From IMG/VR virus record IMGVR_UViG_3300005748_000015, positions 64,194 to 128,193 of that record: a DNA stretch of 64,000 nucleotides. The stretch is one strand, 5' to 3'. The DNA is from a virus. Each line of letters begins with the position of its first letter. The first letter of the stretch is position 1. Shown here piece after piece: positions 1 through 64,000 of the stretch. The translations under genes and the position numbers were made by a program. The notes under the pieces are model-generated. The model had not been told where the DNA came from. It saw only the letters and a list, made by a program, of their open reading frames with translations, and made no database searches.

Positions 1-95
1 TAATCTGTCATACCACTCGCTTCTTTTTCTAATTTTTCTATATCATCAAATATATCCTGAACTATATGCAGAATATTTATTTCTTTACTATCCAT
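1..95 (-). CDS. hypothetical protein, runs off the window edge
   Basis: ATG at 95 directly after the stop of 97..294; frame MDSKEINILHIVQ... is open to base 1. Confidence 0.5.
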   Translation of the reverse strand, partial: MDSKEINILHIVQDIFDDIEKLEKEASGMTD

Positions 96-96
96 A

Positions 97-294
97 TTAC
101 GACACCTTTGTATTTATGTCAAAAAAATATTTTTTTAATTTTGCAGTTTTAATTTCAATAACGGAAAAGTCTTTTTTATAATACAATGCATATCTTACTT
201 TTGCATCGCCATTTTCGTAAATATGAAAAACTCTAAGTATTTCACATCCTAAATCTGTTGTATCATTTGTATATCTGCCGCATAATTCTTGCAT
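97..294 (-). CDS. hypothetical protein
   Basis: 65-aa ORF coupled to the upstream gene by a TAATG overlap. Confidence 0.6.
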   Translation of the reverse strand: MQELCGRYTNDTTDLGCEILRVFHIYENGDAKVRYALYYKKDFSVIEIKTAKLKKYFFDINTKVS

Positions 295-941
295 TACAAC
301 TCCACAATTTTTAATAGATCATTATCTTGACCTACACTCATTAGGTTTGCTTGACTTGCTTTCTTCATAATATCACACAATCTAATGTATATTTCTTTTT
401 GCATATGAACATCATCCTTGGCTCGGTGGGCAGTACCCTTAGGTAGCCCAAAGTATTCGATAAGACTACTAATGCTACCAACATTTCCTGGCAACATATC
501 TAGCTCTTTAAGCCACGTAACTATTCCTGTAGTATCTAATGAGTTATGATTGATTCCACATTTTTTCATTTGACTTTCTGTAAGAAAACCTTGGATTTTC
601 ATAAAAGGAATATCAAAAGCTACAATGTTTTGCCCAAGGAATCTGTAGTGTTTTTGTTTTCTAGGAATTTTGTGGCGATTAAGCATTGCTATAAGCTTTT
701 CACGACCTTCTGTATACGTTATTGTGTCTGGATTGTCAAGATGTTCTTCGGGATTTATATCGGTAACTTTAAAAGCTTCTTTGGTTCCGTGTATTTTACC
801 CTCATCATTTTTTAAATACAAATGTAGGTCTTCTAATAAATTCCAATCTTTATCCCAGATTGCAAAATAAGCTTCGTTAATGGTGTGGTTAACCATATCA
901 AAGCCTCCTGTTTCTAGGTCAAAGCCTAAGTAATGTGCCAT
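294..941 (-). CDS. DEDDh 3'-5' exonuclease (DnaQ/RNase T-like)
   Basis: ExoI FDLETGG, ExoII QNIVAFD, ExoIII HRAKDD. Confidence 0.85.
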   Translation of the reverse strand: MAHYLGFDLETGGFDMVNHTINEAYFAIWDKDWNLLEDLHLYLKNDEGKIHGTKEAFKVTDINPEEHLDNPDTITYTEGREKLIAMLNRHKIPRKQKHYRFLGQNIVAFDIPFMKIQGFLTESQMKKCGINHNSLDTTGIVTWLKELDMLPGNVGSISSLIEYFGLPKGTAHRAKDDVHMQKEIYIRLCDIMKKASQANLMSVGQDNDLLKIVEL

Positions 942-1132
942 TATTTCACCTCGTAATCATCGTAATAAACTGGTTTTACTTCTGTTAATATTTCTATTCC
1001 TATAATCTGGCCGTCCTTATCAAAGTCTATACAAATACCATTACCCATATCTTTGGTTGTAAGTGGCTTCATTTTTTCTTTAAATTCTTTAACACTTAGA
1101 TAACTGGCATAATTTCCTATTTTTAATTGCAT
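941..1132 (-). CDS. DUF2283-like small protein
   Basis: Pattern xYL...GICIDFDKDGQIIGIEIL is typical of DUF2283. Confidence 0.65.
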   Translation of the reverse strand: MQLKIGNYASYLSVKEFKEKMKPLTTKDMGNGICIDFDKDGQIIGIEILTEVKPVYYDDYEVK

Positions 1133-1149
1133 AATACCCCTATAAAAAA

Positions 1150-1240
1150 TGGTGGGGGCTTAGGTTGTACATTATTAGTCGCTAAACCGAATGCCCCATG
1201 CTACCATACGTTTTACGCATTTGTGTATGGATGCCCCCTT
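1150..1240 (-). ncRNA. tRNA-like small RNA with acceptor-like stem and encoded ACCA end
   Basis: 5' GGGGGC pairs with 3' GCCCCC-A-CCA; internal stems CCATAC/GTATGG and GGTT/AACC; own promoter upstream and a T-run downstream. Confidence 0.55.
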
Positions 1241-1246
1241 GTTTAT

Positions 1247-1275
1247 ATAGTATCATATAAAGAAAGCGACCTCAA
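1247..1275 (-). promoter_or_regulatory. sigma70-type promoter for the small RNA
   Basis: TTGAGG-17 nt-TACTAT with extended TG. Confidence 0.7.
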
Positions 1276-1287
1276 GTAAAAGGTCGC
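1259..1287 (-). terminator. intrinsic terminator
   Basis: GCGACCT/AGGTCGC 7-bp stem followed by TTTCTTT. Confidence 0.7.
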
Positions 1288-1320
1288 CAAAAGAGATAAA
1301 ATGTTTAATTTATTTTTTAG

Positions 1321-1530
1321 CTAAACGCCAAGATTATTTTTTAATTTTTGAATTGCTGACTGATAAGTTTCTTCAACCTCTTCCTCAGTCATATTAAGAA
1401 CTTTGGCAATTGTATGAATTTCAACGCCTTCAGGATATTTTTCTATAAGTTTGGATAGACTATTTTTGAATTTTGGGTAATCTATAAAATCTTCGTCATT
1501 TAATATTTTATGCTTTTTTTCGTTTTTCAT
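1321..1530 (-). CDS. small HTH protein, sigma region-4-like
   Basis: IAKVLNMTEEEVEETYQSAIQKLK; ATG at 1530 preferred over the ORF-track start. Confidence 0.6.
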   Translation of the reverse strand: MKNEKKHKILNDEDFIDYPKFKNSLSKLIEKYPEGVEIHTIAKVLNMTEEEVEETYQSAIQKLKNNLGV

Positions 1531-1924
1531 GTGGAAACTCCAATACATTATTTTCAAATTGTAATCTATAAGCCCTTTCAAATCTTTCCATTTCTTCTTT
1601 GTGAAACATTTCTTTTCTTATTAGCATTTGCTCAAGTGGCTGAACTTTTTGCCTGTAATATTTTACTCTAGTTTCAACTAATTTTTTTTGCTGTTTTATT
1701 TTTTTAAATTCATTTAAAGAAACAGCGGCTTTTGTGTTATGTAAAAAATCTATATTCTCTTCTATTTTTTTTAACATTATTTTATTATATTCAAGTTCGT
1801 TTTTAAACCGTTCAAGGTCCTTGGAGATCATACAAAGTTCCAGCTCCATTCCTAAAATTTTACTTCTTAACTGTTTAACTTCCCTCGTTTCCTTCACCCT
1901 CGTCAATCCTTCTTCTAAAGCCAC
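1508..1924 (-). CDS. coiled-coil hypothetical protein
   Basis: 138-aa ORF with heptad-like pattern. Confidence 0.6.
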   Translation of the reverse strand: MALEEGLTRVKETREVKQLRSKILGMELELCMISKDLERFKNELEYNKIMLKKIEENIDFLHNTKAAVSLNEFKKIKQQKKLVETRVKYYRQKVQPLEQMLIRKEMFHKEEMERFERAYRLQFENNVLEFPHEKRKKA

Positions 1925-2309
1925 ACTTACAACTTAAAACTTTACTTTTTGTAAAGTTCATTACTGCATAACCTTCACCTTTGATAGTATCACATTCAGG
2001 ACATTTTTTTAATATAATATTCTTGTTTTGTTCCATTTCTTGTTTTTTTCTACCTCTTTCGGTTTCTTTATATTTAAAACTATCTACCAATTCTATAATG
2101 TCTTCTACTTTTTCATTCGACAATTTTTCATTAATATACTGGCAACTTTTATCAAAGGCTCTTTGTAAACTTGCCAAGTCTTGTTCTAATTTTTTAACTT
2201 TGTTTTTTTCTCTCTTTAAATCCGATTTAAGTTTTTTATTTGCATCTTTTATTCTTCCTTCACGATCTTCTGGATATACCATTTTCAACTTTCGGTTATT
2301 CTTTGCCAC
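1875..2309 (-). CDS. coiled-coil protein with C-terminal Zn ribbon
   Basis: CPEC...CKCG; GTG start with AGGAG RBS. Confidence 0.7.
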   Translation of the reverse strand: MAKNNRKLKMVYPEDREGRIKDANKKLKSDLKREKNKVKKLEQDLASLQRAFDKSCQYINEKLSNEKVEDIIELVDSFKYKETERGRKKQEMEQNKNIILKKCPECDTIKGEGYAVMNFTKSKVLSCKCGFRRRIDEGEGNEGS

Positions 2310-2337
2310 GAACTCTCCTTGTGTAGAGTTTATAGTT

Positions 2338-2345
2338 TAAAGATT
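2338..2345 (-). promoter_or_regulatory. AATCTTTA putative late promoter motif
   Basis: Same motif precedes about 10 other genes in the window. Confidence 0.5.
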
Positions 2346-2385
2346 ACTTCTAAAGAATATTAACTAAATAATTAGAATTACTAGC

Positions 2386-3558
2386 CTATTCGAGCAGTAT
2401 ATTAAAACTTCGATACATTTTATAGCGTCTATTTTGAGAATTTACAAAACTATTAAGCGTTTGCGATGCCTCTCCATTAAACCCTAAAACAGAAGCAAAA
2501 CTATCATTTCCAGTTAAACATCCGTTTATTTGTATCCTTCCGTTTTTAAAGCTTGTAGGCTCATGAAAGTGACCGCCCCTCATGTAATCAATCAAAGTGT
2601 CTAATTGATGAGCACGTTTTGTCATGTGAGCTTCTAAGGCTTTTCTATCAGGACTTTTGCAATTATCATAGTGTTCATACAAAACATTGTTTCCATAAAT
2701 ATCTATAATAGCCCAAGGCTCTTTAGGTATTACAAACTCAATGTTTTTTAAACCAGCTACTTCTGCAAAATCTTTTATGGCGTTATATATAACGTATGTA
2801 AAATTTTCTTCACCTGGATCATGCATAGTTCTTTGTGTTCCATCTCTATCGTGATTACCAGTTACACCTACAACTCTCATAGGAATACCTAGTTTATTAA
2901 TCGGAACAATTACTTTTGAAAACAAAGTTTTTAAAGCTTCATGAATTTGTTTTGCATTTCCAAACTCACATCCTTTAGCAGATTCCAAAACATGCATAGA
3001 ATAGTTTTCTATAATATCGCCTAAAAAAGCCACGACTATTTCATCAATATTATATTCTTTACTATCTCTTTCAATTTCACTTATAGTAGCATGAACAACT
3101 TCGTCTAGTCTTTCTTTTAATATTTCTAAATTAAAACTACCCGTTAACTTGCCAAAATGAATATCTGACAACAGCAACTCTTTTGTCATACCCTTCTTTC
3201 TTTTGCTTTTTTTGGCTTTTTTACCGCTTGCTATTTTTATTTTGTTTATTTCTTTAGCGGCAGACTTTACGGAATCTAATATGTCGTCCCAATCATTCCA
3301 CGCTTGAAGTATTGTTCTATTCTCTTTTGAAGTATAAGAGTTAGATTTTTTTGTTCTAGCAATATCTTTTAACTTTTTAATATGATAATCATCACTATCA
3401 AAAGAGTTTTTGTACTTGTGATAAGCTTGTTTTATTTCTAACTCATCCAATTCAACCCCAAACTTTTTAGCAAATTTGCCAGCTATTTCATCAAACGCAC
3501 GTTTACTTATTTGTTTTTGATGTAATATAAAAGCTATTTGTTCATCTGTAAATTTCAT
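2386..3558 (-). CDS. calcineurin-like metallophosphoesterase with N-terminal HTH-like region
   Basis: SDIHFG, GDII, GNHDR, EH, GHFH motifs. Confidence 0.85.
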   Translation of the reverse strand: MKFTDEQIAFILHQKQISKRAFDEIAGKFAKKFGVELDELEIKQAYHKYKNSFDSDDYHIKKLKDIARTKKSNSYTSKENRTILQAWNDWDDILDSVKSAAKEINKIKIASGKKAKKSKRKKGMTKELLLSDIHFGKLTGSFNLEILKERLDEVVHATISEIERDSKEYNIDEIVVAFLGDIIENYSMHVLESAKGCEFGNAKQIHEALKTLFSKVIVPINKLGIPMRVVGVTGNHDRDGTQRTMHDPGEENFTYVIYNAIKDFAEVAGLKNIEFVIPKEPWAIIDIYGNNVLYEHYDNCKSPDRKALEAHMTKRAHQLDTLIDYMRGGHFHEPTSFKNGRIQINGCLTGNDSFASVLGFNGEASQTLNSFVNSQNRRYKMYRSFNILLE

Positions 3559-3567
3559 ACAAATCCC

Positions 3568-4191
3568 CTACTCTTCTTGAGCGACTTGCTCTTCTTGAAT
3601 ATCAGCGTTTGCTGTTACCAATTCTTGTTCTTCAACTTGCTCATCTTCAACAGTTTGTTCTGCTTGCTCTGCCCCAAGCTCATTAATGGTAACATTATAA
3701 ATTTCCATTATTTCAAGATCAAGCTTGTCTTCTTCGCCTTTGATTAATTCTCCAACTTTTTTACCTATAAATTTGTTTTGTAGCTCTTCAACTAGTCTTG
3801 AAGTTAAAAATTGAATTCTAGGATTTTCAACGGTACCATTTTTATTAAGCTCACGAGCTACAACTAAAGAATTATCTGTAACTTCTTCAGCTGCTGTAAT
3901 TTGTTTTGCATTTACCAAATCGTCAACTCTATCTTTTAAGGCTTGCTCTTTTAACATTACAACTTTTTCATTGATGTTATTGTTTGAAAGCGATTTACCT
4001 TCATTTGACAATGCAATTACTGACTCTAGTTTTTCATGCAATAATTGTAATGCATCTTTTAAGATATCATTTTCTCTTGACAAATTGAAAACAATCATCT
4101 CAAGCTCTCCAACTCTTCTTTGTGTAGGAACTAGTGCCGATTCAATTGCCGATAGTCTTTCACTTGCCTTAACTTTTTTTGATTCACTCAT
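3568..4191 (-). CDS. hypothetical protein
   Basis: 207-aa ORF within the operon. Confidence 0.7.
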   Translation of the reverse strand: MSESKKVKASERLSAIESALVPTQRRVGELEMIVFNLSRENDILKDALQLLHEKLESVIALSNEGKSLSNNNINEKVVMLKEQALKDRVDDLVNAKQITAAEEVTDNSLVVARELNKNGTVENPRIQFLTSRLVEELQNKFIGKKVGELIKGEEDKLDLEIMEIYNVTINELGAEQAEQTVEDEQVEEQELVTANADIQEEQVAQEE

Positions 4192-4194
4192 TTA

Positions 4195-5052
4195 TTACCC
4201 CTTTTGTTGTGCTTTTTGCAAAGCAGCCATTTTCATTATTCTTCCAAAGTCACTCATTTTTGTATCTTGCATTGCTACCTTTTGTGAATAGTAGCTATTT
4301 ACTGCGTCTTGATTTATGTTTGTTTTAGGAACAGGCCTTCTATGTCTTTGTGCAACAATCTCATTTGCCTCTTCTAAACTTTTACCCTTAAACCTATCCA
4401 TAAATCCAATTTCTTCATTGTCAGATTTTTGAATATCAACATCCGGTTTGCTTATTTGTTGTACAGGTCTTTTTTTCTTTATTTTTTTTGTCTGTTTTTT
4501 TACATTTTTTGTTGCTTGTTTTTTCTGACCACCCAATGAATTCAACCTTTTAGTCGGTTCTTGTTTTTTTACTGTATTCAATTCATTTTTAACAGGCTCT
4601 GAATTGGAAGTGCTATCTGTCATACCCTTAGACATTTTACTAGCAACTTTCTTTAGTACCTGAATTTCAAGCTTACTAAAGTCGGACTGTATTGTTACTG
4701 GTTGTGCTTCTTTTTTAGCTCTCATACCGAGCATTTCTTCTAGTTTTTCAAGAATAAAATCTTTAAGTTGTTTTTGCACGTTTGCAATTGCTGTAGGATC
4801 AGCATCAACGCCTTCAAATAAATTATGATTTATAAGCATATTGTAAAGTCTACCCTGTTCCAATCTAACATGGGCTTCATTAACAGTATCGATTTCTTCT
4901 TCATCATCGTCATACTCTTCAATAAAGTCTTCGTAGAACTCTTCGTCATAATCGTAACTAATATTATTTTCAATAGCTTCCTGTTTGTCACGTAGCTCTT
5001 GTTCGCTTGGATATTCTCTATCCCACATTCCCATTTCTAAATCATTACTCAT
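4195..5052 (-). CDS. hypothetical protein
   Basis: 285-aa ORF preceded by TGTGATATTAT promoter (5075-5085). Confidence 0.7.
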   Translation of the reverse strand: MSNDLEMGMWDREYPSEQELRDKQEAIENNISYDYDEEFYEDFIEEYDDDEEEIDTVNEAHVRLEQGRLYNMLINHNLFEGVDADPTAIANVQKQLKDFILEKLEEMLGMRAKKEAQPVTIQSDFSKLEIQVLKKVASKMSKGMTDSTSNSEPVKNELNTVKKQEPTKRLNSLGGQKKQATKNVKKQTKKIKKKRPVQQISKPDVDIQKSDNEEIGFMDRFKGKSLEEANEIVAQRHRRPVPKTNINQDAVNSYYSQKVAMQDTKMSDFGRIMKMAALQKAQQKG

Positions 5053-5087
5053 ATATTACCCCATGTTTATTAATATAATATCACACA

Positions 5088-6830
5088 CTATCCTTCGCAG
5101 GATGCACATCCATCATCTCTACTGGCTACATCAGCTTGAATACCAGCTTTTGATCTACAGTAATAAAGTGTTTTTACTCCATTTTTCCAAGCCTCAATGT
5201 GTACACTATTAAAATAGCTAGGCTTTACATCTACTGGAAAAAACAAGTTCAAACTTTGAGATTGACATATAAACTTTTGTCTTTGAGCCGCTTGTTGTAC
5301 AATACTCATTTGATTAATCTCATAAGCTGTTTTAAATATGTTTTTTTCTTCATCAGATAAGAAGGCCAGATGTTGAACTGATCCGTGTTTTCTAGCAATG
5401 TCTTTCCAAATTTTTTCATCATTCTTTCCATGCTTATCTAATAATATCATAAGATGTGGATTTTTTCTAATAAAAGTTCCCTTGGCTGTTTTGTCTACAT
5501 AAGCATTGGCAATTATAGGCTCAATTCCTGCCGAAACATCACCTGATATTATAGAGTTAGATCGTGTTGGAGCAATAGCTGTAAGATGTGAGTTAAACAT
5601 TCCTGTGCCCTCACACCATTCAGGTTCCCCAAATTCATAAGCCATTGACTTAGATTGTTTTACAGCTTCTTTGTTTATATACTTAAATATTTCAGCATTT
5701 AACATCATTGTTTGAAATCCTTCAAATGCCATATTTTTAGATTGTAAAAGTGTATGCCAACCTAATACACCAATACCGATGGCACGACCTTTTTTGGCAT
5801 GTCTAACAACTTTTTCTAATCCAGATATTTGAGAGCCTTTATCAATAAACTCGTCTAATACAGCGTTTAAAAACAACGTAGCTACTGCTGGTATCGAATA
5901 CCCTCTAATGTTGGTATTTCTCCATTCGTCCCATCGTGATAAATTTAACGAAGCCAAGCAACAAATAAAACTATGATCATCGTCTGTATAAAGCGTGATC
6001 TCACTACAAATATTTGTCATGTCAATTTTAAGATCGTTTTTTTTGTAAGCTTCTGGATTGTTGTTATTTACATTATCTTTATACATAATGTAAGGCTCAC
6101 CTGTTTCCATACGAGATTTCATAAGTTCAGCCCATTTAGCTCTAGCTTTGTAGTCACCGTCTAATACTTTTTCCATAAAATTATTATCAATAACAGTACA
6201 GTGGTGTAAGTTTTGACACTGACGATTTACATCGCCTTCTGGCCTTCTCATTCTTACAAACTCATGCCAATCACCATGTTCAATGTTTAGATTAGCAGAT
6301 GCTGCTCCACGCCTAGTAGAGCCTTGAGATATACCGATAACCGTTGAGTCGTATATTTTCATAAAAGGAATGATACCTTCTGAACTACCATTCTCACCAT
6401 TTTTAATTAAAGAACCTCTTGGGCGAACTCTTTGTAAGTTTATACCTACTCCACCACCACCTTTGGTTAGTAAGGCAAGCTCTGTAGCGCACCCCATAAT
6501 ACTCTGTATAGAGTCTCCTACGTCATTTCCATAACAAGATATAGGTAACCCCCTATCAAGGCCTAGATTAGACAGTACAGGGCTTGCAGGGCATAACCAA
6601 TTGTTCCACATGGCCTGAAAAAACATGCCAGATAAATGATGATAAGACATATGAAAGTTACGATCTTTCAAGTACTTAGCTGCACTTTTGGCTACACGCT
6701 CGTACATTTTACGAGGCGTTTCGCCTTTAAGTCTGTAACCTCTTGAAATTGTTATATACCCTGCTTTCGTGTACCACTCCGGTGCCTCCCCTTTCTTTTT
6801 CAATTCATTTAACTCTTTTTCGTAATCCAC
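5088..6830 (-). CDS. nrdA: ribonucleoside-diphosphate reductase alpha subunit, class Ia, no ATP cone
   Basis: PISC, GGGVG, TNICSEI, APTRSNS, KTLYY, C-terminal CASCEG. Confidence 0.95.
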   Translation of the reverse strand: MDYEKELNELKKKGEAPEWYTKAGYITISRGYRLKGETPRKMYERVAKSAAKYLKDRNFHMSYHHLSGMFFQAMWNNWLCPASPVLSNLGLDRGLPISCYGNDVGDSIQSIMGCATELALLTKGGGGVGINLQRVRPRGSLIKNGENGSSEGIIPFMKIYDSTVIGISQGSTRRGAASANLNIEHGDWHEFVRMRRPEGDVNRQCQNLHHCTVIDNNFMEKVLDGDYKARAKWAELMKSRMETGEPYIMYKDNVNNNNPEAYKKNDLKIDMTNICSEITLYTDDDHSFICCLASLNLSRWDEWRNTNIRGYSIPAVATLFLNAVLDEFIDKGSQISGLEKVVRHAKKGRAIGIGVLGWHTLLQSKNMAFEGFQTMMLNAEIFKYINKEAVKQSKSMAYEFGEPEWCEGTGMFNSHLTAIAPTRSNSIISGDVSAGIEPIIANAYVDKTAKGTFIRKNPHLMILLDKHGKNDEKIWKDIARKHGSVQHLAFLSDEEKNIFKTAYEINQMSIVQQAAQRQKFICQSQSLNLFFPVDVKPSYFNSVHIEAWKNGVKTLYYCRSKAGIQADVASRDDGCASCEG

Positions 6831-7066
6831 TCGTGTATCTCCTTAATTTTATCAACAAAAACATCTTTTGACATATCTCTTTTCATATAGTTGCATTCAC
6901 TACAACAAGGTACTACGTTATCTTTATTGTGAGGTAATTTTTGATTTAACCTATCTAGTCCGTTATATATAAAAAAACATTTTTCTATATTATCTCGAAA
7001 AGACATTTGTGTAAAATATTCTTCACCTTTTAATTGAAGCTCTTCTAATTCTTTTTGTAATGACAT
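6809..7066 (-). pseudogene. truncated HNH endonuclease remnant with an NrdA-like N-terminus
   Basis: GLDRLN...NVVPCCSECNYMK His-Me-finger tail; N-terminus LQKELEELQLKGE resembles NrdA YEKELNELKKKGE. Confidence 0.6.
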
Positions 7067-7069
7067 TTT

Positions 7070-7279
7070 CTACCCTTTAAATCCTATTTCTTTCATTTCT
7101 GAATCGGTAAAACAAATATTGTAATGTATATACTCTCTACCACAATCCTCGTGTTCTTCTGATTTGTATCCACTCACATTCCCAGCAATAAAGGGGATAT
7201 TACATATAACCTCTTTTTTACACTTTAAACATTTACCTTTAATATATTCTTTGGGCCAAGGTCTTTTTTCTTTACTCAT
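7070..7279 (-). CDS. small Cys/His-rich hypothetical protein
   Basis: CLKC...HEDC; coupled to nrdB. Confidence 0.55.
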   Translation of the reverse strand: MSKEKRPWPKEYIKGKCLKCKKEVICNIPFIAGNVSGYKSEEHEDCGREYIHYNICFTDSEMKEIGFKG

Positions 7280-8244
7280 TATTCTTCCTCAAATAAATTA
7301 TCTATTGTAAATTGACACTTAGCATAATCGGTAACACGACTACTAAAAAAATCTGTCAACTTAGTTCCACCACTAAGCTCATCAAACCATGCCATTTTTT
7401 TGAGACTTTCCTGGTCAATATTTTTCCAGTTAGTTTTAAGTCCTAAATCATGTAGTTTAGCATTAGCCCTCATTCTAATAAAATTTTTAAGATCACTAGG
7501 ATTAAGGCCTCTAATTTCGCCTAAGCTAAATGCGTTTTCAATAAAATCATCCTCTAGCTTTACCGATAGTCTTGCTGCATTGTATATTTCTTTTTTAAGT
7601 TCATCATCCCATATGTCAGGATTTTCTTCAATAAAAGTTCTGAACAACCAGCAACCAGCTTCTGAATGTAAGGATTCATCACGCACTGACCAGCTAACTA
7701 TTGTTTCAACGCCTTCTAACAAATTAAAACGTGAAAAATTCATAAGTATTGCAAAGGAACTAAATAAATTTACACCTTCAGTAAATCCACTAAATATAGC
7801 CAGTGATCTAGCTATATCTCTTTTGCTTTTGCCTTTAACTTGTTTTAGTGCGTCTAATTTTGCAACAGCAGTTTCGTCTTGTAAAAATGCTGAATAATCA
7901 TCTAAACCCAAACTATCATTAAGATATGAATATCCTACAATATGAATACTTTCCATTGCGCCAAAAGCTGATGCCATCATAGCTATTTCAGGCTTTGGAA
8001 ACCATTTAGAAATTCTTGTGCTCCAATATTCATTAACATTTATTTCTGTTTGCGTAAATGATTTCAATATCTGACCTATCACAAGTCTTTCTGAATTGGT
8101 TAGTTTACCTTTCCAATCACTAATATCTTTTGACATAGCTACTTCTGATGGTAGCCAGTGTGCGTTTTGTTGTTTTTCAAAGTATTCGTAAGCACGATTG
8201 TACTCAAAAGGTTTGTAGACTTCTCTGGGTTTTGTTAACGGCAT
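7279..8244 (-). CDS. nrdB: ribonucleotide reductase beta subunit
   Basis: HWLPSEV, ESIH, EGVNLFSSF, RDESLH, C-terminal DFFSSRVTDY. Confidence 0.95.
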   Translation of the reverse strand: MPLTKPREVYKPFEYNRAYEYFEKQQNAHWLPSEVAMSKDISDWKGKLTNSERLVIGQILKSFTQTEINVNEYWSTRISKWFPKPEIAMMASAFGAMESIHIVGYSYLNDSLGLDDYSAFLQDETAVAKLDALKQVKGKSKRDIARSLAIFSGFTEGVNLFSSFAILMNFSRFNLLEGVETIVSWSVRDESLHSEAGCWLFRTFIEENPDIWDDELKKEIYNAARLSVKLEDDFIENAFSLGEIRGLNPSDLKNFIRMRANAKLHDLGLKTNWKNIDQESLKKMAWFDELSGGTKLTDFFSSRVTDYAKCQFTIDNLFEEE

Positions 8245-8296
8245 ATCACTCCTTGCAACTTTAACTTACAACCATAATATCATATTGTTTTTGAAA

Positions 8297-9097
8297 TCAG
8301 AAGTAAAAAATTCTACGGGTAATTAATATTGATATAAACAAAAGTAAAACACGAAAAAATGCTTTACCATACGCTTTGTATCTTATTAAATCAGAAACTT
8401 CTTTTGTAGCACCAGCCGCTTGTTTTTCTTTAAGCTCAATTAATTTTGTTGTCAACTTTTCTTTTTCTAATCTTGTTGCAGAATAATTCCGTGGCCAATC
8501 TTTTTTAAGATAGTAATCCATGTCTTTTTGTTTTTGTTTTATTTGCTCTTCTAACAATATAATTTGTTGAGCGATTACATTTGTATTACTTGTAGTTTTA
8601 CTACTATCAATAAAAGTTTTTGATGTAATAACAAATAGCATTAAACAAAAAATACTTGTTCGTAAAACTCCAACTGCTGCTGTTTGTATTTTTGTATCAG
8701 AACGATATCCAGATAAAAATATAAAACATACTTCTGTTAGAATTGCTTTTACATAAGTCTTAGTATTAATAGAACCATCAATAGAATAAAACTCTAAAGC
8801 TTCACTTACAAGAAAGCCTGTGATAGTAACCAATAGTAAAAAATAAAATAACTTGCTAATGTTTCCAAAAACTGTATTATAAATCCACCTTTTTAGCCGT
8901 GATTGTTTCCACTTGTCAAGGTTTTCTTGGCTAAATACTGTATAAACTGACAAAGAAGAATCACTAAAAATTTTTCTAATAAGATCGTTAATCTCATCAA
9001 GAAAAGACATAGTTTCTTTTTCACTATCTTCTAACTCTACTTGATAGTCTCTTCTAAGTTTGTTTACCTTGTCTAATATTTCTTGATCATTTTTCAT
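8297..9097 (-). CDS. multi-pass membrane protein with coiled coil
   Basis: Three to four hydrophobic segments. Confidence 0.7.
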   Translation of the reverse strand: MKNDQEILDKVNKLRRDYQVELEDSEKETMSFLDEINDLIRKIFSDSSLSVYTVFSQENLDKWKQSRLKRWIYNTVFGNISKLFYFLLLVTITGFLVSEALEFYSIDGSINTKTYVKAILTEVCFIFLSGYRSDTKIQTAAVGVLRTSIFCLMLFVITSKTFIDSSKTTSNTNVIAQQIILLEEQIKQKQKDMDYYLKKDWPRNYSATRLEKEKLTTKLIELKEKQAAGATKEVSDLIRYKAYGKAFFRVLLLFISILITRRIFYF

Positions 9098-9434
9098 CTT
9101 TATATTCTTTATTTAAGAAATCATCCCAATTAAAATTATCATTAACATCTACAGCATAAATTTTTTCTTCTTGTTTATCAATACAAATGTCACGCTTCCA
9201 TTGTGTGGTATCTTTAATTTCCGCACCATCTACAAAACCTGGATGTTCAAAGGTAGCAACATAAGGGATAGAAAGATTATAAACGCCTAATTCCTCAATA
9301 CTGATTAATTCTGTATCAAAAGGCAACTGTACCATTACATACCCTACACACCTGTCTATGCATTCTTTTATTTTGTACTTGTCATTTCCACACATCACTC
9401 CAGATACTTCAAATTTATATGTAATCTGTCCCAT
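9087..9434 (-). CDS. hypothetical protein
   Basis: ORF packed tightly in the operon. Confidence 0.6.
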   Translation of the reverse strand: MGQITYKFEVSGVMCGNDKYKIKECIDRCVGYVMVQLPFDTELISIEELGVYNLSIPYVATFEHPGFVDGAEIKDTTQWKRDICIDKQEEKIYAVDVNDNFNWDDFLNKEYKDEK

Positions 9435-10064
9435 TTAAACCTCTTGTTGTTTTTTTCTTTTGGCTTCACGTTCAGTTTTGCGTCTTTCTTTAGCTAATCG
9501 CTTTTCTTCTTTTTCTTCCAAGTGCTCTTGGTATTTTTCTTTTAGCTCTTCAATCTTATCATCCAAATCCCAATCACCAGCTTTGTATTCTGAGTAATCG
9601 ATATTCTTTCTAATAAAATTTTCTTTATCACTTTTTATTTTGTGACAACTTGGTTTTCCATCATTCTTTTTTAAAGGTGTACTACAAACAACTTGTAAAT
9701 TATCTTTGCCACAAAAAATACGCTCTGCCATTTCATCATAGGTCATATCAGCTTCAACCTTATACAAGGGAACAACTGGATCGATATGATCAACTTGAAC
9801 ATATTTTTGCATAAACATACCACCACAAATAGCGCACGTATACCTTACTTGAAATCTTTTCCCTGGTGTACCATCCTTTTTTAGTGCTGGCGGTAATTCA
9901 TGCCTAGCACGTTGCAATGTCTCCCACATTTGCGGAGACATTCTAAAAGATTGTCTTAAAGCACCTTTTACCCTATTTCTCTCTTGATTCCAACGCCCAT
10001 TTTCATCATACTCTTCATGCACATTTTCCAGCGATCTTTTGGGTTTATTTTTTCTGCGTGGCAT
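9435..10064 (-). CDS. HNH endonuclease
   Basis: CAIC...VDHIDPV...NLQVVC...CH. Confidence 0.8.
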   Translation of the reverse strand: MPRRKNKPKRSLENVHEEYDENGRWNQERNRVKGALRQSFRMSPQMWETLQRARHELPPALKKDGTPGKRFQVRYTCAICGGMFMQKYVQVDHIDPVVPLYKVEADMTYDEMAERIFCGKDNLQVVCSTPLKKNDGKPSCHKIKSDKENFIRKNIDYSEYKAGDWDLDDKIEELKEKYQEHLEEKEEKRLAKERRKTEREAKRKKQQEV

Positions 10065-10570
10065 TACAGCTCTACTCTAATATCCTCAGTTCCAAATTTT
10101 TCTTTTATATAAAACGAAATATATTTACATTTCATATCTAAAACTTGTATGGTAGGATTATAGTCTTCGTTTATTTGTTTAATCAAGTCAGATATTGCAT
10201 TTAATTCTTCATCTTCTTGTTTTTGAAACTCTACAGAAGCAAGCTGTCTCTCATATTCAATTAAATTTTTTTCAAACTGCTCTCTAAGCTCACCTTCAAA
10301 TTTATATCCAAACTTATATATGCAATGCTTCATTTTTTTAATAGCCGAAATTGTTTGGTTGTATGCTTTTGAAAGTTCTGCTTTTTTTATTTTTAATTTT
10401 GTTAATTCTTCGTCACGTTCTTTGGCCATAACAAGGCCTTGTTTTTCACGCATGTAAATGACAAGACTATCTTCAAGTTCTTTTTGTGCTCTCATGTCTT
10501 TAATCATATTAGCAAATTGTGGAAACTTTTCTTCAACTTTTTCTTTCAAACTTTTTTTAGACATAACCAA
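10064..10570 (-). CDS. coiled-coil hypothetical protein with internal duplication
   Basis: KERDEEL...YNQTI repeats as KQEDEEL...YNPTI. Confidence 0.65.
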   Translation of the reverse strand: MVMSKKSLKEKVEEKFPQFANMIKDMRAQKELEDSLVIYMREKQGLVMAKERDEELTKLKIKKAELSKAYNQTISAIKKMKHCIYKFGYKFEGELREQFEKNLIEYERQLASVEFQKQEDEELNAISDLIKQINEDYNPTIQVLDMKCKYISFYIKEKFGTEDIRVEL

Positions 10571-10575
10571 TCTCC

Positions 10576-10935
10576 TTAAAGTTTATCTTCTCTTTTATCA
10601 AATTTAGCTAATCTTTTTAAACAACCTATTTTATTTAAATGCCCTATGGTAGCCTCAATAACACAAAGATTAGGTAAATTACCCTGCGTCACTGGAACCT
10701 TTCTTTCTCCTAAAAAAATCTTCATATTATTGTTAGAAAAATTATGTTTAGCAGACCCAATGATTGCATTTAAATCATGGTTGTCCATTAAATACTCAGC
10801 CTTATTTAGATGAATATATTTATCAAATAACTGTCTAAGCGTTTTTACTTTATCATTTTCTGTTTGATTTCTTATATTTTCAAGGAATCTTATAATATCT
10901 GAATTTAACTGCTGTTCTAAATCTTTACTAGTCAT
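10576..10935 (-). CDS. hypothetical protein
   Basis: ORF with ATGA overlap to sbcC. Confidence 0.65.
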   Translation of the reverse strand: MTSKDLEQQLNSDIIRFLENIRNQTENDKVKTLRQLFDKYIHLNKAEYLMDNHDLNAIIGSAKHNFSNNNMKIFLGERKVPVTQGNLPNLCVIEATIGHLNKIGCLKRLAKFDKREDKL

Positions 10936-12977
10936 ACTACAAAACTCTCTTCGTTTACTCGCCTTACTTTTATAATATCACACACCATCTCTTTAACCTC
11001 AGAAGAATGATCTACCATTAATATTTTTTTATCCGTACTAATATTCTTAAGTATTTCTAAACATTGAATTTTAGAAACAGAATCAAGCCCGTCAAAACCT
11101 TCATCAATAACTGAAAAATTAACACCCTTACGAGTATAGTTTTCAATCATTTCGCCTACAGCCAAGTCTACAGCTAAATCAGCTGCTGTGCGCTCTCCAC
11201 CAGATAGTGTCTTAATAGATACGGCCAAATCGCCCTCAAGGTTTATTACGGCATTTACTTCGTTTTTAATCTTACCAGTTTTAGTCTCTTTAGCCCCTTC
11301 AAAATAAATTACAGCATTGGCCATGTTAGGAATCATATTGATAATCTCAGTAGCTCTAGCACCGATATAATCAAGGGTATCTTGGAATTTCTGGAGAGTG
11401 TAGTTTCTAATAAGCCTAATTGACTCTTCTGATAATACAATATTCTTTTCAATCTTTTCAAGTTCTTCTGTGTTGTTTTCTAATTTAGTTTTAAATGCTT
11501 CAATTTTAATGTTAATATTTTCAACATCTGTCTCGTAAGCTTTTAAAGCATCTTCATAGTTTTTCTGTTTAAGTTCTGCCGTATCAATTTCATACTGAAG
11601 TTCAGCAAGTTTTTCTTTAATTCTGAATTTTTCGTTTTTAAATTCATTTTCAACAAACTGCTGTTGCTGATTCCATTTATTAAATTCTTCAAGGTATTTT
11701 TGTTTAGCCACGCTTTTAACATTGTCTTTTTCATTTTGAAGTTTTCTAACGTCTTCTTCAAGCATTACAAGTGCTTGTTTTTCATCAATGTTAATTTGCT
11801 TAAGTTGTCTATCCTCAAGGATTTCAATAGCTTTCTCTTCCATTACCATTAAGTGTGGTATTCGCTCAATCTCACTTCTATAACCAGCGATCTTTTCTTG
11901 ATGCATACCAGATTTATCTTTTAGCTCTTGTAGCTTATCACCACTATCTTGTTTCCACTCTCTCATACAAGTGGGACATTTTTCCTCTTCAACATGTTCA
12001 ATTTGCTCCAATAGTGCGTTATGTCTATTTACCTCATCAATAAGAAGTTCTTTATAACTATTAGCTTTGGTGATATTGTCTTGAATTTTTCTTACAGCAA
12101 AGTTGGCTTGATCAATAGATTCTTTGTGATTTTTTTCATTTTCCTCAATTCTAGTTTTTAAAATTTCAATGTCAGATTTTTTAAGTTGTAAAGTTCCTTC
12201 TTTTTCAAATTTAGGACTTTCTGGCTCTTGTGGTTTAGGGCCAATACTCGTAACCATTTCTGTATATTTAAGTTCTTCACTTTGAAGTTTTTGTTTAAGC
12301 ACATCCATTTCAAGCTTGATCTTGTCGATATCAACGATCTCAGGCTTTACAGGTTTTTCTTTTTGTTTTAAGTGATCTTCAAATTGCTCAACTGTCTTTT
12401 GTAGTTCAAACACAGAACTTTCAAGCTCAATTTTTTTTGGCTTGTATTTATCTTTTAGTACATCATTCATTTTGTTAATTTTATTTTGATACTCTGTAAG
12501 ATCAAGACAGTCGATAAGGAATCCATGCGATTCTTTGGGTGTAAGATTTAAGAAGAACCCACCCTGTTTTTGACGCTTATAACACATTGTTTTAAGGAGT
12601 TTTCGATTAACCCCGATAATTTGATCTAATTTTTCTTCTGCTAATTTGCTATTGCCTGATACAGTTTCTTCGGGCGTTTGAATAGTTAGCCCATCTTTTT
12701 TGGAGCGAGTAATGGTAATCCCTCCCTCAAATTCACCCTGAACCCAGATAGGAGACTTAGTAATCCTACTCTGCAATTGGGTTGAAGGGATATCCGATAT
12801 TCCAAGGAGAAAAGCGAGTGCTTCCACTGTTGTTGATTTTCCTGCTCCACTAGAGCCTCCTGTGTTTGTATTTTCACCATCGATTTGAATAAGATGATCT
12901 CGACTTTCAAGATCAATAGTTTGCTTTTCAACAAACCTACCTATGCCTGAAAATGAATACCGTTTTAATTTTAACAT
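10932..12977 (-). CDS. sbcC: SbcC/Rad50-like SMC ATPase
   Basis: Walker A GAGKST, long coiled coil, CPTC zinc hook, LSGGE signature, IDEGFDGLD Walker B/D-loop. Confidence 0.92.
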   Translation of the reverse strand: MLKLKRYSFSGIGRFVEKQTIDLESRDHLIQIDGENTNTGGSSGAGKSTTVEALAFLLGISDIPSTQLQSRITKSPIWVQGEFEGGITITRSKKDGLTIQTPEETVSGNSKLAEEKLDQIIGVNRKLLKTMCYKRQKQGGFFLNLTPKESHGFLIDCLDLTEYQNKINKMNDVLKDKYKPKKIELESSVFELQKTVEQFEDHLKQKEKPVKPEIVDIDKIKLEMDVLKQKLQSEELKYTEMVTSIGPKPQEPESPKFEKEGTLQLKKSDIEILKTRIEENEKNHKESIDQANFAVRKIQDNITKANSYKELLIDEVNRHNALLEQIEHVEEEKCPTCMREWKQDSGDKLQELKDKSGMHQEKIAGYRSEIERIPHLMVMEEKAIEILEDRQLKQINIDEKQALVMLEEDVRKLQNEKDNVKSVAKQKYLEEFNKWNQQQQFVENEFKNEKFRIKEKLAELQYEIDTAELKQKNYEDALKAYETDVENINIKIEAFKTKLENNTEELEKIEKNIVLSEESIRLIRNYTLQKFQDTLDYIGARATEIINMIPNMANAVIYFEGAKETKTGKIKNEVNAVINLEGDLAVSIKTLSGGERTAADLAVDLAVGEMIENYTRKGVNFSVIDEGFDGLDSVSKIQCLEILKNISTDKKILMVDHSSEVKEMVCDIIKVRRVNEESFVV

Positions 12978-13210
12978 TATTCTCCATTTACTTCTGTAAA
13001 ATTTACCATCATCTTTTCTGATGGATGATAATATAGCCTTGCGTATGTGGCTACGTCTTCTTCATCTACTTCATCATAACCTAAAAGCAGATTAAATTCA
13101 ACAAATTGTTTCTTTCTTATTTTATCTATAACTCTTTGACTAACAAGGCCTTTGTAATTAAGGCCTGTGTTTTCATAGGTTAATTCTAATAAGTAAGTTT
13201 TTTCACTCAT
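12977..13210 (-). CDS. hypothetical protein
   Basis: Translationally coupled ORF. Confidence 0.55.
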   Translation of the reverse strand: MSEKTYLLELTYENTGLNYKGLVSQRVIDKIRKKQFVEFNLLLGYDEVDEEDVATYARLYYHPSEKMMVNFTEVNGE

Positions 13211-13482
13211 TTTAAATTCTCCAACACAGAATCTCCACGTTTTTTTAGATCAGCTTGTTCTCTATCTTCAATAATCTCTACAATCTCTCTATCAAGTTCG
13301 GTAGCTTTAGCTTGTACGCCATTATCAATTACCATTTTACTTCTTTGTGTAGGGCCTGATAAAGTTCGTTTCATTTCTTCCCCACATTCTTCACACTTTA
13401 TATTGTTAGTAATTTTTAAAGCGGTTGAGAAGAATTTCTTCTTCTCATAACCGCATGTACATTTGTAACTGATTCTTGGCAT
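13207..13482 (-). CDS. FmdB-like zinc-ribbon protein
   Basis: MPxxxYKCTCG...CEECG...MKR. Confidence 0.7.
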   Translation of the reverse strand: MPRISYKCTCGYEKKKFFSTALKITNNIKCEECGEEMKRTLSGPTQRSKMVIDNGVQAKATELDREIVEIIEDREQADLKKRGDSVLENLK

Positions 13483-14459
13483 TAATATTGGCCACTAGTT
13501 AAAAATGTCATATAAACAATTTTTTGTTTTTGAATAGCTTGTTCTTGACTTTTTTGTTTTTGAGCCTCAATGCTTTCAAAAGTCAAAGATTCGTCCATAG
13601 CACAAAGCTCGGCTTTTCTTCCTTTGTCTACAACTTCACCACTATAACTGCTGATTCTTGGTGGTACATCTTTTTTAAGACATTCCTTACCAAATTTGCC
13701 GCCCTTGTTAAGAAACTCATCTACACCCATAAAACCATTGTTAGTTCTAATATTTGCAGTTACGCTAATTGGATATGTGATAATTGGACATCCACTCATA
13801 GTTAAATCAATTACCATACCAAAGAATTGTACTTTACTTTTTCTAGTTGCTTCGTCAAGCCCTTTGTCGCATCTTACGGTTACGATTTCATCAGCATAAC
13901 CATTTTCAACAGCTTCTGCTCCGTTTAACCAAAGCTCATTATCATAGTCTGAACGATATTGAGTAAGAGTCTTAGCACCATTAGTTCTTTTAACGGTTTG
14001 TTTGTCCATTAAATCAATAGTTCTTAACCATAGACCATACCTAGAGTCTAGCTGAGATGGTCCACCACCAAACTCGCCACCAAGACTACCACGTGCTTTG
14101 TGACTCATAAGCCTACCATAGTTTAATATATATCTATCGCCAAGATGTTGAACAAGTTGGAATCCCATAGACGCTGAAAAAAGCGTTATAGTATGAATTG
14201 GCCTGTTCAAGCCTTTTAATGCTTCAATAAGTTCAAGACCAGCTTGAATTGAACCGCCTGGTGTATTTAAGAACAAATACATAGGATAACCGTTTTTAAG
14301 GTCTGCGTCTTTTTGCCTTGCCTCTTGGATAAGCTGTGTTACAGATTTAGCTGTAAACGGCTTGTCAAGCACAAGTACGTTGTCTTTAGTTAGTTTGATT
14401 TCTTTTGCCATGGTTAGGCTGGCCGTGAAAAAAAGTGCCAGAATAAGTAATAGCCTCAT
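13482..14459 (-). CDS. ClpP/S49-like serine protease with signal peptide
   Basis: LNTPGGS, SASMG (catalytic Ser), MSH, WLNGAEAVENGYAD; N-terminal MRLLLILALFFTASLTMA. Confidence 0.8.
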   Translation of the reverse strand: MRLLLILALFFTASLTMAKEIKLTKDNVLVLDKPFTAKSVTQLIQEARQKDADLKNGYPMYLFLNTPGGSIQAGLELIEALKGLNRPIHTITLFSASMGFQLVQHLGDRYILNYGRLMSHKARGSLGGEFGGGPSQLDSRYGLWLRTIDLMDKQTVKRTNGAKTLTQYRSDYDNELWLNGAEAVENGYADEIVTVRCDKGLDEATRKSKVQFFGMVIDLTMSGCPIITYPISVTANIRTNNGFMGVDEFLNKGGKFGKECLKKDVPPRISSYSGEVVDKGRKAELCAMDESLTFESIEAQKQKSQEQAIQKQKIVYMTFLTSGQY

Positions 14460-14491
14460 AATAAACTCCTTTGGAAGCTTTCGTTACATAT

Positions 14492-14519
14492 ATAATATCA
14501 CATGACTCTTTCAAGTCAA
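14492..14519 (-). promoter_or_regulatory. sigma70-type extended -10 promoter
   Basis: TTGACT-16 nt-TATTAT with TGTGA. Confidence 0.65.
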
Positions 14520-14530
14520 ACAAAAAACTT

Positions 14531-15166
14531 TTATTTATCGTTTTTTTCTTCATCTTTTAATTTTGCTAAGGCTCTTAGTGCATCGCCAGCATTTCCTGGT
14601 GTAATTTCGATAGTTTTATCATCGACTTGTTCGACTACACCCCCTGCTGCGTTAATGTTGACTGTTGTGTTACTGCCACCGCTACGGTTTATATTTGAAG
14701 GATTAAGAATTTTTTCAAGCATTTCTATACTTTTAAAATATTGTGTAAGTTGTTTTAAATCAAGACCGTCAATAATATCACGATCTCCCGTTCTTAAATA
14801 TTGATTAATTGCATCACCGTAGTATTTGTGGTGCATATTAATTAAAGATGAAATAAAATTAAGACTTTCAACTCGTGTTTCCGTTACTTTTTTAGTAATA
14901 TTTTTTTGAATATCATCAAGATACTCCATGCGTTTTTCGTACCATTTCATTTTAGCTGCCATGTACAAAACTAAATCTTTTTTTACACGTGATATTTTGC
15001 TAATTTCAATGTAAGTTTTTCCACTCATATAGAGAGCAAAAAGATTGTTGACTTTATATTCATCTTTTACAAGAGTTTCAAGGCCAACGCATCCGTTAGA
15101 TACAAACGTATTTATTTTTTCAACTTCATCATCTGTAAAGTCATTATCAATTTTACTCAAGTCCAT
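14531..15166 (-). CDS. HTH protein, possible small terminase subunit
   Basis: LYMSGKTYIEISKISRV...MKWYEKR followed by a coiled coil. Confidence 0.45.
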   Translation of the reverse strand: MDLSKIDNDFTDDEVEKINTFVSNGCVGLETLVKDEYKVNNLFALYMSGKTYIEISKISRVKKDLVLYMAAKMKWYEKRMEYLDDIQKNITKKVTETRVESLNFISSLINMHHKYYGDAINQYLRTGDRDIIDGLDLKQLTQYFKSIEMLEKILNPSNINRSGGSNTTVNINAAGGVVEQVDDKTIEITPGNAGDALRALAKLKDEEKNDK

Positions 15167-15524
15167 TCTTATTTCCCTTACTAGAATCTGTATATCCTCT
15201 TATACTAGTTGAGATATCTACTTTAATATCATCCCAAAGCATGTCTCTAACCCAGCTAGTTAGTATTTTACATAACTTAACAAACTCTTCTTCTTTTGGA
15301 ACATGTTCAGGCGGTATTTCTAATCTATATATAACATAGCCTTCGCCAGTTTCTTGAGTATATTCTTTGGTAAGATCATATTTAATTTCAACATTTTGCA
15401 CATTGTCAAAAATAATATACGGCCATTTTTGAAGGCTTTCTTCGTGAACACTAGAGATTTCACCAGTTAGCATGGTAATTTTTCTCATGTCTTCCAATAT
15501 ACCTGATACTGCTTCTTTCTTCAT
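15153..15524 (-). CDS. hypothetical protein
   Basis: Coupled ORF. Confidence 0.65.
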   Translation of the reverse strand: MKKEAVSGILEDMRKITMLTGEISSVHEESLQKWPYIIFDNVQNVEIKYDLTKEYTQETGEGYVIYRLEIPPEHVPKEEEFVKLCKILTSWVRDMLWDDIKVDISTSIRGYTDSSKGNKNGLE

Positions 15525-17191
15525 ACTTCCCTCAAAAACTCTTTTATACTTTCTTTTTTAACACCCTCAATTGGCTGGAACTCTGTCTCAAGATATTTTT
15601 CAAGTGTTATTGAGTTATCTTTATTTACTTTTGTAATACGATCTGTTGGTTTGACTTTAATATTAGCTAATTTTGACAAGTCTTTTTTAATTTTACTAAT
15701 CCAAGCAGATTTGCCTTCTAATATTACATAGTTACGAGCTTCTGGGTTAAGTTCTGGTAATTCTTCACCCTCTTTGACTTCGTAAGTTTTAATAGGCGTT
15801 ACAACGTGATCTGTAGAAAAAAACTGTTTTTCTCTAGTTGTTCCATCCTCAGCATGGGTAATTATATAAAGACCTTTGGGTTGGTTGGCATCGGACATGG
15901 TATCCCATTTAGGCGTTCCTGGGTAGAAACATTTTCCTACTTGTTGGCTTTTGTGGATATGCCCTGATATAATTTCTTGTTGCGGAACTAACGCAGGGTC
16001 AATTCCTTCCTCACTAAAAAATCCATTTTCATATTGAGCACCAGTAAACGTCTGGTGAGCAATAAGACAATTTGTAGCACCTTGTTCGTAAAGATATTCA
16101 CAATCCTCTAAAAAACTTTTGTAATCTTCATAGTATGGCATATAGCCTATATTATCTATTTCTGTAGGTACGTCAATAATGTTTATATTATACTTGTATT
16201 GCTCATCTAAAAGAGATACAGAATTTAAACCAGCATTTTTTGATTGTCCTAAAATCATATCGTGATTTCCTACTAAGGCTATTATGTCGTATTGTTTTTG
16301 TATTTTTTTAAAAGTTTTTTTCCAAAAATCAAATATTTCTATTCTAATTACACCGTGGGTATGAAACAAATCTCCTAAAAAAACTATTGTGGATACGTTA
16401 TTTTCTTTTGCTATTTTTATTATAAAATCTATTAATTTTTCACAATCTTTTAGGTTATTTATTTGTGAATGTGGATCACCTACGTATAAATATTTATTAA
16501 ATTTTATTTTGTTTTCTATATAGCTTTTTTTGTCTTTTATATAAAATGGTATTCTAATTAATTTTATGCCATTCTTTTTACAAATGTCGTTTTTTATTTC
16601 ATCTCTATTATTTATTGTAAAAAAATCTTCTTTAAAAAAATCAGTATTTTGAAAATGTTGTTTTCCATCGTATTCAAAAGCTAACTTTAACTCTTCACAA
16701 TAGCCATCTAATTCTAATTTTTTTCCTGTCTTATCATTTACAAGCCAGTCAGGTCTTTCTTTTGGAAATTTTTTTCCAGTGATGTCCTCAAATATTTCTC
16801 TACAATATTCTTCGTTTTTGTATATTTTATTTTTTAAATGAGGTATTATTCCATTTACTTTAAAAGAAAACAGTGTAGTTTCATATTCTTTGTTGTCTGG
16901 GCCTAAAACTTTTAATTTTCCTTTATTGCCATTGTATTTTGTAGATAGTAGTTTGTAACCTTTTTCTTCAAAAAAACCCCTGACTTCTTCTATGTTATAT
17001 TGTCTTTTTCCTGCACAATAAGAACACCTATGACCTCTTTTAAAAACCTTAAAAGACATCGGAAAAACATGTCCCTTATCACATTCTATATCTAATTTTT
17101 GTAGTTGACCTTCGTATTCATTAGAAAGTAATTTATACCCTTCTTTTTCTATAGTATTTTTGACATACTTTAAAGTGTGTTTATTTGGCAT
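15521..17191 (-). CDS. sbcD: SbcD/Mre11-like nuclease with N-terminal homing-endonuclease-like PD-(D/E)XK fusion
   Basis: C-terminal GDPH, GDLFH, GNHD, AHQ, GHIH; N-terminal CDKGH/CSYC Zn ribbon and LELDGY...AFEYDGKQH. Confidence 0.85.
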   Translation of the reverse strand: MPNKHTLKYVKNTIEKEGYKLLSNEYEGQLQKLDIECDKGHVFPMSFKVFKRGHRCSYCAGKRQYNIEEVRGFFEEKGYKLLSTKYNGNKGKLKVLGPDNKEYETTLFSFKVNGIIPHLKNKIYKNEEYCREIFEDITGKKFPKERPDWLVNDKTGKKLELDGYCEELKLAFEYDGKQHFQNTDFFKEDFFTINNRDEIKNDICKKNGIKLIRIPFYIKDKKSYIENKIKFNKYLYVGDPHSQINNLKDCEKLIDFIIKIAKENNVSTIVFLGDLFHTHGVIRIEIFDFWKKTFKKIQKQYDIIALVGNHDMILGQSKNAGLNSVSLLDEQYKYNINIIDVPTEIDNIGYMPYYEDYKSFLEDCEYLYEQGATNCLIAHQTFTGAQYENGFFSEEGIDPALVPQQEIISGHIHKSQQVGKCFYPGTPKWDTMSDANQPKGLYIITHAEDGTTREKQFFSTDHVVTPIKTYEVKEGEELPELNPEARNYVILEGKSAWISKIKKDLSKLANIKVKPTDRITKVNKDNSITLEKYLETEFQPIEGVKKESIKEFLREV

Positions 17192-17214
17192 TTATTTCAA
17201 CCCTTTTTTTATAT

Positions 17215-17541
17215 TTATTTATTATTTTCCTCGATAAACAAAACATCTTTCATATGCCCAACAACAAAGCCATCTGGAAACATATCTGACTCCATAATAG
17301 CTCGTGGCCATTTGTGTACATGCAATGTTTCTTCTTTAAAAAAAATTTTAGAGCCTTTTTCAATCACTCTAGTTTTATTATTACCCAAATCAACTACCGT
17401 GTCAAGTAAAAGTTCTAATGATTCTACGCCAATTTTTTGGGCGGCCATAGCAAAACCTGTAGCTGCCTGTGTTGCTTTTAATTCTTTAGCTTTTCTAAAC
17501 GGTGTCAAAACTAAATTTCCATTTAATGAATAAGTACTCAT
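17215..17541 (-). CDS. GroES-like co-chaperonin
   Basis: 108 aa; LNGNLVL...GSKIFF...FVVGHMKDVLFI follows the GroES beta-strand pattern; GroEL is present in the window. Confidence 0.5.
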   Translation of the reverse strand: MSTYSLNGNLVLTPFRKAKELKATQAATGFAMAAQKIGVESLELLLDTVVDLGNNKTRVIEKGSKIFFKEETLHVHKWPRAIMESDMFPDGFVVGHMKDVLFIEENNK

Positions 17542-18569
17542 AAGTCTACTCCTTTAAGTTTAATAATTTTTCTTTCTATTATTTTTAAATTTTTACATTG
17601 AACTAATACGTTTTTTAACAAATCTGCTTTTTCTATAGTTGATTCCACTATGTTTTCTTCTTCAAAATAAGTATCATATACTGAAAAACCTTCTTCATCA
17701 ATTTCTGTTTCAACACTTTTCATATCCGAACCATTTAATAAATTTTCAAGCTCATACATTTCTAGCTGTCTTTTATCATCATTATCTTTTAAATAACCAT
17801 TGATTGCATCTAATAATACTTCTGAATCTTCAATTTTTTCACGACTTTTTAACAAGTTAGCTTTGTATATAATTTTTTTATCTGATGGATAATAGTGGAG
17901 TGAAGTTTGATTGTACAATTCCATAATGTTACTTTTCATACGACCAATACAAACACTTCTAAATACAGTCCTAAAAGGCCCTACCCATTTGTCTACCCCA
18001 ATACACAAGCCTGACATTGAAGCGTTAATCATATCCATTAATGTAAGATGGCTTTTAGGTACGGCTTTATAAAATTTCATAGCCTCATTGATAGCAAGCG
18101 GCATACTATTTTCAATTATTTTTTGCCTTATATATTGATGTTCATTCCAATTTTTTAAAGCTTTAGCTGGTAGATTACCTCTCCAATTTTCAATTACAAA
18201 TTTCATAAACTTGTAATTTATATTAAAATCTTTAATTCTTTGAACATCATCTTTTTTAAAAGCTGGCGATATATATGTACCAAATGTTTTAGAATCCTCT
18301 CTAAAAAAAGGCCTAGCTGTTAAAATATTTCCACGTTCAATTTTAATATACATTAAAAATTTTTGATATATCTTATCGCTTTGTTTGTAGGAGTTTATAT
18401 TTTTTTTAAAGTTTTTTTCTAGCTCCATCATGCGTTCAACTTGAGCTTTTTGTTGTGCAGTAAATTCTTTTCTAGTAAGTTTTTTACCATTATTATTATC
18501 TTTCAATATCTTGGCAATGCCGTTGGCCAAGTTATAAAAAACTGGATCGTTAACTTTTTTTCTTGCCAT
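17538..18569 (-). CDS. phage sigma-70-like RNA polymerase sigma factor
   Basis: Region-2-like KIIENSMPLAINEAMKFY...MDMINASMSGLCIGVDKW. Confidence 0.7.
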   Translation of the reverse strand: MARKKVNDPVFYNLANGIAKILKDNNNGKKLTRKEFTAQQKAQVERMMELEKNFKKNINSYKQSDKIYQKFLMYIKIERGNILTARPFFREDSKTFGTYISPAFKKDDVQRIKDFNINYKFMKFVIENWRGNLPAKALKNWNEHQYIRQKIIENSMPLAINEAMKFYKAVPKSHLTLMDMINASMSGLCIGVDKWVGPFRTVFRSVCIGRMKSNIMELYNQTSLHYYPSDKKIIYKANLLKSREKIEDSEVLLDAINGYLKDNDDKRQLEMYELENLLNGSDMKSVETEIDEEGFSVYDTYFEEENIVESTIEKADLLKNVLVQCKNLKIIERKIIKLKGVDL

Positions 18570-21127
18570 TAATTTACCTTAATATATTTTATATTTTTAT
18601 CTGTTTCTTTGTACATTTTTATTCTTTTGTTTAAGTGAGACTCCATAAGAGGCACGTTAGTTATTTTAAAATCATAAATTTTAGAAAAAGGTTTTGGCTT
18701 GTGTAAGTCTGCATACTCACTATTTTCTAAAATTCTTACACTTCTTCCTACAGCACCTTGTTTGGTTCTTACTTCAGAACTACCGCCTACCCAATTTACT
18801 GTATTGTGCGTACAATAAATATTTGTTCCCGTTGCAATACAGCTTGTACCAATTAAAACCTTTACTACTCCACGATTAAAAGCCTCAACAGTTTCATCGA
18901 CCTTTTTAGTTTGAAGGCCAAATTTAGTAGCATCTGCTTTTGATGCAGAGTGAACGTATTCATATGGAACATCCAATCTGTCAGTTAACATTTTGATTTG
19001 CTCTAACTCTTCCACTAAAATTAAAGTTGATTCTTGAGAGTATTTCCAAGCACCATTAGCAATTTTAGCTGTAATATCAGCAATGTTTGAATTGTACAAG
19101 AATTGTTTTCTTTTGGCTTTTAGTGGGTCTTTGTATTTTTTTGAATCCTTACTTATAGTTTCAAACACAAAAAATTTAACAGGACAAATATACCCACCAT
19201 CAACCGCTTCTTTAGTTGACAGCTCATGAACTTTCTTGCCAATGATGGCCTCTAAAAGTTTATCCTTACCATCCCCTCTAACCTGAGTGCCTGAAAGAAA
19301 AAATCTATAAGGAACATTTTTAAGTACTCCATGAAAAGTGGCTTCAAGGGTATTTGCAGCATTTAGATGGCTCTCGTCACTAATGATAACATCTGCATTT
19401 GCAAAAAAATCATATTCAGGCGTACCTTCCTTAAGCATTGTCAAAGATTTTGATACGCACACTGTAAACTTTTTTCCAATCTTTTTCTTACCAGCTCCGT
19501 AAGCACCGACATGGGTTTTGCCGAAGTGGTATTCAAACTTTTTGAGCATCTCTAAAAAAATAGATTTACTTGGTGTTACAATGACAGTATTTAATCCAAG
19601 TTCACGAGCGAGTGTCAATATAATAGCTGTTTTACCTGAATTATGAGTTACAGTAAAGTCATCCATTACGTACAAATTATCGCTATCTACTTCAAAACCA
19701 AAATACTCATCTTCTGGAAGTTCCTCTACTTTAAAACCAGTTCTTAATACACTTTTTATTTGTTTTCTTTTTTTAGCCTTTTTTCTTTCTAGTAAAACTG
19801 GTATTCTATCTATATCTCCAGATATAGTAACTCTGTAATAAACACCCTCAGTTCCATTTTGACTTTTCTTTTTTTCTTCTTTCTGATATGCGGCAAAACC
19901 CAAAGACCTAGCTACAAAAAGTATATCATCGGATAGATTTTTATTTTTTTGGGTAATTTCATAATAGTTGTTACCTAAATAACCATCTGAATCAATTAAT
20001 CCTGCTAGTATTTTTAGTCTTTTTTCTTCGGAATTTACTTTAAAATCTTCTGGAATATGTTTGTTAAGTATTAAGCTGTAATGTTTTAGATTATTTCTTA
20101 ACACATTAAAACCCTTACCTCTTAATGGACTGTACATGTAAAGTGTTTTTGCTAGATTTTTTTCCGATATTTCCTCTTCTCTTATATTTAACCCTAATTG
20201 TTTTGCGTATTTAACCCATTCTTTTTTTAGCTCCTTATCCATCGTGGTCAGTGATGGCCCATCTGAGTTTCCATCTCCAAGCCATAATCCTAATATATAT
20301 GGGTCAATTGCGGTTAATTTTTCTTCAAAAACAACACCTGTTCTATATAGTTTGTATCTGTGTTTAAACGACTTCGTTTGTTTTAAATAGTCTTTAACAG
20401 AAATGTTTACAATTGGGTTTGTTCCCTTAAAATCTTTTCTTCTTTTTTTATCTTCAACTCTGTATTGTGATCGATTGTTTGTTCTTTGTAATGACAAAAT
20501 ATGCCCCATATTTACAACAAAAGACTCGCCCTTAACTGGAATTATTTTTGCCATTTTTTCTTTACCCCTGTGTAGTTTTAGTACCTTACGAGGTTTTGAA
20601 TCTGACCCCATTAACAAATCTCCAACAACAACATTTTCCACTTTTTTTAAGGAGCCGTCATACATTAATATTTTTTGACCTTTTGCGTGACACCCTGTAC
20701 ATAACTCTACACACCCATGTTTTGCCTCTATCAATTTTTCAACTGATTGCTTTTGGTACGGATACAACTCAAATGAAAGTGGTTTCCTCCAGGCTATCTT
20801 GCGAGACTCAGGATAGTTTATTTTTTCAAGCTCTTCAAAGCTAAACCCTTGTAAATAGGGAATAGAACCCGGATGAAAAAAATGACTATTCTCTTGATGA
20901 TCATATTTTAACATACAAGTTGATAATTTTTTTTCAAGTTCTTGCTTTCTTTTTCTAAATGTATCAGGGTAATTTAGCTGTAACCACTTGTTTTCTTTGA
21001 GTTTTTTTAAATTAAAAGCTACAGAGGTATCGCTATACGTCAACTCTTTACACAAGAGATTTAGCGTACTTGAGTCGCATTCTTCTATTAAGGTTTTTGT
21101 TGGTGATACTGTTTTAATCTTTATCAT
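18569..21127 (-). CDS. SF2 DNA helicase (UvsW-like) containing an intein
   Basis: Q motif LYPYQ, spliced Walker A CTG|SGKT, DESH, SGT, QGAVGRSVR; start moved to ATG 21127. Confidence 0.9.
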   Translation of the reverse strand: MIKIKTVSPTKTLIEECDSSTLNLLCKELTYSDTSVAFNLKKLKENKWLQLNYPDTFRKRKQELEKKLSTCMLKYDHQENSHFFHPGSIPYLQGFSFEELEKINYPESRKIAWRKPLSFELYPYQKQSVEKLIEAKHGCVELCTGCHAKGQKILMYDGSLKKVENVVVGDLLMGSDSKPRKVLKLHRGKEKMAKIIPVKGESFVVNMGHILSLQRTNNRSQYRVEDKKRRKDFKGTNPIVNISVKDYLKQTKSFKHRYKLYRTGVVFEEKLTAIDPYILGLWLGDGNSDGPSLTTMDKELKKEWVKYAKQLGLNIREEEISEKNLAKTLYMYSPLRGKGFNVLRNNLKHYSLILNKHIPEDFKVNSEEKRLKILAGLIDSDGYLGNNYYEITQKNKNLSDDILFVARSLGFAAYQKEEKKKSQNGTEGVYYRVTISGDIDRIPVLLERKKAKKRKQIKSVLRTGFKVEELPEDEYFGFEVDSDNLYVMDDFTVTHNSGKTAIILTLARELGLNTVIVTPSKSIFLEMLKKFEYHFGKTHVGAYGAGKKKIGKKFTVCVSKSLTMLKEGTPEYDFFANADVIISDESHLNAANTLEATFHGVLKNVPYRFFLSGTQVRGDGKDKLLEAIIGKKVHELSTKEAVDGGYICPVKFFVFETISKDSKKYKDPLKAKRKQFLYNSNIADITAKIANGAWKYSQESTLILVEELEQIKMLTDRLDVPYEYVHSASKADATKFGLQTKKVDETVEAFNRGVVKVLIGTSCIATGTNIYCTHNTVNWVGGSSEVRTKQGAVGRSVRILENSEYADLHKPKPFSKIYDFKITNVPLMESHLNKRIKMYKETDKNIKYIKVN
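19640..20692 (-). mobile_element. intein with LAGLIDADG endonuclease, 351 aa, in helicase Walker A
   Basis: Starts CHAKGQKILM, contains LGLWLGDG and LAGLIDSDG, ends VTHN before Ser+1. Confidence 0.95.
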
Positions 21128-21160
21128 ATAACTATATAGTATCACACAAAAAGTAAAAAA

Positions 21161-22105
21161 ATGATAAAAAAGCCCAAACAGATTAAGAAAGAATTGGATA
21201 AGTATGTTATTGGACAAGATGATGCTAAAAAAAAGTTAAGCGTGGCTGCTTATAATCATTTAAAAAGAATAAAAGGTCAAAAATGTAAAAAAAATAATTT
21301 ACTTTTTATTGGGCCTACTGGGTGTGGAAAAACCTACATGGTTTCAAAATTATCTAAAATAATAGACACTCCTTTTTTAACTGTAGACGCTACTAGTTTT
21401 ACCTCTGCTGGATATGAAGGTAGAAGTGTTGAAGAAATTGTTACAGATTTAATATTTATTTGTGAAGATAATCAAAAAAAAGCTGAAAAATCAATAGTTT
21501 ACATAGATGAAATTGACAAGGTTAGAAAAAATAATAAAGATTCAGATGTCAATGGTGCTGGTGTGCAACAATCTTTGCTTAAATTAATAGAAGGGTTTGA
21601 GGTATCTTACGCTTCTAAAAAATCAAAAAATGGCGAGTGTGACAGTAAGTTTGATACTAAAAATATTTTGTTTATATGCTCTGGAGCTTTTGAAGGTTTG
21701 GAAAATTTTGATACAAAATCACTAATAGAATTTGGTATGATGCCAGAATTTTTAGGTAGATTTTCTTCGGTAAGTAAGCTGGAAAAATTAAACAAGGAAG
21801 ACTATAAACAAATATTGTTGCATTCAAAAGATTCTATTTTGGTAGATTTTAAAAACTGGTTTAAAAGTGAAAACTGCGAACTGGTAGTATCAGATGATGC
21901 TATTAATTTTATAGCAGAAAAGGCTGAACAAAAAGGCTTGGGAGCACGAGGCTTACATGGCATCTTAGATGATATTTTTTTAGACATACAATTTGAATTA
22001 CCCAGTATGCTGATAAAACCTCATTTTTTTCTACTAGACAAAGAGGCTATTGAAAAAAACAAACTAAAAAAAGGGTATAGAAAAAATGAAAACTTACAAG
22101 TATAG
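21161..22105 (+). CDS. clpX: ClpX-like AAA+ ATPase lacking the Zn-binding domain and IGF loop
   Basis: VIGQDDAKK, GPTGCGKT, IDEIDK, GVQQSLLKLIEG, PEFLGR, GARGL. Confidence 0.88.
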   Translation: MIKKPKQIKKELDKYVIGQDDAKKKLSVAAYNHLKRIKGQKCKKNNLLFIGPTGCGKTYMVSKLSKIIDTPFLTVDATSFTSAGYEGRSVEEIVTDLIFICEDNQKKAEKSIVYIDEIDKVRKNNKDSDVNGAGVQQSLLKLIEGFEVSYASKKSKNGECDSKFDTKNILFICSGAFEGLENFDTKSLIEFGMMPEFLGRFSSVSKLEKLNKEDYKQILLHSKDSILVDFKNWFKSENCELVVSDDAINFIAEKAEQKGLGARGLHGILDDIFLDIQFELPSMLIKPHFFLLDKEAIEKNKLKKGYRKNENLQV

Positions 22106-22508
22106 CTCCAAATCAGCAGCTAAATTGGCCACCTGTCACCCTGATATTCAAAAATTACTAAACAAAGCTATAAAATATTACGATATAACTATCTTAGAGG
22201 GTGTTCGCAGCTTAGAACGTCAGGAAGAACTTGTACGTACTGGCATGTCAAAGACTATGAATTCTAAACATCTAAAACAAGACGATGGATATTCTCATGC
22301 TGTTGATTGTGCTCTGTGGCCAATTGATTGGAATGACCGTGAAAGATTTGTCTTTTTACAAGGGTATTTAAAAGGCCTTGCCGATGTCCTATATGAAGCT
22401 GGTGAAATTACTCATAAACTTCGCCTTGGGGTTGATTGGGATGGCGATGGCAATATCAAAGAACATTCTTTCTTTGATGGGCCGCACATTGAGCTTATTT
22501 TAGTTTAA
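22086..22508 (+). CDS. M15-family peptidase endolysin (L-Ala-D-Glu peptidase-like)
   Basis: RSLERQ, SKH...HAVD, DGPHIEL. Confidence 0.85.
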   Translation: MKTYKYSSKSAAKLATCHPDIQKLLNKAIKYYDITILEGVRSLERQEELVRTGMSKTMNSKHLKQDDGYSHAVDCALWPIDWNDRERFVFLQGYLKGLADVLYEAGEITHKLRLGVDWDGDGNIKEHSFFDGPHIELILV

Positions 22509-23050
22509 GCATAAGACTTCCAAAGCGGTCTACCCATAAACTTTTCTGCTAACTCGTAAGCATCTTTTTCCCACGGCAATGCTGTGTAGTGATATTCTTC
22601 AGCCAATTTGCCAGACTTTTCTCTGATTTTATTAAATAAGTCTACCTTAAAAGGTGCTCGTCTATGTTTTACACCTTTATATACTAAATAGTTACCACCA
22701 AATGATACCCACATTTGTCTAGATTGGATTTGTTTTACATGTACAAGTTCGTGACATGCTAAGTGTGCGATATTCATTGGACTTCTAGGGTTTACAAATT
22801 CAACAAAATTATATGGGTTAAAATACATTTGTCCTAACGTCTTATTGTACATATCGTTAAAACCACCAAATAAACCTGGTGATTCGTATCTATTTCTAGT
22901 TTTTCTCATATCAACAATAATATCTAAAAGTCGAATATCGTGCAGTTGGCAAAATTCTTTTATTAAAGCTTCGCATTTTTTTGTATTTGCTTTTGTCATC
23001 TTGTTACAAATAAAATGAATTCTAGGTTCTTGATTGTAATAATGAAACAT
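22505..23050 (-). CDS. zincin-like metallopeptidase
   Basis: HELVHVKQ...LPWEKDAY. Confidence 0.75.
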   Translation of the reverse strand: MFHYYNQEPRIHFICNKMTKANTKKCEALIKEFCQLHDIRLLDIIVDMRKTRNRYESPGLFGGFNDMYNKTLGQMYFNPYNFVEFVNPRSPMNIAHLACHELVHVKQIQSRQMWVSFGGNYLVYKGVKHRRAPFKVDLFNKIREKSGKLAEEYHYTALPWEKDAYELAEKFMGRPLWKSYA

Positions 23051-24111
23051 TATGCCACCTCCACAGTCATATTATGACCATTGTAATTTACAAATATATC
23101 TTTACGCATCATAGCTTTTATTTTGTGTAACATAATAACTTGATTGTTAAAATCTCTTGTACTTTTATCTCCACACCTGTAATAAAACTTTTTGATATTA
23201 TCTGGATGCTTTCTTAAAACCCTAGCAAATAACTGATTAGATATATCAACATCAGGACTACATCTAAGATCAAACAATCCTGTAATGTTATTATCACTAA
23301 AACCTAAAATACCACGCATAACAACTACTAGGGTATCATACTTTCCATCTTTAAAGTCTTTGACCATTGTATTGTTTTTGTCATTTTTGTGAGTTGACAA
23401 TGCAACTTTACGCCCAGACTTTTGTAAATAATATGCAACATTATTTGCTTCGTTAACAGTATTTACTGCAATCATTATTTTAGATAAATTTTGACCTTTC
23501 TTTTTGGCATGGTTGAGCATCGAATATAAAGTCTTCTTGATGTTTTTCTTGTACTCAACAGGTACAACATCCATTGTAACAGAAGAGAAAACATCGTTAC
23601 CCATAAGATCGTTTCCGCAGATGTAAGTAATTGCATATTTTTCTCCTTGTTTTTTTAACAAATTAAATTGAGATGGCGATCCTGTTAGCAAAACTTGATG
23701 CTTAGGCTTAAGTATTTTTATAATTTTTTGAACCATAGGTTTTAGGTAATACTCATGGCACTCATCAACTACAAGCAAATCAATTTTTTCTAAAGGAAGT
23801 TTTTTTATAGAATGAGGTAATCCAACAAGTACTTGAGCACCAGAATCAAACTCACCAAATGTAAAGTTAATATTAACATGAGGCTCTTGTAAACTTTCAA
23901 TGTATTGATTTTTAAGGATATTCTGTCCGTGAGTAAGTACTACCACACGTGCATCAGGATATTTTTCAATATATCTTGAGATCACAATATGTGATATCGT
24001 GGTCTTACCGGAACCTGGTGCAGCAGCAAGAACGGCTGCTTTAGTAAACATTTTAAGGGTATTCTTAAAAACTTTATTTGCTGTGTGAATTTGATAGCTG
24101 TAGTCACTCAT
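23050..24111 (-). CDS. SF2 helicase, compact
   Basis: APGSGKT, VVDECH, LTGSP, QLFARVLR; leaderless ATG 6 nt after TGGTATCAT. Confidence 0.85.
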   Translation of the reverse strand: MSDYSYQIHTANKVFKNTLKMFTKAAVLAAAPGSGKTTISHIVISRYIEKYPDARVVVLTHGQNILKNQYIESLQEPHVNINFTFGEFDSGAQVLVGLPHSIKKLPLEKIDLLVVDECHEYYLKPMVQKIIKILKPKHQVLLTGSPSQFNLLKKQGEKYAITYICGNDLMGNDVFSSVTMDVVPVEYKKNIKKTLYSMLNHAKKKGQNLSKIMIAVNTVNEANNVAYYLQKSGRKVALSTHKNDKNNTMVKDFKDGKYDTLVVVMRGILGFSDNNITGLFDLRCSPDVDISNQLFARVLRKHPDNIKKFYYRCGDKSTRDFNNQVIMLHKIKAMMRKDIFVNYNGHNMTVEVA

Positions 24112-24158
24112 AAATATATGATACCACACCTTATGGAATATGCAATAAAAAAATTGTT

Positions 24159-24662
24159 TTAATATTCTCCAGTTGCTTCGCCATCACCCTCAAGCTCTGA
24201 ACCTTCTTCATCCCACTTTTTTAGAATTGAATTTACTTTTTTTATTCTGCTATCTTTTGATTCTTTTTTTTCTTGTTTTTTATTTTGATGAAAAGATTTC
24301 AGTAGGTTAGCGTAATTTTTCTTTTCTTCTTCGCTTTTAACATACTGCTCAAGCTCATCAATACTAGCATCAAGCTCGTTAGCACCACCCTCTTCTGGAG
24401 CAGCTTGCATCTCTTCTGGTGGAGCTTCCATTCCTGGCTGCCCTTCTTCTGGTGGCAATTCTCCACCACCTTCCATGCCCGGCTCACCGCCCTGCATACC
24501 CATAGCAGCAGCTTCTTGCATTTGTTGAAGTTGCATTTCCATATCCATAATTTTTTGATTTTTTTGCCCTTCTTGTACGCCAAGTCTAAAAGCAACATCA
24601 ATTGCATTCATATATTTTGAACGTAACTCGTAATACTTTTGTCTCCAATTTACTTTAGACAT
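24159..24662 (-). CDS. low-complexity protein downstream of portal
   Basis: Q/P/E/G-rich; contains YVKSE and LLKS motifs. Confidence 0.7.
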   Translation of the reverse strand: MSKVNWRQKYYELRSKYMNAIDVAFRLGVQEGQKNQKIMDMEMQLQQMQEAAAMGMQGGEPGMEGGGELPPEEGQPGMEAPPEEMQAAPEEGGANELDASIDELEQYVKSEEEKKNYANLLKSFHQNKKQEKKESKDSRIKKVNSILKKWDEEGSELEGDGEATGEY

Positions 24663-24670
24663 ATTTACTC

Positions 24671-26512
24671 CTAATCAATATCTTCATCTAACATATCTTC
24701 TGATAACATTTTTAAAATTTCAATAGCATCAGGTCTTGATGTAAAATAAGCCTGAAGAGCATCTGGACTAGTTTGCCCTAGCATTTCTAGTTGTTGAAAC
24801 CAAAAGCCATCTCTTCTATATTTTAGCACTGGATCAACCATGTAAGCTGGATCAATCTTGTGACCTATGTAATGTGATGTTTCTAAGTATTTATCTACAA
24901 TTACTTGATATCTTTCATTAAAATCTACATTACCAGCAAGATGATTTCCAACAGGCTGTTTGTCAACATAATCAAGAACTTCATCCATATTCATGTGAAT
25001 AGGCATGTCTTGCTGTAACCTTAGTGCTTCATCTTGTCTAGTATCAGAGTCAAGGCCTGATAAGCTAATTCTACAAATTTGAGCAAGCTCAGGGTCAACT
25101 AAAGGAAAAAGTTTTTCGTTAATAAAATCTTCAAACCTTAAAATAAGCGGTCTAATACCTGTATCACGAGCAGCAGTTAATTTGTATTCGTTATTAGCTT
25201 CAGACAGTGATTGTTGGTTAGTACCTTTTGAAAGATGCCCATAGCCAGGAAGTTCGTCTGGAGACATACCAAATGCAGACAGTATGTTTCTTGCAACAGA
25301 ATCATAAAGAAATTGAAATTCACCGTCTTTCTTTTGCTGATTCATTGGCATCCATTGAACATTATCTTCAGAGCTTACACCAAAAATAGGTGTTCTGAAT
25401 GAGTTGCCTACGCTATTAATTGATGCATTAAATTGCTGTTTAATACCTTCAATTGTAGCTTGATCGATTTCATCAGACTTAATTACTATCATACCTTTAG
25501 TAGCTCTACCGTTTGCAAAATAAAGCCTATTGTATGTTTCAATTGAGATATGCGTAGTAACAGATTGCATGATTGTATCAAGCGGTGTTACAGGATATCC
25601 ATTGTGCTCAATATCACTGGACGGAAAAAGATTGCACACAAGCATCTCGTCTTGACTAAACGCCTGTCTTGGAATTCCTTCTACAACCTGAATCCATGAG
25701 TAACTGCCAGCCAACGCAGAGTCCGGGTCAATTTTTGAACCTGTCTGTTGCTCTAAAAGTTTTATAGATGACTGTCTCACATCATCAGCATACTCACCTT
25801 TTTTTACAGCTTTCATAATAGTACCAGCATCAACTGGTCTAAATCTATGAAATATTTTTTGCCCTAGATCATCTTCGTCATAAATAATTTCTGTAGCAAA
25901 CCTACCAAATGAAAGGCCGTTTTGTGATGATATATATAAATATTCTGACAAAAGCATTCTTTCTTCAGTTGCAACACCTTCGTTACTCCCACACTTAATT
26001 AAAGTATCAAGTGTTTTGCTAATTCTTTCTTGAATTTTGATTCTTTGTTCTGGCGTAATTACTTCATCAAATTCTTGTTTTAAATTACACTCAATACCGA
26101 TATCAAAACGATCTCTTCTAATACGACCGAACATTGACATCGTATTACCTCTAGCACGTAGGATAGAAGCAATCAAATGGTCTTCTTGTCTTATTTTTTT
26201 AATAGTCCAATCAGGTAATAGCTTTTTCTTGTTTTTAAAAAGACCAAAATAGTTATCTTTAACAACAGGGTCTTCTGTAAAAGCCATTCTTGGAACTGTT
26301 GTTTTTTTACTTCTTTTTGCAGAACCGCTAGTCAAGCCAATTAGGTCTGAAATACTTTGAGAAGCTTTGTCAGGATTGTCCATGTAGGACTTCATTAGCT
26401 CTCCATTAATTTCATTGGCCATACTTACAATAGGTCTTTTAACTTCTTTTGAAGCTGATTTTTCAACCTTGTTTAAATTCCATGGTCCATTTTTTTTGTT
26501 GTCGTCAGACAT
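24671..26512 (-). CDS. portal protein
   Basis: FRPVDAGTI, YFANG, KDGEFQ...ILSAFGMSPDELPG, GIRPLI. Confidence 0.9.
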   Translation of the reverse strand: MSDDNKKNGPWNLNKVEKSASKEVKRPIVSMANEINGELMKSYMDNPDKASQSISDLIGLTSGSAKRSKKTTVPRMAFTEDPVVKDNYFGLFKNKKKLLPDWTIKKIRQEDHLIASILRARGNTMSMFGRIRRDRFDIGIECNLKQEFDEVITPEQRIKIQERISKTLDTLIKCGSNEGVATEERMLLSEYLYISSQNGLSFGRFATEIIYDEDDLGQKIFHRFRPVDAGTIMKAVKKGEYADDVRQSSIKLLEQQTGSKIDPDSALAGSYSWIQVVEGIPRQAFSQDEMLVCNLFPSSDIEHNGYPVTPLDTIMQSVTTHISIETYNRLYFANGRATKGMIVIKSDEIDQATIEGIKQQFNASINSVGNSFRTPIFGVSSEDNVQWMPMNQQKKDGEFQFLYDSVARNILSAFGMSPDELPGYGHLSKGTNQQSLSEANNEYKLTAARDTGIRPLILRFEDFINEKLFPLVDPELAQICRISLSGLDSDTRQDEALRLQQDMPIHMNMDEVLDYVDKQPVGNHLAGNVDFNERYQVIVDKYLETSHYIGHKIDPAYMVDPVLKYRRDGFWFQQLEMLGQTSPDALQAYFTSRPDAIEILKMLSEDMLDEDID

Positions 26513-26520
26513 AAACTATC

Positions 26521-27255
26521 CTATCTTGCTATCATCACAAAAACTTGAACATCTTCATCATTTTCATTAATTATTTTTATATCTTCTACTTTTGTACTTT
26601 TTAAAAAATATGCTGGATTTTTTACCCCATTTACAATTACCGGATAAATATCGCCCTCTACTATATTATTTACTACAACCTTACATCTGCCACTGGCTTC
26701 TAAATACAAAAGCCTATAATCTTCTGTAGCTCTTTCAAAATATAAATCTGAATTTAACTCTTGTGCCGAGATAAATTCTGTGTAATTATAAAATACATTA
26801 ATAGTATCTCCAATTTCAACTTCTTGTTCTCCATCTATAGCAAAAGAATTTATCCATGTTATTACTGTTTCAGTTTCTTTTACTTCTATTTCAAAATCAG
26901 TATCTGAAAAAGCTAAAACTCTGTTTATTGATAATATTAAGCTTTTGGGTATTATTCTTCTAGGTATTGTTATACTTTGCCTATCATCTTCTGTCGTTAT
27001 TGATATCGATTCTTGACTAGGGATAGGTGTAGAAATTGGGTTTTGTGCCGTCATGTCTGATTCTAAAGTAAAATTTGCATTTAATTCAGAAAACAAAGTT
27101 TTCATAGTTTTAGCTTTTATAACCGCTTCTCTTGTAAACTGCTCTTGTATATTGAAGCCTTGCCAAGATATATTTTTTAGAGAACTATTGCTAGATGCAT
27201 TTAATTTTTGATCCTCAAAAATCTTTAAATCTACTAATAAATTCATTTTCGACAT
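26521..27255 (-). CDS. hypothetical, probably virion protein
   Basis: Lies between terminase and portal; AATCTTTA at 27283-27290. Confidence 0.65.
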   Translation of the reverse strand: MSKMNLLVDLKIFEDQKLNASSNSSLKNISWQGFNIQEQFTREAVIKAKTMKTLFSELNANFTLESDMTAQNPISTPIPSQESISITTEDDRQSITIPRRIIPKSLILSINRVLAFSDTDFEIEVKETETVITWINSFAIDGEQEVEIGDTINVFYNYTEFISAQELNSDLYFERATEDYRLLYLEASGRCKVVVNNIVEGDIYPVIVNGVKNPAYFLKSTKVEDIKIINENDEDVQVFVMIAR

Positions 27256-27294
27256 TATATTACCTCTAAAGTACTTGTAATTTAAAGATTAACA

Positions 27295-30288
27295 CTATAT
27301 ATCCCAGACAATTCCTTTTTTCTTGCCTGATTTCAAAGTGTTAACTGTTTTATTACCTGTTAAGTCATTAATTTTATTTTGCAGGGTTCTTGGGTTGCCT
27401 TTAATATTCTCTAAATCGTATGAAAACAATACCTTAGAACCACGTCCAAACATGCTGTGATGAAAATACCGTATCATATCCATGATATCAGCTACTCCAT
27501 CTTTCCCATGCTCAGGCTTGCCATCAATAGGGTTTCCCTTCCCATCAAGTTTTAATTTATAAGTTTCAAAAGAATCAAATACACGCTCGTTATTACGTGT
27601 TTTCAATACTTTAAAATGTCTATTATTATTAGCATCTACAATCTTAGCTTTAACAGCAGTAATTCCATCGATTACAGAGTCAGGCCCTTTCTTAACGCCA
27701 ATAGCTGGAATCTTGCCATATACTGTGTCTGTTTTTCTAAGCATCTTTATATATGCTGGATAGTTGGAATCACAAAACCATTTTTGAACTTTATATATTT
27801 CCGTTAATTCTTTAAGTTTTTCTTTAATTTCAGGTATTTCCATGCCTGGAGCTGCTGTCATATCAATTAGCCATGCCTTTCCACCAGCTATTTTTACAAA
27901 CACTCCTATTGCAGTTTCATCTGTATCACCCCAATCGGCAGCACCATAAAATTCAATACCAAGATTATGCATGTACTGAACTAATTCATCTAGTGTTTTG
28001 TTCTCAATCTTGTCACCTGACAAATACTCCCAAGCTTCGTCAATACCAATGGCATTTTGAACCGAGCAGAATCTAGGATAAACAAGTCCTGATGAACTAG
28101 GTTTGTTGCACAACAATTGTGCTTCGCCCATTTCTGGAGAGGTCTGTTTAAAGTTATTGTGAACAGCAAATATTGGCTTGTAAAGATTTCCAAAATCACC
28201 TTGAGGTCTATCTACCAACCAATTATGCATAACAGAAAGCATGGGATGTTCTGCAATCCCAGCATAAGCTTCAATTGCTTTATACTTATCTCTTGACTCT
28301 TCATTTATCTCGGCAAATTCTTCTGGCGATAAATTTTGCAAAGGAAGCTCTCGTGAAATATATCTTAATACCTTTTCTTCGTTAGTTCTAGCTTCTACAT
28401 TTGTAAGCCTTTCTGTAACATCAATAATATTCCAACGTAAAACTTCACCGCCAGATCGCTCTGTATCTTTGAGAGTTTTTTCCATTAACCCCCCTGCATA
28501 CTTTCTAGTAGATAAATACACAGTTAATGGAAAATAATTTTTATAAACTGAAGGAATCATTTTAGCTTCTTCCAACGCTCTTGGGTCTTGAACAACGTCA
28601 ATCTCATCCATAAAAAGCATAGGTACATGCTCAGAATTATGTACCAAAACACCATTAGCATAAAAGCTTTTTTGATGCTCATTGTTTGTATCGACTTGTA
28701 TATCTATAAGTTCTTGTTTTCCTATTAGTTCTATTTTTTCAATAGTTGTATTTAAATTATTTTTAATCGATTTTCTTAAATTTCTGCCGTATTTTAAATT
28801 GGACAAAGAACTATTGCTCCATGTAAAACCGGATGAAGGTTCTGTTTTTAACACAATATTTCCGGTATCTATTTCTCTTGTAAATTGAGAATGCTCTAAA
28901 GGAGGCAATAATTTGTACTTTAAACAGTTTGAAAAATAAGGTCTTATAACTGTTGACAATTCTCTTGATGAATTTTTTGATAATTTTACACCTGTATATT
29001 TGTCTTTTTTCCACAAAGAAGCCTCAAAACCATATTCTTTAAATTTATCAACTAACATCATATTTTCTTCTTTAGAAAAATTAAAAGTAGATATTTTAAT
29101 ACCTTGACTTTTGTGAACTCCAATTTTCTTAGAATTTACCGTACCATCATCCATTATTAAATAAGAAAAAGATTCTGGAGTCAACAATTTAATCCATTCT
29201 TTTGTTAATATTTTTTTGCCATTAATGTGAGTTATACTACTAATGTTTTTAAAAAAGTCATGACATTGAGTAGTTAATTTAAATTGATTATTTTTATCTT
29301 CACAAATGTTACAATGTATTCCATTAATTTCAAAAATATTTTTTGTATCATTTAGGTATTCTAATTGATCTTTTGTGTGGCTTACTTGAAACCTAACAGA
29401 ACCGCTAGGTAAAAAATTCAAAGAAGCATCACCCAACAATTGACCTAATACCATCTGATCAAGTCTTTTATCTATATCCAAAGAAAAAACTTCTTGTTTA
29501 CAATTTGTACCCTTAGTTTTTTCTTCCGTATGCAATTTATATCCTACCCTTAATTGGTCGGCAGTAATCCAACCTCTTTGAGTAAAAACCTGATGGTCAT
29601 CAGACAATATAAGCTCTGCTCCATTACTCAATATTATTTTTCTAGCTTCTTTTATAGTATAGCCAATTTTTTTGATAGGATTAAATACTTGTTTTTCTTG
29701 AATATAATCGTAAGTTTTTATAACATCCTCAACAAGTACATCTTTAGCTAATAAAACTCCCCTATCAGTGTCTACAAAAGCATATGGGGAAATACAATTC
29801 ATTCCAGCGACCGTAGCAACAACAATTCTAAGATAAATAGCATCGCCTTTGTCGGTAAGCCATTCAATCTTAGCTTTACTATCTGAAATCTTTTTCCAAT
29901 TGTTTTCTTCTAAATATGGACCTACTTTTCTAAAAAAAGAGTTGACATATTGAATTGCTTTTTCTGATTGCGATTTAATTGCCGCACCGTGAGCAACAGA
30001 GATTTCAAAATGAATCATACACAAAACTTCAATAGCAGCAGCTGATAGAGTCTTATAAGAGTCCCTTGATGCTAACATACAAACTTGTGGAACATCTCTA
30101 CTTCCACCAGTTTTCATAAGATTATAAATACGCCACATAGCATCTATAGGGCCGTGCGTAGAACCGGGGTAAACGACACCCATTGGAAATTTTATATCCA
30201 AATAAGTGTACATCCAATCCTGTAATTCCTGAGCACTATTAAGTGGTTTTAGGATTAGGTCTGCTTTAAGCTTTTCTAATTCATCCAT
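27295..30288 (-). CDS. terL: terminase large subunit containing an intein
   Basis: ASRDSYKT Walker A variant, LFMDEID Walker B, RNase H-like DWG...DIMDMIRY; next to portal. Confidence 0.88.
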   Translation of the reverse strand: MDELEKLKADLILKPLNSAQELQDWMYTYLDIKFPMGVVYPGSTHGPIDAMWRIYNLMKTGGSRDVPQVCMLASRDSYKTLSAAAIEVLCMIHFEISVAHGAAIKSQSEKAIQYVNSFFRKVGPYLEENNWKKISDSKAKIEWLTDKGDAIYLRIVVATVAGMNCISPYAFVDTDRGVLLAKDVLVEDVIKTYDYIQEKQVFNPIKKIGYTIKEARKIILSNGAELILSDDHQVFTQRGWITADQLRVGYKLHTEEKTKGTNCKQEVFSLDIDKRLDQMVLGQLLGDASLNFLPSGSVRFQVSHTKDQLEYLNDTKNIFEINGIHCNICEDKNNQFKLTTQCHDFFKNISSITHINGKKILTKEWIKLLTPESFSYLIMDDGTVNSKKIGVHKSQGIKISTFNFSKEENMMLVDKFKEYGFEASLWKKDKYTGVKLSKNSSRELSTVIRPYFSNCLKYKLLPPLEHSQFTREIDTGNIVLKTEPSSGFTWSNSSLSNLKYGRNLRKSIKNNLNTTIEKIELIGKQELIDIQVDTNNEHQKSFYANGVLVHNSEHVPMLFMDEIDVVQDPRALEEAKMIPSVYKNYFPLTVYLSTRKYAGGLMEKTLKDTERSGGEVLRWNIIDVTERLTNVEARTNEEKVLRYISRELPLQNLSPEEFAEINEESRDKYKAIEAYAGIAEHPMLSVMHNWLVDRPQGDFGNLYKPIFAVHNNFKQTSPEMGEAQLLCNKPSSSGLVYPRFCSVQNAIGIDEAWEYLSGDKIENKTLDELVQYMHNLGIEFYGAADWGDTDETAIGVFVKIAGGKAWLIDMTAAPGMEIPEIKEKLKELTEIYKVQKWFCDSNYPAYIKMLRKTDTVYGKIPAIGVKKGPDSVIDGITAVKAKIVDANNNRHFKVLKTRNNERVFDSFETYKLKLDGKGNPIDGKPEHGKDGVADIMDMIRYFHHSMFGRGSKVLFSYDLENIKGNPRTLQNKINDLTGNKTVNTLKSGKKKGIVWDI
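28636..29796 (-). mobile_element. intein with LAGLIDADG endonuclease, 387 aa, in terminase
   Basis: Starts CISPYAFV, SDDH block B, GQLLGDA and LIMDDG, ends LVHN before Ser+1. Confidence 0.93.
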
Positions 30289-30297
30289 TTTTTATTA

Positions 30298-33039
30298 TTA
30301 AGCCCTTATGTTAGCTTCGTTTATATATTCATCAGCATGATCAACAGCTCGTCTAAAATCTTGCTCTTCTTTCCACGCTTGTAATTCTAACTGGTTATCT
30401 CGTGGGCTGGCAATAATACCACCAAGATTACCCATAACACTTGCAATAGATACACTATTTTCTAATGCCTGAATAACGGCTTGAGAAGCATCAAAAATCC
30501 CAAGCTCTTCAGGACTACCAAATTCCATATTTTCAATATCGTAAACTTTAGTGGTGTTTTGAAAATAATCAGTGTAAATCTTGTCAATTTCTTCTTCTGT
30601 ATACCCAGCATTGCCCAATAACTTAGCAAGCGGCTCCATTAGACTTGGTATGAGAACTTGAGTTACAAGATTGTAATCTCTGTTATCTTCGTCATAATCT
30701 GAGTGCAATTTCATACAAAGATTTACTAAGACTCTACAGCCGCCCGGTAATGCTCCGTGTTTGATTGTACTTCTAACGGCACACACAGCATCTTCACATC
30801 TATCATGCCTTTCTTTAAGCTCACCATTAGATGCACCATAGATTTTAAGTTTAGCAATACCGTTTGTAAGTTTTCCAAGTCTTTCTTCAAGATCAAGTTT
30901 TTCGGCAATACTTGCTGCATTTGATAATTGAATCTCAAGCTCTTCAGCTCTCTCTTCAATGTTAAGCTCGTTTGGCTCACCGACTACTGTAGCTCTAAAC
31001 CTATAGTATTCAAATATTTCCATATCTGAGCCAAGGTCTTCAAGTGTAGCGTTTGATACTTGATTGGTCATATCAAAAATTTTAGCCCCAGTAAATGCGG
31101 CTAAATCATGAAGAAATTCAAGTCTTGAATTTTTAATATTTGTCATTGGAGTTGCCACAGGTACAACATTTAATGTAGTAGGATTTGAAAAGTTAAACGC
31201 CAAGTTAGTAAGTACATTTTCAGAAAAGCCGTGTGATACAAGAACTAGATTGCTGAATTCTGAATTACCTTCGTTAACATATTTTTCTCCTAAAGCCTCA
31301 ATTAAAGGCAAAAAAGAAACAAGATCATTAACTATACCATCAAACAAAAGAAATAATGGCTTATCTAACTTACATCGTTGGTTAGCTTTATCATTAATAA
31401 ATGCAGTATTAAACTTACCAATGGACTCTTCGTATCCAATAGCTATTGGCAAACCTTCAATAAGCTCCACCTCATACCCACCTGGGCCAGATAGCTCTTG
31501 AATTGTAACATGAGAAGACTCTCCAAACCCTACTTTTTCAAAAGCATCCATAACTGCTTCTGCCATTTCTTCATCACCATTAGCAGATACTTGTGCAACT
31601 TTTTTTAGTAAATGTTGATTTTCAAGGTCAATTTGTATTGCCTGTTCTTTTACAGCAGGAATCAATTGTTTTTTTATAATTTTATTTAAGACCCTAGTAG
31701 ATCGTTGAGGCGACTCTTTGGGGTTATTCTTACAATACTCAAAAAGACTTTTAACCAGAGTGGCTGAGATAATAGTAGTGGCAGTTGTATTGTGCGTAGT
31801 AATAAAGTTATCTGTGATATATAGATGGTTTTTATTGCTAACTTTAATACATTGCATTTCTACTTCTTTATCTGTTTTGATTACGTCTACGATTTTATCT
31901 CCAAATTTATACCCCTTTAATTGTGTAATTCTATGAATAGGAGTGTCTGAATATGAATTTGGGTCATTTTCCCTAGTGTGTAATTTATAATTCACACTAA
32001 TACCCAGGCTTCTCACTAAAGTTAAGAAGTCTTGTGCAAGCTCATCACTAACAGTAGAATATTCAAATAGACCTCTAATGTTAATGTGCCCATCAGTAGC
32101 CAGTAACCCTTCTAACAAGGCTTTTCTGCTCTCGATTGAAGAGTACAAATATGACTTGGGAATAAATTTAGTGTGACTATTGCGGTTAGCTAACCCTAAA
32201 GCTCTAACACTATCTCTAACTTCTTTGAGTTTAACTCTTATATAGTTTTTTTCAAGTACATATTGGACATTTTTTACATATTTTTCTATTTTTTTAATTA
32301 CAGGCTCATCGTTTAGACTTAAAGCAAGTTCTACACTTCCTTTGTCACTCAAAGAACCATCTCCTAATAGTGCTCCAACAAGAAAGGGGTCTAATGGCAT
32401 TTCAGCTTTACATTCATCGAATTCAACAGGAGATTTAGGAGTGTAATATTCATATTGGATTTGCCCATTTGACTTAGTCCTGTAAATGCATTTGCTTATT
32501 TCCTCTGTAGTAATAACCTTTTCGGTACCATTGTTTGTTGTTACATTCCATAGATGATCAGGGCAACACTCTACTTTTCTACCATCTGAAAAAATAACTG
32601 TATAGAGTTTTTTCTTTCCCTTAGGAAAAACCCCTTCTACTGTTTGAATAGTTCCGTTAGTACCGCACACTTCCATTCCTATTTCAACATCTCCCATCTC
32701 AATAAAACCTGTCGGTGTTAAAACCTTTGCTGTCAAAGGTTGAGGGCCGTCACCAGCTTCACTAGCCGTTCTTTGGGCGGCATCTCTAGTTTGCTCAATA
32801 ATCAAATGCTTAAATGGATCAGAAGACCCTAAGCTCTTGAAAATAGTAACACCATCTTTTGTATTTTTATTAGGAATTCCAGGGTATTCACTCTCAATAA
32901 GCGTTGTTTTACCACCTGGTCCATAGCTAGAGCCTACAATCTCTGCAACCTCATCCATAGTAATAGATGTAATTCTTTGAAGCTTGTCAGGGTCAGAACA
33001 ATACATCTTAGCTGGTGTTTTAACCTTTTTAACTGTCAT
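30298..33039 (-). CDS. groEL: GroEL-like chaperonin containing an intein
   Basis: SYGPGG, TKDGVT, AGDG|TTATT, SANGD, ERLGKL, EDAVCA, PGGC. Confidence 0.92.
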   Translation of the reverse strand: MTVKKVKTPAKMYCSDPDKLQRITSITMDEVAEIVGSSYGPGGKTTLIESEYPGIPNKNTKDGVTIFKSLGSSDPFKHLIIEQTRDAAQRTASEAGDGPQPLTAKVLTPTGFIEMGDVEIGMEVCGTNGTIQTVEGVFPKGKKKLYTVIFSDGRKVECCPDHLWNVTTNNGTEKVITTEEISKCIYRTKSNGQIQYEYYTPKSPVEFDECKAEMPLDPFLVGALLGDGSLSDKGSVELALSLNDEPVIKKIEKYVKNVQYVLEKNYIRVKLKEVRDSVRALGLANRNSHTKFIPKSYLYSSIESRKALLEGLLATDGHINIRGLFEYSTVSDELAQDFLTLVRSLGISVNYKLHTRENDPNSYSDTPIHRITQLKGYKFGDKIVDVIKTDKEVEMQCIKVSNKNHLYITDNFITTHNTTATTIISATLVKSLFEYCKNNPKESPQRSTRVLNKIIKKQLIPAVKEQAIQIDLENQHLLKKVAQVSANGDEEMAEAVMDAFEKVGFGESSHVTIQELSGPGGYEVELIEGLPIAIGYEESIGKFNTAFINDKANQRCKLDKPLFLLFDGIVNDLVSFLPLIEALGEKYVNEGNSEFSNLVLVSHGFSENVLTNLAFNFSNPTTLNVVPVATPMTNIKNSRLEFLHDLAAFTGAKIFDMTNQVSNATLEDLGSDMEIFEYYRFRATVVGEPNELNIEERAEELEIQLSNAASIAEKLDLEERLGKLTNGIAKLKIYGASNGELKERHDRCEDAVCAVRSTIKHGALPGGCRVLVNLCMKLHSDYDEDNRDYNLVTQVLIPSLMEPLAKLLGNAGYTEEEIDKIYTDYFQNTTKVYDIENMEFGSPEELGIFDASQAVIQALENSVSIASVMGNLGGIIASPRDNQLELQAWKEEQDFRRAVDHADEYINEANIRA
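31789..32745 (-). mobile_element. class-3-type intein with LAGLIDADG endonuclease, 319 aa, in GroEL
   Basis: Starts with Pro (PQPL); PDHLW (block B Trp), MQCI (block F Cys), YITD...THN before Thr+1; GALLGDG and GLLATDG. Confidence 0.9.
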
Positions 33040-33070
33040 ATGTTTACTCCTTTACATATATAATATCACA

Positions 33071-33358
33071 CTATAATTCAAGATTTTTTAATACTTTTTT
33101 TATATTATCAAAGGCAACTGCTTTTTGGACTGTATCAGGATTTCCTTCTAGAAAAGAAAAAACCTTATCAATAGCCTCATTTTCATCACCTTCGCCATAA
33201 TCGGCAGAGTCTACCCATTCAATGTCGTGAGCTGCTTCAGCACACAACAATAAAAGCTGTGCAAACGCAGCTCTTTTAGGGTTGCTATTCTGATCTCTTA
33301 TTTCATATGCAAAGGCTTCTATTTTAAAACATATATAGTCATAACTTCCACCACTCAT
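33071..33358 (-). CDS. conserved phage hypothetical protein
   Basis: MSGGSYDY...HDIEWVDSADYG motif. Confidence 0.7.
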   Translation of the reverse strand: MSGGSYDYICFKIEAFAYEIRDQNSNPKRAAFAQLLLLCAEAAHDIEWVDSADYGEGDENEAIDKVFSFLEGNPDTVQKAVAFDNIKKVLKNLEL

Positions 33359-33543
33359 GACAATTTTTCCTCCATCTTTTCAAAACATTCTTTACAGTAG
33401 CTTGTGCCTTTAAGGTATTCTTCTTTTCTAGCCTCTCCGCCATATTGAGTAAACGACCATACTTCATCGCATTTCTTTTTACACCCTCGCATGGAACAGG
33501 TAAATTCTTTATTTATTTCAGCTCTAGTTGGCCCTTTACTCAT
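33355..33543 (-). CDS. small Zn-finger protein
   Basis: CSMRGC...YCKEC. Confidence 0.6.
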   Translation of the reverse strand: MSKGPTRAEINKEFTCSMRGCKKKCDEVWSFTQYGGEARKEEYLKGTSYCKECFEKMEEKLS

Positions 33544-34237
33544 CTTCGCTCTCCTTTCTTACTATTATTACAATTGGAGGATTATCTGGTTTATAAGCCA
33601 AAGTGCAAGTGGAAGCATTTACAAAAGTTGTCTCTCCTAAATCTAAAAAACCATATTGCTCATGGATATGTCCAAAAACATGTAATTTAGGTTTTACTTC
33701 TTGCACTTTTTCCCATAATAACGGACACCCAACCTCAATACCTTGATAATAAGTAACATCTAAAACACCCTTGGGTGGCCCATGTGTTAATAGCACATCA
33801 GTATCATCTGGAATTAAATCCCAGTGTGGCTTGATTGGTTTGTACGGTGCATAATTAGCAATTTCTGATGCAGTTCTAGTGTCTTTTACATCTCTATTCC
33901 AAGCCCAACCATGTCCAAATCTAGGGGTAACTGGGCTACCGTGAAATTTGATACCATCAATTGTAACGCTTGAATCCATTAAGTAAACAATATTTTTTGA
34001 CGCACACATTCTTTTAAAATTATCATGTGCTTGTGTACCTATGTCGTGATTTCCTGCAATTAAAATTGCATGTTTGTATTTTTTACCCACTAAACTACCA
34101 TACCAATCTGTAAAGTTTTCAAGCTCATGTTCGTATCCTCTGGAACTAAAATCTCCAGTATGAACAATCACATCACCATCTGGTAATTTAATTTTCTTGT
34201 GAAAATTATGTGTATCTGATATACATACTATTCTCAT
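33536..34237 (-). CDS. metallophosphoesterase (MPPED-like)
   Basis: ISDTH, HTGD, AGNHD, THGPP, FGHIHE. Confidence 0.9.
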   Translation of the reverse strand: MRIVCISDTHNFHKKIKLPDGDVIVHTGDFSSRGYEHELENFTDWYGSLVGKKYKHAILIAGNHDIGTQAHDNFKRMCASKNIVYLMDSSVTIDGIKFHGSPVTPRFGHGWAWNRDVKDTRTASEIANYAPYKPIKPHWDLIPDDTDVLLTHGPPKGVLDVTYYQGIEVGCPLLWEKVQEVKPKLHVFGHIHEQYGFLDLGETTFVNASTCTLAYKPDNPPIVIIVRKESEDE

Positions 34238-34426
34238 TTAATGCCTTCCTCGCAATTTCTATCATATCACGATCATCAGTTGAACGCTTATCTTTAATGC
34301 TGAAATCTAATATTTCCTGTAAAGCCGATCTTAGTCTTTCAATCTCTCCAGCATTACAACAACGGCCCATAGAACAAGGTCTTAGGCCGTATTTTTCAGT
34401 AATTTCTTGTTGCTTACGCCAATGCA

Positions 34427-34648
34427 TTAATATTCTCCATCCCAGAAATAAACTGTACAACCTTCTTTTTTAAAATCCACAGCATCAAACAACTCTAAAT
34501 CATGGTTTTTAGCAGGGTATTTTTCTCTCGGATATCTACCTTTTAATGTTTTCTCAGCCAATTCAAAAGCCTGTATCTCATCAGCAGCAACAACTATTAT
34601 TGTACCTCCCAAGGCTTCGCCATCAAAAGCATAGTGGTATATTTTCAT
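34427..34648 (-). CDS. hypothetical protein
   Basis: ATGA-coupled ORF. Confidence 0.6.
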   Translation of the reverse strand: MKIYHYAFDGEALGGTIIVVAADEIQAFELAEKTLKGRYPREKYPAKNHDLELFDAVDFKKEGCTVYFWDGEY

Positions 34649-35637
34649 CCCATTAATCCCATTTTCTTTTGAATTTTGGCAAATGCAGCTTCGATTTTCT
34701 TTTTATGCTCTCTCATCTCTTTAATTACTTGGCCAAAAGTCTTGTCATGTAGTTCTGATCTAATAACAATCTCACTAATATGAGCAATACTTAGACCGTC
34801 AGCATCTTTACTAGCTAATGCGTCAGCTTCAACTTCTGTAACCTCACGACCAGCAATATGTGTAGCCAATGCAATTCTTTCTTGTGCATTAGGCCCTTCA
34901 AGTTCAAACATTTGATCGAAACGACCTGGTCTATCCGCTAGTGATTTCAATAAACTCTCAGGAGTGTTTGTCGTTGCAATGGTAAAGGTAGGCACTCTAA
35001 AGCTTACCGATGCACCGTCAAGTAATTCAAGAAGCCCTGAATCAGCTGTTTTAGGCCCATGGTATCCTTCGGCATTTCCACCGCCAATATCTTCCATTAC
35101 AAAGATCATACGTGTACATTTCTTAGAAAATTTAGAGCCAGTTGAGAAGAACTTACCTACAGAGCTAGGTCTAAGGTCTGAAGTATCCCAAAAAATAACA
35201 ACAGTTCCTGGGTCTTCTGCAATAAACTCTTGGCTAATCTTAGCAATTGTAGAAGATTTACCCATTCCTGGCTGTGAATACAGTAAGATAGCTCGTCTAG
35301 GGTCTTTCTTGTATTTCTTATAAACATCTAATTTGCTAAAGAAAGTCTTAGCTTCTTTCTCAATAAGCTGAGTGTTGGTAGCTGTTTCTAGTAAATTATG
35401 AATCTTAAGCTCAAGTTTTTTAGGCCTAATACCTACGTTTGTTTGTTCCAACGTAAAAATACCAGGTTTAATAGTAAACTTGTCTTTATCTTCTTCTTCT
35501 TCAAGATATTCATATTGAATAATATGAGTGTCAGTTTGAAATGCCAGATCAGATTCTGGTATCTCTTTAACCAATCCAGCTTCAATATCTTCTAGCTTAA
35601 ACCTTTCTCTTAATACAAATTTTCCTTCATCACTCAT
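34645..35637 (-). CDS. AAA+ ATPase
   Basis: PGMGKS, FVMEDI, LLELLDG, TTN, DRPGRFD. Confidence 0.88.
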   Translation of the reverse strand: MSDEGKFVLRERFKLEDIEAGLVKEIPESDLAFQTDTHIIQYEYLEEEEDKDKFTIKPGIFTLEQTNVGIRPKKLELKIHNLLETATNTQLIEKEAKTFFSKLDVYKKYKKDPRRAILLYSQPGMGKSSTIAKISQEFIAEDPGTVVIFWDTSDLRPSSVGKFFSTGSKFSKKCTRMIFVMEDIGGGNAEGYHGPKTADSGLLELLDGASVSFRVPTFTIATTNTPESLLKSLADRPGRFDQMFELEGPNAQERIALATHIAGREVTEVEADALASKDADGLSIAHISEIVIRSELHDKTFGQVIKEMREHKKKIEAAFAKIQKKMGLMG

Positions 35638-35888
35638 TTTTTAACTCCTATTCCACCCTCGTCAAATTTCCATTTTCTTTTACCCAAACCATTCCATTTA
35701 CCTGCATAGCTGCCATTTTTTGATTCACCATCCATTTCAAAACATCTATCATTTGAAAAATATTCCATTTTCTTCATTATTTGCCATCTTTCTGATCCTC
35801 TAAATTTATCAAAATTATCGGTATCACCATAAAAATAGTAAATCTCAGAAATTTCTGGGTCATTTTTAATTTTTCTTATTTGGTTCAT
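35634..35888 (-). CDS. hypothetical protein
   Basis: Coupled ORF. Confidence 0.55.
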   Translation of the reverse strand: MNQIRKIKNDPEISEIYYFYGDTDNFDKFRGSERWQIMKKMEYFSNDRCFEMDGESKNGSYAGKWNGLGKRKWKFDEGGIGVKK

Positions 35889-35889
35889 T

Positions 35890-36480
35890 TTAATCCCATA
35901 AGGTAGGTTTTGGTTTCTTTTTAACCACCTTCTTCTTTACTTTACCATCATCCTTTGGAGTTGTCAAGACATTGATCTCAGCATTTTCTGGTATTTTTAG
36001 TGGTTCTTCCAGTATTTTTTCTATATCTTCTTTTTTCAAGTCTTTAGGCTCATCTATGACTTGAATATCTTTGTCCTCGTCAGGCAAACCTTCCAGTTCT
36101 TCAGGTAAAACTTTTGAATATTGAATTTCTTTTACTTTTTCCTTAATATCCTGCTCCATTTCTTCACCAAACTTAATATCAGGTTTGTAAAACTTTAATT
36201 TATCTACAGTATTGAAGGAATTCATGCCATCGGCAAGTTGCTCTCTAAGCTTTTCCATTCTACTTTCTAACGTGTTTATTTTTAATTGGGCGATTTCTTG
36301 TTGAAAGAACAGTTCAACTAGACGCATTTCAAGCTCATTAAAAGGTCTATTTTTAAGATAGGCGTTCCAGTAGTCTTTTGTGCAAGGTACTGATTTCGCC
36401 CAGTTATGCTGATCTTCGTGCGATACTGTGGCTTTGAAATCTGCTGGTTGTCCTGTAAATATGCATTTTCTCTTAGTCAT
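35890..36480 (-). CDS. hypothetical protein, leaderless
   Basis: ATG 6 nt after the -10 box of the promoter at 36487-36515. Confidence 0.7.
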   Translation of the reverse strand: MTKRKCIFTGQPADFKATVSHEDQHNWAKSVPCTKDYWNAYLKNRPFNELEMRLVELFFQQEIAQLKINTLESRMEKLREQLADGMNSFNTVDKLKFYKPDIKFGEEMEQDIKEKVKEIQYSKVLPEELEGLPDEDKDIQVIDEPKDLKKEDIEKILEEPLKIPENAEINVLTTPKDDGKVKKKVVKKKPKPTLWD

Positions 36481-36486
36481 ACCTAC

Positions 36487-36515
36487 ATAGTATCATATGT
36501 GGGGATTTTTGGCAA
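36487..36515 (-). promoter_or_regulatory. sigma70-type promoter
   Basis: TTGCCA-17 nt-TACTAT with extended TG. Confidence 0.75.
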
Positions 36516-36516
36516 T

Positions 36517-36542
36517 AAAAAAGCCTCCCATTCAGGAGGCTT
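36517..36542 (-). terminator. intrinsic terminator after the tail tube gene
   Basis: AAGCCTCC/GGAGGCTT stem followed by a T-run. Confidence 0.85.
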
Positions 36543-36567
36543 AAAAATATTAGTTTGAGGCTCTATG

Positions 36568-37020
36568 CTATGGAAGCGTAGTTGCTCCATCACTTTCGTC
36601 TTGATCACCAGACTCATCAGACAAGATTGTTCCAAGGTATGTAATGTTAAATCTAGTAGTACCCTTAGCTTGTTGAGCTTCACTCCAACTTTGAGGAACA
36701 CAGTTTTTAACAATCATAATGTTTGAACCGCTTTGTCTATCTTCAACTTCTAGCTGAACAGTGTCAAAATTTAGTAAATCTTGTAGTTGTGGTGCGGCTG
36801 GAAGCACGTGAACACCTTGGTCTACAATTCTAAATCCAGAACATGATACCTGTATAGCTTCGTAACTAGTTATTGAAATTTCGTCAGCAGAGTATCTTCC
36901 TAGAATATGAATAGGTTCTGTACCAATATTAGCACCGTACTGGCAAGAATCAAAAACGCCAACTATATTACCGTCAACTCTTACTTTTGCTCTTGCGCCT
37001 GTCATTGTTTTCTGAGCCAT
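36568..37020 (-). CDS. tail tube protein
   Basis: 150 aa, beta-rich, immediately after the sheath gene. Confidence 0.8.
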   Translation of the reverse strand: MAQKTMTGARAKVRVDGNIVGVFDSCQYGANIGTEPIHILGRYSADEISITSYEAIQVSCSGFRIVDQGVHVLPAAPQLQDLLNFDTVQLEVEDRQSGSNIMIVKNCVPQSWSEAQQAKGTTRFNITYLGTILSDESGDQDESDGATTLP

Positions 37021-37044
37021 TTTATTCTCCTTATATTATATTAA

Positions 37045-39195
37045 TTACGCTTCTGCACTAGATTGAATTTGACTTAATTCCAATTGAATTGGGATAAATA
37101 AGATTGCAGTTGCAAGTTTAGCTTCTAACTTAACTTCAGCAATTGGCCCGTTAATCTTAATGTCAAGATTCTTGTATCCAAGAGGTGCATCATCAGATGC
37201 TCCAATAATCTTAAGTTTTCTATATTCTTCCATTTTCTTAGCAATAAATGCTGCAATTGCTGCTGCGTTAATATCTGCAAGAGATTTACCAACAACAAAT
37301 CTTTCTAAAGATTCAGCAAGTTGAATTGCAAGAACATCAGACATATAAACAGCTTGTAATGAATTGTAAACAAAGTTGCCATCAAAACCGTAAGTTGTTT
37401 GATCTACAACCCATTTGTTACCAGCAGTTTCTTTTTGTAAGAACATAATACCAGCATCAATACCATCTTCTACATCACCAATATTACCAGAATCAAATCC
37501 GCTTGGGTCTTTGTAAGAGATAACATTTGCAAACTTGTTAGTCAATGATCTATAGAAACCAGCTGATTGCATACCAACAGCGATTGCAGCTGTATGCCAT
37601 GGAGCAAATTCTTTTACATTTCCTTGAGCATCAACTTGGCTACTTTTTTGCATACAAACAACGGCTCTAAAAGAAGCTATTGATTGAGCGTGAGACTTAG
37701 CATCTGCATAACTAGCATCTTTGCTTAGTACAGCAATTCTATTTCTTTTTATTTTAATAGTTGACATTGCAAGTACGTGAGATTTAATTGCAAAATTAAT
37801 AGCATCAATTGTATATGTTGATGCACTATCAGTTAATCCATCAGCAATATCGTCAGCAGCATCTCTTGAGAAAAGAGGTAGTACAAAGTTTACTTTGATA
37901 CCTTCAAGAGCTGGAATTGCATTAACAATATCAGCAGCACTTGTCGAACCTTTAGCACCATCTTGAAGATATGCAGGGGCAGCCATTTCAGCTGGCAACC
38001 CAGCACTTGCTGCAAATTCAAAATCAACAACGGCAGACTCATTAACTTTTACAGCAAAGTTATATGCAGCTTTTTTAGCTCTACCCGGCTCTGCGCCAAC
38101 ACTAGAAGCCGCATCAAAAGAAGTTTGATCTAATCTTAGTGGAGATAAATTGTTAGATGCTGCAACAGATGTAGCAGAATATCCAGCTTGAGAGCTTACA
38201 AACGCTGCAAGATCAGCCATAGTAGTGTACTCGTCTAAGTTAACAGATAAGTTAGAACCACTTCCTGCTACTACAGTAGTAGTAAGAACTCCACCAGCAA
38301 TTGCAACTGCACAACTATCACCATCGTATCCAATAGTAAAAGCAACTTCAGCTTCAACTGCAAATGCTTCGTTTGTATTTGTATCTTGTCTTTTTACACT
38401 TAACTCAATTTCTGGCTCTTGAGAAGATACAACAATACCTTCAGCGACACCAATAACATTTAAATCACCGGGATTTGAATCAATAAGCTCAAAAGATTTA
38501 CCCCAACCTTTTTCATTAGCATCAGCGTCAACATCAGAAGATATAATTAAAGAATCATTTGAAGTATCAGCAGCACATCCTACACCAGCAGGAAGTAAAC
38601 CATCAACTTCAGCAGCTAATGCTGTAACGTCAGCGTGACCACCAACACCTAAAGTAACGGTATTTTCAATACCACCGTTCACTCTAATTTTAAATTCAAG
38701 ACCGTCAAAGATAGAAGGATCAACAAAATCTAAACCAGCACCTTGAAGTTTTGGCCCTACTTCATCTTCAACCTGAGTTACTTGATAGTAGTATTTGTTA
38801 CCATTTACTCCGTAGTTTTTGTCTTCGATAGTACCGTAGTCTCCAGAAGCTGCTGCAACTACAGAATCAGCTTTTGTACCAGCGTTTGTTTTAACAACAT
38901 AAACTTTTCCACCAGACCCTTGAATATTAGTGTCATTACTTGGAGAAGCTAAAGCTCTCATAGCGTCTACAATCGGCCCACTGATGTACTTTGCAGTAAT
39001 CCTGTCAAGCTGAGTAGATGTGTAAAAATTGTCAATCAATGCTTCCTGAGTGTAATCAGCACCACCGTCAGCTTCGCCTATGATAACAATATCGCCAGTA
39101 TTTGTAATACCTACTGGAGTTGATTTTACTGTTACCTCTGGGTACGCACCAGGTATGTTAGTGTTAACACTTGAGGTTGAAAGTCTAATAGCCAT
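37045..39195 (-). CDS. contractile tail sheath protein
   Basis: N-terminal IPGAY...IIGEADGG; C-terminal sheath domain ending ILFIPI. Confidence 0.9.
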   Translation of the reverse strand: MAIRLSTSSVNTNIPGAYPEVTVKSTPVGITNTGDIVIIGEADGGADYTQEALIDNFYTSTQLDRITAKYISGPIVDAMRALASPSNDTNIQGSGGKVYVVKTNAGTKADSVVAAASGDYGTIEDKNYGVNGNKYYYQVTQVEDEVGPKLQGAGLDFVDPSIFDGLEFKIRVNGGIENTVTLGVGGHADVTALAAEVDGLLPAGVGCAADTSNDSLIISSDVDADANEKGWGKSFELIDSNPGDLNVIGVAEGIVVSSQEPEIELSVKRQDTNTNEAFAVEAEVAFTIGYDGDSCAVAIAGGVLTTTVVAGSGSNLSVNLDEYTTMADLAAFVSSQAGYSATSVAASNNLSPLRLDQTSFDAASSVGAEPGRAKKAAYNFAVKVNESAVVDFEFAASAGLPAEMAAPAYLQDGAKGSTSAADIVNAIPALEGIKVNFVLPLFSRDAADDIADGLTDSASTYTIDAINFAIKSHVLAMSTIKIKRNRIAVLSKDASYADAKSHAQSIASFRAVVCMQKSSQVDAQGNVKEFAPWHTAAIAVGMQSAGFYRSLTNKFANVISYKDPSGFDSGNIGDVEDGIDAGIMFLQKETAGNKWVVDQTTYGFDGNFVYNSLQAVYMSDVLAIQLAESLERFVVGKSLADINAAAIAAFIAKKMEEYRKLKIIGASDDAPLGYKNLDIKINGPIAEVKLEAKLATAILFIPIQLELSQIQSSAEA

Positions 39196-39212
39196 TATTC
39201 CTCTCCTTTAAA

Positions 39213-39494
39213 CTATATTTTATATCCAAAATGTTTAACGCCTTTATCGAATAGGTCTTTTTTGTTACATCCAATTGTTTTTAAATGTACCCAAATAACT
39301 TCTTCTAAAGATTTGTTTAATTTTAATTTTTTGTTCAATTTTAAAAAATACTTTCTAAAATCTTCTCTACTATTGTCTTTTTCTTGAGGTTTTTTAATCC
39401 CTCTTTCTTCAGCTAATGCAAGTCTTTTTTTTCTTGCTTTTGCGATTTTTTCTTCATCAGATAATTTCTTTTTTGTTTTCTTTTCTTCTGCCAT
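39213..39494 (-). CDS. basic hypothetical protein
   Basis: ORF with GGAGG RBS. Confidence 0.7.
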   Translation of the reverse strand: MAEEKKTKKKLSDEEKIAKARKKRLALAEERGIKKPQEKDNSREDFRKYFLKLNKKLKLNKSLEEVIWVHLKTIGCNKKDLFDKGVKHFGYKI

Positions 39495-39507
39495 AAATAC
39501 CTCCCTA

Positions 39508-40605
39508 TTATTCTTGAGGCTCTTGCATCATTCCTGGGCTTGGTTTTTTCATTTTGCCTAAGAATTTTTTAAGTTTTTTACCAGAAGACATTTCACCGCA
39601 TTTGTCCATTTCTTCTTTTTTTATTTCACCGCATTTTTCCAAAGGTCTTTTAACACCTTTCTTTTCTTCTTTTGTTTTGTCAGCATCTTGTTTTTTATCA
39701 AACTCAATACCCTTAGTTTCTTTTACTTTACTATCTTCACTAGCTGCCATTTTAGGCACTGAAGAACTTTGTTTGCTTTTAGATTCATTTTGACTTGTTT
39801 GCCCAAACTGAGGGTGTTCTGTATCTAACTTAGTACCTTTTATTTTTTCTTGGTGTTCTTGAAATTTCTTGTTTTTTTTGTTCCATTTATCCCATAATTT
39901 ATTAGACTGTTTTTTATCTCTAATTTCTTGCATTTCTTGATGAGTTGCCACCCTATTTTTAGCCAATCTTTTATATTCAACCGTAAACATTCCTGATTCA
40001 GATTTTAAAACTTGGTCAGTTTTAGCTTTTTCTAAATCACCTTCAGCTTTTTTAGCATGTCTTAAATTTTTCAAATCTTCAGCGTCAATGTCTCCATCTT
40101 TATCTGTATCCATTTTTTCTTTTTGTTTTTCGGACAACTCATCTTCAGACTTTTTTTGACATGAACCTTTGGTATAAGCTTTTTTGCCCGGAGTTGGCTC
40201 GTATCCTTCCCAGCATCTTTTAGCTAATCTTTTATATTCTATAACGTGACCACAAGCTTCAGATTTTGCAAACTCGTACTCATCTTCTTCATCTTCGTCT
40301 TCTTCAGTTTCTTCTTCTTCAGTATCTGAATCTTCATCACCCTGAAGTGGCTGGTCTTCCATAGAAGCCGATTCAGAACTTTCAGATTTTTCAGAACTAC
40401 CACTATCACATAATGAAGGTGGACACTCAGCATCGTCATTATTTGGCTCTTCACCATTATCAATTTCATGAGCTTTATTCTTTGATTTTTCAAGGATTTG
40501 CTCAAAGTATTCAGATGAAACTTCATGTTTTTTCATAACTTCAGCAGCACGATCAGCAATCATTCTCGCAACTTCTTCAGCTGTATATTTTTTATCATCA
40601 GACAT
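39508..40605 (-). CDS. modular charged protein, putative internal head protein
   Basis: CWEGY module, EF-hand-like DTDKDGDIDAED, many xKSE/xKA sites; AATCTTTA upstream. Confidence 0.6.
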   Translation of the reverse strand: MSDDKKYTAEEVARMIADRAAEVMKKHEVSSEYFEQILEKSKNKAHEIDNGEEPNNDDAECPPSLCDSGSSEKSESSESASMEDQPLQGDEDSDTEEEETEEDEDEEDEYEFAKSEACGHVIEYKRLAKRCWEGYEPTPGKKAYTKGSCQKKSEDELSEKQKEKMDTDKDGDIDAEDLKNLRHAKKAEGDLEKAKTDQVLKSESGMFTVEYKRLAKNRVATHQEMQEIRDKKQSNKLWDKWNKKNKKFQEHQEKIKGTKLDTEHPQFGQTSQNESKSKQSSSVPKMAASEDSKVKETKGIEFDKKQDADKTKEEKKGVKRPLEKCGEIKKEEMDKCGEMSSGKKLKKFLGKMKKPSPGMMQEPQE

Positions 40606-40685
40606 GTAAATCTCCTAATTTATATATTAAAGATTAATTCAATTGTATTATTTTATATATTAAACCCAACAATTACAATAACTTA

Positions 40686-41582
40686 TTAACAATCCCATCT
40701 TTTAAGAGCAGCACCTTTTGGTGTTAATTTGCCCTTTTTGCTTGTAGGACCTTTTACACCACTCATTCTGGCACAAAAAGACTTTCTTCTAGAAGCTTTT
40801 TTCTTTGATTTTTTAGCAGCTTTAGCTGAAACAGGAGCTTTTAAGTTGCTACCTTCTTCTCGGTTTATTTTTTCTCTGCCTTTTTTGCTTAGACCACCTT
40901 TGACTGAGTGTTTATTTTTATTGTAACCGTGAAATGGCTTGCCTTCTTTTTTTTCTATGGTTTTGTTTTCTGATTCAGCCAGGTCCTTGGGTGCTTCGGG
41001 TAATCCAGCAGCCTTAATATTTTCATGCATTTGTTTTAATTTTGCTGCTTTTGCTTTTGCTTTTGCTTCAGCTTGTTTTTGTTTTATTTTTTCTTCATCA
41101 GGTGGGTTTTTAGGAAGCTTATCTGAACTTCTTCTTCTTAATTCTGATCTTTTTTCTTCTATAGCTTCTTTTGATTTAACTTTTCTGTCATTTGGGCTTT
41201 TTCTTTTGAGACTAGTCATAAAACTTCTTTTTCTTCTATCTGGCCCTGAATACCTACCATGATCATCGCTGACAGTTTTTTCTGTTTTTTCCAAATAAAT
41301 ATCTGATATTTTTTTAAAATTATTTATAATTGATTTTACAATTTCTTCAGCCTTGTCCATTGGAGCTGCCTCTTCACATTCACAATCTTTTTTAGATTCA
41401 CCTTTGCAATTACAATCTTCTTTTTTTTCACTCATATGCATGACTTTTGCTGTCCCTGTAGGTATAGACTTGTCAGACATTTCAGCACGATTATTTGGGT
41501 CTAAAACATCATCAATTGCATTTTTTTTGCGAACTTTTTTGACCGCTTTTTTCATTTCTTTCAATAACTTATCTTTATTCAT
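40686..41582 (-). CDS. basic modular protein with RRKSFCARM...WDC module
   Basis: C-terminal module of a kind seen in other large phages; AATCTTTA upstream. Confidence 0.6.
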   Translation of the reverse strand: MNKDKLLKEMKKAVKKVRKKNAIDDVLDPNNRAEMSDKSIPTGTAKVMHMSEKKEDCNCKGESKKDCECEEAAPMDKAEEIVKSIINNFKKISDIYLEKTEKTVSDDHGRYSGPDRRKRSFMTSLKRKSPNDRKVKSKEAIEEKRSELRRRSSDKLPKNPPDEEKIKQKQAEAKAKAKAAKLKQMHENIKAAGLPEAPKDLAESENKTIEKKEGKPFHGYNKNKHSVKGGLSKKGREKINREEGSNLKAPVSAKAAKKSKKKASRRKSFCARMSGVKGPTSKKGKLTPKGAALKRWDC

Positions 41583-41606
41583 ATTTTTCTACCTTTATAT
41601 AAAGAT

Positions 41607-42608
41607 TTAGTCTTCACTATCTTTAGCAAGCCATGTCTCGCACTCTGTATCAATAATTTCAGGTACTTCGCCACCGTCTTTGTCAATAATTATTAATCCG
41701 GCTGTTCCCAATCCATTCTCAGGCTCTGTATTTTTTAAATTAATTGATTCAATAATTCTTTTCGGTGCTTTAACCCATGTGTTTTCAACCTGTCCAGATA
41801 TGGTTATAAATCTACTGTAAACATTTTCTCCTATTGATTCCCAGTTTTGATTTCTTACCATGTCACTAGTCTCAATGTTTGATAATTGAAAGTTTCTACT
41901 TTCTAATGCTCCTTCTCTGTATCTTAAAAGACCGTACATCATTATAGAGTATAGCCATAACAAAGAGTTAGGGTCGCCATGAACGTGACATCCTATTGTA
42001 ATTCTTTCTTGGAATGTTGCAATTTCTCTTCGTGCCCTATATATCATGTATTGAGGTAAGATACCCACTTGAACCGCTGTCAAGACGGTTCCTTCCGCTA
42101 TATATATACCAGCTGCGTCTTTTTTAACTATTACATATCCTACCCCATTGGCTGGATTTACAACAACCATTCCTGGCTGTACGGTTGTTAAATCAACAGA
42201 CTCTGGCACCTCAATAAGTCCCGTAATTTGCTCGTATGAAACTATAGTAAAAGGTTCTACTACGTATTGAATTGTTTTTCCAATGTCAGACGCACTATAA
42301 GTTTCAACAAACGGAGTTGTATCGGCTAATCTAGCCAAACTTTTATCTTCTGAATTTGAACCAATAGAAATTGTAACGCATGGCATTTTTTCTAAATCCA
42401 TTCTGTGGGGTAAAAATACAGATATTTCGTTATCTTGAAACCATTTTTTAGCGTTGTTTATTTCTTTTTGTCCGTAAATACCTGAAAGCATTGGGTCCAA
42501 AACAAAGTCAGACAGAATATCATCCAAAAGCCAATCGTTCTCTCTAATATCATTGAGAGTTAGCTCGATTATTCTTCTAAAAAAAACGTCACCTTGCCAT
42601 ATCGACAT
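41607..42608 (-). CDS. virion neck/tail completion protein
   Basis: Structural-cluster context; PCVTISIG; GGAGG RBS before ATG 42608. Confidence 0.55.
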   Translation of the reverse strand: MSIWQGDVFFRRIIELTLNDIRENDWLLDDILSDFVLDPMLSGIYGQKEINNAKKWFQDNEISVFLPHRMDLEKMPCVTISIGSNSEDKSLARLADTTPFVETYSASDIGKTIQYVVEPFTIVSYEQITGLIEVPESVDLTTVQPGMVVVNPANGVGYVIVKKDAAGIYIAEGTVLTAVQVGILPQYMIYRARREIATFQERITIGCHVHGDPNSLLWLYSIMMYGLLRYREGALESRNFQLSNIETSDMVRNQNWESIGENVYSRFITISGQVENTWVKAPKRIIESINLKNTEPENGLGTAGLIIIDKDGGEVPEIIDTECETWLAKDSED

Positions 42609-42761
42609 TACAAGGGCCTCCAATACAAACTAGCTATAACAAAAAACGGTAAAAACAAGAAAAATTTACCAGATTTTTTTTCTAAAAATAAATTTTTATC
42701 TTTATGAAAAAACATAATATACAAATTAACTATTTGGCAAATAATCATAAATGTAATTAAA

Positions 42762-43547
42762 TCATTGTTTTTCATATTTCTTTTTTAATTCAGGAAATAA
42801 TTCTCTTTCCCATACTTCTTGTATATATTTATAAGTTTCTTTTAATATTTTTTTTCCTGTAAACCCAGGATGTTCCCATTTATTACCTTTGTGTTTTGAC
42901 GATATAGTTCTAAATGTCATTATACTTCGCTCAACTCTACCCGTATTAGGATTTTGTTGTTGATAAACACTTACTCCTTGTAAGTTTCTAGAAAGATTTT
43001 GTACACTTTTCTTTTTTCCATCTCTCATACTTTTGATGTCAAAACTATGTATTCTTCCTATTCGTGGACTACCACTTTCATCTAACGCTAAAGCTCTTGT
43101 TTTACTATACCTCACATTTTGGGATTTTAAAAAATTTTTAAGCTCTTCTACTTCTGATTTTTTTTCAGAACTAGATTCAGGACTAGCTTTGGTAGAATGC
43201 TCAAAAGGTATAACCCTGTATTTATTACCTTCTTTGCTTGTTTTTGCTTTTGGTCCTTCTAATAATTCATCCATAAAGCCTTTTTTCCTACCATGTTCAA
43301 TCCAAAAGGCTTCTTCTCTAATCCCTACTTCTACTATAGTATCACTTAATTGTTCTATATAGATACTATCTCTGTATATTTTATCTAAACTTTTAGGTAA
43401 TTTTTGTTTAGACAATTCTTCTGCTTTTTTAACCGCTGTTTTACCTAATACTTGTACGGTTTTTTTTAAATCTTCTTCTAATTTTTTTTTAATTTTTTCT
43501 TTAACATTATCTAAAATATCAGAAGATTTTATATTTAACTTAAACAT
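42762..43547 (-). CDS. virion morphogenesis/neck protein
   Basis: WIEHG...YRVIPF...TFRTIS...WEHPG. Confidence 0.6.
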   Translation of the reverse strand: MFKLNIKSSDILDNVKEKIKKKLEEDLKKTVQVLGKTAVKKAEELSKQKLPKSLDKIYRDSIYIEQLSDTIVEVGIREEAFWIEHGRKKGFMDELLEGPKAKTSKEGNKYRVIPFEHSTKASPESSSEKKSEVEELKNFLKSQNVRYSKTRALALDESGSPRIGRIHSFDIKSMRDGKKKSVQNLSRNLQGVSVYQQQNPNTGRVERSIMTFRTISSKHKGNKWEHPGFTGKKILKETYKYIQEVWERELFPELKKKYEKQ

Positions 43548-46141
43548 TATACTTTTTCTACCTTAGCTGGTTTTACTTGCTTAGGTTTTTTGCTCTTAAC
43601 AGGACTTGAAGATTCTGCTGGTAAAATATTTCCATCAGGCCCTTTTGCACCACCAGCTGGCATTGATGTCATTATTTTCTTACCAGTTTCAGGGTCTTGC
43701 TGTACTATTTTTAACCCTACTTGTGCTCCTATTTCATGTTGAGGTTTAGACACGTGCGCTGTCGTTCTTTTTGTGCTTGTTGCTTGCCTACCCTTATTAC
43801 CACTTTTTATTGGAACTTCTTTTTTTTTTAAAAACTTAGCAAGCTTTTCAGACTTATAAATATGTTCAGATTGTTTCATTTCATCTTGTTTTATTTTATC
43901 TCTTCTTTCTTTAGCTTTTGCTTCATTTCGCTCTTGATCTACTGCACTATTAGGTCGCCATCCACTTTGTTTTCCATAATTAATTGAGGCATTTTGAGTT
44001 TTTGTATATACCTTTTTTTTAGTCCCTTGCTTTTGTCTTTCTCTTATTCCAAATTCAGGTCTGTCACCATTATTGTTACTTTCGCCAGCTCCCGGTAGTT
44101 TTGGTTTTATTTTTCTTTGTTCTTTTATTCTTGCATAGCCTTTAGCTTGACCTCTTGCTACAGCTCCATCTTTATCCTCGCCTTCTTTTCTTTTAAATTC
44201 CCCTGGCTTTGTATGAACACCTTTTTGTGCAAATTTACCAGTTTTTTTACTAAAACCTTTTTTTCTTTGTTTTCTAGCTTTTACTTTTTGCTCATCAGTT
44301 CTTTTAAAGTGCTCATCAACCCTACTAGCTTTAGAAAGTTCTTCAGACTTATCCATTGCCTTACCTTTTTCTTCATTTTTGCCACGGCAATTGAATTTTT
44401 TTCTAGCAGAACAAAGTGGAGAGTTTTTGTCTTCATTTGATCGGCAATCTTTTCCAGCAGCTCTCATTTTTTTATGAGACTTTGCACAAAAAGACCCATC
44501 ATTATCGCCTTTGTCATCGGTTTTTTTCTTTTTTTTGCCTAGAACTTTAGGTTTTTTTACGGATGAATTTTTCTTTTTAAAAACTTTTTTATTACCACCC
44601 TTTTTGGCAGCTTCTTTCTTTTTTTTTATTGCCTCTCTAATTTCTTGTATATTCTTAGGGTTGTCAGCTTTCATCATTTCAAAAGTCTTTTTCATTTTGT
44701 AAATAAGTTTGGTATACACTTCAGACTTTTGATACTCATCCACTTCCATTTCTTCAGGCATAACTTCTTGATCTTCCATTTCCGGCTCTTCAGCAGTTAA
44801 TTCTTCGGCAGCATCTCCATACCCAAGCTCTTTGGCCATTTCAATCATTGCTTGTAATGTATGAATTAGTGAGCTATATAGTTGAGGATTTTCTTGACCC
44901 ATAGCGTTTAAATATTCTCTGTTTTCTTTAAAAATATTTAAACTTTCATATATTACATTTTTTAAATCATCGTGATCTAAAGGTTGTTCTTCTCCAGACT
45001 CTTCTACAGGAGCTTCATCAGCACCCATTTCTTGTGCAATGGCTTGCTCTAACCCTTCATCATCTTCTAAAACTTCATCTCCGTAATCTCCAGAATCATC
45101 GTACTCTTCTTCCTCACCAGATTCAGCAGCCATAGCTTCTTCATGCTCTACATCGCCATCGCCATCAAGATCATCTTCTTCAGGATCAATTTGTCCGTGC
45201 TCTTCCACCATGTCAGGCTCGCCATCAAGATCAACATCTTCATAACCGTCTTCGTACTCATCTTCCTCTAAAGCTTCGTCTTCCTCTGCAATTTTTGCAG
45301 TTTCTTCTACTAACTCAGGATATTCTTCTTCCTTATCAGCTTCGACCAAATCATCATCTGTTTCATCTTCTCTATTTTCTTGAGCATCATGGACAAATTC
45401 TTCTTCTTCACTCATTTCTTTTTCATGTTCTGGTTGGCCTTCTTCCATTTCTTCAGAGCCATAGTCACCGTCAACTTCATCTGCTGGAACTTCTATCTCT
45501 TCAGTTTCTTCATCTTCAGCTTCATCTTCAGCTTCCATTTCTTCAAGATCAGAATAATAATCATCATCTTCAGCTAAATGATCAGTAGCAATTTCTTCAG
45601 CAACTTCTTCATCATCAGTATGTTCTTTTTCGTGCTCCGTGCCAGCTTCCAATTCATCTTGAGGTAACTCTTCTTCATCAACATCGTCACCAACCCCACC
45701 TTCTAATTGATCATCATCAGAAACTTCTTCTGATAAATTACCCGATATAGCTTGTTTCATTGCCGTTTCTATTTCTGGAGAGTAATCTGTAATCTGATCT
45801 TTGCCGTTAATTTTTGCATATATAAGAGCTTTTGCAGCTTCAGATATATTCTCACCTATACCAATAGATATAGAGAAGCCTGTTTTTTCTTGATATTTTT
45901 GTTTTAAATCTTCTAGCTCGTCAATACTAGCAACTGGAACTTGGAATATAGCTTCATCGCTACCACTACTTATTATTTTTCCACCATTATACTCTGCCCA
46001 TTGAGAAAAAATAGATACACCTGAATTTATATTGTTTGAAATAGAAGATAATTGATCTGTATCATTTGATAATACAGCATTACCTATACTTTCACCAACA
46101 TTGTCTGCATCAATAGCAACGTAAGTCATTTGCTCTTTCAT
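43547..46141 (-). CDS. mCpol-like nucleotide cyclase domain fused to acidic, DUF5661-like and basic modules
   Basis: YVAIDADNVG...SSGSDEA...SIGIG...ALIYAKINGK; GTEHEKEH...IATDHL...DYY module. Confidence 0.7.
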   Translation of the reverse strand: MKEQMTYVAIDADNVGESIGNAVLSNDTDQLSSISNNINSGVSIFSQWAEYNGGKIISSGSDEAIFQVPVASIDELEDLKQKYQEKTGFSISIGIGENISEAAKALIYAKINGKDQITDYSPEIETAMKQAISGNLSEEVSDDDQLEGGVGDDVDEEELPQDELEAGTEHEKEHTDDEEVAEEIATDHLAEDDDYYSDLEEMEAEDEAEDEETEEIEVPADEVDGDYGSEEMEEGQPEHEKEMSEEEEFVHDAQENREDETDDDLVEADKEEEYPELVEETAKIAEEDEALEEDEYEDGYEDVDLDGEPDMVEEHGQIDPEEDDLDGDGDVEHEEAMAAESGEEEEYDDSGDYGDEVLEDDEGLEQAIAQEMGADEAPVEESGEEQPLDHDDLKNVIYESLNIFKENREYLNAMGQENPQLYSSLIHTLQAMIEMAKELGYGDAAEELTAEEPEMEDQEVMPEEMEVDEYQKSEVYTKLIYKMKKTFEMMKADNPKNIQEIREAIKKKKEAAKKGGNKKVFKKKNSSVKKPKVLGKKKKKTDDKGDNDGSFCAKSHKKMRAAGKDCRSNEDKNSPLCSARKKFNCRGKNEEKGKAMDKSEELSKASRVDEHFKRTDEQKVKARKQRKKGFSKKTGKFAQKGVHTKPGEFKRKEGEDKDGAVARGQAKGYARIKEQRKIKPKLPGAGESNNNGDRPEFGIRERQKQGTKKKVYTKTQNASINYGKQSGWRPNSAVDQERNEAKAKERRDKIKQDEMKQSEHIYKSEKLAKFLKKKEVPIKSGNKGRQATSTKRTTAHVSKPQHEIGAQVGLKIVQQDPETGKKIMTSMPAGGAKGPDGNILPAESSSPVKSKKPKQVKPAKVEKV

Positions 46142-47010
46142 AATTGTTCCTTATTTATATTTTTTAAAGTTTTTAGTAGCATTTCAATATTTTCAGCATC
46201 CATACTTTTAGGAAATTTCATTTTTATATTTGATTCAGTTTTTTTAATTTTTATTTCTTTACCCCAATCACTTCCATAGCATATACAAAGGCTCATTTTT
46301 TTACCACCCTCGTATAAACCCTCGCCACAATCTGGGCAGCTTATAGTCTCTCTTTTTTCTATTTGAGCTTCTTCCTGTCTTTGTCTTGTTTTTTGTAGGT
46401 ATTGTTTAAGCTTATCAGCCTTGGTTTCTTTCTGCTCTTCTTTTTCTTCTTTTTGTTCAAGAGCTTGTTTAAGTTTTTCTTTTACCAAGATTTCTACGGC
46501 ATCTCTTTGAGCAATTTTTTGATCTAAAACTCTTGATATTAAAGAGTGAAGTCTAAGTCTTTCGTCAATCATTTCTTGTAATTTTGAAACATTAAACGAC
46601 TCATTTTCTTTTTCTTTTGCTTCTTTTAGGTCTTCAACATCGTACAATTCAAATGTTGTCATAAGTACAATTCCTAAACCTGGAATTGACCTGTTTATAA
46701 ACTCATTAATTTTTTTACCTTTAGAGTAAATGTAACCAGAAAATACATCCTGATCTTTTTTGGTTATTTGCATACTGCAATCAGGAGCAAATGGTAACTC
46801 TAAAACTTTATTGTCTCCAGCATCAAGGTGCGAAAGACTAGAAATAAGAAATGACATTACTGCTCTTGGAACTATTCTTAAACCAGTAGAAACCTCGTTA
46901 ACACTTGTAACGCTTCTATTGTTCATTTTATAAACATCAGTTTTTTGAAGACTTTCAAAAAAATCTTCTCCTAACATTGTTTTTATAAAACTGTCTGGTT
47001 TAACATTCAT
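46138..47010 (-). CDS. hypothetical protein with C-terminal Zn ribbon
   Basis: CPDC...CIC. Confidence 0.7.
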   Translation of the reverse strand: MNVKPDSFIKTMLGEDFFESLQKTDVYKMNNRSVTSVNEVSTGLRIVPRAVMSFLISSLSHLDAGDNKVLELPFAPDCSMQITKKDQDVFSGYIYSKGKKINEFINRSIPGLGIVLMTTFELYDVEDLKEAKEKENESFNVSKLQEMIDERLRLHSLISRVLDQKIAQRDAVEILVKEKLKQALEQKEEKEEQKETKADKLKQYLQKTRQRQEEAQIEKRETISCPDCGEGLYEGGKKMSLCICYGSDWGKEIKIKKTESNIKMKFPKSMDAENIEMLLKTLKNINKEQL

Positions 47011-47014
47011 TCAA

Positions 47015-47419
47015 TTACCTACCAGAAATATTAGCTCTAACTGACGACTCATCTCTTAATACGTAAAGATGCAAGGCAGCAGCCCCTCTAATATACTTAT
47101 AATCAGCAGCAGAATACACTGTATAATCATTTGCTTTACAAGGAAATGTATTTTCTGATGGAGCAGTTCCAACCGTTATAGTTCCGTTATCGCTCATTGT
47201 TACATATGCTAAAGCACCTGTGTTGTAAATGTACAATTGAGAACCTTGGGTAATCTTGGTTGCATTAGTTAAAGGGCCAACATATTCTAATGCAGGCCCA
47301 ACTGTGATATTTTTCTGAGCACCAGCCATACTGTTGTATTGAATGTTTTCTATGATTTTGTCGTCCTCTAAAGGTCTAGAATCAACATTCCTTTTCAACC
47401 ATTTTAATAATTGCAACAT
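47015..47419 (-). CDS. hypothetical virion protein
   Basis: Beta-rich; structural cluster; start uncertain. Confidence 0.6.
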   Translation of the reverse strand: MLQLLKWLKRNVDSRPLEDDKIIENIQYNSMAGAQKNITVGPALEYVGPLTNATKITQGSQLYIYNTGALAYVTMSDNGTITVGTAPSENTFPCKANDYTVYSAADYKYIRGAAALHLYVLRDESSVRANISGR

Positions 47420-47431
47420 ATTTTTCTCCTA

Positions 47432-48337
47432 TTATTCAATATCATCCATATCTACTTTAATTTGATAGCTGCCAGGTACTTGTATCGCATCTTTTGGCTC
47501 TTCTATATCTCTAACTTCTTTTGCTCTACCATGGTCTTTGTCTACATCATTATTTTGATTATAGTAAACATATTCCCTCTGAATAACAGCACTATAAGGC
47601 ATCCTTTCAGGACACCTTTCGCCATCATCGTTTGTACCTTGAATAACCCTAACTTCATTAGGAATTTCTGTTACATACCAGTGGGCGTTGTATTTATATC
47701 TTATAGAATAAACTCTACCCTTACCAGTATCAGCATCAATTCCGGGGTTATCCCTTCCATCAATCCATCTGATGTGACCATCTTCTATTTTAAAATGATA
47801 GCCGCATTTAAATTCTCTATTTTGGCTATCGATTAAATATTCAATATCTTTTATAGGAAATTGTGCTCTGTCCAAACCCCCAGAATTATATTGCATTCTT
47901 TGATAGTTTGACACAAGAACCTCTAAATCCTTTATAAAAACTCTATCACCAGGAGCCAAATGTACTTCATCTCCATCAGCCGTAGCTTCTTTGTTATAAT
48001 ATCGTGGGACTAACAATCTAGCAACAGAATAATCTACAAGTCCAGCTTCATTAGCTCTTTTTCTTTTTGAGTTTGATACAATTGCCGCTGTAAAACAGCC
48101 AGCTTTTTTGTATATCATACCGTTTGATGTGATAGTATCGTACTCATCACTTCTTCTATAGTCTCCCCTGTCTTTTAATCCAATAGGAGATGGTATAGCA
48201 ATCCAGTGTTCAAACTCAACTCCACGTTGAGTAATTAAATCGTCATTTTTTGCCAAGTCCATGGTGACTTGAAATAAATCTTTAGGATTCTTAGAAAGCG
48301 ATCTTAATTGTTGTCCTTTTTTTTCTTTTTTAGACAA
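47432..48337 (-). CDS. head-tail joining/neck protein
   Basis: Structural context; LAPGDRV; TTG start with GGAGG RBS. Confidence 0.55.
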   Translation of the reverse strand: MSKKEKKGQQLRSLSKNPKDLFQVTMDLAKNDDLITQRGVEFEHWIAIPSPIGLKDRGDYRRSDEYDTITSNGMIYKKAGCFTAAIVSNSKRKRANEAGLVDYSVARLLVPRYYNKEATADGDEVHLAPGDRVFIKDLEVLVSNYQRMQYNSGGLDRAQFPIKDIEYLIDSQNREFKCGYHFKIEDGHIRWIDGRDNPGIDADTGKGRVYSIRYKYNAHWYVTEIPNEVRVIQGTNDDGERCPERMPYSAVIQREYVYYNQNNDVDKDHGRAKEVRDIEEPKDAIQVPGSYQIKVDMDDIE

Positions 48338-48346
48338 TTAAGCCTC

Positions 48347-48880
48347 CTAAAAATTTTTTTTAATTTTTAAGCCATGTTCTTCAGCATATTGCTTAATAGT
48401 TTTACTTAAATTTTTACTTAAATTATGTTTATCTAAATTTGCAAGTTCTCTTTCGTTTTTATTAATTTGTTCCAAAATAATATTGCCATCACATTCAGAT
48501 GCTGAAATTGAAAAAATTTCAAAATTGTGTTTTGTAATTTGAAACTCTATTTTTTCATTTTTTTTCATGGCAAAAATGTCTAAACCTCTAACATTTTTTT
48601 CAGTAGAACTAAGATTGGAAGAATAATCTGTTACAGATGGCATAGATTCTTTTTCGTTTTTAGCCATAACCTGTTCAAAATTGGTGTGTTTTTTTGATAT
48701 TTGATGTGACACAAGTGCAGGGTGGGAGCCGACAGCTAATATTTCGCTTTTATTGCTTTTTTTGCCCTTTTTACCCATGCCAATATGAAAGCCGCCTTTT
48801 AAGGTGACAAGTTTAACTTCAGAGCCGTTTAAAGTGCCTATTTTTTTTACTTCTTTTATTTCGTCTTGTTTAATATCCAC
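48347..48880 (-). CDS. hypothetical protein
   Basis: GTG start with AGGAG RBS; AATCTTTA upstream. Confidence 0.7.
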   Translation of the reverse strand: MDIKQDEIKEVKKIGTLNGSEVKLVTLKGGFHIGMGKKGKKSNKSEILAVGSHPALVSHQISKKHTNFEQVMAKNEKESMPSVTDYSSNLSSTEKNVRGLDIFAMKKNEKIEFQITKHNFEIFSISASECDGNIILEQINKNERELANLDKHNLSKNLSKTIKQYAEEHGLKIKKNF

Positions 48881-48925
48881 GACTTTCTCCTTACAATATA
48901 AAGATTATTTCAGATATTTTACAAT

Positions 48926-49198
48926 CTAACTATCTAAAAAATCATAGTCATCGTCTTCAAAAATGCCTACTTCTTTACTTAAAAAATATTCCATGTCAAA
49001 CGAATCAAATACTCTGGAATTTTTTTCTGCTTCATATATTTCAAGTTTTAAATTTAATAATTTCAACTCTTTAGCGTTTTTTTCTTTTAATATAGCAAGT
49101 TCTAAATCAATTATGCATGACGCAAGAGAGTCCCAATCGCTTTTTTTTGCTAATTGAGCGTATTTTTTTTCTAATTTATTTTTTTTAGACTTCTCCAT
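48926..49198 (-). CDS. hypothetical protein
   Basis: Overlaps the end of mazG. Confidence 0.55.
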   Translation of the reverse strand: MEKSKKNKLEKKYAQLAKKSDWDSLASCIIDLELAILKEKNAKELKLLNLKLEIYEAEKNSRVFDSFDMEYFLSKEVGIFEDDDYDFLDS

Positions 49199-49598
49199 TT
49201 TCTAAGATTTGCCTTTCAACCTTCAAATCCCTGTTATTAGCTGAATCTTCTGTGAATTTTTCAGGATATCGGGCTTTTAGCTTGTCTATATTTGTTTGCA
49301 TAACTGCTTGAAAATCGGTATTTAAAGCCTCAAGAGCAATAGCACAATACCATAATAAATCGCCTATCTCTTCTTTGAGATTGACCGTATCAAGTTCTTT
49401 ACCGTAATATAAGTGTTTTTTTAGCATATCCTGAAACTCTCCAGCTTCAGTTACTAAACCCATTGAGGCATGAATGAGGTCTAAAACTTGGTTGTCGGGT
49501 ATAGTCTGGTCTTCGTAGCCCGTCATTCTTTCGGCTACACCTTTGTAATCCGGTCCATTTGTTCTAAGTGCTGATTTTTGATAAGTTTTGCTGTCCAT
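49185..49598 (-). CDS. mazG: MazG-like nucleotide pyrophosphohydrolase
   Basis: GLVTEAGE...KK...EEIGDLLWY...NIDKLKARY. Confidence 0.9.
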   Translation of the reverse strand: MDSKTYQKSALRTNGPDYKGVAERMTGYEDQTIPDNQVLDLIHASMGLVTEAGEFQDMLKKHLYYGKELDTVNLKEEIGDLLWYCAIALEALNTDFQAVMQTNIDKLKARYPEKFTEDSANNRDLKVERQILENGEV

Positions 49599-49623
49599 AA
49601 AAGCCTCCTATAAATATATAATA

Positions 49624-50535
49624 TCACATAGGATTGTTGGAGGTGACGGAGCTTTTAAATTGGACGGGTTTTTGTTCTGATTCTTTTTTTGGCTTGTATT
49701 TATTGTATCTTTTTGTATAGTAGAAATCTTTAAAATTTGAATGTCTTTTGCCTTGTTCAAAATCACTAGGATCAATATTGTGACCCATAATCCAAGAGTA
49801 TGCCATTTTATTTTCATCACCATTAAACTTATCATAAAGATGATTTGCCATGTATTTACCAAAAACATGCTGATGGTCAGGGTTTTCCTTTAAACTTTGA
49901 GATATTTGCTGATGTGTCATTTTTGAATAGTTACTGTACGGATTATCTGGGGCATCCCTTTTCATTCTGTTAGCCAAATCATGAACAGTTCTTGGCATTA
50001 AACCGTAGTTGCCAAAGGCTCTGGTTCCTTTTTGTGACCCGGAAGTTATTAATTTATGTTCTGTATTTTTACCGCCAGAACTTTCAATCATAGAAATGGT
50101 ATTTAAAAAATTATCTATTTTTTGATCTCTAGAGTTTTCATAGTTTTTATCAATAATTGCTTGTCCTTCGGCACGACCTTGTTTACGGGCTTGTTTTACT
50201 TGATCTTCTACTGATAAATTATTAGAAGGATTTCTATTTGCAGCTTTTGCATCTATTTTTTGCTGAACTCTTTGATAAGTAGGTGATTTTTGCCTTTCAC
50301 TTAATTGCTCCACTCCTGGTTGTGCCATATAATGAGTAGCATGAGTTAAGCCTAATATTCCAACAAGGTTTGCAACACCTTTTCTCCAGTTTTTTCTTAG
50401 TTCTTCAACGTCCATATTGTCAGCATTTTCCATGCATTTTTTTAGTAGCATATTAGTACCCATTTTAAAAGCTTCTTCCTTAGAAACTTTTCCTAATTTT
50501 TCTGTCTTGATTAATTCTTCCAAATCCTTGTACAT
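49624..50535 (-). CDS. lysozyme-like/lytic transglycosylase domain protein
   Basis: IESSGG (catalytic Glu), AFGNYGLMP, AYSW. Confidence 0.75.
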   Translation of the reverse strand: MYKDLEELIKTEKLGKVSKEEAFKMGTNMLLKKCMENADNMDVEELRKNWRKGVANLVGILGLTHATHYMAQPGVEQLSERQKSPTYQRVQQKIDAKAANRNPSNNLSVEDQVKQARKQGRAEGQAIIDKNYENSRDQKIDNFLNTISMIESSGGKNTEHKLITSGSQKGTRAFGNYGLMPRTVHDLANRMKRDAPDNPYSNYSKMTHQQISQSLKENPDHQHVFGKYMANHLYDKFNGDENKMAYSWIMGHNIDPSDFEQGKRHSNFKDFYYTKRYNKYKPKKESEQKPVQFKSSVTSNNPM

Positions 50536-50550
50536 ACTAATATAATATCA

Positions 50551-51381
50551 CTAAATATTGCTAACAAAATACTTATTGTATAGCACTCGCCTAATATTTT
50601 TAACTAATTCTTCTTTTTCACCCATAAGTTCCCCAATTCTCGTTTGGAAAACCGCTGGACCTGGATTAGAGCTGGATTGAGATATACCATCATGGGATAC
50701 TGAAACGCTTGTATTTTGGTTTAAAGGGCCTAAATTTCCTAGTATTTCAATAGCTGCTATGACACCTATTAATTCGTTGACAACTACTGGCATATGGCCT
50801 TCTTTAGTACAAACACCAGTTGTATACTCTACTTCCCAATACGATGGAACCCAATCAATCCCTCCATTCATGGCAGCTATAAACGCAAGCCCAGCAGCAC
50901 CTGTAGGTTGACCAGAACTAATCCCTGTCGCACCTACAACAGTTAAGGGTATAACATTTACTTGTTTTTGAAAAAAACGAGCCGCTTCAATCCAATCAGG
51001 TGGTATTTCAAATATGTTTACATTGTTTGAACTTTGAATGCTCAATTTATCAACTTGAAGAACTGGCCCAAAATTTGTCATGATATGAATAAATTTTTTG
51101 TATAAATTAACATCAAACGGATGTTTTTCTTTCCTTCTTACAGGAGTAAGCGTTGTGTCAAGTAAAAGTTCGGCTTTATTCATAGCCAAATGTATTTTAT
51201 CTTTTAGATCATCATTGCTATACTCTGATAAATCAAGACCTTTTAAATATCTAGATACAAGTTTTTTTGGCGTAAGCATTGGCTCAATTCTAGTTAATAA
51301 GTTACTGGTTTTATTAGCTAAAACAGGATATGCTTTATTACCATAATTTTTTGGATAATTTTCATTTGATATAAAAGCCAT
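50551..51381 (-). CDS. head-tail adaptor/head completion protein
   Basis: PSYWEVEYTTG...LIGVIAAI...SVSHDGISQS. Confidence 0.7.
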   Translation of the reverse strand: MAFISNENYPKNYGNKAYPVLANKTSNLLTRIEPMLTPKKLVSRYLKGLDLSEYSNDDLKDKIHLAMNKAELLLDTTLTPVRRKEKHPFDVNLYKKFIHIMTNFGPVLQVDKLSIQSSNNVNIFEIPPDWIEAARFFQKQVNVIPLTVVGATGISSGQPTGAAGLAFIAAMNGGIDWVPSYWEVEYTTGVCTKEGHMPVVVNELIGVIAAIEILGNLGPLNQNTSVSVSHDGISQSSSNPGPAVFQTRIGELMGEKEELVKNIRRVLYNKYFVSNI

Positions 51382-51770
51382 TAACAACCACCTGATTCTA
51401 ATAATTCGACCATAATTCCTTGAGGCACTTTAAATTGACTTTGTACGCCATCTTCAGTAATTGAAAACTTAACAGCTCCAGAGTTAGGCACTTCATCAAC
51501 AGCTAAATCAATGTACCATATTGATTTATCGTCTGACCACGCTTGAGTTGCTGTTTTAACAATTTCAGTATCATCATCAATACTTAGAAAAGTAACAGTA
51601 ACAGCGTCAATAACTGTGGCTTGACTTATATATCTAAGGCCATCTTTTAATTCGTCAACTATTTGAAAATACAATCTATGGATAGAACCTTCAGCAATAT
51701 ACCATTCGCTTACGTATTGAAAGTTATTTATATCTGCTACATTCTTTAAAAATTTAACGGACAATTTCAT
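51381..51770 (-). CDS. virion structural protein
   Basis: Beta-rich; AATCTTTA upstream. Confidence 0.6.
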   Translation of the reverse strand: MKLSVKFLKNVADINNFQYVSEWYIAEGSIHRLYFQIVDELKDGLRYISQATVIDAVTVTFLSIDDDTEIVKTATQAWSDDKSIWYIDLAVDEVPNSGAVKFSITEDGVQSQFKVPQGIMVELLESGGC

Positions 51771-51826
51771 ATTTAAATCTCCTATTATTTAAAGATTATG
51801 ACGATTATATATGATATTATAAGTGT

Positions 51827-52369
51827 ATGAAAAGAAAAATTCGATGTATTTGTATAGATGGTATGGAAAAAACAGGTAGGTCTTCTATTGTTAGGCAAAT
51901 ACGTAAACACTTGAAGAATAAAAACAAAGACTTACACGAAATAAATGGTGTAACCCATTATAATTTGGAAAAACAAAAGGCTGTACTTCAAGACAATAAA
52001 GAATCAATTGTGCTCAAAGAAAATGGCATTATGTCTATTTTGCATAATAATTTTAAACAATTTAAAAATATTAAAGTTTTAATGGAAGAATTAGAGCCAT
52101 TGTTAAATAAAGAAAAAAACATAAATCACCAGTACGGTGCTGTTAATTTTTTTCTTTTGCCCGAAAATATTGAAACAGCAAAAGCAATGTTTGGATCGGA
52201 AGAAATACCTAGTTATTACAATGACTTAATTGTTTTTTATAAAGGTATCAATCAAACATCTATAACACAAGGTCTTGACATAAAATTAATACCTTTTAAT
52301 CAAAATGATAAAATTTTTGATGTAAGAGATAAAATTATAGAAATAATTGAACAAAAATACCAAATCTAG
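51827..52369 (+). CDS. degenerate dNMP/thymidylate-kinase-like P-loop protein
   Basis: ICIDGMEKTGRSS; leaderless ATG. Confidence 0.55.
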   Translation: MKRKIRCICIDGMEKTGRSSIVRQIRKHLKNKNKDLHEINGVTHYNLEKQKAVLQDNKESIVLKENGIMSILHNNFKQFKNIKVLMEELEPLLNKEKNINHQYGAVNFFLLPENIETAKAMFGSEEIPSYYNDLIVFYKGINQTSITQGLDIKLIPFNQNDKIFDVRDKIIEIIEQKYQI

Positions 52370-52563
52370 TCTTTTTTTCTTACAATTCTTTTTTTAATTT
52401 TTTCAACAATAGAAACTTTTTCTTTTTTACTTTCGTTACGAACATAATCAAGTGCTTGATTTGCACTTGCAAGAAGTAAATCTTCAAAGTTATCTTTATT
52501 AACTTCAATTTTTTTAATACTTTTTTTGTTTAAAAGCTTTCTCATTTTATCTGATTTTTTCAT
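52366..52563 (-). CDS. small basic hypothetical protein
   Basis: 65-aa ORF. Confidence 0.5.
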   Translation of the reverse strand: MKKSDKMRKLLNKKSIKKIEVNKDNFEDLLLASANQALDYVRNESKKEKVSIVEKIKKRIVRKKD

Positions 52564-52575
52564 TCAGGCCTTCTA

Positions 52576-53025
52576 TTATGGCACTACTACTGCATCAGCA
52601 ATAGCCTTAACAGCCTCGCCTGAAGCGTCAATTTTAGCAGCAACACTTTGAGCAACAGCTCTATTAGCACAGGCAACAACTAAATATTCTTTAGCTTCTT
52701 TACTTAAAGCAGCCACTTTAGCTTGAGCAGCATTTAAAGCAGCATTATTAGCCACATCATTAGCCGCTTGGTATTCTAAACACTCTACAACCAGCTCTAA
52801 TTGTTCTGCAATTTCTTCTCCGTATTTTCGGCTAGTTAGAGCTACAATCAAATATTCTTTAATTTCTTTCGACTCTTTTTCAGATGGCGAAACTACATCA
52901 AGAATAGCCTGAGCAGCAGCTGCGTCTGCTGGTGTTGCGTCAATAACTCTAGCGACAATTTCACTAGCCACTCTTTCGTTAGCTAAAGCTACACCAAGTA
53001 CGTACTCTTCATTTTTGTTAATCAT
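52576..53025 (-). CDS. Ala-rich helical protein with three internal repeats
   Basis: EYVLGVALAN / EYLIVALTS / EYLVVACAN. Confidence 0.7.
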   Translation of the reverse strand: MINKNEEYVLGVALANERVASEIVARVIDATPADAAAAQAILDVVSPSEKESKEIKEYLIVALTSRKYGEEIAEQLELVVECLEYQAANDVANNAALNAAQAKVAALSKEAKEYLVVACANRAVAQSVAAKIDASGEAVKAIADAVVVP

Positions 53026-53240
53026 TTTTTTCTCCTATAGAACGGTTTTCCGTAACGCATAATTGCGTACTATATCTTTAAGATTACCATTTAAATACTT
53101 GTAAATATGAATTTCTCCTATACTATCTTCCTGATAAATTCCAAACAATAGACTGACAAATTACATTATCGGCTGACCCTTTGTTTTCTATATAAAGCTC
53201 TATAACATTATTTTTAAAAAATCTTACAGGCATATTTTTA

Positions 53241-55667
53241 TCAACCAGTCACTTCCTGTACGAGAAGAGAAGCGTGATCATATTCGGGGTCTGTTACTGG
53301 TCTAATTCTAGCTGTATCTGTAGTTCTACCCCACCTAATTTGTATAGTATGTTGCCCTGCTCCTAACACATCAAATCTTTGATTAATAGCGCATGAACCA
53401 GCTTCTTTACCTGCGGAATCATGAAAAATATATGTTGATCGCCTTCTAGTTTCTGAACCTGTTAAACCATACCAAACCTGAAATGAAATTTCACCATCAT
53501 TATTAGTATCGAGATCGGCTGATGCACTAAACATAATAATAAATTTATTAGTCAATTCTTGTGGTGTGATATTTATAGTGAGCAAATTTGTAGGGCTTGC
53601 AAGTGTTGCCGTAGTGGTAGTATCTAATGTTATTTCTGTAAACTCAGTTCTTACTAAAACACTAGACTGAGATACTGTATCTTTCAGCTTATCCAGCGTG
53701 ACTTTCTTTTTATTAAAAGAATCTTCAGAGTCTTCTAAGAGGAGAACATCGTTATCTACAGGAACGGTTTTTTCTGTAAACGAATCAAAATCACCTGAAG
53801 CTCTTTTTAACTGAGCGTCATTAGTTACATTACCTAAACCAACTTGAGACTTAGTTACATTATGTGGGTTTGCCATATCTATGCGGTGAGCATTGTTTAA
53901 CACAACATCGCTATGATCTTTACCATCGGAGCTTCTGTGTGTATTGTTTAGTGTAACATCTCCCTCAATTGTATCCAAATCAACCGATTGAGTTACGGAT
54001 ATAAAGCCTAATTTTGTTTTTTCAGAATCGCTATATTCGTTAGTGTTTGCATTTGATTCATAGGCAGTTTTAATTTCTGCTGGAGTTTGATCTTGTGTTG
54101 CTCCAGATTCAATACCATCTAATTTAGAGCCGTCAGCACTAACATCTCTGCCATCGACAAGATTGACATTAACTATATTATTATTGCCCAGATCAAGATT
54201 TCCTGCCATTGGTCTAGCACCTGATACGTTCAGATATATGGGATGATCATCATCTAGTAACCCACTTAAACTTCCGTGATCGTTTGCACTACCTTGTCCA
54301 AAAAGCTTTACGGCTCTAAAATCAATATAATCATCTCCAGCTTCGGTAGATACAAAAATAGCTTTTGTGGTATTTGTAAATGTATTAGAACCTTGAATAA
54401 TAACAGTTCCGATAGGTACAAACTCTGAAAAAGGTAGTCCTGTTAATAGTGCAATTTCATTTTCAGCACCTTCTCTAGCGTCAGGTCTATTGTTATATTG
54501 ACCAATACCTTGTATTGCAATAATAGGCTCTTCAATATTGTTTGTAGCAAAAATATGAGTTAAAACAAAACCATTATTAGAAATTTCAGTGAGGTTCCAT
54601 TGTGATCCATCAAACTCATTATAAGCTGGTAAAACAGCACCTCCTCCATATCCAGACCCATCACCACTATAAATAAAAGGGAAGTTATCTGCGTCTTTTT
54701 TTCTCCAAAAACTTTGCGTTCCCAATTTATAATAAACTGGTATTTTAGCTACAGGCGTTAAAACTTGGCTAAAATCATCCATAGGGGCATTGTCGTGAAA
54801 AATTTCAATTTTTATATCTTCATCTCTTATGCTTCCATCACCACAATCTAATTGGCAATGTACATCAAGAGAGCCATCTCCATCTATAGAAAAATTATCT
54901 AACGCCAGACCATCATCATATCTAGCACCTTCAATATTGTGTAAATATGCATGGGTAGCACCATCCATTGTTAACCCATGTCTTTCTTCTGCAAAATAAA
55001 TCGACTTATTGCTTGTAGAATCCCAATATACAATTGCAACAAAAGCTACATCAGTAAATAAAGCCACATCAGGTGGTGCAGAGTCTTGAACTAATGTGTC
55101 ACCATCAAAGTAAAAAAAATACAATCCCTCTAAGTCTGGAATGATAACACTTTGAGTAGTTTCTTTGATATATTTTGTTGCTTTTATCCAATATTCAAAA
55201 GAATCGCCTACAGGTGAAACCGACATAGTTCTTGTAGAATCTTCAAAACTAATAACAGAATCAGTTCTGTTTGGAAAGCCCGTAGGTTCGCCACCAACAG
55301 ATATAGCCTCTGTGGTAGGTGTGTTGATTATTTGATTACCACCCATATCAAGGTCGGTGTTCATGCTATTATTTCCATCAACAGATAGCTTTTTATCATC
55401 TAAATCGTCTATTGCTTTATCAGAACTATCGCTTGATGCTTGTATATCTGTTTTTTCTAAATCATCTCTTTCATAATCAACTTCACTAGAGTCATGCTTA
55501 CTAGCTCCACCGTCTAAGTGATTGCTTAAATCTTCGTTGGTATACTCTTTAAGCGTAGATAATTTAATCTTTTTACCACCATTAACACCTTCAGAATCGT
55601 CTACTGTATAAAGTAGATCGGTATCTTCTGGGGTAGTTTGCTCAGGTAAGTCTCTAACTTTACTCAT
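53241..55667 (-). CDS. fibre/appendage structural protein
   Basis: DGRDVSADGSKLDGIESGA and NPHNVTKSQVGLGNVTN fibre motifs; C-terminal beta-sandwich. Confidence 0.75.
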   Translation of the reverse strand: MSKVRDLPEQTTPEDTDLLYTVDDSEGVNGGKKIKLSTLKEYTNEDLSNHLDGGASKHDSSEVDYERDDLEKTDIQASSDSSDKAIDDLDDKKLSVDGNNSMNTDLDMGGNQIINTPTTEAISVGGEPTGFPNRTDSVISFEDSTRTMSVSPVGDSFEYWIKATKYIKETTQSVIIPDLEGLYFFYFDGDTLVQDSAPPDVALFTDVAFVAIVYWDSTSNKSIYFAEERHGLTMDGATHAYLHNIEGARYDDGLALDNFSIDGDGSLDVHCQLDCGDGSIRDEDIKIEIFHDNAPMDDFSQVLTPVAKIPVYYKLGTQSFWRKKDADNFPFIYSGDGSGYGGGAVLPAYNEFDGSQWNLTEISNNGFVLTHIFATNNIEEPIIAIQGIGQYNNRPDAREGAENEIALLTGLPFSEFVPIGTVIIQGSNTFTNTTKAIFVSTEAGDDYIDFRAVKLFGQGSANDHGSLSGLLDDDHPIYLNVSGARPMAGNLDLGNNNIVNVNLVDGRDVSADGSKLDGIESGATQDQTPAEIKTAYESNANTNEYSDSEKTKLGFISVTQSVDLDTIEGDVTLNNTHRSSDGKDHSDVVLNNAHRIDMANPHNVTKSQVGLGNVTNDAQLKRASGDFDSFTEKTVPVDNDVLLLEDSEDSFNKKKVTLDKLKDTVSQSSVLVRTEFTEITLDTTTTATLASPTNLLTINITPQELTNKFIIMFSASADLDTNNDGEISFQVWYGLTGSETRRRSTYIFHDSAGKEAGSCAINQRFDVLGAGQHTIQIRWGRTTDTARIRPVTDPEYDHASLLVQEVTG

Positions 55668-55670
55668 TTT

Positions 55671-56675
55671 TTACTCCAAAATTAACGAAGTTCCATCGTC
55701 ATCTAATAATATATCACCATTTGTATCGTTTATAAATGCTTCTAGAATCATATCCCAATCTAATTCATGCACATATCTTACTTTGATTCGTGCTATGTTT
55801 GCACCGCTTTCAAAATAATTAAGTGTAGCTATATCGCCAGCAAAACTAGGTATCACAGAATCAAAATTTCCTAATTTTAAAAAATTTGCATTATTTAGTA
55901 GTGGAAGAATTTTTTCCCATTTTCTATCAAAAAAATCGGTAGGAGTTAAAGCAGGAAATAAAGATGCTCTATTATCCCATATTTGGTCGTAACCAGTGTC
56001 ACCCACTATTGAAGTGATGAAGTCACCATTTGGTTGTTTTACTTTTCTTGTAATTCTCCATTTTGCTTGGCTTGGCAAAGAGTCTTGATCTGCTAATCCT
56101 TCGTATTCAACATTGTCTATTTTTTCAAATCTTTTGATTAAAAATCCATCGACAACATTTACGGCATCTCTAACATCTCCAGCATCAGGATAGTTATCTT
56201 TGTGCGATAACTGAACCTCTAGTTCTGCGTTTACAGTGCCTATATGTACATCACCATCACTTAATCTAACAGGAAATGGATTCATTACGGTATAGTGATT
56301 ACCGCCTTTATCTACCAAAAGAGAGCGTCTAGCTACTGTTGGTTCTTGCTCATAGGTAGCCTGATCAATATCTTCTTGATCTAGTTTTATTTTTTCTTGT
56401 TCGGGTTGTTCAATTATAGTATTTTCTGAAGCTTTAAAAGGGGATAGATCACTTCGGGCAGTAATTTTTGTTCTCTCAGGACCGAGAAACATCTCTGTTT
56501 TACTGATAACTCTTTTAATTTGAAATCGTTGTACACCTTGCGTATCAGATTTTAACAATACAAAAGCTTTAACTTTAAAGCAATCTGTATCTTCAACGGT
56601 AACTTTACCGTTTGCTGTTCCGTCTGCCGTAAGTGGTACAGGTCCGATTTTTTCCCAAAATCTCTCTATAGCCAT
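55671..56675 (-). CDS. virion structural protein
   Basis: Late motif upstream; WRITR...WDNRASL motif. Confidence 0.6.
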   Translation of the reverse strand: MAIERFWEKIGPVPLTADGTANGKVTVEDTDCFKVKAFVLLKSDTQGVQRFQIKRVISKTEMFLGPERTKITARSDLSPFKASENTIIEQPEQEKIKLDQEDIDQATYEQEPTVARRSLLVDKGGNHYTVMNPFPVRLSDGDVHIGTVNAELEVQLSHKDNYPDAGDVRDAVNVVDGFLIKRFEKIDNVEYEGLADQDSLPSQAKWRITRKVKQPNGDFITSIVGDTGYDQIWDNRASLFPALTPTDFFDRKWEKILPLLNNANFLKLGNFDSVIPSFAGDIATLNYFESGANIARIKVRYVHELDWDMILEAFINDTNGDILLDDDGTSLILE

Positions 56676-56790
56676 TACTTTCCTTACCTCTTAGAGTTAG
56701 CCGTATAACTCCGTAACACGCAAATATTACTTACATGTTATATATTAAAGATTAAGTTTTATAATATCTTATAATTACATAATACAAAAT

Positions 56791-56815
56791 AAAAAAGCCC
56801 TCAGAACGAGGGCTT
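56791..56815 (-). terminator. intrinsic terminator after the major capsid gene
   Basis: AAGCCCTC/GAGGGCTT stem followed by a T-run. Confidence 0.85.
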
Positions 56816-56855
56816 ATTTTACAAAGGAGTGATATGAACTTTTTTACAAAGTCAA

Positions 56856-58244
56856 CTAAGAAAGTTGTCCAGTAATGTTATCAATTAATACGTTCTTTCT
56901 AGGCTGGTATCCAGCAAGACATAAGAATCTGAAGTGTGCTTCAGGTAAGCTTAAGTCGTTAAGAGCTAGTTTAAGTCTAGAATATGGAGATAATTGGTGA
57001 ATTCCCCAAGTGTTTGATTGGATCATAAATCCAGTTACAGAACCAGGGCTTTTGAATCCAAGGTCAGTAAATACTGTACTTACTCCACCAGAAGCTTTTA
57101 CTTTACCGATGAATTTAGCTTGAGCAGAACTTCCACCAAGACCACTTCTATAAACATTGTAGTATTTAGCACCATTGTTAGTGATTGTAAGGGTAGCTCC
57201 ACCAGCAGCTGTTACAGCTTCGTCAGCAGATTTAATTGACTCACCTCTTTCATTAACAGCAGTTACGTAATAAACATAAGCACCGTCAACTAAAACAGCG
57301 TCACCACTAGAAGCAGCACCACTAGCAGAAATAACAGGAGCAGCTAAAGACCCAGCTCTAGCTCTTGCTGGCTTAGTTTTTCCAGAAAGAAATCTTGAAG
57401 GCTCAAGAGATACTAAAGCAGAAGATGTCCATTGTTGTCTAAGTTCAGCACCTGTTTTAGAAGTAGCAGACCCAGCAAGAACAATTCTTTCTTTAGCGTG
57501 AGCAATTTTGTTATAAGCTGATAAAGAGATCGGGTCAAGAACAAGCTTGTCAGCAGAACCGTGGTTCATAGCCGATCTAACAGCAGCATCTTCAATGATT
57601 GATTGAGTAAGAGCACCATCAGCAGAAAGAATTACTGTTTGGTCTGATCCATACTCAGCAAACATTAAATCTTGAGTGTTTGACATAGTATCAGACATTC
57701 TAATTTGAGCATCGATACCTACCATGTTTGGAACTTCAGCAATTGACAAAGGGTTTCCAGAGAAAAATCCTGCTTCAGAAAAGTCAGCTTGACCTCTAAA
57801 ACAATCAAATTCGATATCCCCAGCAAGCTTCATAGCAGCGTCAGAAGCAGCTCTATCTTCAGCTTTAACACCATCGAAAGCTCCGATCATGTTAGCAGCT
57901 ACAGATACTCTACGAGTTGTTGAATAGTAACTCATAGGTACTACACTTCTTACGTAGTTTGAAGTATCTTCTTCACCGATTCCACCCTCATATTGAGCAG
58001 AACCACCAAAGATACCGTAGTCAAGTTGTCTGTTAAATTGAATTAACTGAGACTTAGCATCTTTAATGTCAACCATTTTTTGAAGTTTGATGTGTGAATC
58101 ATCATAAGTTACGTTTTGCATAACAGGAGAAAGGTCTTCTACCTGTAAAGCGGCACCTTGCGATAGACTGTCTGGAGTTGCATTGTAACTACCGACTTCT
58201 AACGCCTTTACCAGTTGTTGTAATTGTTCTACTGTATTAGACAT
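56856..58244 (-). CDS. major capsid protein with Ig/FN3-like insertion
   Basis: GAALQVEDL N-terminal motif; YVYYVTAVNERGES...YNVYR; follows scaffold; strong terminator. Confidence 0.9.
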   Translation of the reverse strand: MSNTVEQLQQLVKALEVGSYNATPDSLSQGAALQVEDLSPVMQNVTYDDSHIKLQKMVDIKDAKSQLIQFNRQLDYGIFGGSAQYEGGIGEEDTSNYVRSVVPMSYYSTTRRVSVAANMIGAFDGVKAEDRAASDAAMKLAGDIEFDCFRGQADFSEAGFFSGNPLSIAEVPNMVGIDAQIRMSDTMSNTQDLMFAEYGSDQTVILSADGALTQSIIEDAAVRSAMNHGSADKLVLDPISLSAYNKIAHAKERIVLAGSATSKTGAELRQQWTSSALVSLEPSRFLSGKTKPARARAGSLAAPVISASGAASSGDAVLVDGAYVYYVTAVNERGESIKSADEAVTAAGGATLTITNNGAKYYNVYRSGLGGSSAQAKFIGKVKASGGVSTVFTDLGFKSPGSVTGFMIQSNTWGIHQLSPYSRLKLALNDLSLPEAHFRFLCLAGYQPRKNVLIDNITGQLS

Positions 58245-58253
58245 TTAGTCCTC

Positions 58254-58925
58254 CTATTCTGTAATTAAGTGTTTAATACTATCTACACTTCCATTATCTA
58301 AGTAGTAATTATTAATTGCTTCTCTGTCTGATTTTTTCAATCCAGAGTAGTCAATTGCCTTTAATTTAGCAGTAATTTCGTTTTTTGACATTTCGCTAAA
58401 ATCAATTTCTTCTGAGTTAGACTCTTCTGATTTAGCAATGTAGTTTACGTTAGTAACTGCTTTTTGAGCCGGAGCTTTTTTAACATTAAAAAGTTGATCA
58501 ACCATGTTTTTAAGTTCTTCATAGCTTTTCTTTAAGTCTTCATTTTCAGATTTAAGCATTTGAACTTCTTCAGTTTCAACCTCTGTTTCTTCAGATTTTT
58601 CTAATGTTTGCTCTTCATTTTCTTCTTGCTCTTTCTGTGCTTCAACTTCTTCACCGTATAAAGACTTTTTAACAGCAGCGTAATGAGCTTCTTGCTCACT
58701 CTTAGTCATAGAAGCATAAAGATCATCAATAGTTTCGTAATCTTCTTCTTCAGTTTCAACCTCTTGATCTTCAGACTTTTCTAACTCTTCAGATTCTTGA
58801 GCTTCAACTTCAATATCATTCTCTTCTTCAATATTTTCTTCGCTTTTAGCGATGCTTCCCAAGGCGTTTTCAAATTCTTGTTCTACTTGAGAGAGCATTT
58901 CATCTACTTGTTCTTTAGTATACAT
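58254..58925 (-). CDS. capsid scaffold protein
   Basis: Acidic coiled coil with about nine xKS(E) sites, directly upstream of MCP. Confidence 0.75.
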   Translation of the reverse strand: MYTKEQVDEMLSQVEQEFENALGSIAKSEENIEEENDIEVEAQESEELEKSEDQEVETEEEDYETIDDLYASMTKSEQEAHYAAVKKSLYGEEVEAQKEQEENEEQTLEKSEETEVETEEVQMLKSENEDLKKSYEELKNMVDQLFNVKKAPAQKAVTNVNYIAKSEESNSEEIDFSEMSKNEITAKLKAIDYSGLKKSDREAINNYYLDNGSVDSIKHLITE

Positions 58926-58956
58926 GATTTGTCTCCTTATAATCAGTTGTTAAGAA

Positions 58957-59349
58957 TTAAGCACCCTTAGTTGGCCATTGAGCTGCGTGTCTTTCTTCTT
59001 CAGCATCTTCAGCAGCAGCTTCAGCATCTACTAGAGCAGCATCTTCACCAATTTTAAGTCCAAACCCAACTTTTGCAAGATCCATCATGGCTTTAGCAAC
59101 TTCAGATACAGATGCTTCATCTGTAGAAATAGCTAATTCACAAACGTGTGGTGTAAAAGCATCAACACTATTTCCAAATACATCTTTAGAAACTGCATCT
59201 TTAGCTTTAATGCTGATACTCATTTTATTAGTATCGATTGTAAGTTTTTTTCCTTTTGCCAATTGAGCTTCCTCAACTGAAAATCCTCTTTTTTCAAGAG
59301 CTTCTTTTAGGTCACGAGCGACCGCTTCAGATTTTGCTGTACTTAACAT
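58957..59349 (-). CDS. probable head-associated protein
   Basis: First gene of the capsid operon. Confidence 0.55.
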   Translation of the reverse strand: MLSTAKSEAVARDLKEALEKRGFSVEEAQLAKGKKLTIDTNKMSISIKAKDAVSKDVFGNSVDAFTPHVCELAISTDEASVSEVAKAMMDLAKVGFGLKIGEDAALVDAEAAAEDAEEERHAAQWPTKGA

Positions 59350-59525
59350 AAGTTTCCCCCTATTAATAGAAAGTTATAAATACACTTTAAGTGATTTCAA
59401 AGCTTTAACTAAATGTTTAAGTTTTGTTTTGCAAAAAAAAAATTATTTATTTGTAAGTTGTTATAATTGTTAAATAAATATGATTAAAAAATAATAAGAG
59501 ATAACCTTTAAATAAAGGATTTTAT

Positions 59526-60110
59526 ATGCCAAAAGAATATGATTATAGCACTAAATACGAAGAAAAAGACCCTAATATAAAATATAGGAAATGTAAAAAA
59601 TGTGAAAAAATAAAATGTGTGGTAGAATTTGAAGTTCAGAGTACATGCTCCGTTTGTTACACAAAAGTAAAAGGAAAAAAAAGATGTAATAGATGCCATC
59701 TTAGAAGGCCTGTTGAGTATTTTGTCAAAGGTAAAAAAACAAAACTATCAACAAAAGATGGGTATTTAAATCAGTGTAAATTCTGTATAAAAGATTATAT
59801 TGAAAAAAATAAAGAAGCAATAAAGAAACAGCAAAAAAAATATCGCCAAAAAAAATCTCACAAATTTAAACGATATTCAGCTGAAAGAAGATTTTTAAAA
59901 GAAAAATCAACTATTTTCCCAAATTTTAAAAAAGAAATGGAAGATTTTTATAAAAAATGCCCTAAAGGATACGAGGTAGACCATATTATACCATTAAAAA
60001 ACGAACTAGTCTGTGGATTACATGTACCATGGAATCTCCAGTATTTAGAAAAATCTGAAAATAGAAAAAAGAAAAACAAATTATTAGAAAAACATAAACA
60101 CAATCTTTAA
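59526..60110 (+). CDS. HNH homing endonuclease
   Basis: Cys-rich N-terminus; VDHIIPL...CGLHVPWNLQYL...N. Confidence 0.88.
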   Translation: MPKEYDYSTKYEEKDPNIKYRKCKKCEKIKCVVEFEVQSTCSVCYTKVKGKKRCNRCHLRRPVEYFVKGKKTKLSTKDGYLNQCKFCIKDYIEKNKEAIKKQQKKYRQKKSHKFKRYSAERRFLKEKSTIFPNFKKEMEDFYKKCPKGYEVDHIIPLKNELVCGLHVPWNLQYLEKSENRKKKNKLLEKHKHNL

Positions 60111-60113
60111 ATT

Positions 60114-62345
60114 ATGGCAAAAAATACAATCATTGATGGCATAGCTGCCAGCGAACATCTTGACAGTTCTGGAGAATCTTTAAGCATTGAAGGCATGGAT
60201 ATTTCAAGCCTTGGTGGGCCTGATTCAATACTTAATTGGGAACATAACTCAAAAGACAGACCCAGCCAAGTTGTTGGTAAGGTTACATTCGCTAAAAAAC
60301 TATTAAAAGCTGCCGATGCCAAGACAAAAAGAGAGAAGTATTTCTGGAATAAAGTAAAAAAACCAATGGTTTACATCAAAGCAGAGCTTTTTGACGGGAT
60401 TGGGCATAGTGGTGCTCAAGATGTAGCCGCCATGCTAAAATACAAAAATAAAGATAAAGGCGAGGATAGTAGGCTTGTTGTTGGCTTTTCCATAGAAGGT
60501 GGTAAAATGGAAAAGAAAGGCATGGTTGTTACAAAATCTATTGCCAGAGATGTTGCTATTACTGTAAAGCCTTGTAATAAGATATGTGATGCCGAATTAA
60601 TCGAAGGCGATGTAGATGAGGACTTCCTCTATAAAAATCAAAACTTTGAGTGTGAAATATTTAAAAATACAGAAGTACAACTAAACAAAAGTTTTAGAAA
60701 TATTATACTTGAAGATATCAAAAAATCACTTCCATCAAAAGATGATTTTAATGCTAATGCTAAAAGAATGATAGAAACAAATAGTTTTAAACAAAAAGGT
60801 CAAATTGCGGAAAGAATTGCCGATACTGCATCTAAACCATTAAATTTACAAGATGAAGCTAAAGCTAAAACAAAATTTGATCACAAAACCAAAAAACCTG
60901 ATGATGAAGTTGAAAAAGATACTGTTGCTGTTAAAGAGGTAGCTTACAACAGAAAAAGTGAAGTATTTAAAAACGAAAAAAATAATATGAGAAAAGCTTT
61001 AATGGCTGGTATGATGGGGGGTTCTCCTGATTCTAAAACTGGCGGTGCAGCTTTAGCTTCAGAAGATTTAAGTAGTACATTAGAAAAACCTTTTAAATCA
61101 AAAAAACAAAGAAGATTTGCACATGCTAATCCTGAGAAGTTTGGCGGTGAAGAAGGTGTAAAAGAATGGGAAGAAGAAACTCCCAAAAATATTCCTGAAA
61201 AAGTAAAAAAAAACACTAATTATACTCACAAAAGAATGAAAAAAAGTGAAAGCGATAATGTATTGTCTAGGGTTAAACTAAACCCAGAACATGGGAAGAT
61301 GATTGCTGACGCTTATCATAATATGAAACACACACCCGATGATGAAAACACTAGAAATGCATACAGTGCTTTAGTAAGTGAAACTCGTGATCAGTTTCAA
61401 AAATTAATGGACGGTGGATTAAAAATATCTAGAATACAACCTGGTCAGGAAAATCCTTATAAAAATTCTAAAGAACTTCATAGCGATATAATTAATAACA
61501 ATCACTTATGGTATTTTCCAACAGATCAGGGCTATGGTAGTGATAACAAAGAAATACCCAATCACCCTCTACTACAAGGTACTGGCTACAAGCATGGTGA
61601 TAAAGAATTATTAGCTAACGATATGTTTAGGATTGTTCATGATATTAATGGACATCATGTTGGCGGTCAATCTGGTTTTGGTCCTACAGGTGAGCATAGA
61701 GCTTTTTTAACACATAGACAAATGTATTCGCCCTTAGCTCAAAAAGCGTTGGCAAGTGAAACTTTAGGGCAAAACTCTTGGGTTAATTTTGGCCCTCATG
61801 GTGAGCACAATAGAACAAACCCTTCTCAAACTATTTATGCAGATCAAAAAGCAGGATTACTCCCTGATGAAATTGTTTATGGAGATTGGCATTTGGAAGA
61901 TGGGTTAAACAAAAGTGAAAATTTTAAAGCTCCAAATTTTACAACAAAAACAACGGGTATGTCAGGTTATGATGAAATGATGCAAAATCCCGATCATTAC
62001 AGAGATAATAAGGGTGTGCATTTTGAAATTAAAAACATGCATCCTGAAGAGTACATAAATATAGTAGCAAAAGATTATCATAATCAGCAGTTAGGGACCA
62101 AGTATGAATTTCCATCCGTTGAACATGCAAAACAACATCTTTTAAATCAACGAAGAAATAGTAAAAACATGCAAAAGGTTAAAAATTTTGACGTTTTGCA
62201 TATGCCTGTTTTAGATTTTAAAAATCAATGGAAAATGCCTAATGGCAAGCCAATGATATTTCAAGAAGGATTGCACAGAACCATACACGCATTAGATAGT
62301 GGGTTACAAAGTATTCCTGTGTTAATGGTAAGAAAACATAAATAA
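60114..62345 (+). CDS. prohead maturation protease (HK97-type) fused to C-terminal domains
   Basis: GIAAS..DSSGE, NWEH, GFSIEG, VAITVKPCN; later HDINGH zincin-like and QEGLHR ParB-like segments. Confidence 0.8.
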   Translation: MAKNTIIDGIAASEHLDSSGESLSIEGMDISSLGGPDSILNWEHNSKDRPSQVVGKVTFAKKLLKAADAKTKREKYFWNKVKKPMVYIKAELFDGIGHSGAQDVAAMLKYKNKDKGEDSRLVVGFSIEGGKMEKKGMVVTKSIARDVAITVKPCNKICDAELIEGDVDEDFLYKNQNFECEIFKNTEVQLNKSFRNIILEDIKKSLPSKDDFNANAKRMIETNSFKQKGQIAERIADTASKPLNLQDEAKAKTKFDHKTKKPDDEVEKDTVAVKEVAYNRKSEVFKNEKNNMRKALMAGMMGGSPDSKTGGAALASEDLSSTLEKPFKSKKQRRFAHANPEKFGGEEGVKEWEEETPKNIPEKVKKNTNYTHKRMKKSESDNVLSRVKLNPEHGKMIADAYHNMKHTPDDENTRNAYSALVSETRDQFQKLMDGGLKISRIQPGQENPYKNSKELHSDIINNNHLWYFPTDQGYGSDNKEIPNHPLLQGTGYKHGDKELLANDMFRIVHDINGHHVGGQSGFGPTGEHRAFLTHRQMYSPLAQKALASETLGQNSWVNFGPHGEHNRTNPSQTIYADQKAGLLPDEIVYGDWHLEDGLNKSENFKAPNFTTKTTGMSGYDEMMQNPDHYRDNKGVHFEIKNMHPEEYINIVAKDYHNQQLGTKYEFPSVEHAKQHLLNQRRNSKNMQKVKNFDVLHMPVLDFKNQWKMPNGKPMIFQEGLHRTIHALDSGLQSIPVLMVRKHK

Positions 62346-62420
62346 GCGAAAAAAAAGAAAAAATAAAAATAAAAATTTATTTTATTAATAATTCTTAATT
62401 TAGAAGGTAATCTTTAAAAG

Positions 62421-62816
62421 ATGGTAAACAAAGATAGTAAACGCATTGCAATTGCTCTTGTAACTAACGAAAACGACAATGTTTTAATGGGCAAGCGTAA
62501 TGACACAGATAAATGGACTATGCCAGCTGGAAAAATAGAAAAAGGCGAGTGTCCATTTATGGGTATGATCAGAGAGTTAAAAGAAGAAACTGGTCTTGAT
62601 GCTGTTGATATAAAATTAGTTGATAGCACAATGAAAGGTGACATGTTGTTATATCTTTTTAAAGTTGAAGTTGATTCAGACCAGGAAGTAGATACTAGTA
62701 GTGATCCTGATAATGAGTGTGATGATTTTAGCTACGAAGACCCTTTTGATCATATTGATAGATTACATGTTCCAGCAGAAGAAAACTTAGCACTAAAATA
62801 TTGGGCACACAATTAG
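62421..62816 (+). CDS. NUDIX hydrolase
   Basis: GKIEKGE...RELKEETGL Nudix box. Confidence 0.9.
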   Translation: MVNKDSKRIAIALVTNENDNVLMGKRNDTDKWTMPAGKIEKGECPFMGMIRELKEETGLDAVDIKLVDSTMKGDMLLYLFKVEVDSDQEVDTSSDPDNECDDFSYEDPFDHIDRLHVPAEENLALKYWAHN

Positions 62817-62825
62817 GAAGATATT

Positions 62826-63137
62826 ATGAATTATGAAATTTTAGGACTAGTACTTGCAGCATTAGTCGTTATATCAGGTGGCGTTGCTACTCTTTTGAAA
62901 ATGACAAACTCAATGCGTAAAGAACGTGAAGAAGAGAATAAAAAAGTTCTTGTTGAATCAAAAGAATATACCAATCAAAAATATAATGTTTTAGAACAAG
63001 AATTAAAACACCAAAAAGATATTCAAGAAGGCAAGATTGCAGAGTTGTCAGAAAAAATTGAACAACTAAGAGAAGAAACAAGAAGGCATCACAGCCAACT
63101 TGTAGAACTTCTCACAAAAATGATTGGCAAACAGTAA
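62826..63137 (+). CDS. single-TM coiled-coil membrane protein, holin-like
   Basis: N-terminal TM segment followed by a coiled coil. Confidence 0.55.
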   Translation: MNYEILGLVLAALVVISGGVATLLKMTNSMRKEREEENKKVLVESKEYTNQKYNVLEQELKHQKDIQEGKIAELSEKIEQLREETRRHHSQLVELLTKMIGKQ

Positions 63138-63142
63138 GACTG

Positions 63143-63427
63143 TTATAAATCGTAGCCTAATTCTTTAGCTCTTTTTAAACTAAGTGATCCTGATCTTTCA
63201 CCGTCACGTCTAGTTCTTGCATAATCTATTTTGTCAAAGTGCATGTACTTTCCATCAGGAATTACAATCTCAAAAACAGTATTGTCTGATGGGTCTTGGA
63301 ATGAAGAACCGACTCCAATTTCATTAGCAAGACTTTCTAACTCACTACTAATTTCTTTTCTTTTTTCTTTGATAGACTCAAGTTGTTTTGTCAATTCAAT
63401 AAATTTTTTTTGTTGATCTGTTAGCAT
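63143..63427 (-). CDS. hypothetical protein
   Basis: AAGG RBS; downstream of the structured RNA. Confidence 0.7.
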   Translation of the reverse strand: MLTDQQKKFIELTKQLESIKEKRKEISSELESLANEIGVGSSFQDPSDNTVFEIVIPDGKYMHFDKIDYARTRRDGERSGSLSLKRAKELGYDL

Positions 63428-63450
63428 TTTTTTTCCTTGTTTTATAAATA

Positions 63451-63518
63451 CGGGAGGAGAGGAATTTCACCTCTCAACGTATAGTGATCAATCTATAGTG
63501 TGGTTTGCTTACACCCTT
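63451..63518 (-). ncRNA. cloverleaf-like structured RNA or leader with a T-loop arm
   Basis: GTGT/ACAC, TATAG/CTATA and GAGAGG-TGAAATT-CCTCTC hairpins; TTGCTT-17-TAAAAT promoter at 63525-63553. Confidence 0.5.
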
Positions 63519-63737
63519 ATATGCATTTTAAAAAATATGAAGAAAAAAAGCAAGAAAAAAATGCAATTATATCTAATTGTTTTTTATCTTATTTTGAATT
63601 TTTTTTAAAAAAATATGTTTAAAACAGCGTTAAACACTCTCTAGAAGACTAATCTTTTATATGTAACACAGAATAGTGCAAATTCCTGTACTATTAAAAA
63701 ATCATAAAAAATATTAACACAAAAAAGGAGTTTTTTT

Positions 63738-64000
63738 ATGTCACAAAAAATTAAAAAGAAGTTTATCGATCAAGAAGTATTCGATGAAATTAGTTCAGAA
63801 ATTGATGGTGATGTCAGTGCTGAACAAGCTGCAAGGATTCTTGCCGATGAAGAAATTAAAGGTGATTTGAGCGATGCAAATTACACAACTATTGAAGAGC
63901 TTGATGACGCTTTTACTAACTTAGACGCAAGCTATGCTAGTCAAGCTGAAATTGATGCTTTACAAGCTGATGTAGATCAAAATGAAGCTGATGCTGATGC
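63738..64000 (+). CDS. coiled-coil structural (fibre-like) protein, runs off the window edge
   Basis: AGGAG RBS; MSQKIKKKFIDQ...QADVDQNEADAD; AATCTTTT at 63651. Confidence 0.75.
   Translation, partial: MSQKIKKKFIDQEVFDEISSEIDGDVSAEQAARILADEEIKGDLSDANYTTIEELDDAFTNLDASYASQAEIDALQADVDQNEADAD

Follow-up and report, generated by a model that had tools for sequence, protein, structure and literature searches.

A candidate small structured RNA with a tRNA-type 3′ end in an exchangeable cassette of a marine phage

The 64,000-nucleotide stretch of viral DNA analyzed here (the window) carries on its minus strand an 89-nt GC-rich structured element, hereafter class A, which has homologues at the same place in two metagenome contigs (L028 and L024) and lies within a cassette that is swapped between close relatives. 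Our tentative reading, to which we give somewhat less than an even chance, is that class A is a cassette-borne small RNA with a three-way junction and a tRNA-style 3′ end, which doubles as the 5′ leader of an operon encoding a DUF2283 protein and an exonuclease. Class A would constitute a new and very small family of phage small structured RNAs or leaders, whose unusual conserved feature is the tRNA-type 3′ end; no earlier description of it was found in Rfam release 15, in GenBank phages, or in the literature on phage tRNA-like decoys and T4 stable RNAs. With three members, the family offers a lead and not yet an established result.

The window makes up the second half of an IMG/VR virus record of 128,193 bp with a G+C content of 33.3%, and the sequencing runs holding near-identical DNA indicate a marine origin. 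The closest cultured phage, on the basis of the portal protein, is Myxococcus phage Mx1 (46.8% identity), followed near 25% by a Xanthomonas phage and then by Bacillus phages; by this comparison the phage appears to be related to Mx1 and not to be of the T4 type. ARAGORN finds no tRNA or tmRNA gene in the window or in the whole 128-kb genome, and neither a CCA-adding enzyme nor RtcB was found in the record, which is estimated to be 80% complete. The features discussed below are collected in Table 1.

Table 1. Coordinates of the RNA, its boundary elements, the neighboring genes and related features (window positions unless a locus is named).
Feature	Position	Strand	Remarks
Class A structured RNA, 89 nt, GC-rich	1150..1238	-	
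P1, closing stem GGGGGC / GCCCCC	1238-1233 with 1159-1154	-	
P2, CCATAC(15)GTATGG	1230-1225 with 1209-1204	-	
P3, weak, GGTT(18)AACC	1188-1185 with 1166-1163	-	
Single-stranded ACCA tail (predicted)	1153-1150	-	
T6 run after ACCA	1144..1149	-	In the window and L028, missing from L024
Intrinsic terminator hairpin of the upstream small HTH-like gene	1265..1288	-	Sequence reading and terminator scan
Extended -10 TGATACTAT (TG + n + TACTAT)	1247..1255	-	TACTAT 1252-1247, TG 1255-1254
DUF2283 ORF, 63 aa	941..1132	-	PF10049, E 5.2e-08
DEDDh (DnaQ-like) exonuclease, 215 aa	294..941	-	Kept in relatives with and without the RNA
Small HTH-like gene	1321..1581	-	Likely true start ATG at 1530; HTH_69, E 0.0019, below family cut-off
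Swappable cassette (RNA + DUF2283)	933..1243	-	X1 contig joint 932 to 1244
Class B RNA	L006:1656-1785, L022:120-250, L026:1394-1526		Further copies in L007, L008/L020, L023, L032
Intein/homing-endonuclease-bearing genes	18569-21217, 27295-30288, 30298-33039	-	

Anatomy and promoter of the RNA

The first-pass annotation, made from the letters of the window alone, described a promoter-driven, tRNA-like unit, and all of the elements that it listed are present on the minus strand within and around an 89-nt unit (1238-1150). A TAA sits between the AACC of P3 and the GCCCCC of P1. The combination of a 6-bp closing stem with at least five G/C pairs, strands 60-110 nt apart, and a following ACCA occurs once in the 128-kb genome, as the class A element, compared with a mean of 0.03 in 30 Markov-1 simulated genomes. 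With no demand on stem composition, combinations of a stem and ACCA are common (16 observed versus about 20 simulated). The fold energy of the window element is unremarkable (z = -1.34, with 16 of 200 shuffles folding equally well), and the homologues give z = -2.29 (L028) and z = -2.09 (L024).

In all three sequences, P1 is predicted with a pair probability of 0.97-1.0, the ACCA tail is paired at no more than 0.01, and the predicted folds show no alternative to the P1-closed structure. The 4-bp P3 stem is missing from the minimum free energy fold of the window element. On these models class A is a three-way junction and not tRNA-shaped. A pseudoknot between a loop ATGC and a downstream GCAT, also proposed earlier, is not upheld by the homologues, the counterpart being missing in both L028 and L024.

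Class A resembles a tRNA, or the tRNA-like domain of tmRNA, in its 6-7 bp G-rich closing stem, its A discriminator, and its encoded and unpaired CCA followed by an AU-rich trailer, but it lacks the D, anticodon and T arms, as the first-pass annotation had seen, and has a three-way instead of a four-way junction. More specifically, the acceptor-type stem of 6 bp (window, L024) or 7 bp (L028) followed by ACCA corresponds to a tRNA acceptor. The helix that precedes the 3′ strand of P1, separated from it by 1-3 unpaired nucleotides, does not correspond to a T arm, since its loop in the window measures 18 nt and its L028 counterpart is an extended, bulged arm that greatly exceeds a T arm in length. 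The suggestion of a tRNA mimic thus holds for the closing helix with its single-stranded ACCA (three of three members) and fails for the rest of the molecule, which is a predicted three-way junction with neither a T-loop nor a 7-nt anticodon loop.

No canonical tRNA match had been expected, and both ARAGORN and Rfam are indeed silent. ARAGORN reports no tRNA or tmRNA in the three class A members at its default and 80% thresholds; lowering the threshold to 60% or switching to mitochondrial mode brings up inconsistent matches only, mostly on the opposite strand. None of the 4227 Rfam families matches the element at the gathering threshold, and at E values up to 10 nothing is found on its strand between positions 1050 and 1400, the tRNA, tmRNA and C4 models included; the RNAs of the relatives have no Rfam match at E values up to 1. 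The lack of any hit by ARAGORN -m or Rfam and the length of only 89-101 nt also speak against a tmRNA. P1 with the T run makes a poor canonical terminator because the four-nucleotide ACCA intervenes and L024 has no T run, and the terminator scan calls none here; the T6 run could be a leaky terminator tail or part of an AU-rich trailer. Regarding riboswitches, there is no match to a known family and no alternative fold is predicted, three sequences being too few to define a core.

The small HTH-like gene ends just upstream of a composite boundary, in which a -35-like TTGAGG (1275-1270) is embedded in the loop and 3′ arm of the terminator hairpin. The spacer between TTGAGG and TACTAT is 17 nt, and TACTAT is followed by ATAAAC (6 nt) and by AA at 1240-1239, where transcription probably starts, 7 nt past the -10 hexamer. 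Generic scans of the region lend no support, as promoter-like sites (17 versus 17.7 expected) and terminators (1 versus 1.3 expected) are both at chance. The promoter is nevertheless believable because TGATAYTAT recurs in 37 copies genome-wide, 23 of which have an ORF start within 41 nt. The copy upstream of class A has a 114-nt leader whose G+C content of 0.42 is the highest among 14 long leaders.

Among 23 related loci, 14 have the exact TGATACTAT 3′ of the HTH-like gene, along with a terminator, made up of a hairpin and a T run, in which a TTGAnn -35 is embedded; this layout recurs in the relatives with different stem sequences. The spacing of TACTAT, 6 nt and AAGGGG is the same in the window, L028 and L024. 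The sequence, the genome-wide promoter motif and the homologues together bear out a promoter-driven, non-coding, structured unit, as first proposed. We also observe a second promoter flavor on the plus strand of G000:C1 (4788, 16323, 19056, 30574), where a conserved AATCTTTAAA replaces the TTGACA-like -35 and the extended -10 is unchanged, which suggests a separate temporal class.

Homologues and covariation

The three class A members share the order TACTAT, 6 nt, AAGGGG..., two internal hairpins, CCTAA, two variable positions (NN), CCCC and ACCA. Local alignment against shuffles gives z = 9.45 for the window and L028 and z = 5.63 for the window and L024. A covariance model (R1) built from L028 and L024 alone recovers the window element with 24 bits (E 2.5e-06 in 401 nt, 0.002 in 336 kb), and over 336 kb, made up of this phage's entire genome, a relative of 129 kb and 22 further loci, it finds nothing beyond the three known members.

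Four G:C pairs of P1 are invariant, while pairs 5 and 6 are G:C and C:G in the window versus A:U and G:C in L028 and L024. The check for stem covariation in relatives, which had been called for, therefore comes out in favor of the element, with P1 pairing kept through two compensatory changes and the ACCA predicted to be unpaired in all three members. Over the whole alignment (A5), 92% of the cells pair, and in five pairs both partners have changed. The observed values are reached by just 1-2 of 500 column shuffles, and the paired share in slid controls is 39-50%. A5 was, however, aligned to the structure of the model, and this favors pairing. Between the lineages, conservation is highest in the last 17 nt at the 3′ end, which could also reflect recent shared descent. 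In each member the ACCA is followed by AU-rich single-stranded sequence, which includes a U run in two of the three. L024 and L028 show 3 differences in their first 60 nt, and as their 5′ parts are nearly identical the three members represent effectively two independent lineages. Taken as sequences, they indicate that class A is a real though tiny RNA family.

Wider searches did not enlarge it. The stem-to-ACCA pattern has no match in IMG/VR, and blastn of the element against GenBank phages gives none. The pattern AAGGGG...CCTAANNCCCCACCA has 8 matches, all in one coding gene and without stem complementarity, and the promoter followed by AAGGGG...CCACCA has 2, both in coding or ribosome-binding-site contexts. 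The 3′-end pattern occurs in at least 118 stretches; among the 80 matches examined, none has a 6-bp upstream complement, and the lone 5-bp complement belongs to an ordinary terminator. Searching the genome contigs with the exonuclease profile revealed no further loci, and the HTH-profile scan gave 7 loci, of which the 1 new locus has no RNA slot. L024 carries a second GC-rich element (1613-1745) between its class A RNA and a small membrane-protein ORF, which consists of about 100 nt closed by a AAGGTGGC ... GCCACC helix and has a fold z of -1.17.

The cassette slot and its contents

The DUF2283 ORF has a GGGG-type ribosome-binding site at 1141-1136 and no promoter of its own, and would depend on read-through of the RNA. 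DUF2283 is described as a domain of FseA, an activator of the excision of integrative and conjugative elements, with weak similarity to the antiactivator QseM (PMC4755241), and the phage protein may be a small transcription regulator or antiactivator. The exonuclease ORF, which also lacks its own promoter, matches the generic exonuclease family RNase_T of Pfam, PHROG 192 ("DNA polymerase exonuclease subunit") and, weakly, a PolC-type PDB chain. A functional tie between this nuclease and the RNA, suggested earlier from the kinship with RNase T, is weakened by its DnaQ-like character, by the generic nature of the family match and by its identical position in relatives without the RNA. Its relatives form 69 protein clusters in metagenomes, and tblastn against GenBank phages returns zero matches. 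The HTH-like protein, of about 69 aa with a helix-turn-helix-like segment at its C-terminal end, is encoded upstream of the slot in all relatives.

We compared public contigs with positions 600-1900 of the window. An 8.5-kb DNA contig from run X1 has near-identical flanks, with positions 933-1243 replaced by 996 other bases; the replacement ends three bases past the -10 on one side and nine bases inside the exonuclease ORF on the other. A 19-kb DNA contig from run X2 is 98% identical over the compared region and has an unchanged element. Only 1 of its 27 differences falls inside 936-1324, so that the cassette and promoter region are far less diverged than the flanking genes, which suggests a recent exchange. 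RNA-library contigs from X7 and X16 cover 600-935 and 1325-1900 only, and the divergence of the X7 contig at 1325 points to another strain.

Profile-guided scans gave 12 viral and 19 metagenome loci, of which L012 and L013 are distant relatives only, and the upstream regions were compared in 23. In L022, L026 and the L006 group the same slot is taken by class B, an unrelated structured RNA some 135 nt long that brings a terminator hairpin of its own; the L006 group comprises six loci, including one contig counted twice (L008 and L020), and also has a second promoter. A third sequence occupies the slot in L019, and a short one that in L025. The remaining nine related loci (L009, L010, L011, L018, L021, L027, L029, L031, L034) lack a structured RNA after the HTH-like gene; in six of these the promoter lies directly before the exonuclease, and in L009, L018 and L021 another gene lies between. 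The ORF behind the RNA is DUF2283 after class A in the window and after class B in the L006 group, and a small membrane protein in L028 and L024, so that the pairings cross the RNA classes and RNA and downstream ORF assort independently.

Class B has a long AU-rich closing helix plus internal hairpins, no Rfam match, and compensatory changes in 9 of 36 predicted pairs (5 sequences from 3 lineages). Uniting classes A and B into one superfamily was rejected, their short shared motifs notwithstanding, as alignment z values of -0.75 to 1.62 are at shuffle level.

The class A RNA is cargo. At least three unrelated RNAs use one slot, and structured RNAs thereby appear as exchangeable cargo beside small proteins in the hypervariable early cassettes of large marine phages. 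The boundary is reminiscent of PeSL (promoter-early stem-loop), small composite terminator/promoter motifs reported as sites of cassette exchange in T4-type phages (PMC4122927), which bound the exchange of unrelated cassettes between close relatives (PMC4122927, PMC2839356). Here too, the terminator hairpin (1288-1265) overlaps the -35 and the X1 swap begins at 1243, just past the -10. The present phage differs in not being of the T4 type, and what these reports set out about PeSL concerns a boundary and not a structured RNA cargo.

Possible roles of the RNA

If the RNA doubles as a leader, as we tentatively prefer, host RNA polymerase would initiate at the AA directly upstream of P1, and the first ~90 nt would adopt a three-way junction whose closing helix, 6-7 bp long and G/C-rich, leaves the ACCA single-stranded. 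The 3′ end might form just past ACCA by leaky termination at the U run or, alternatively, by a cut in the AU-rich trailer and exonuclease trimming halted at the stem-CCA, as for CCA-encoding tRNA precursors. The expected products are a stable RNA of ~91-95 nt and, for the downstream genes, an mRNA that arises by read-through or processing. As the likely working surface for a host or phage partner we propose the conserved unpaired parts, which are the junction linking hairpins 2 and 3, the hairpin 3 loop and the UAA before the 3′ strand.

RNase T is halted by a stem-CC. In the E. coli model for tRNA precursors, RNase E cuts 1-3 nt past the encoded CCA and exonucleolytic trimming follows (PMC2190699). 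The ACCA and AU-rich trailer of class A reproduce the layout of a CCA-encoding tRNA precursor, and by analogy the tRNA-like part may be a device for 3′-end maturation and stability. A similar case is that of t-elements, tRNA-like signals for processing at the ends of mRNAs (PMC1920247). Like them, class A is a partial tRNA look-alike within a longer transcript that could set RNA ends via tRNA processing, although t-elements are known from plant mitochondria and archaea, and for class A such processing is putative. If expressed with a CCA end, the RNA would exemplify, in compact and natural form, how a phage can take only the 3′-end features of a tRNA, and these borrowed features could serve RNA stability or interfere with enzymes that read tRNA ends.

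It is rather unlikely that class A is a purely cis-acting leader, i.e. an attenuator, riboswitch or translational switch in which the state of P1 sets termination at the U run or the C-rich 3′ strand hides the downstream ribosome-binding site. The downstream genes without their own promoter would fit such a role, as would the position of P1, ACCA and U run 8-12 nt upstream of the ribosome-binding site in the window and L028. Moreover, mutual complementarity extends over both strands of P1 and the ribosome-binding site, and from one lineage to the other all three have changed in step (5′ strand, 3′ strand and ribosome-binding site being GGGGGC / GCCCCC / AGGGGT in the window versus GGGGAG / CTCCCC / AGGAGA in L028). 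Nevertheless, L024 lacks the U run and has its ORF start ~130 nt farther, behind the second structured element, the near-complete pairing predicted for P1 meets no competing fold, the known riboswitch families in Rfam give no match, and the downstream ORF varies among the members, from DUF2283 to the small membrane protein.

Even less probable, in our view, is that class A mimics the acceptor end of a tRNA without decoding, as a decoy or sponge for host or defence proteins reading tRNA 3′ ends, with RNase P, the CCA-adding enzyme, synthetases and acceptor-end-modifying toxins as candidate readers. Its strongest form, in which marine Mx1-like phages trade between strains a purpose-built acceptor-end mimic whose primary transcript starts at the stem and is matured to CCA by the host tRNA 3′-end machinery, is equally improbable. 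In favor of a mimic, all three members combine a 6-7 bp stem of the G1:C72 type, with compensatory changes, with an A discriminator and an unpaired CCA; conservation between lineages peaks in the 3′ 17 nt, and transcription probably starts 0-2 nt before the stem. The 3:70 position underlies the alanine tRNA identity rule, but in class A it is G:C and the alanine identity element is missing. The absence of T arm and T-loop, D arm and anticodon arm, the silence of ARAGORN and of the tRNA and tmRNA models of Rfam, and the long helix adjoining P1 in L028 also argue against such a mimic, as does a 128-kb record without tRNA genes, CCA-adding enzyme or RtcB. The cassette, swappable and presumably early, is a place where anti-host genes would be expected, and toxins acting on tRNA acceptor ends exist, as described for MenT (PMC7450476). 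A true mimic would have tRNA-grade stability and would soak up a host factor or defence toxin recognizing tRNA 3′ ends, making the element an RNA-only anti-host cassette.

We consider it very unlikely that class A is a functionless GC-rich remnant hitchhiking with the cassette, its ACCA inherited by accident. A family of just three known members, absent from most relatives, is what such a remnant would predict, but P1 is kept by compensatory changes across lineages whose neighboring exonucleases are only 67-75% identical, and a GC-rich island is unusual for a genome with 33% G+C. The element is also unchanged in the X2 strain, where 0 differences in 95 positions are not significant alone.

The last and least probable possibility is a C4-type antisense regulator, whose closing stem would present two loops pairing with phage or host mRNA, as in P1/P7 immunity. 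The C4 RNA of these phages, ascribed to Hartmann (1995), is reportedly an operon-head small RNA whose terminal stem presents hairpin loops. Class A likewise lies next to its promoter and ahead of the genes of its operon, and it has a closing stem with an RCCA-like end and two hairpin loops. C4 RNA is listed among RNase P substrates (PMC11143913). Unlike C4, class A gives no match to the Rfam C4 model in sequence or structure and no complementary target was found, as neither duplex energies nor exact genome matches exceed chance: the best antisense duplexes with the downstream 300-450 nt are at shuffle level (reached by 93, 83 and 85 of 200 shuffles), and elsewhere in the genome there are three exact matches of 11-12 nt, against about five expected by simple arithmetic.

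Some other features of the genome may be recorded here. Hint and LAGLIDADG (intein or homing-endonuclease) domains lie inside three large minus-strand genes, encoding a helicase, the large terminase and a Cpn60/GroEL-like chaperonin (Table 1). The minus-strand gene at 43547-46141 of the window encodes an 864-aa protein with an N-terminal minimal CRISPR polymerase (mCpol) domain and DUF5661. In the first genome half, outside the window, G000:C1:1889-2206 is non-coding, reaches a G+C content of 64% and contains short direct repeats of the CACAGCCTCT type, and a further GC-rich non-coding stretch is found at G000:C1 55155-55236.
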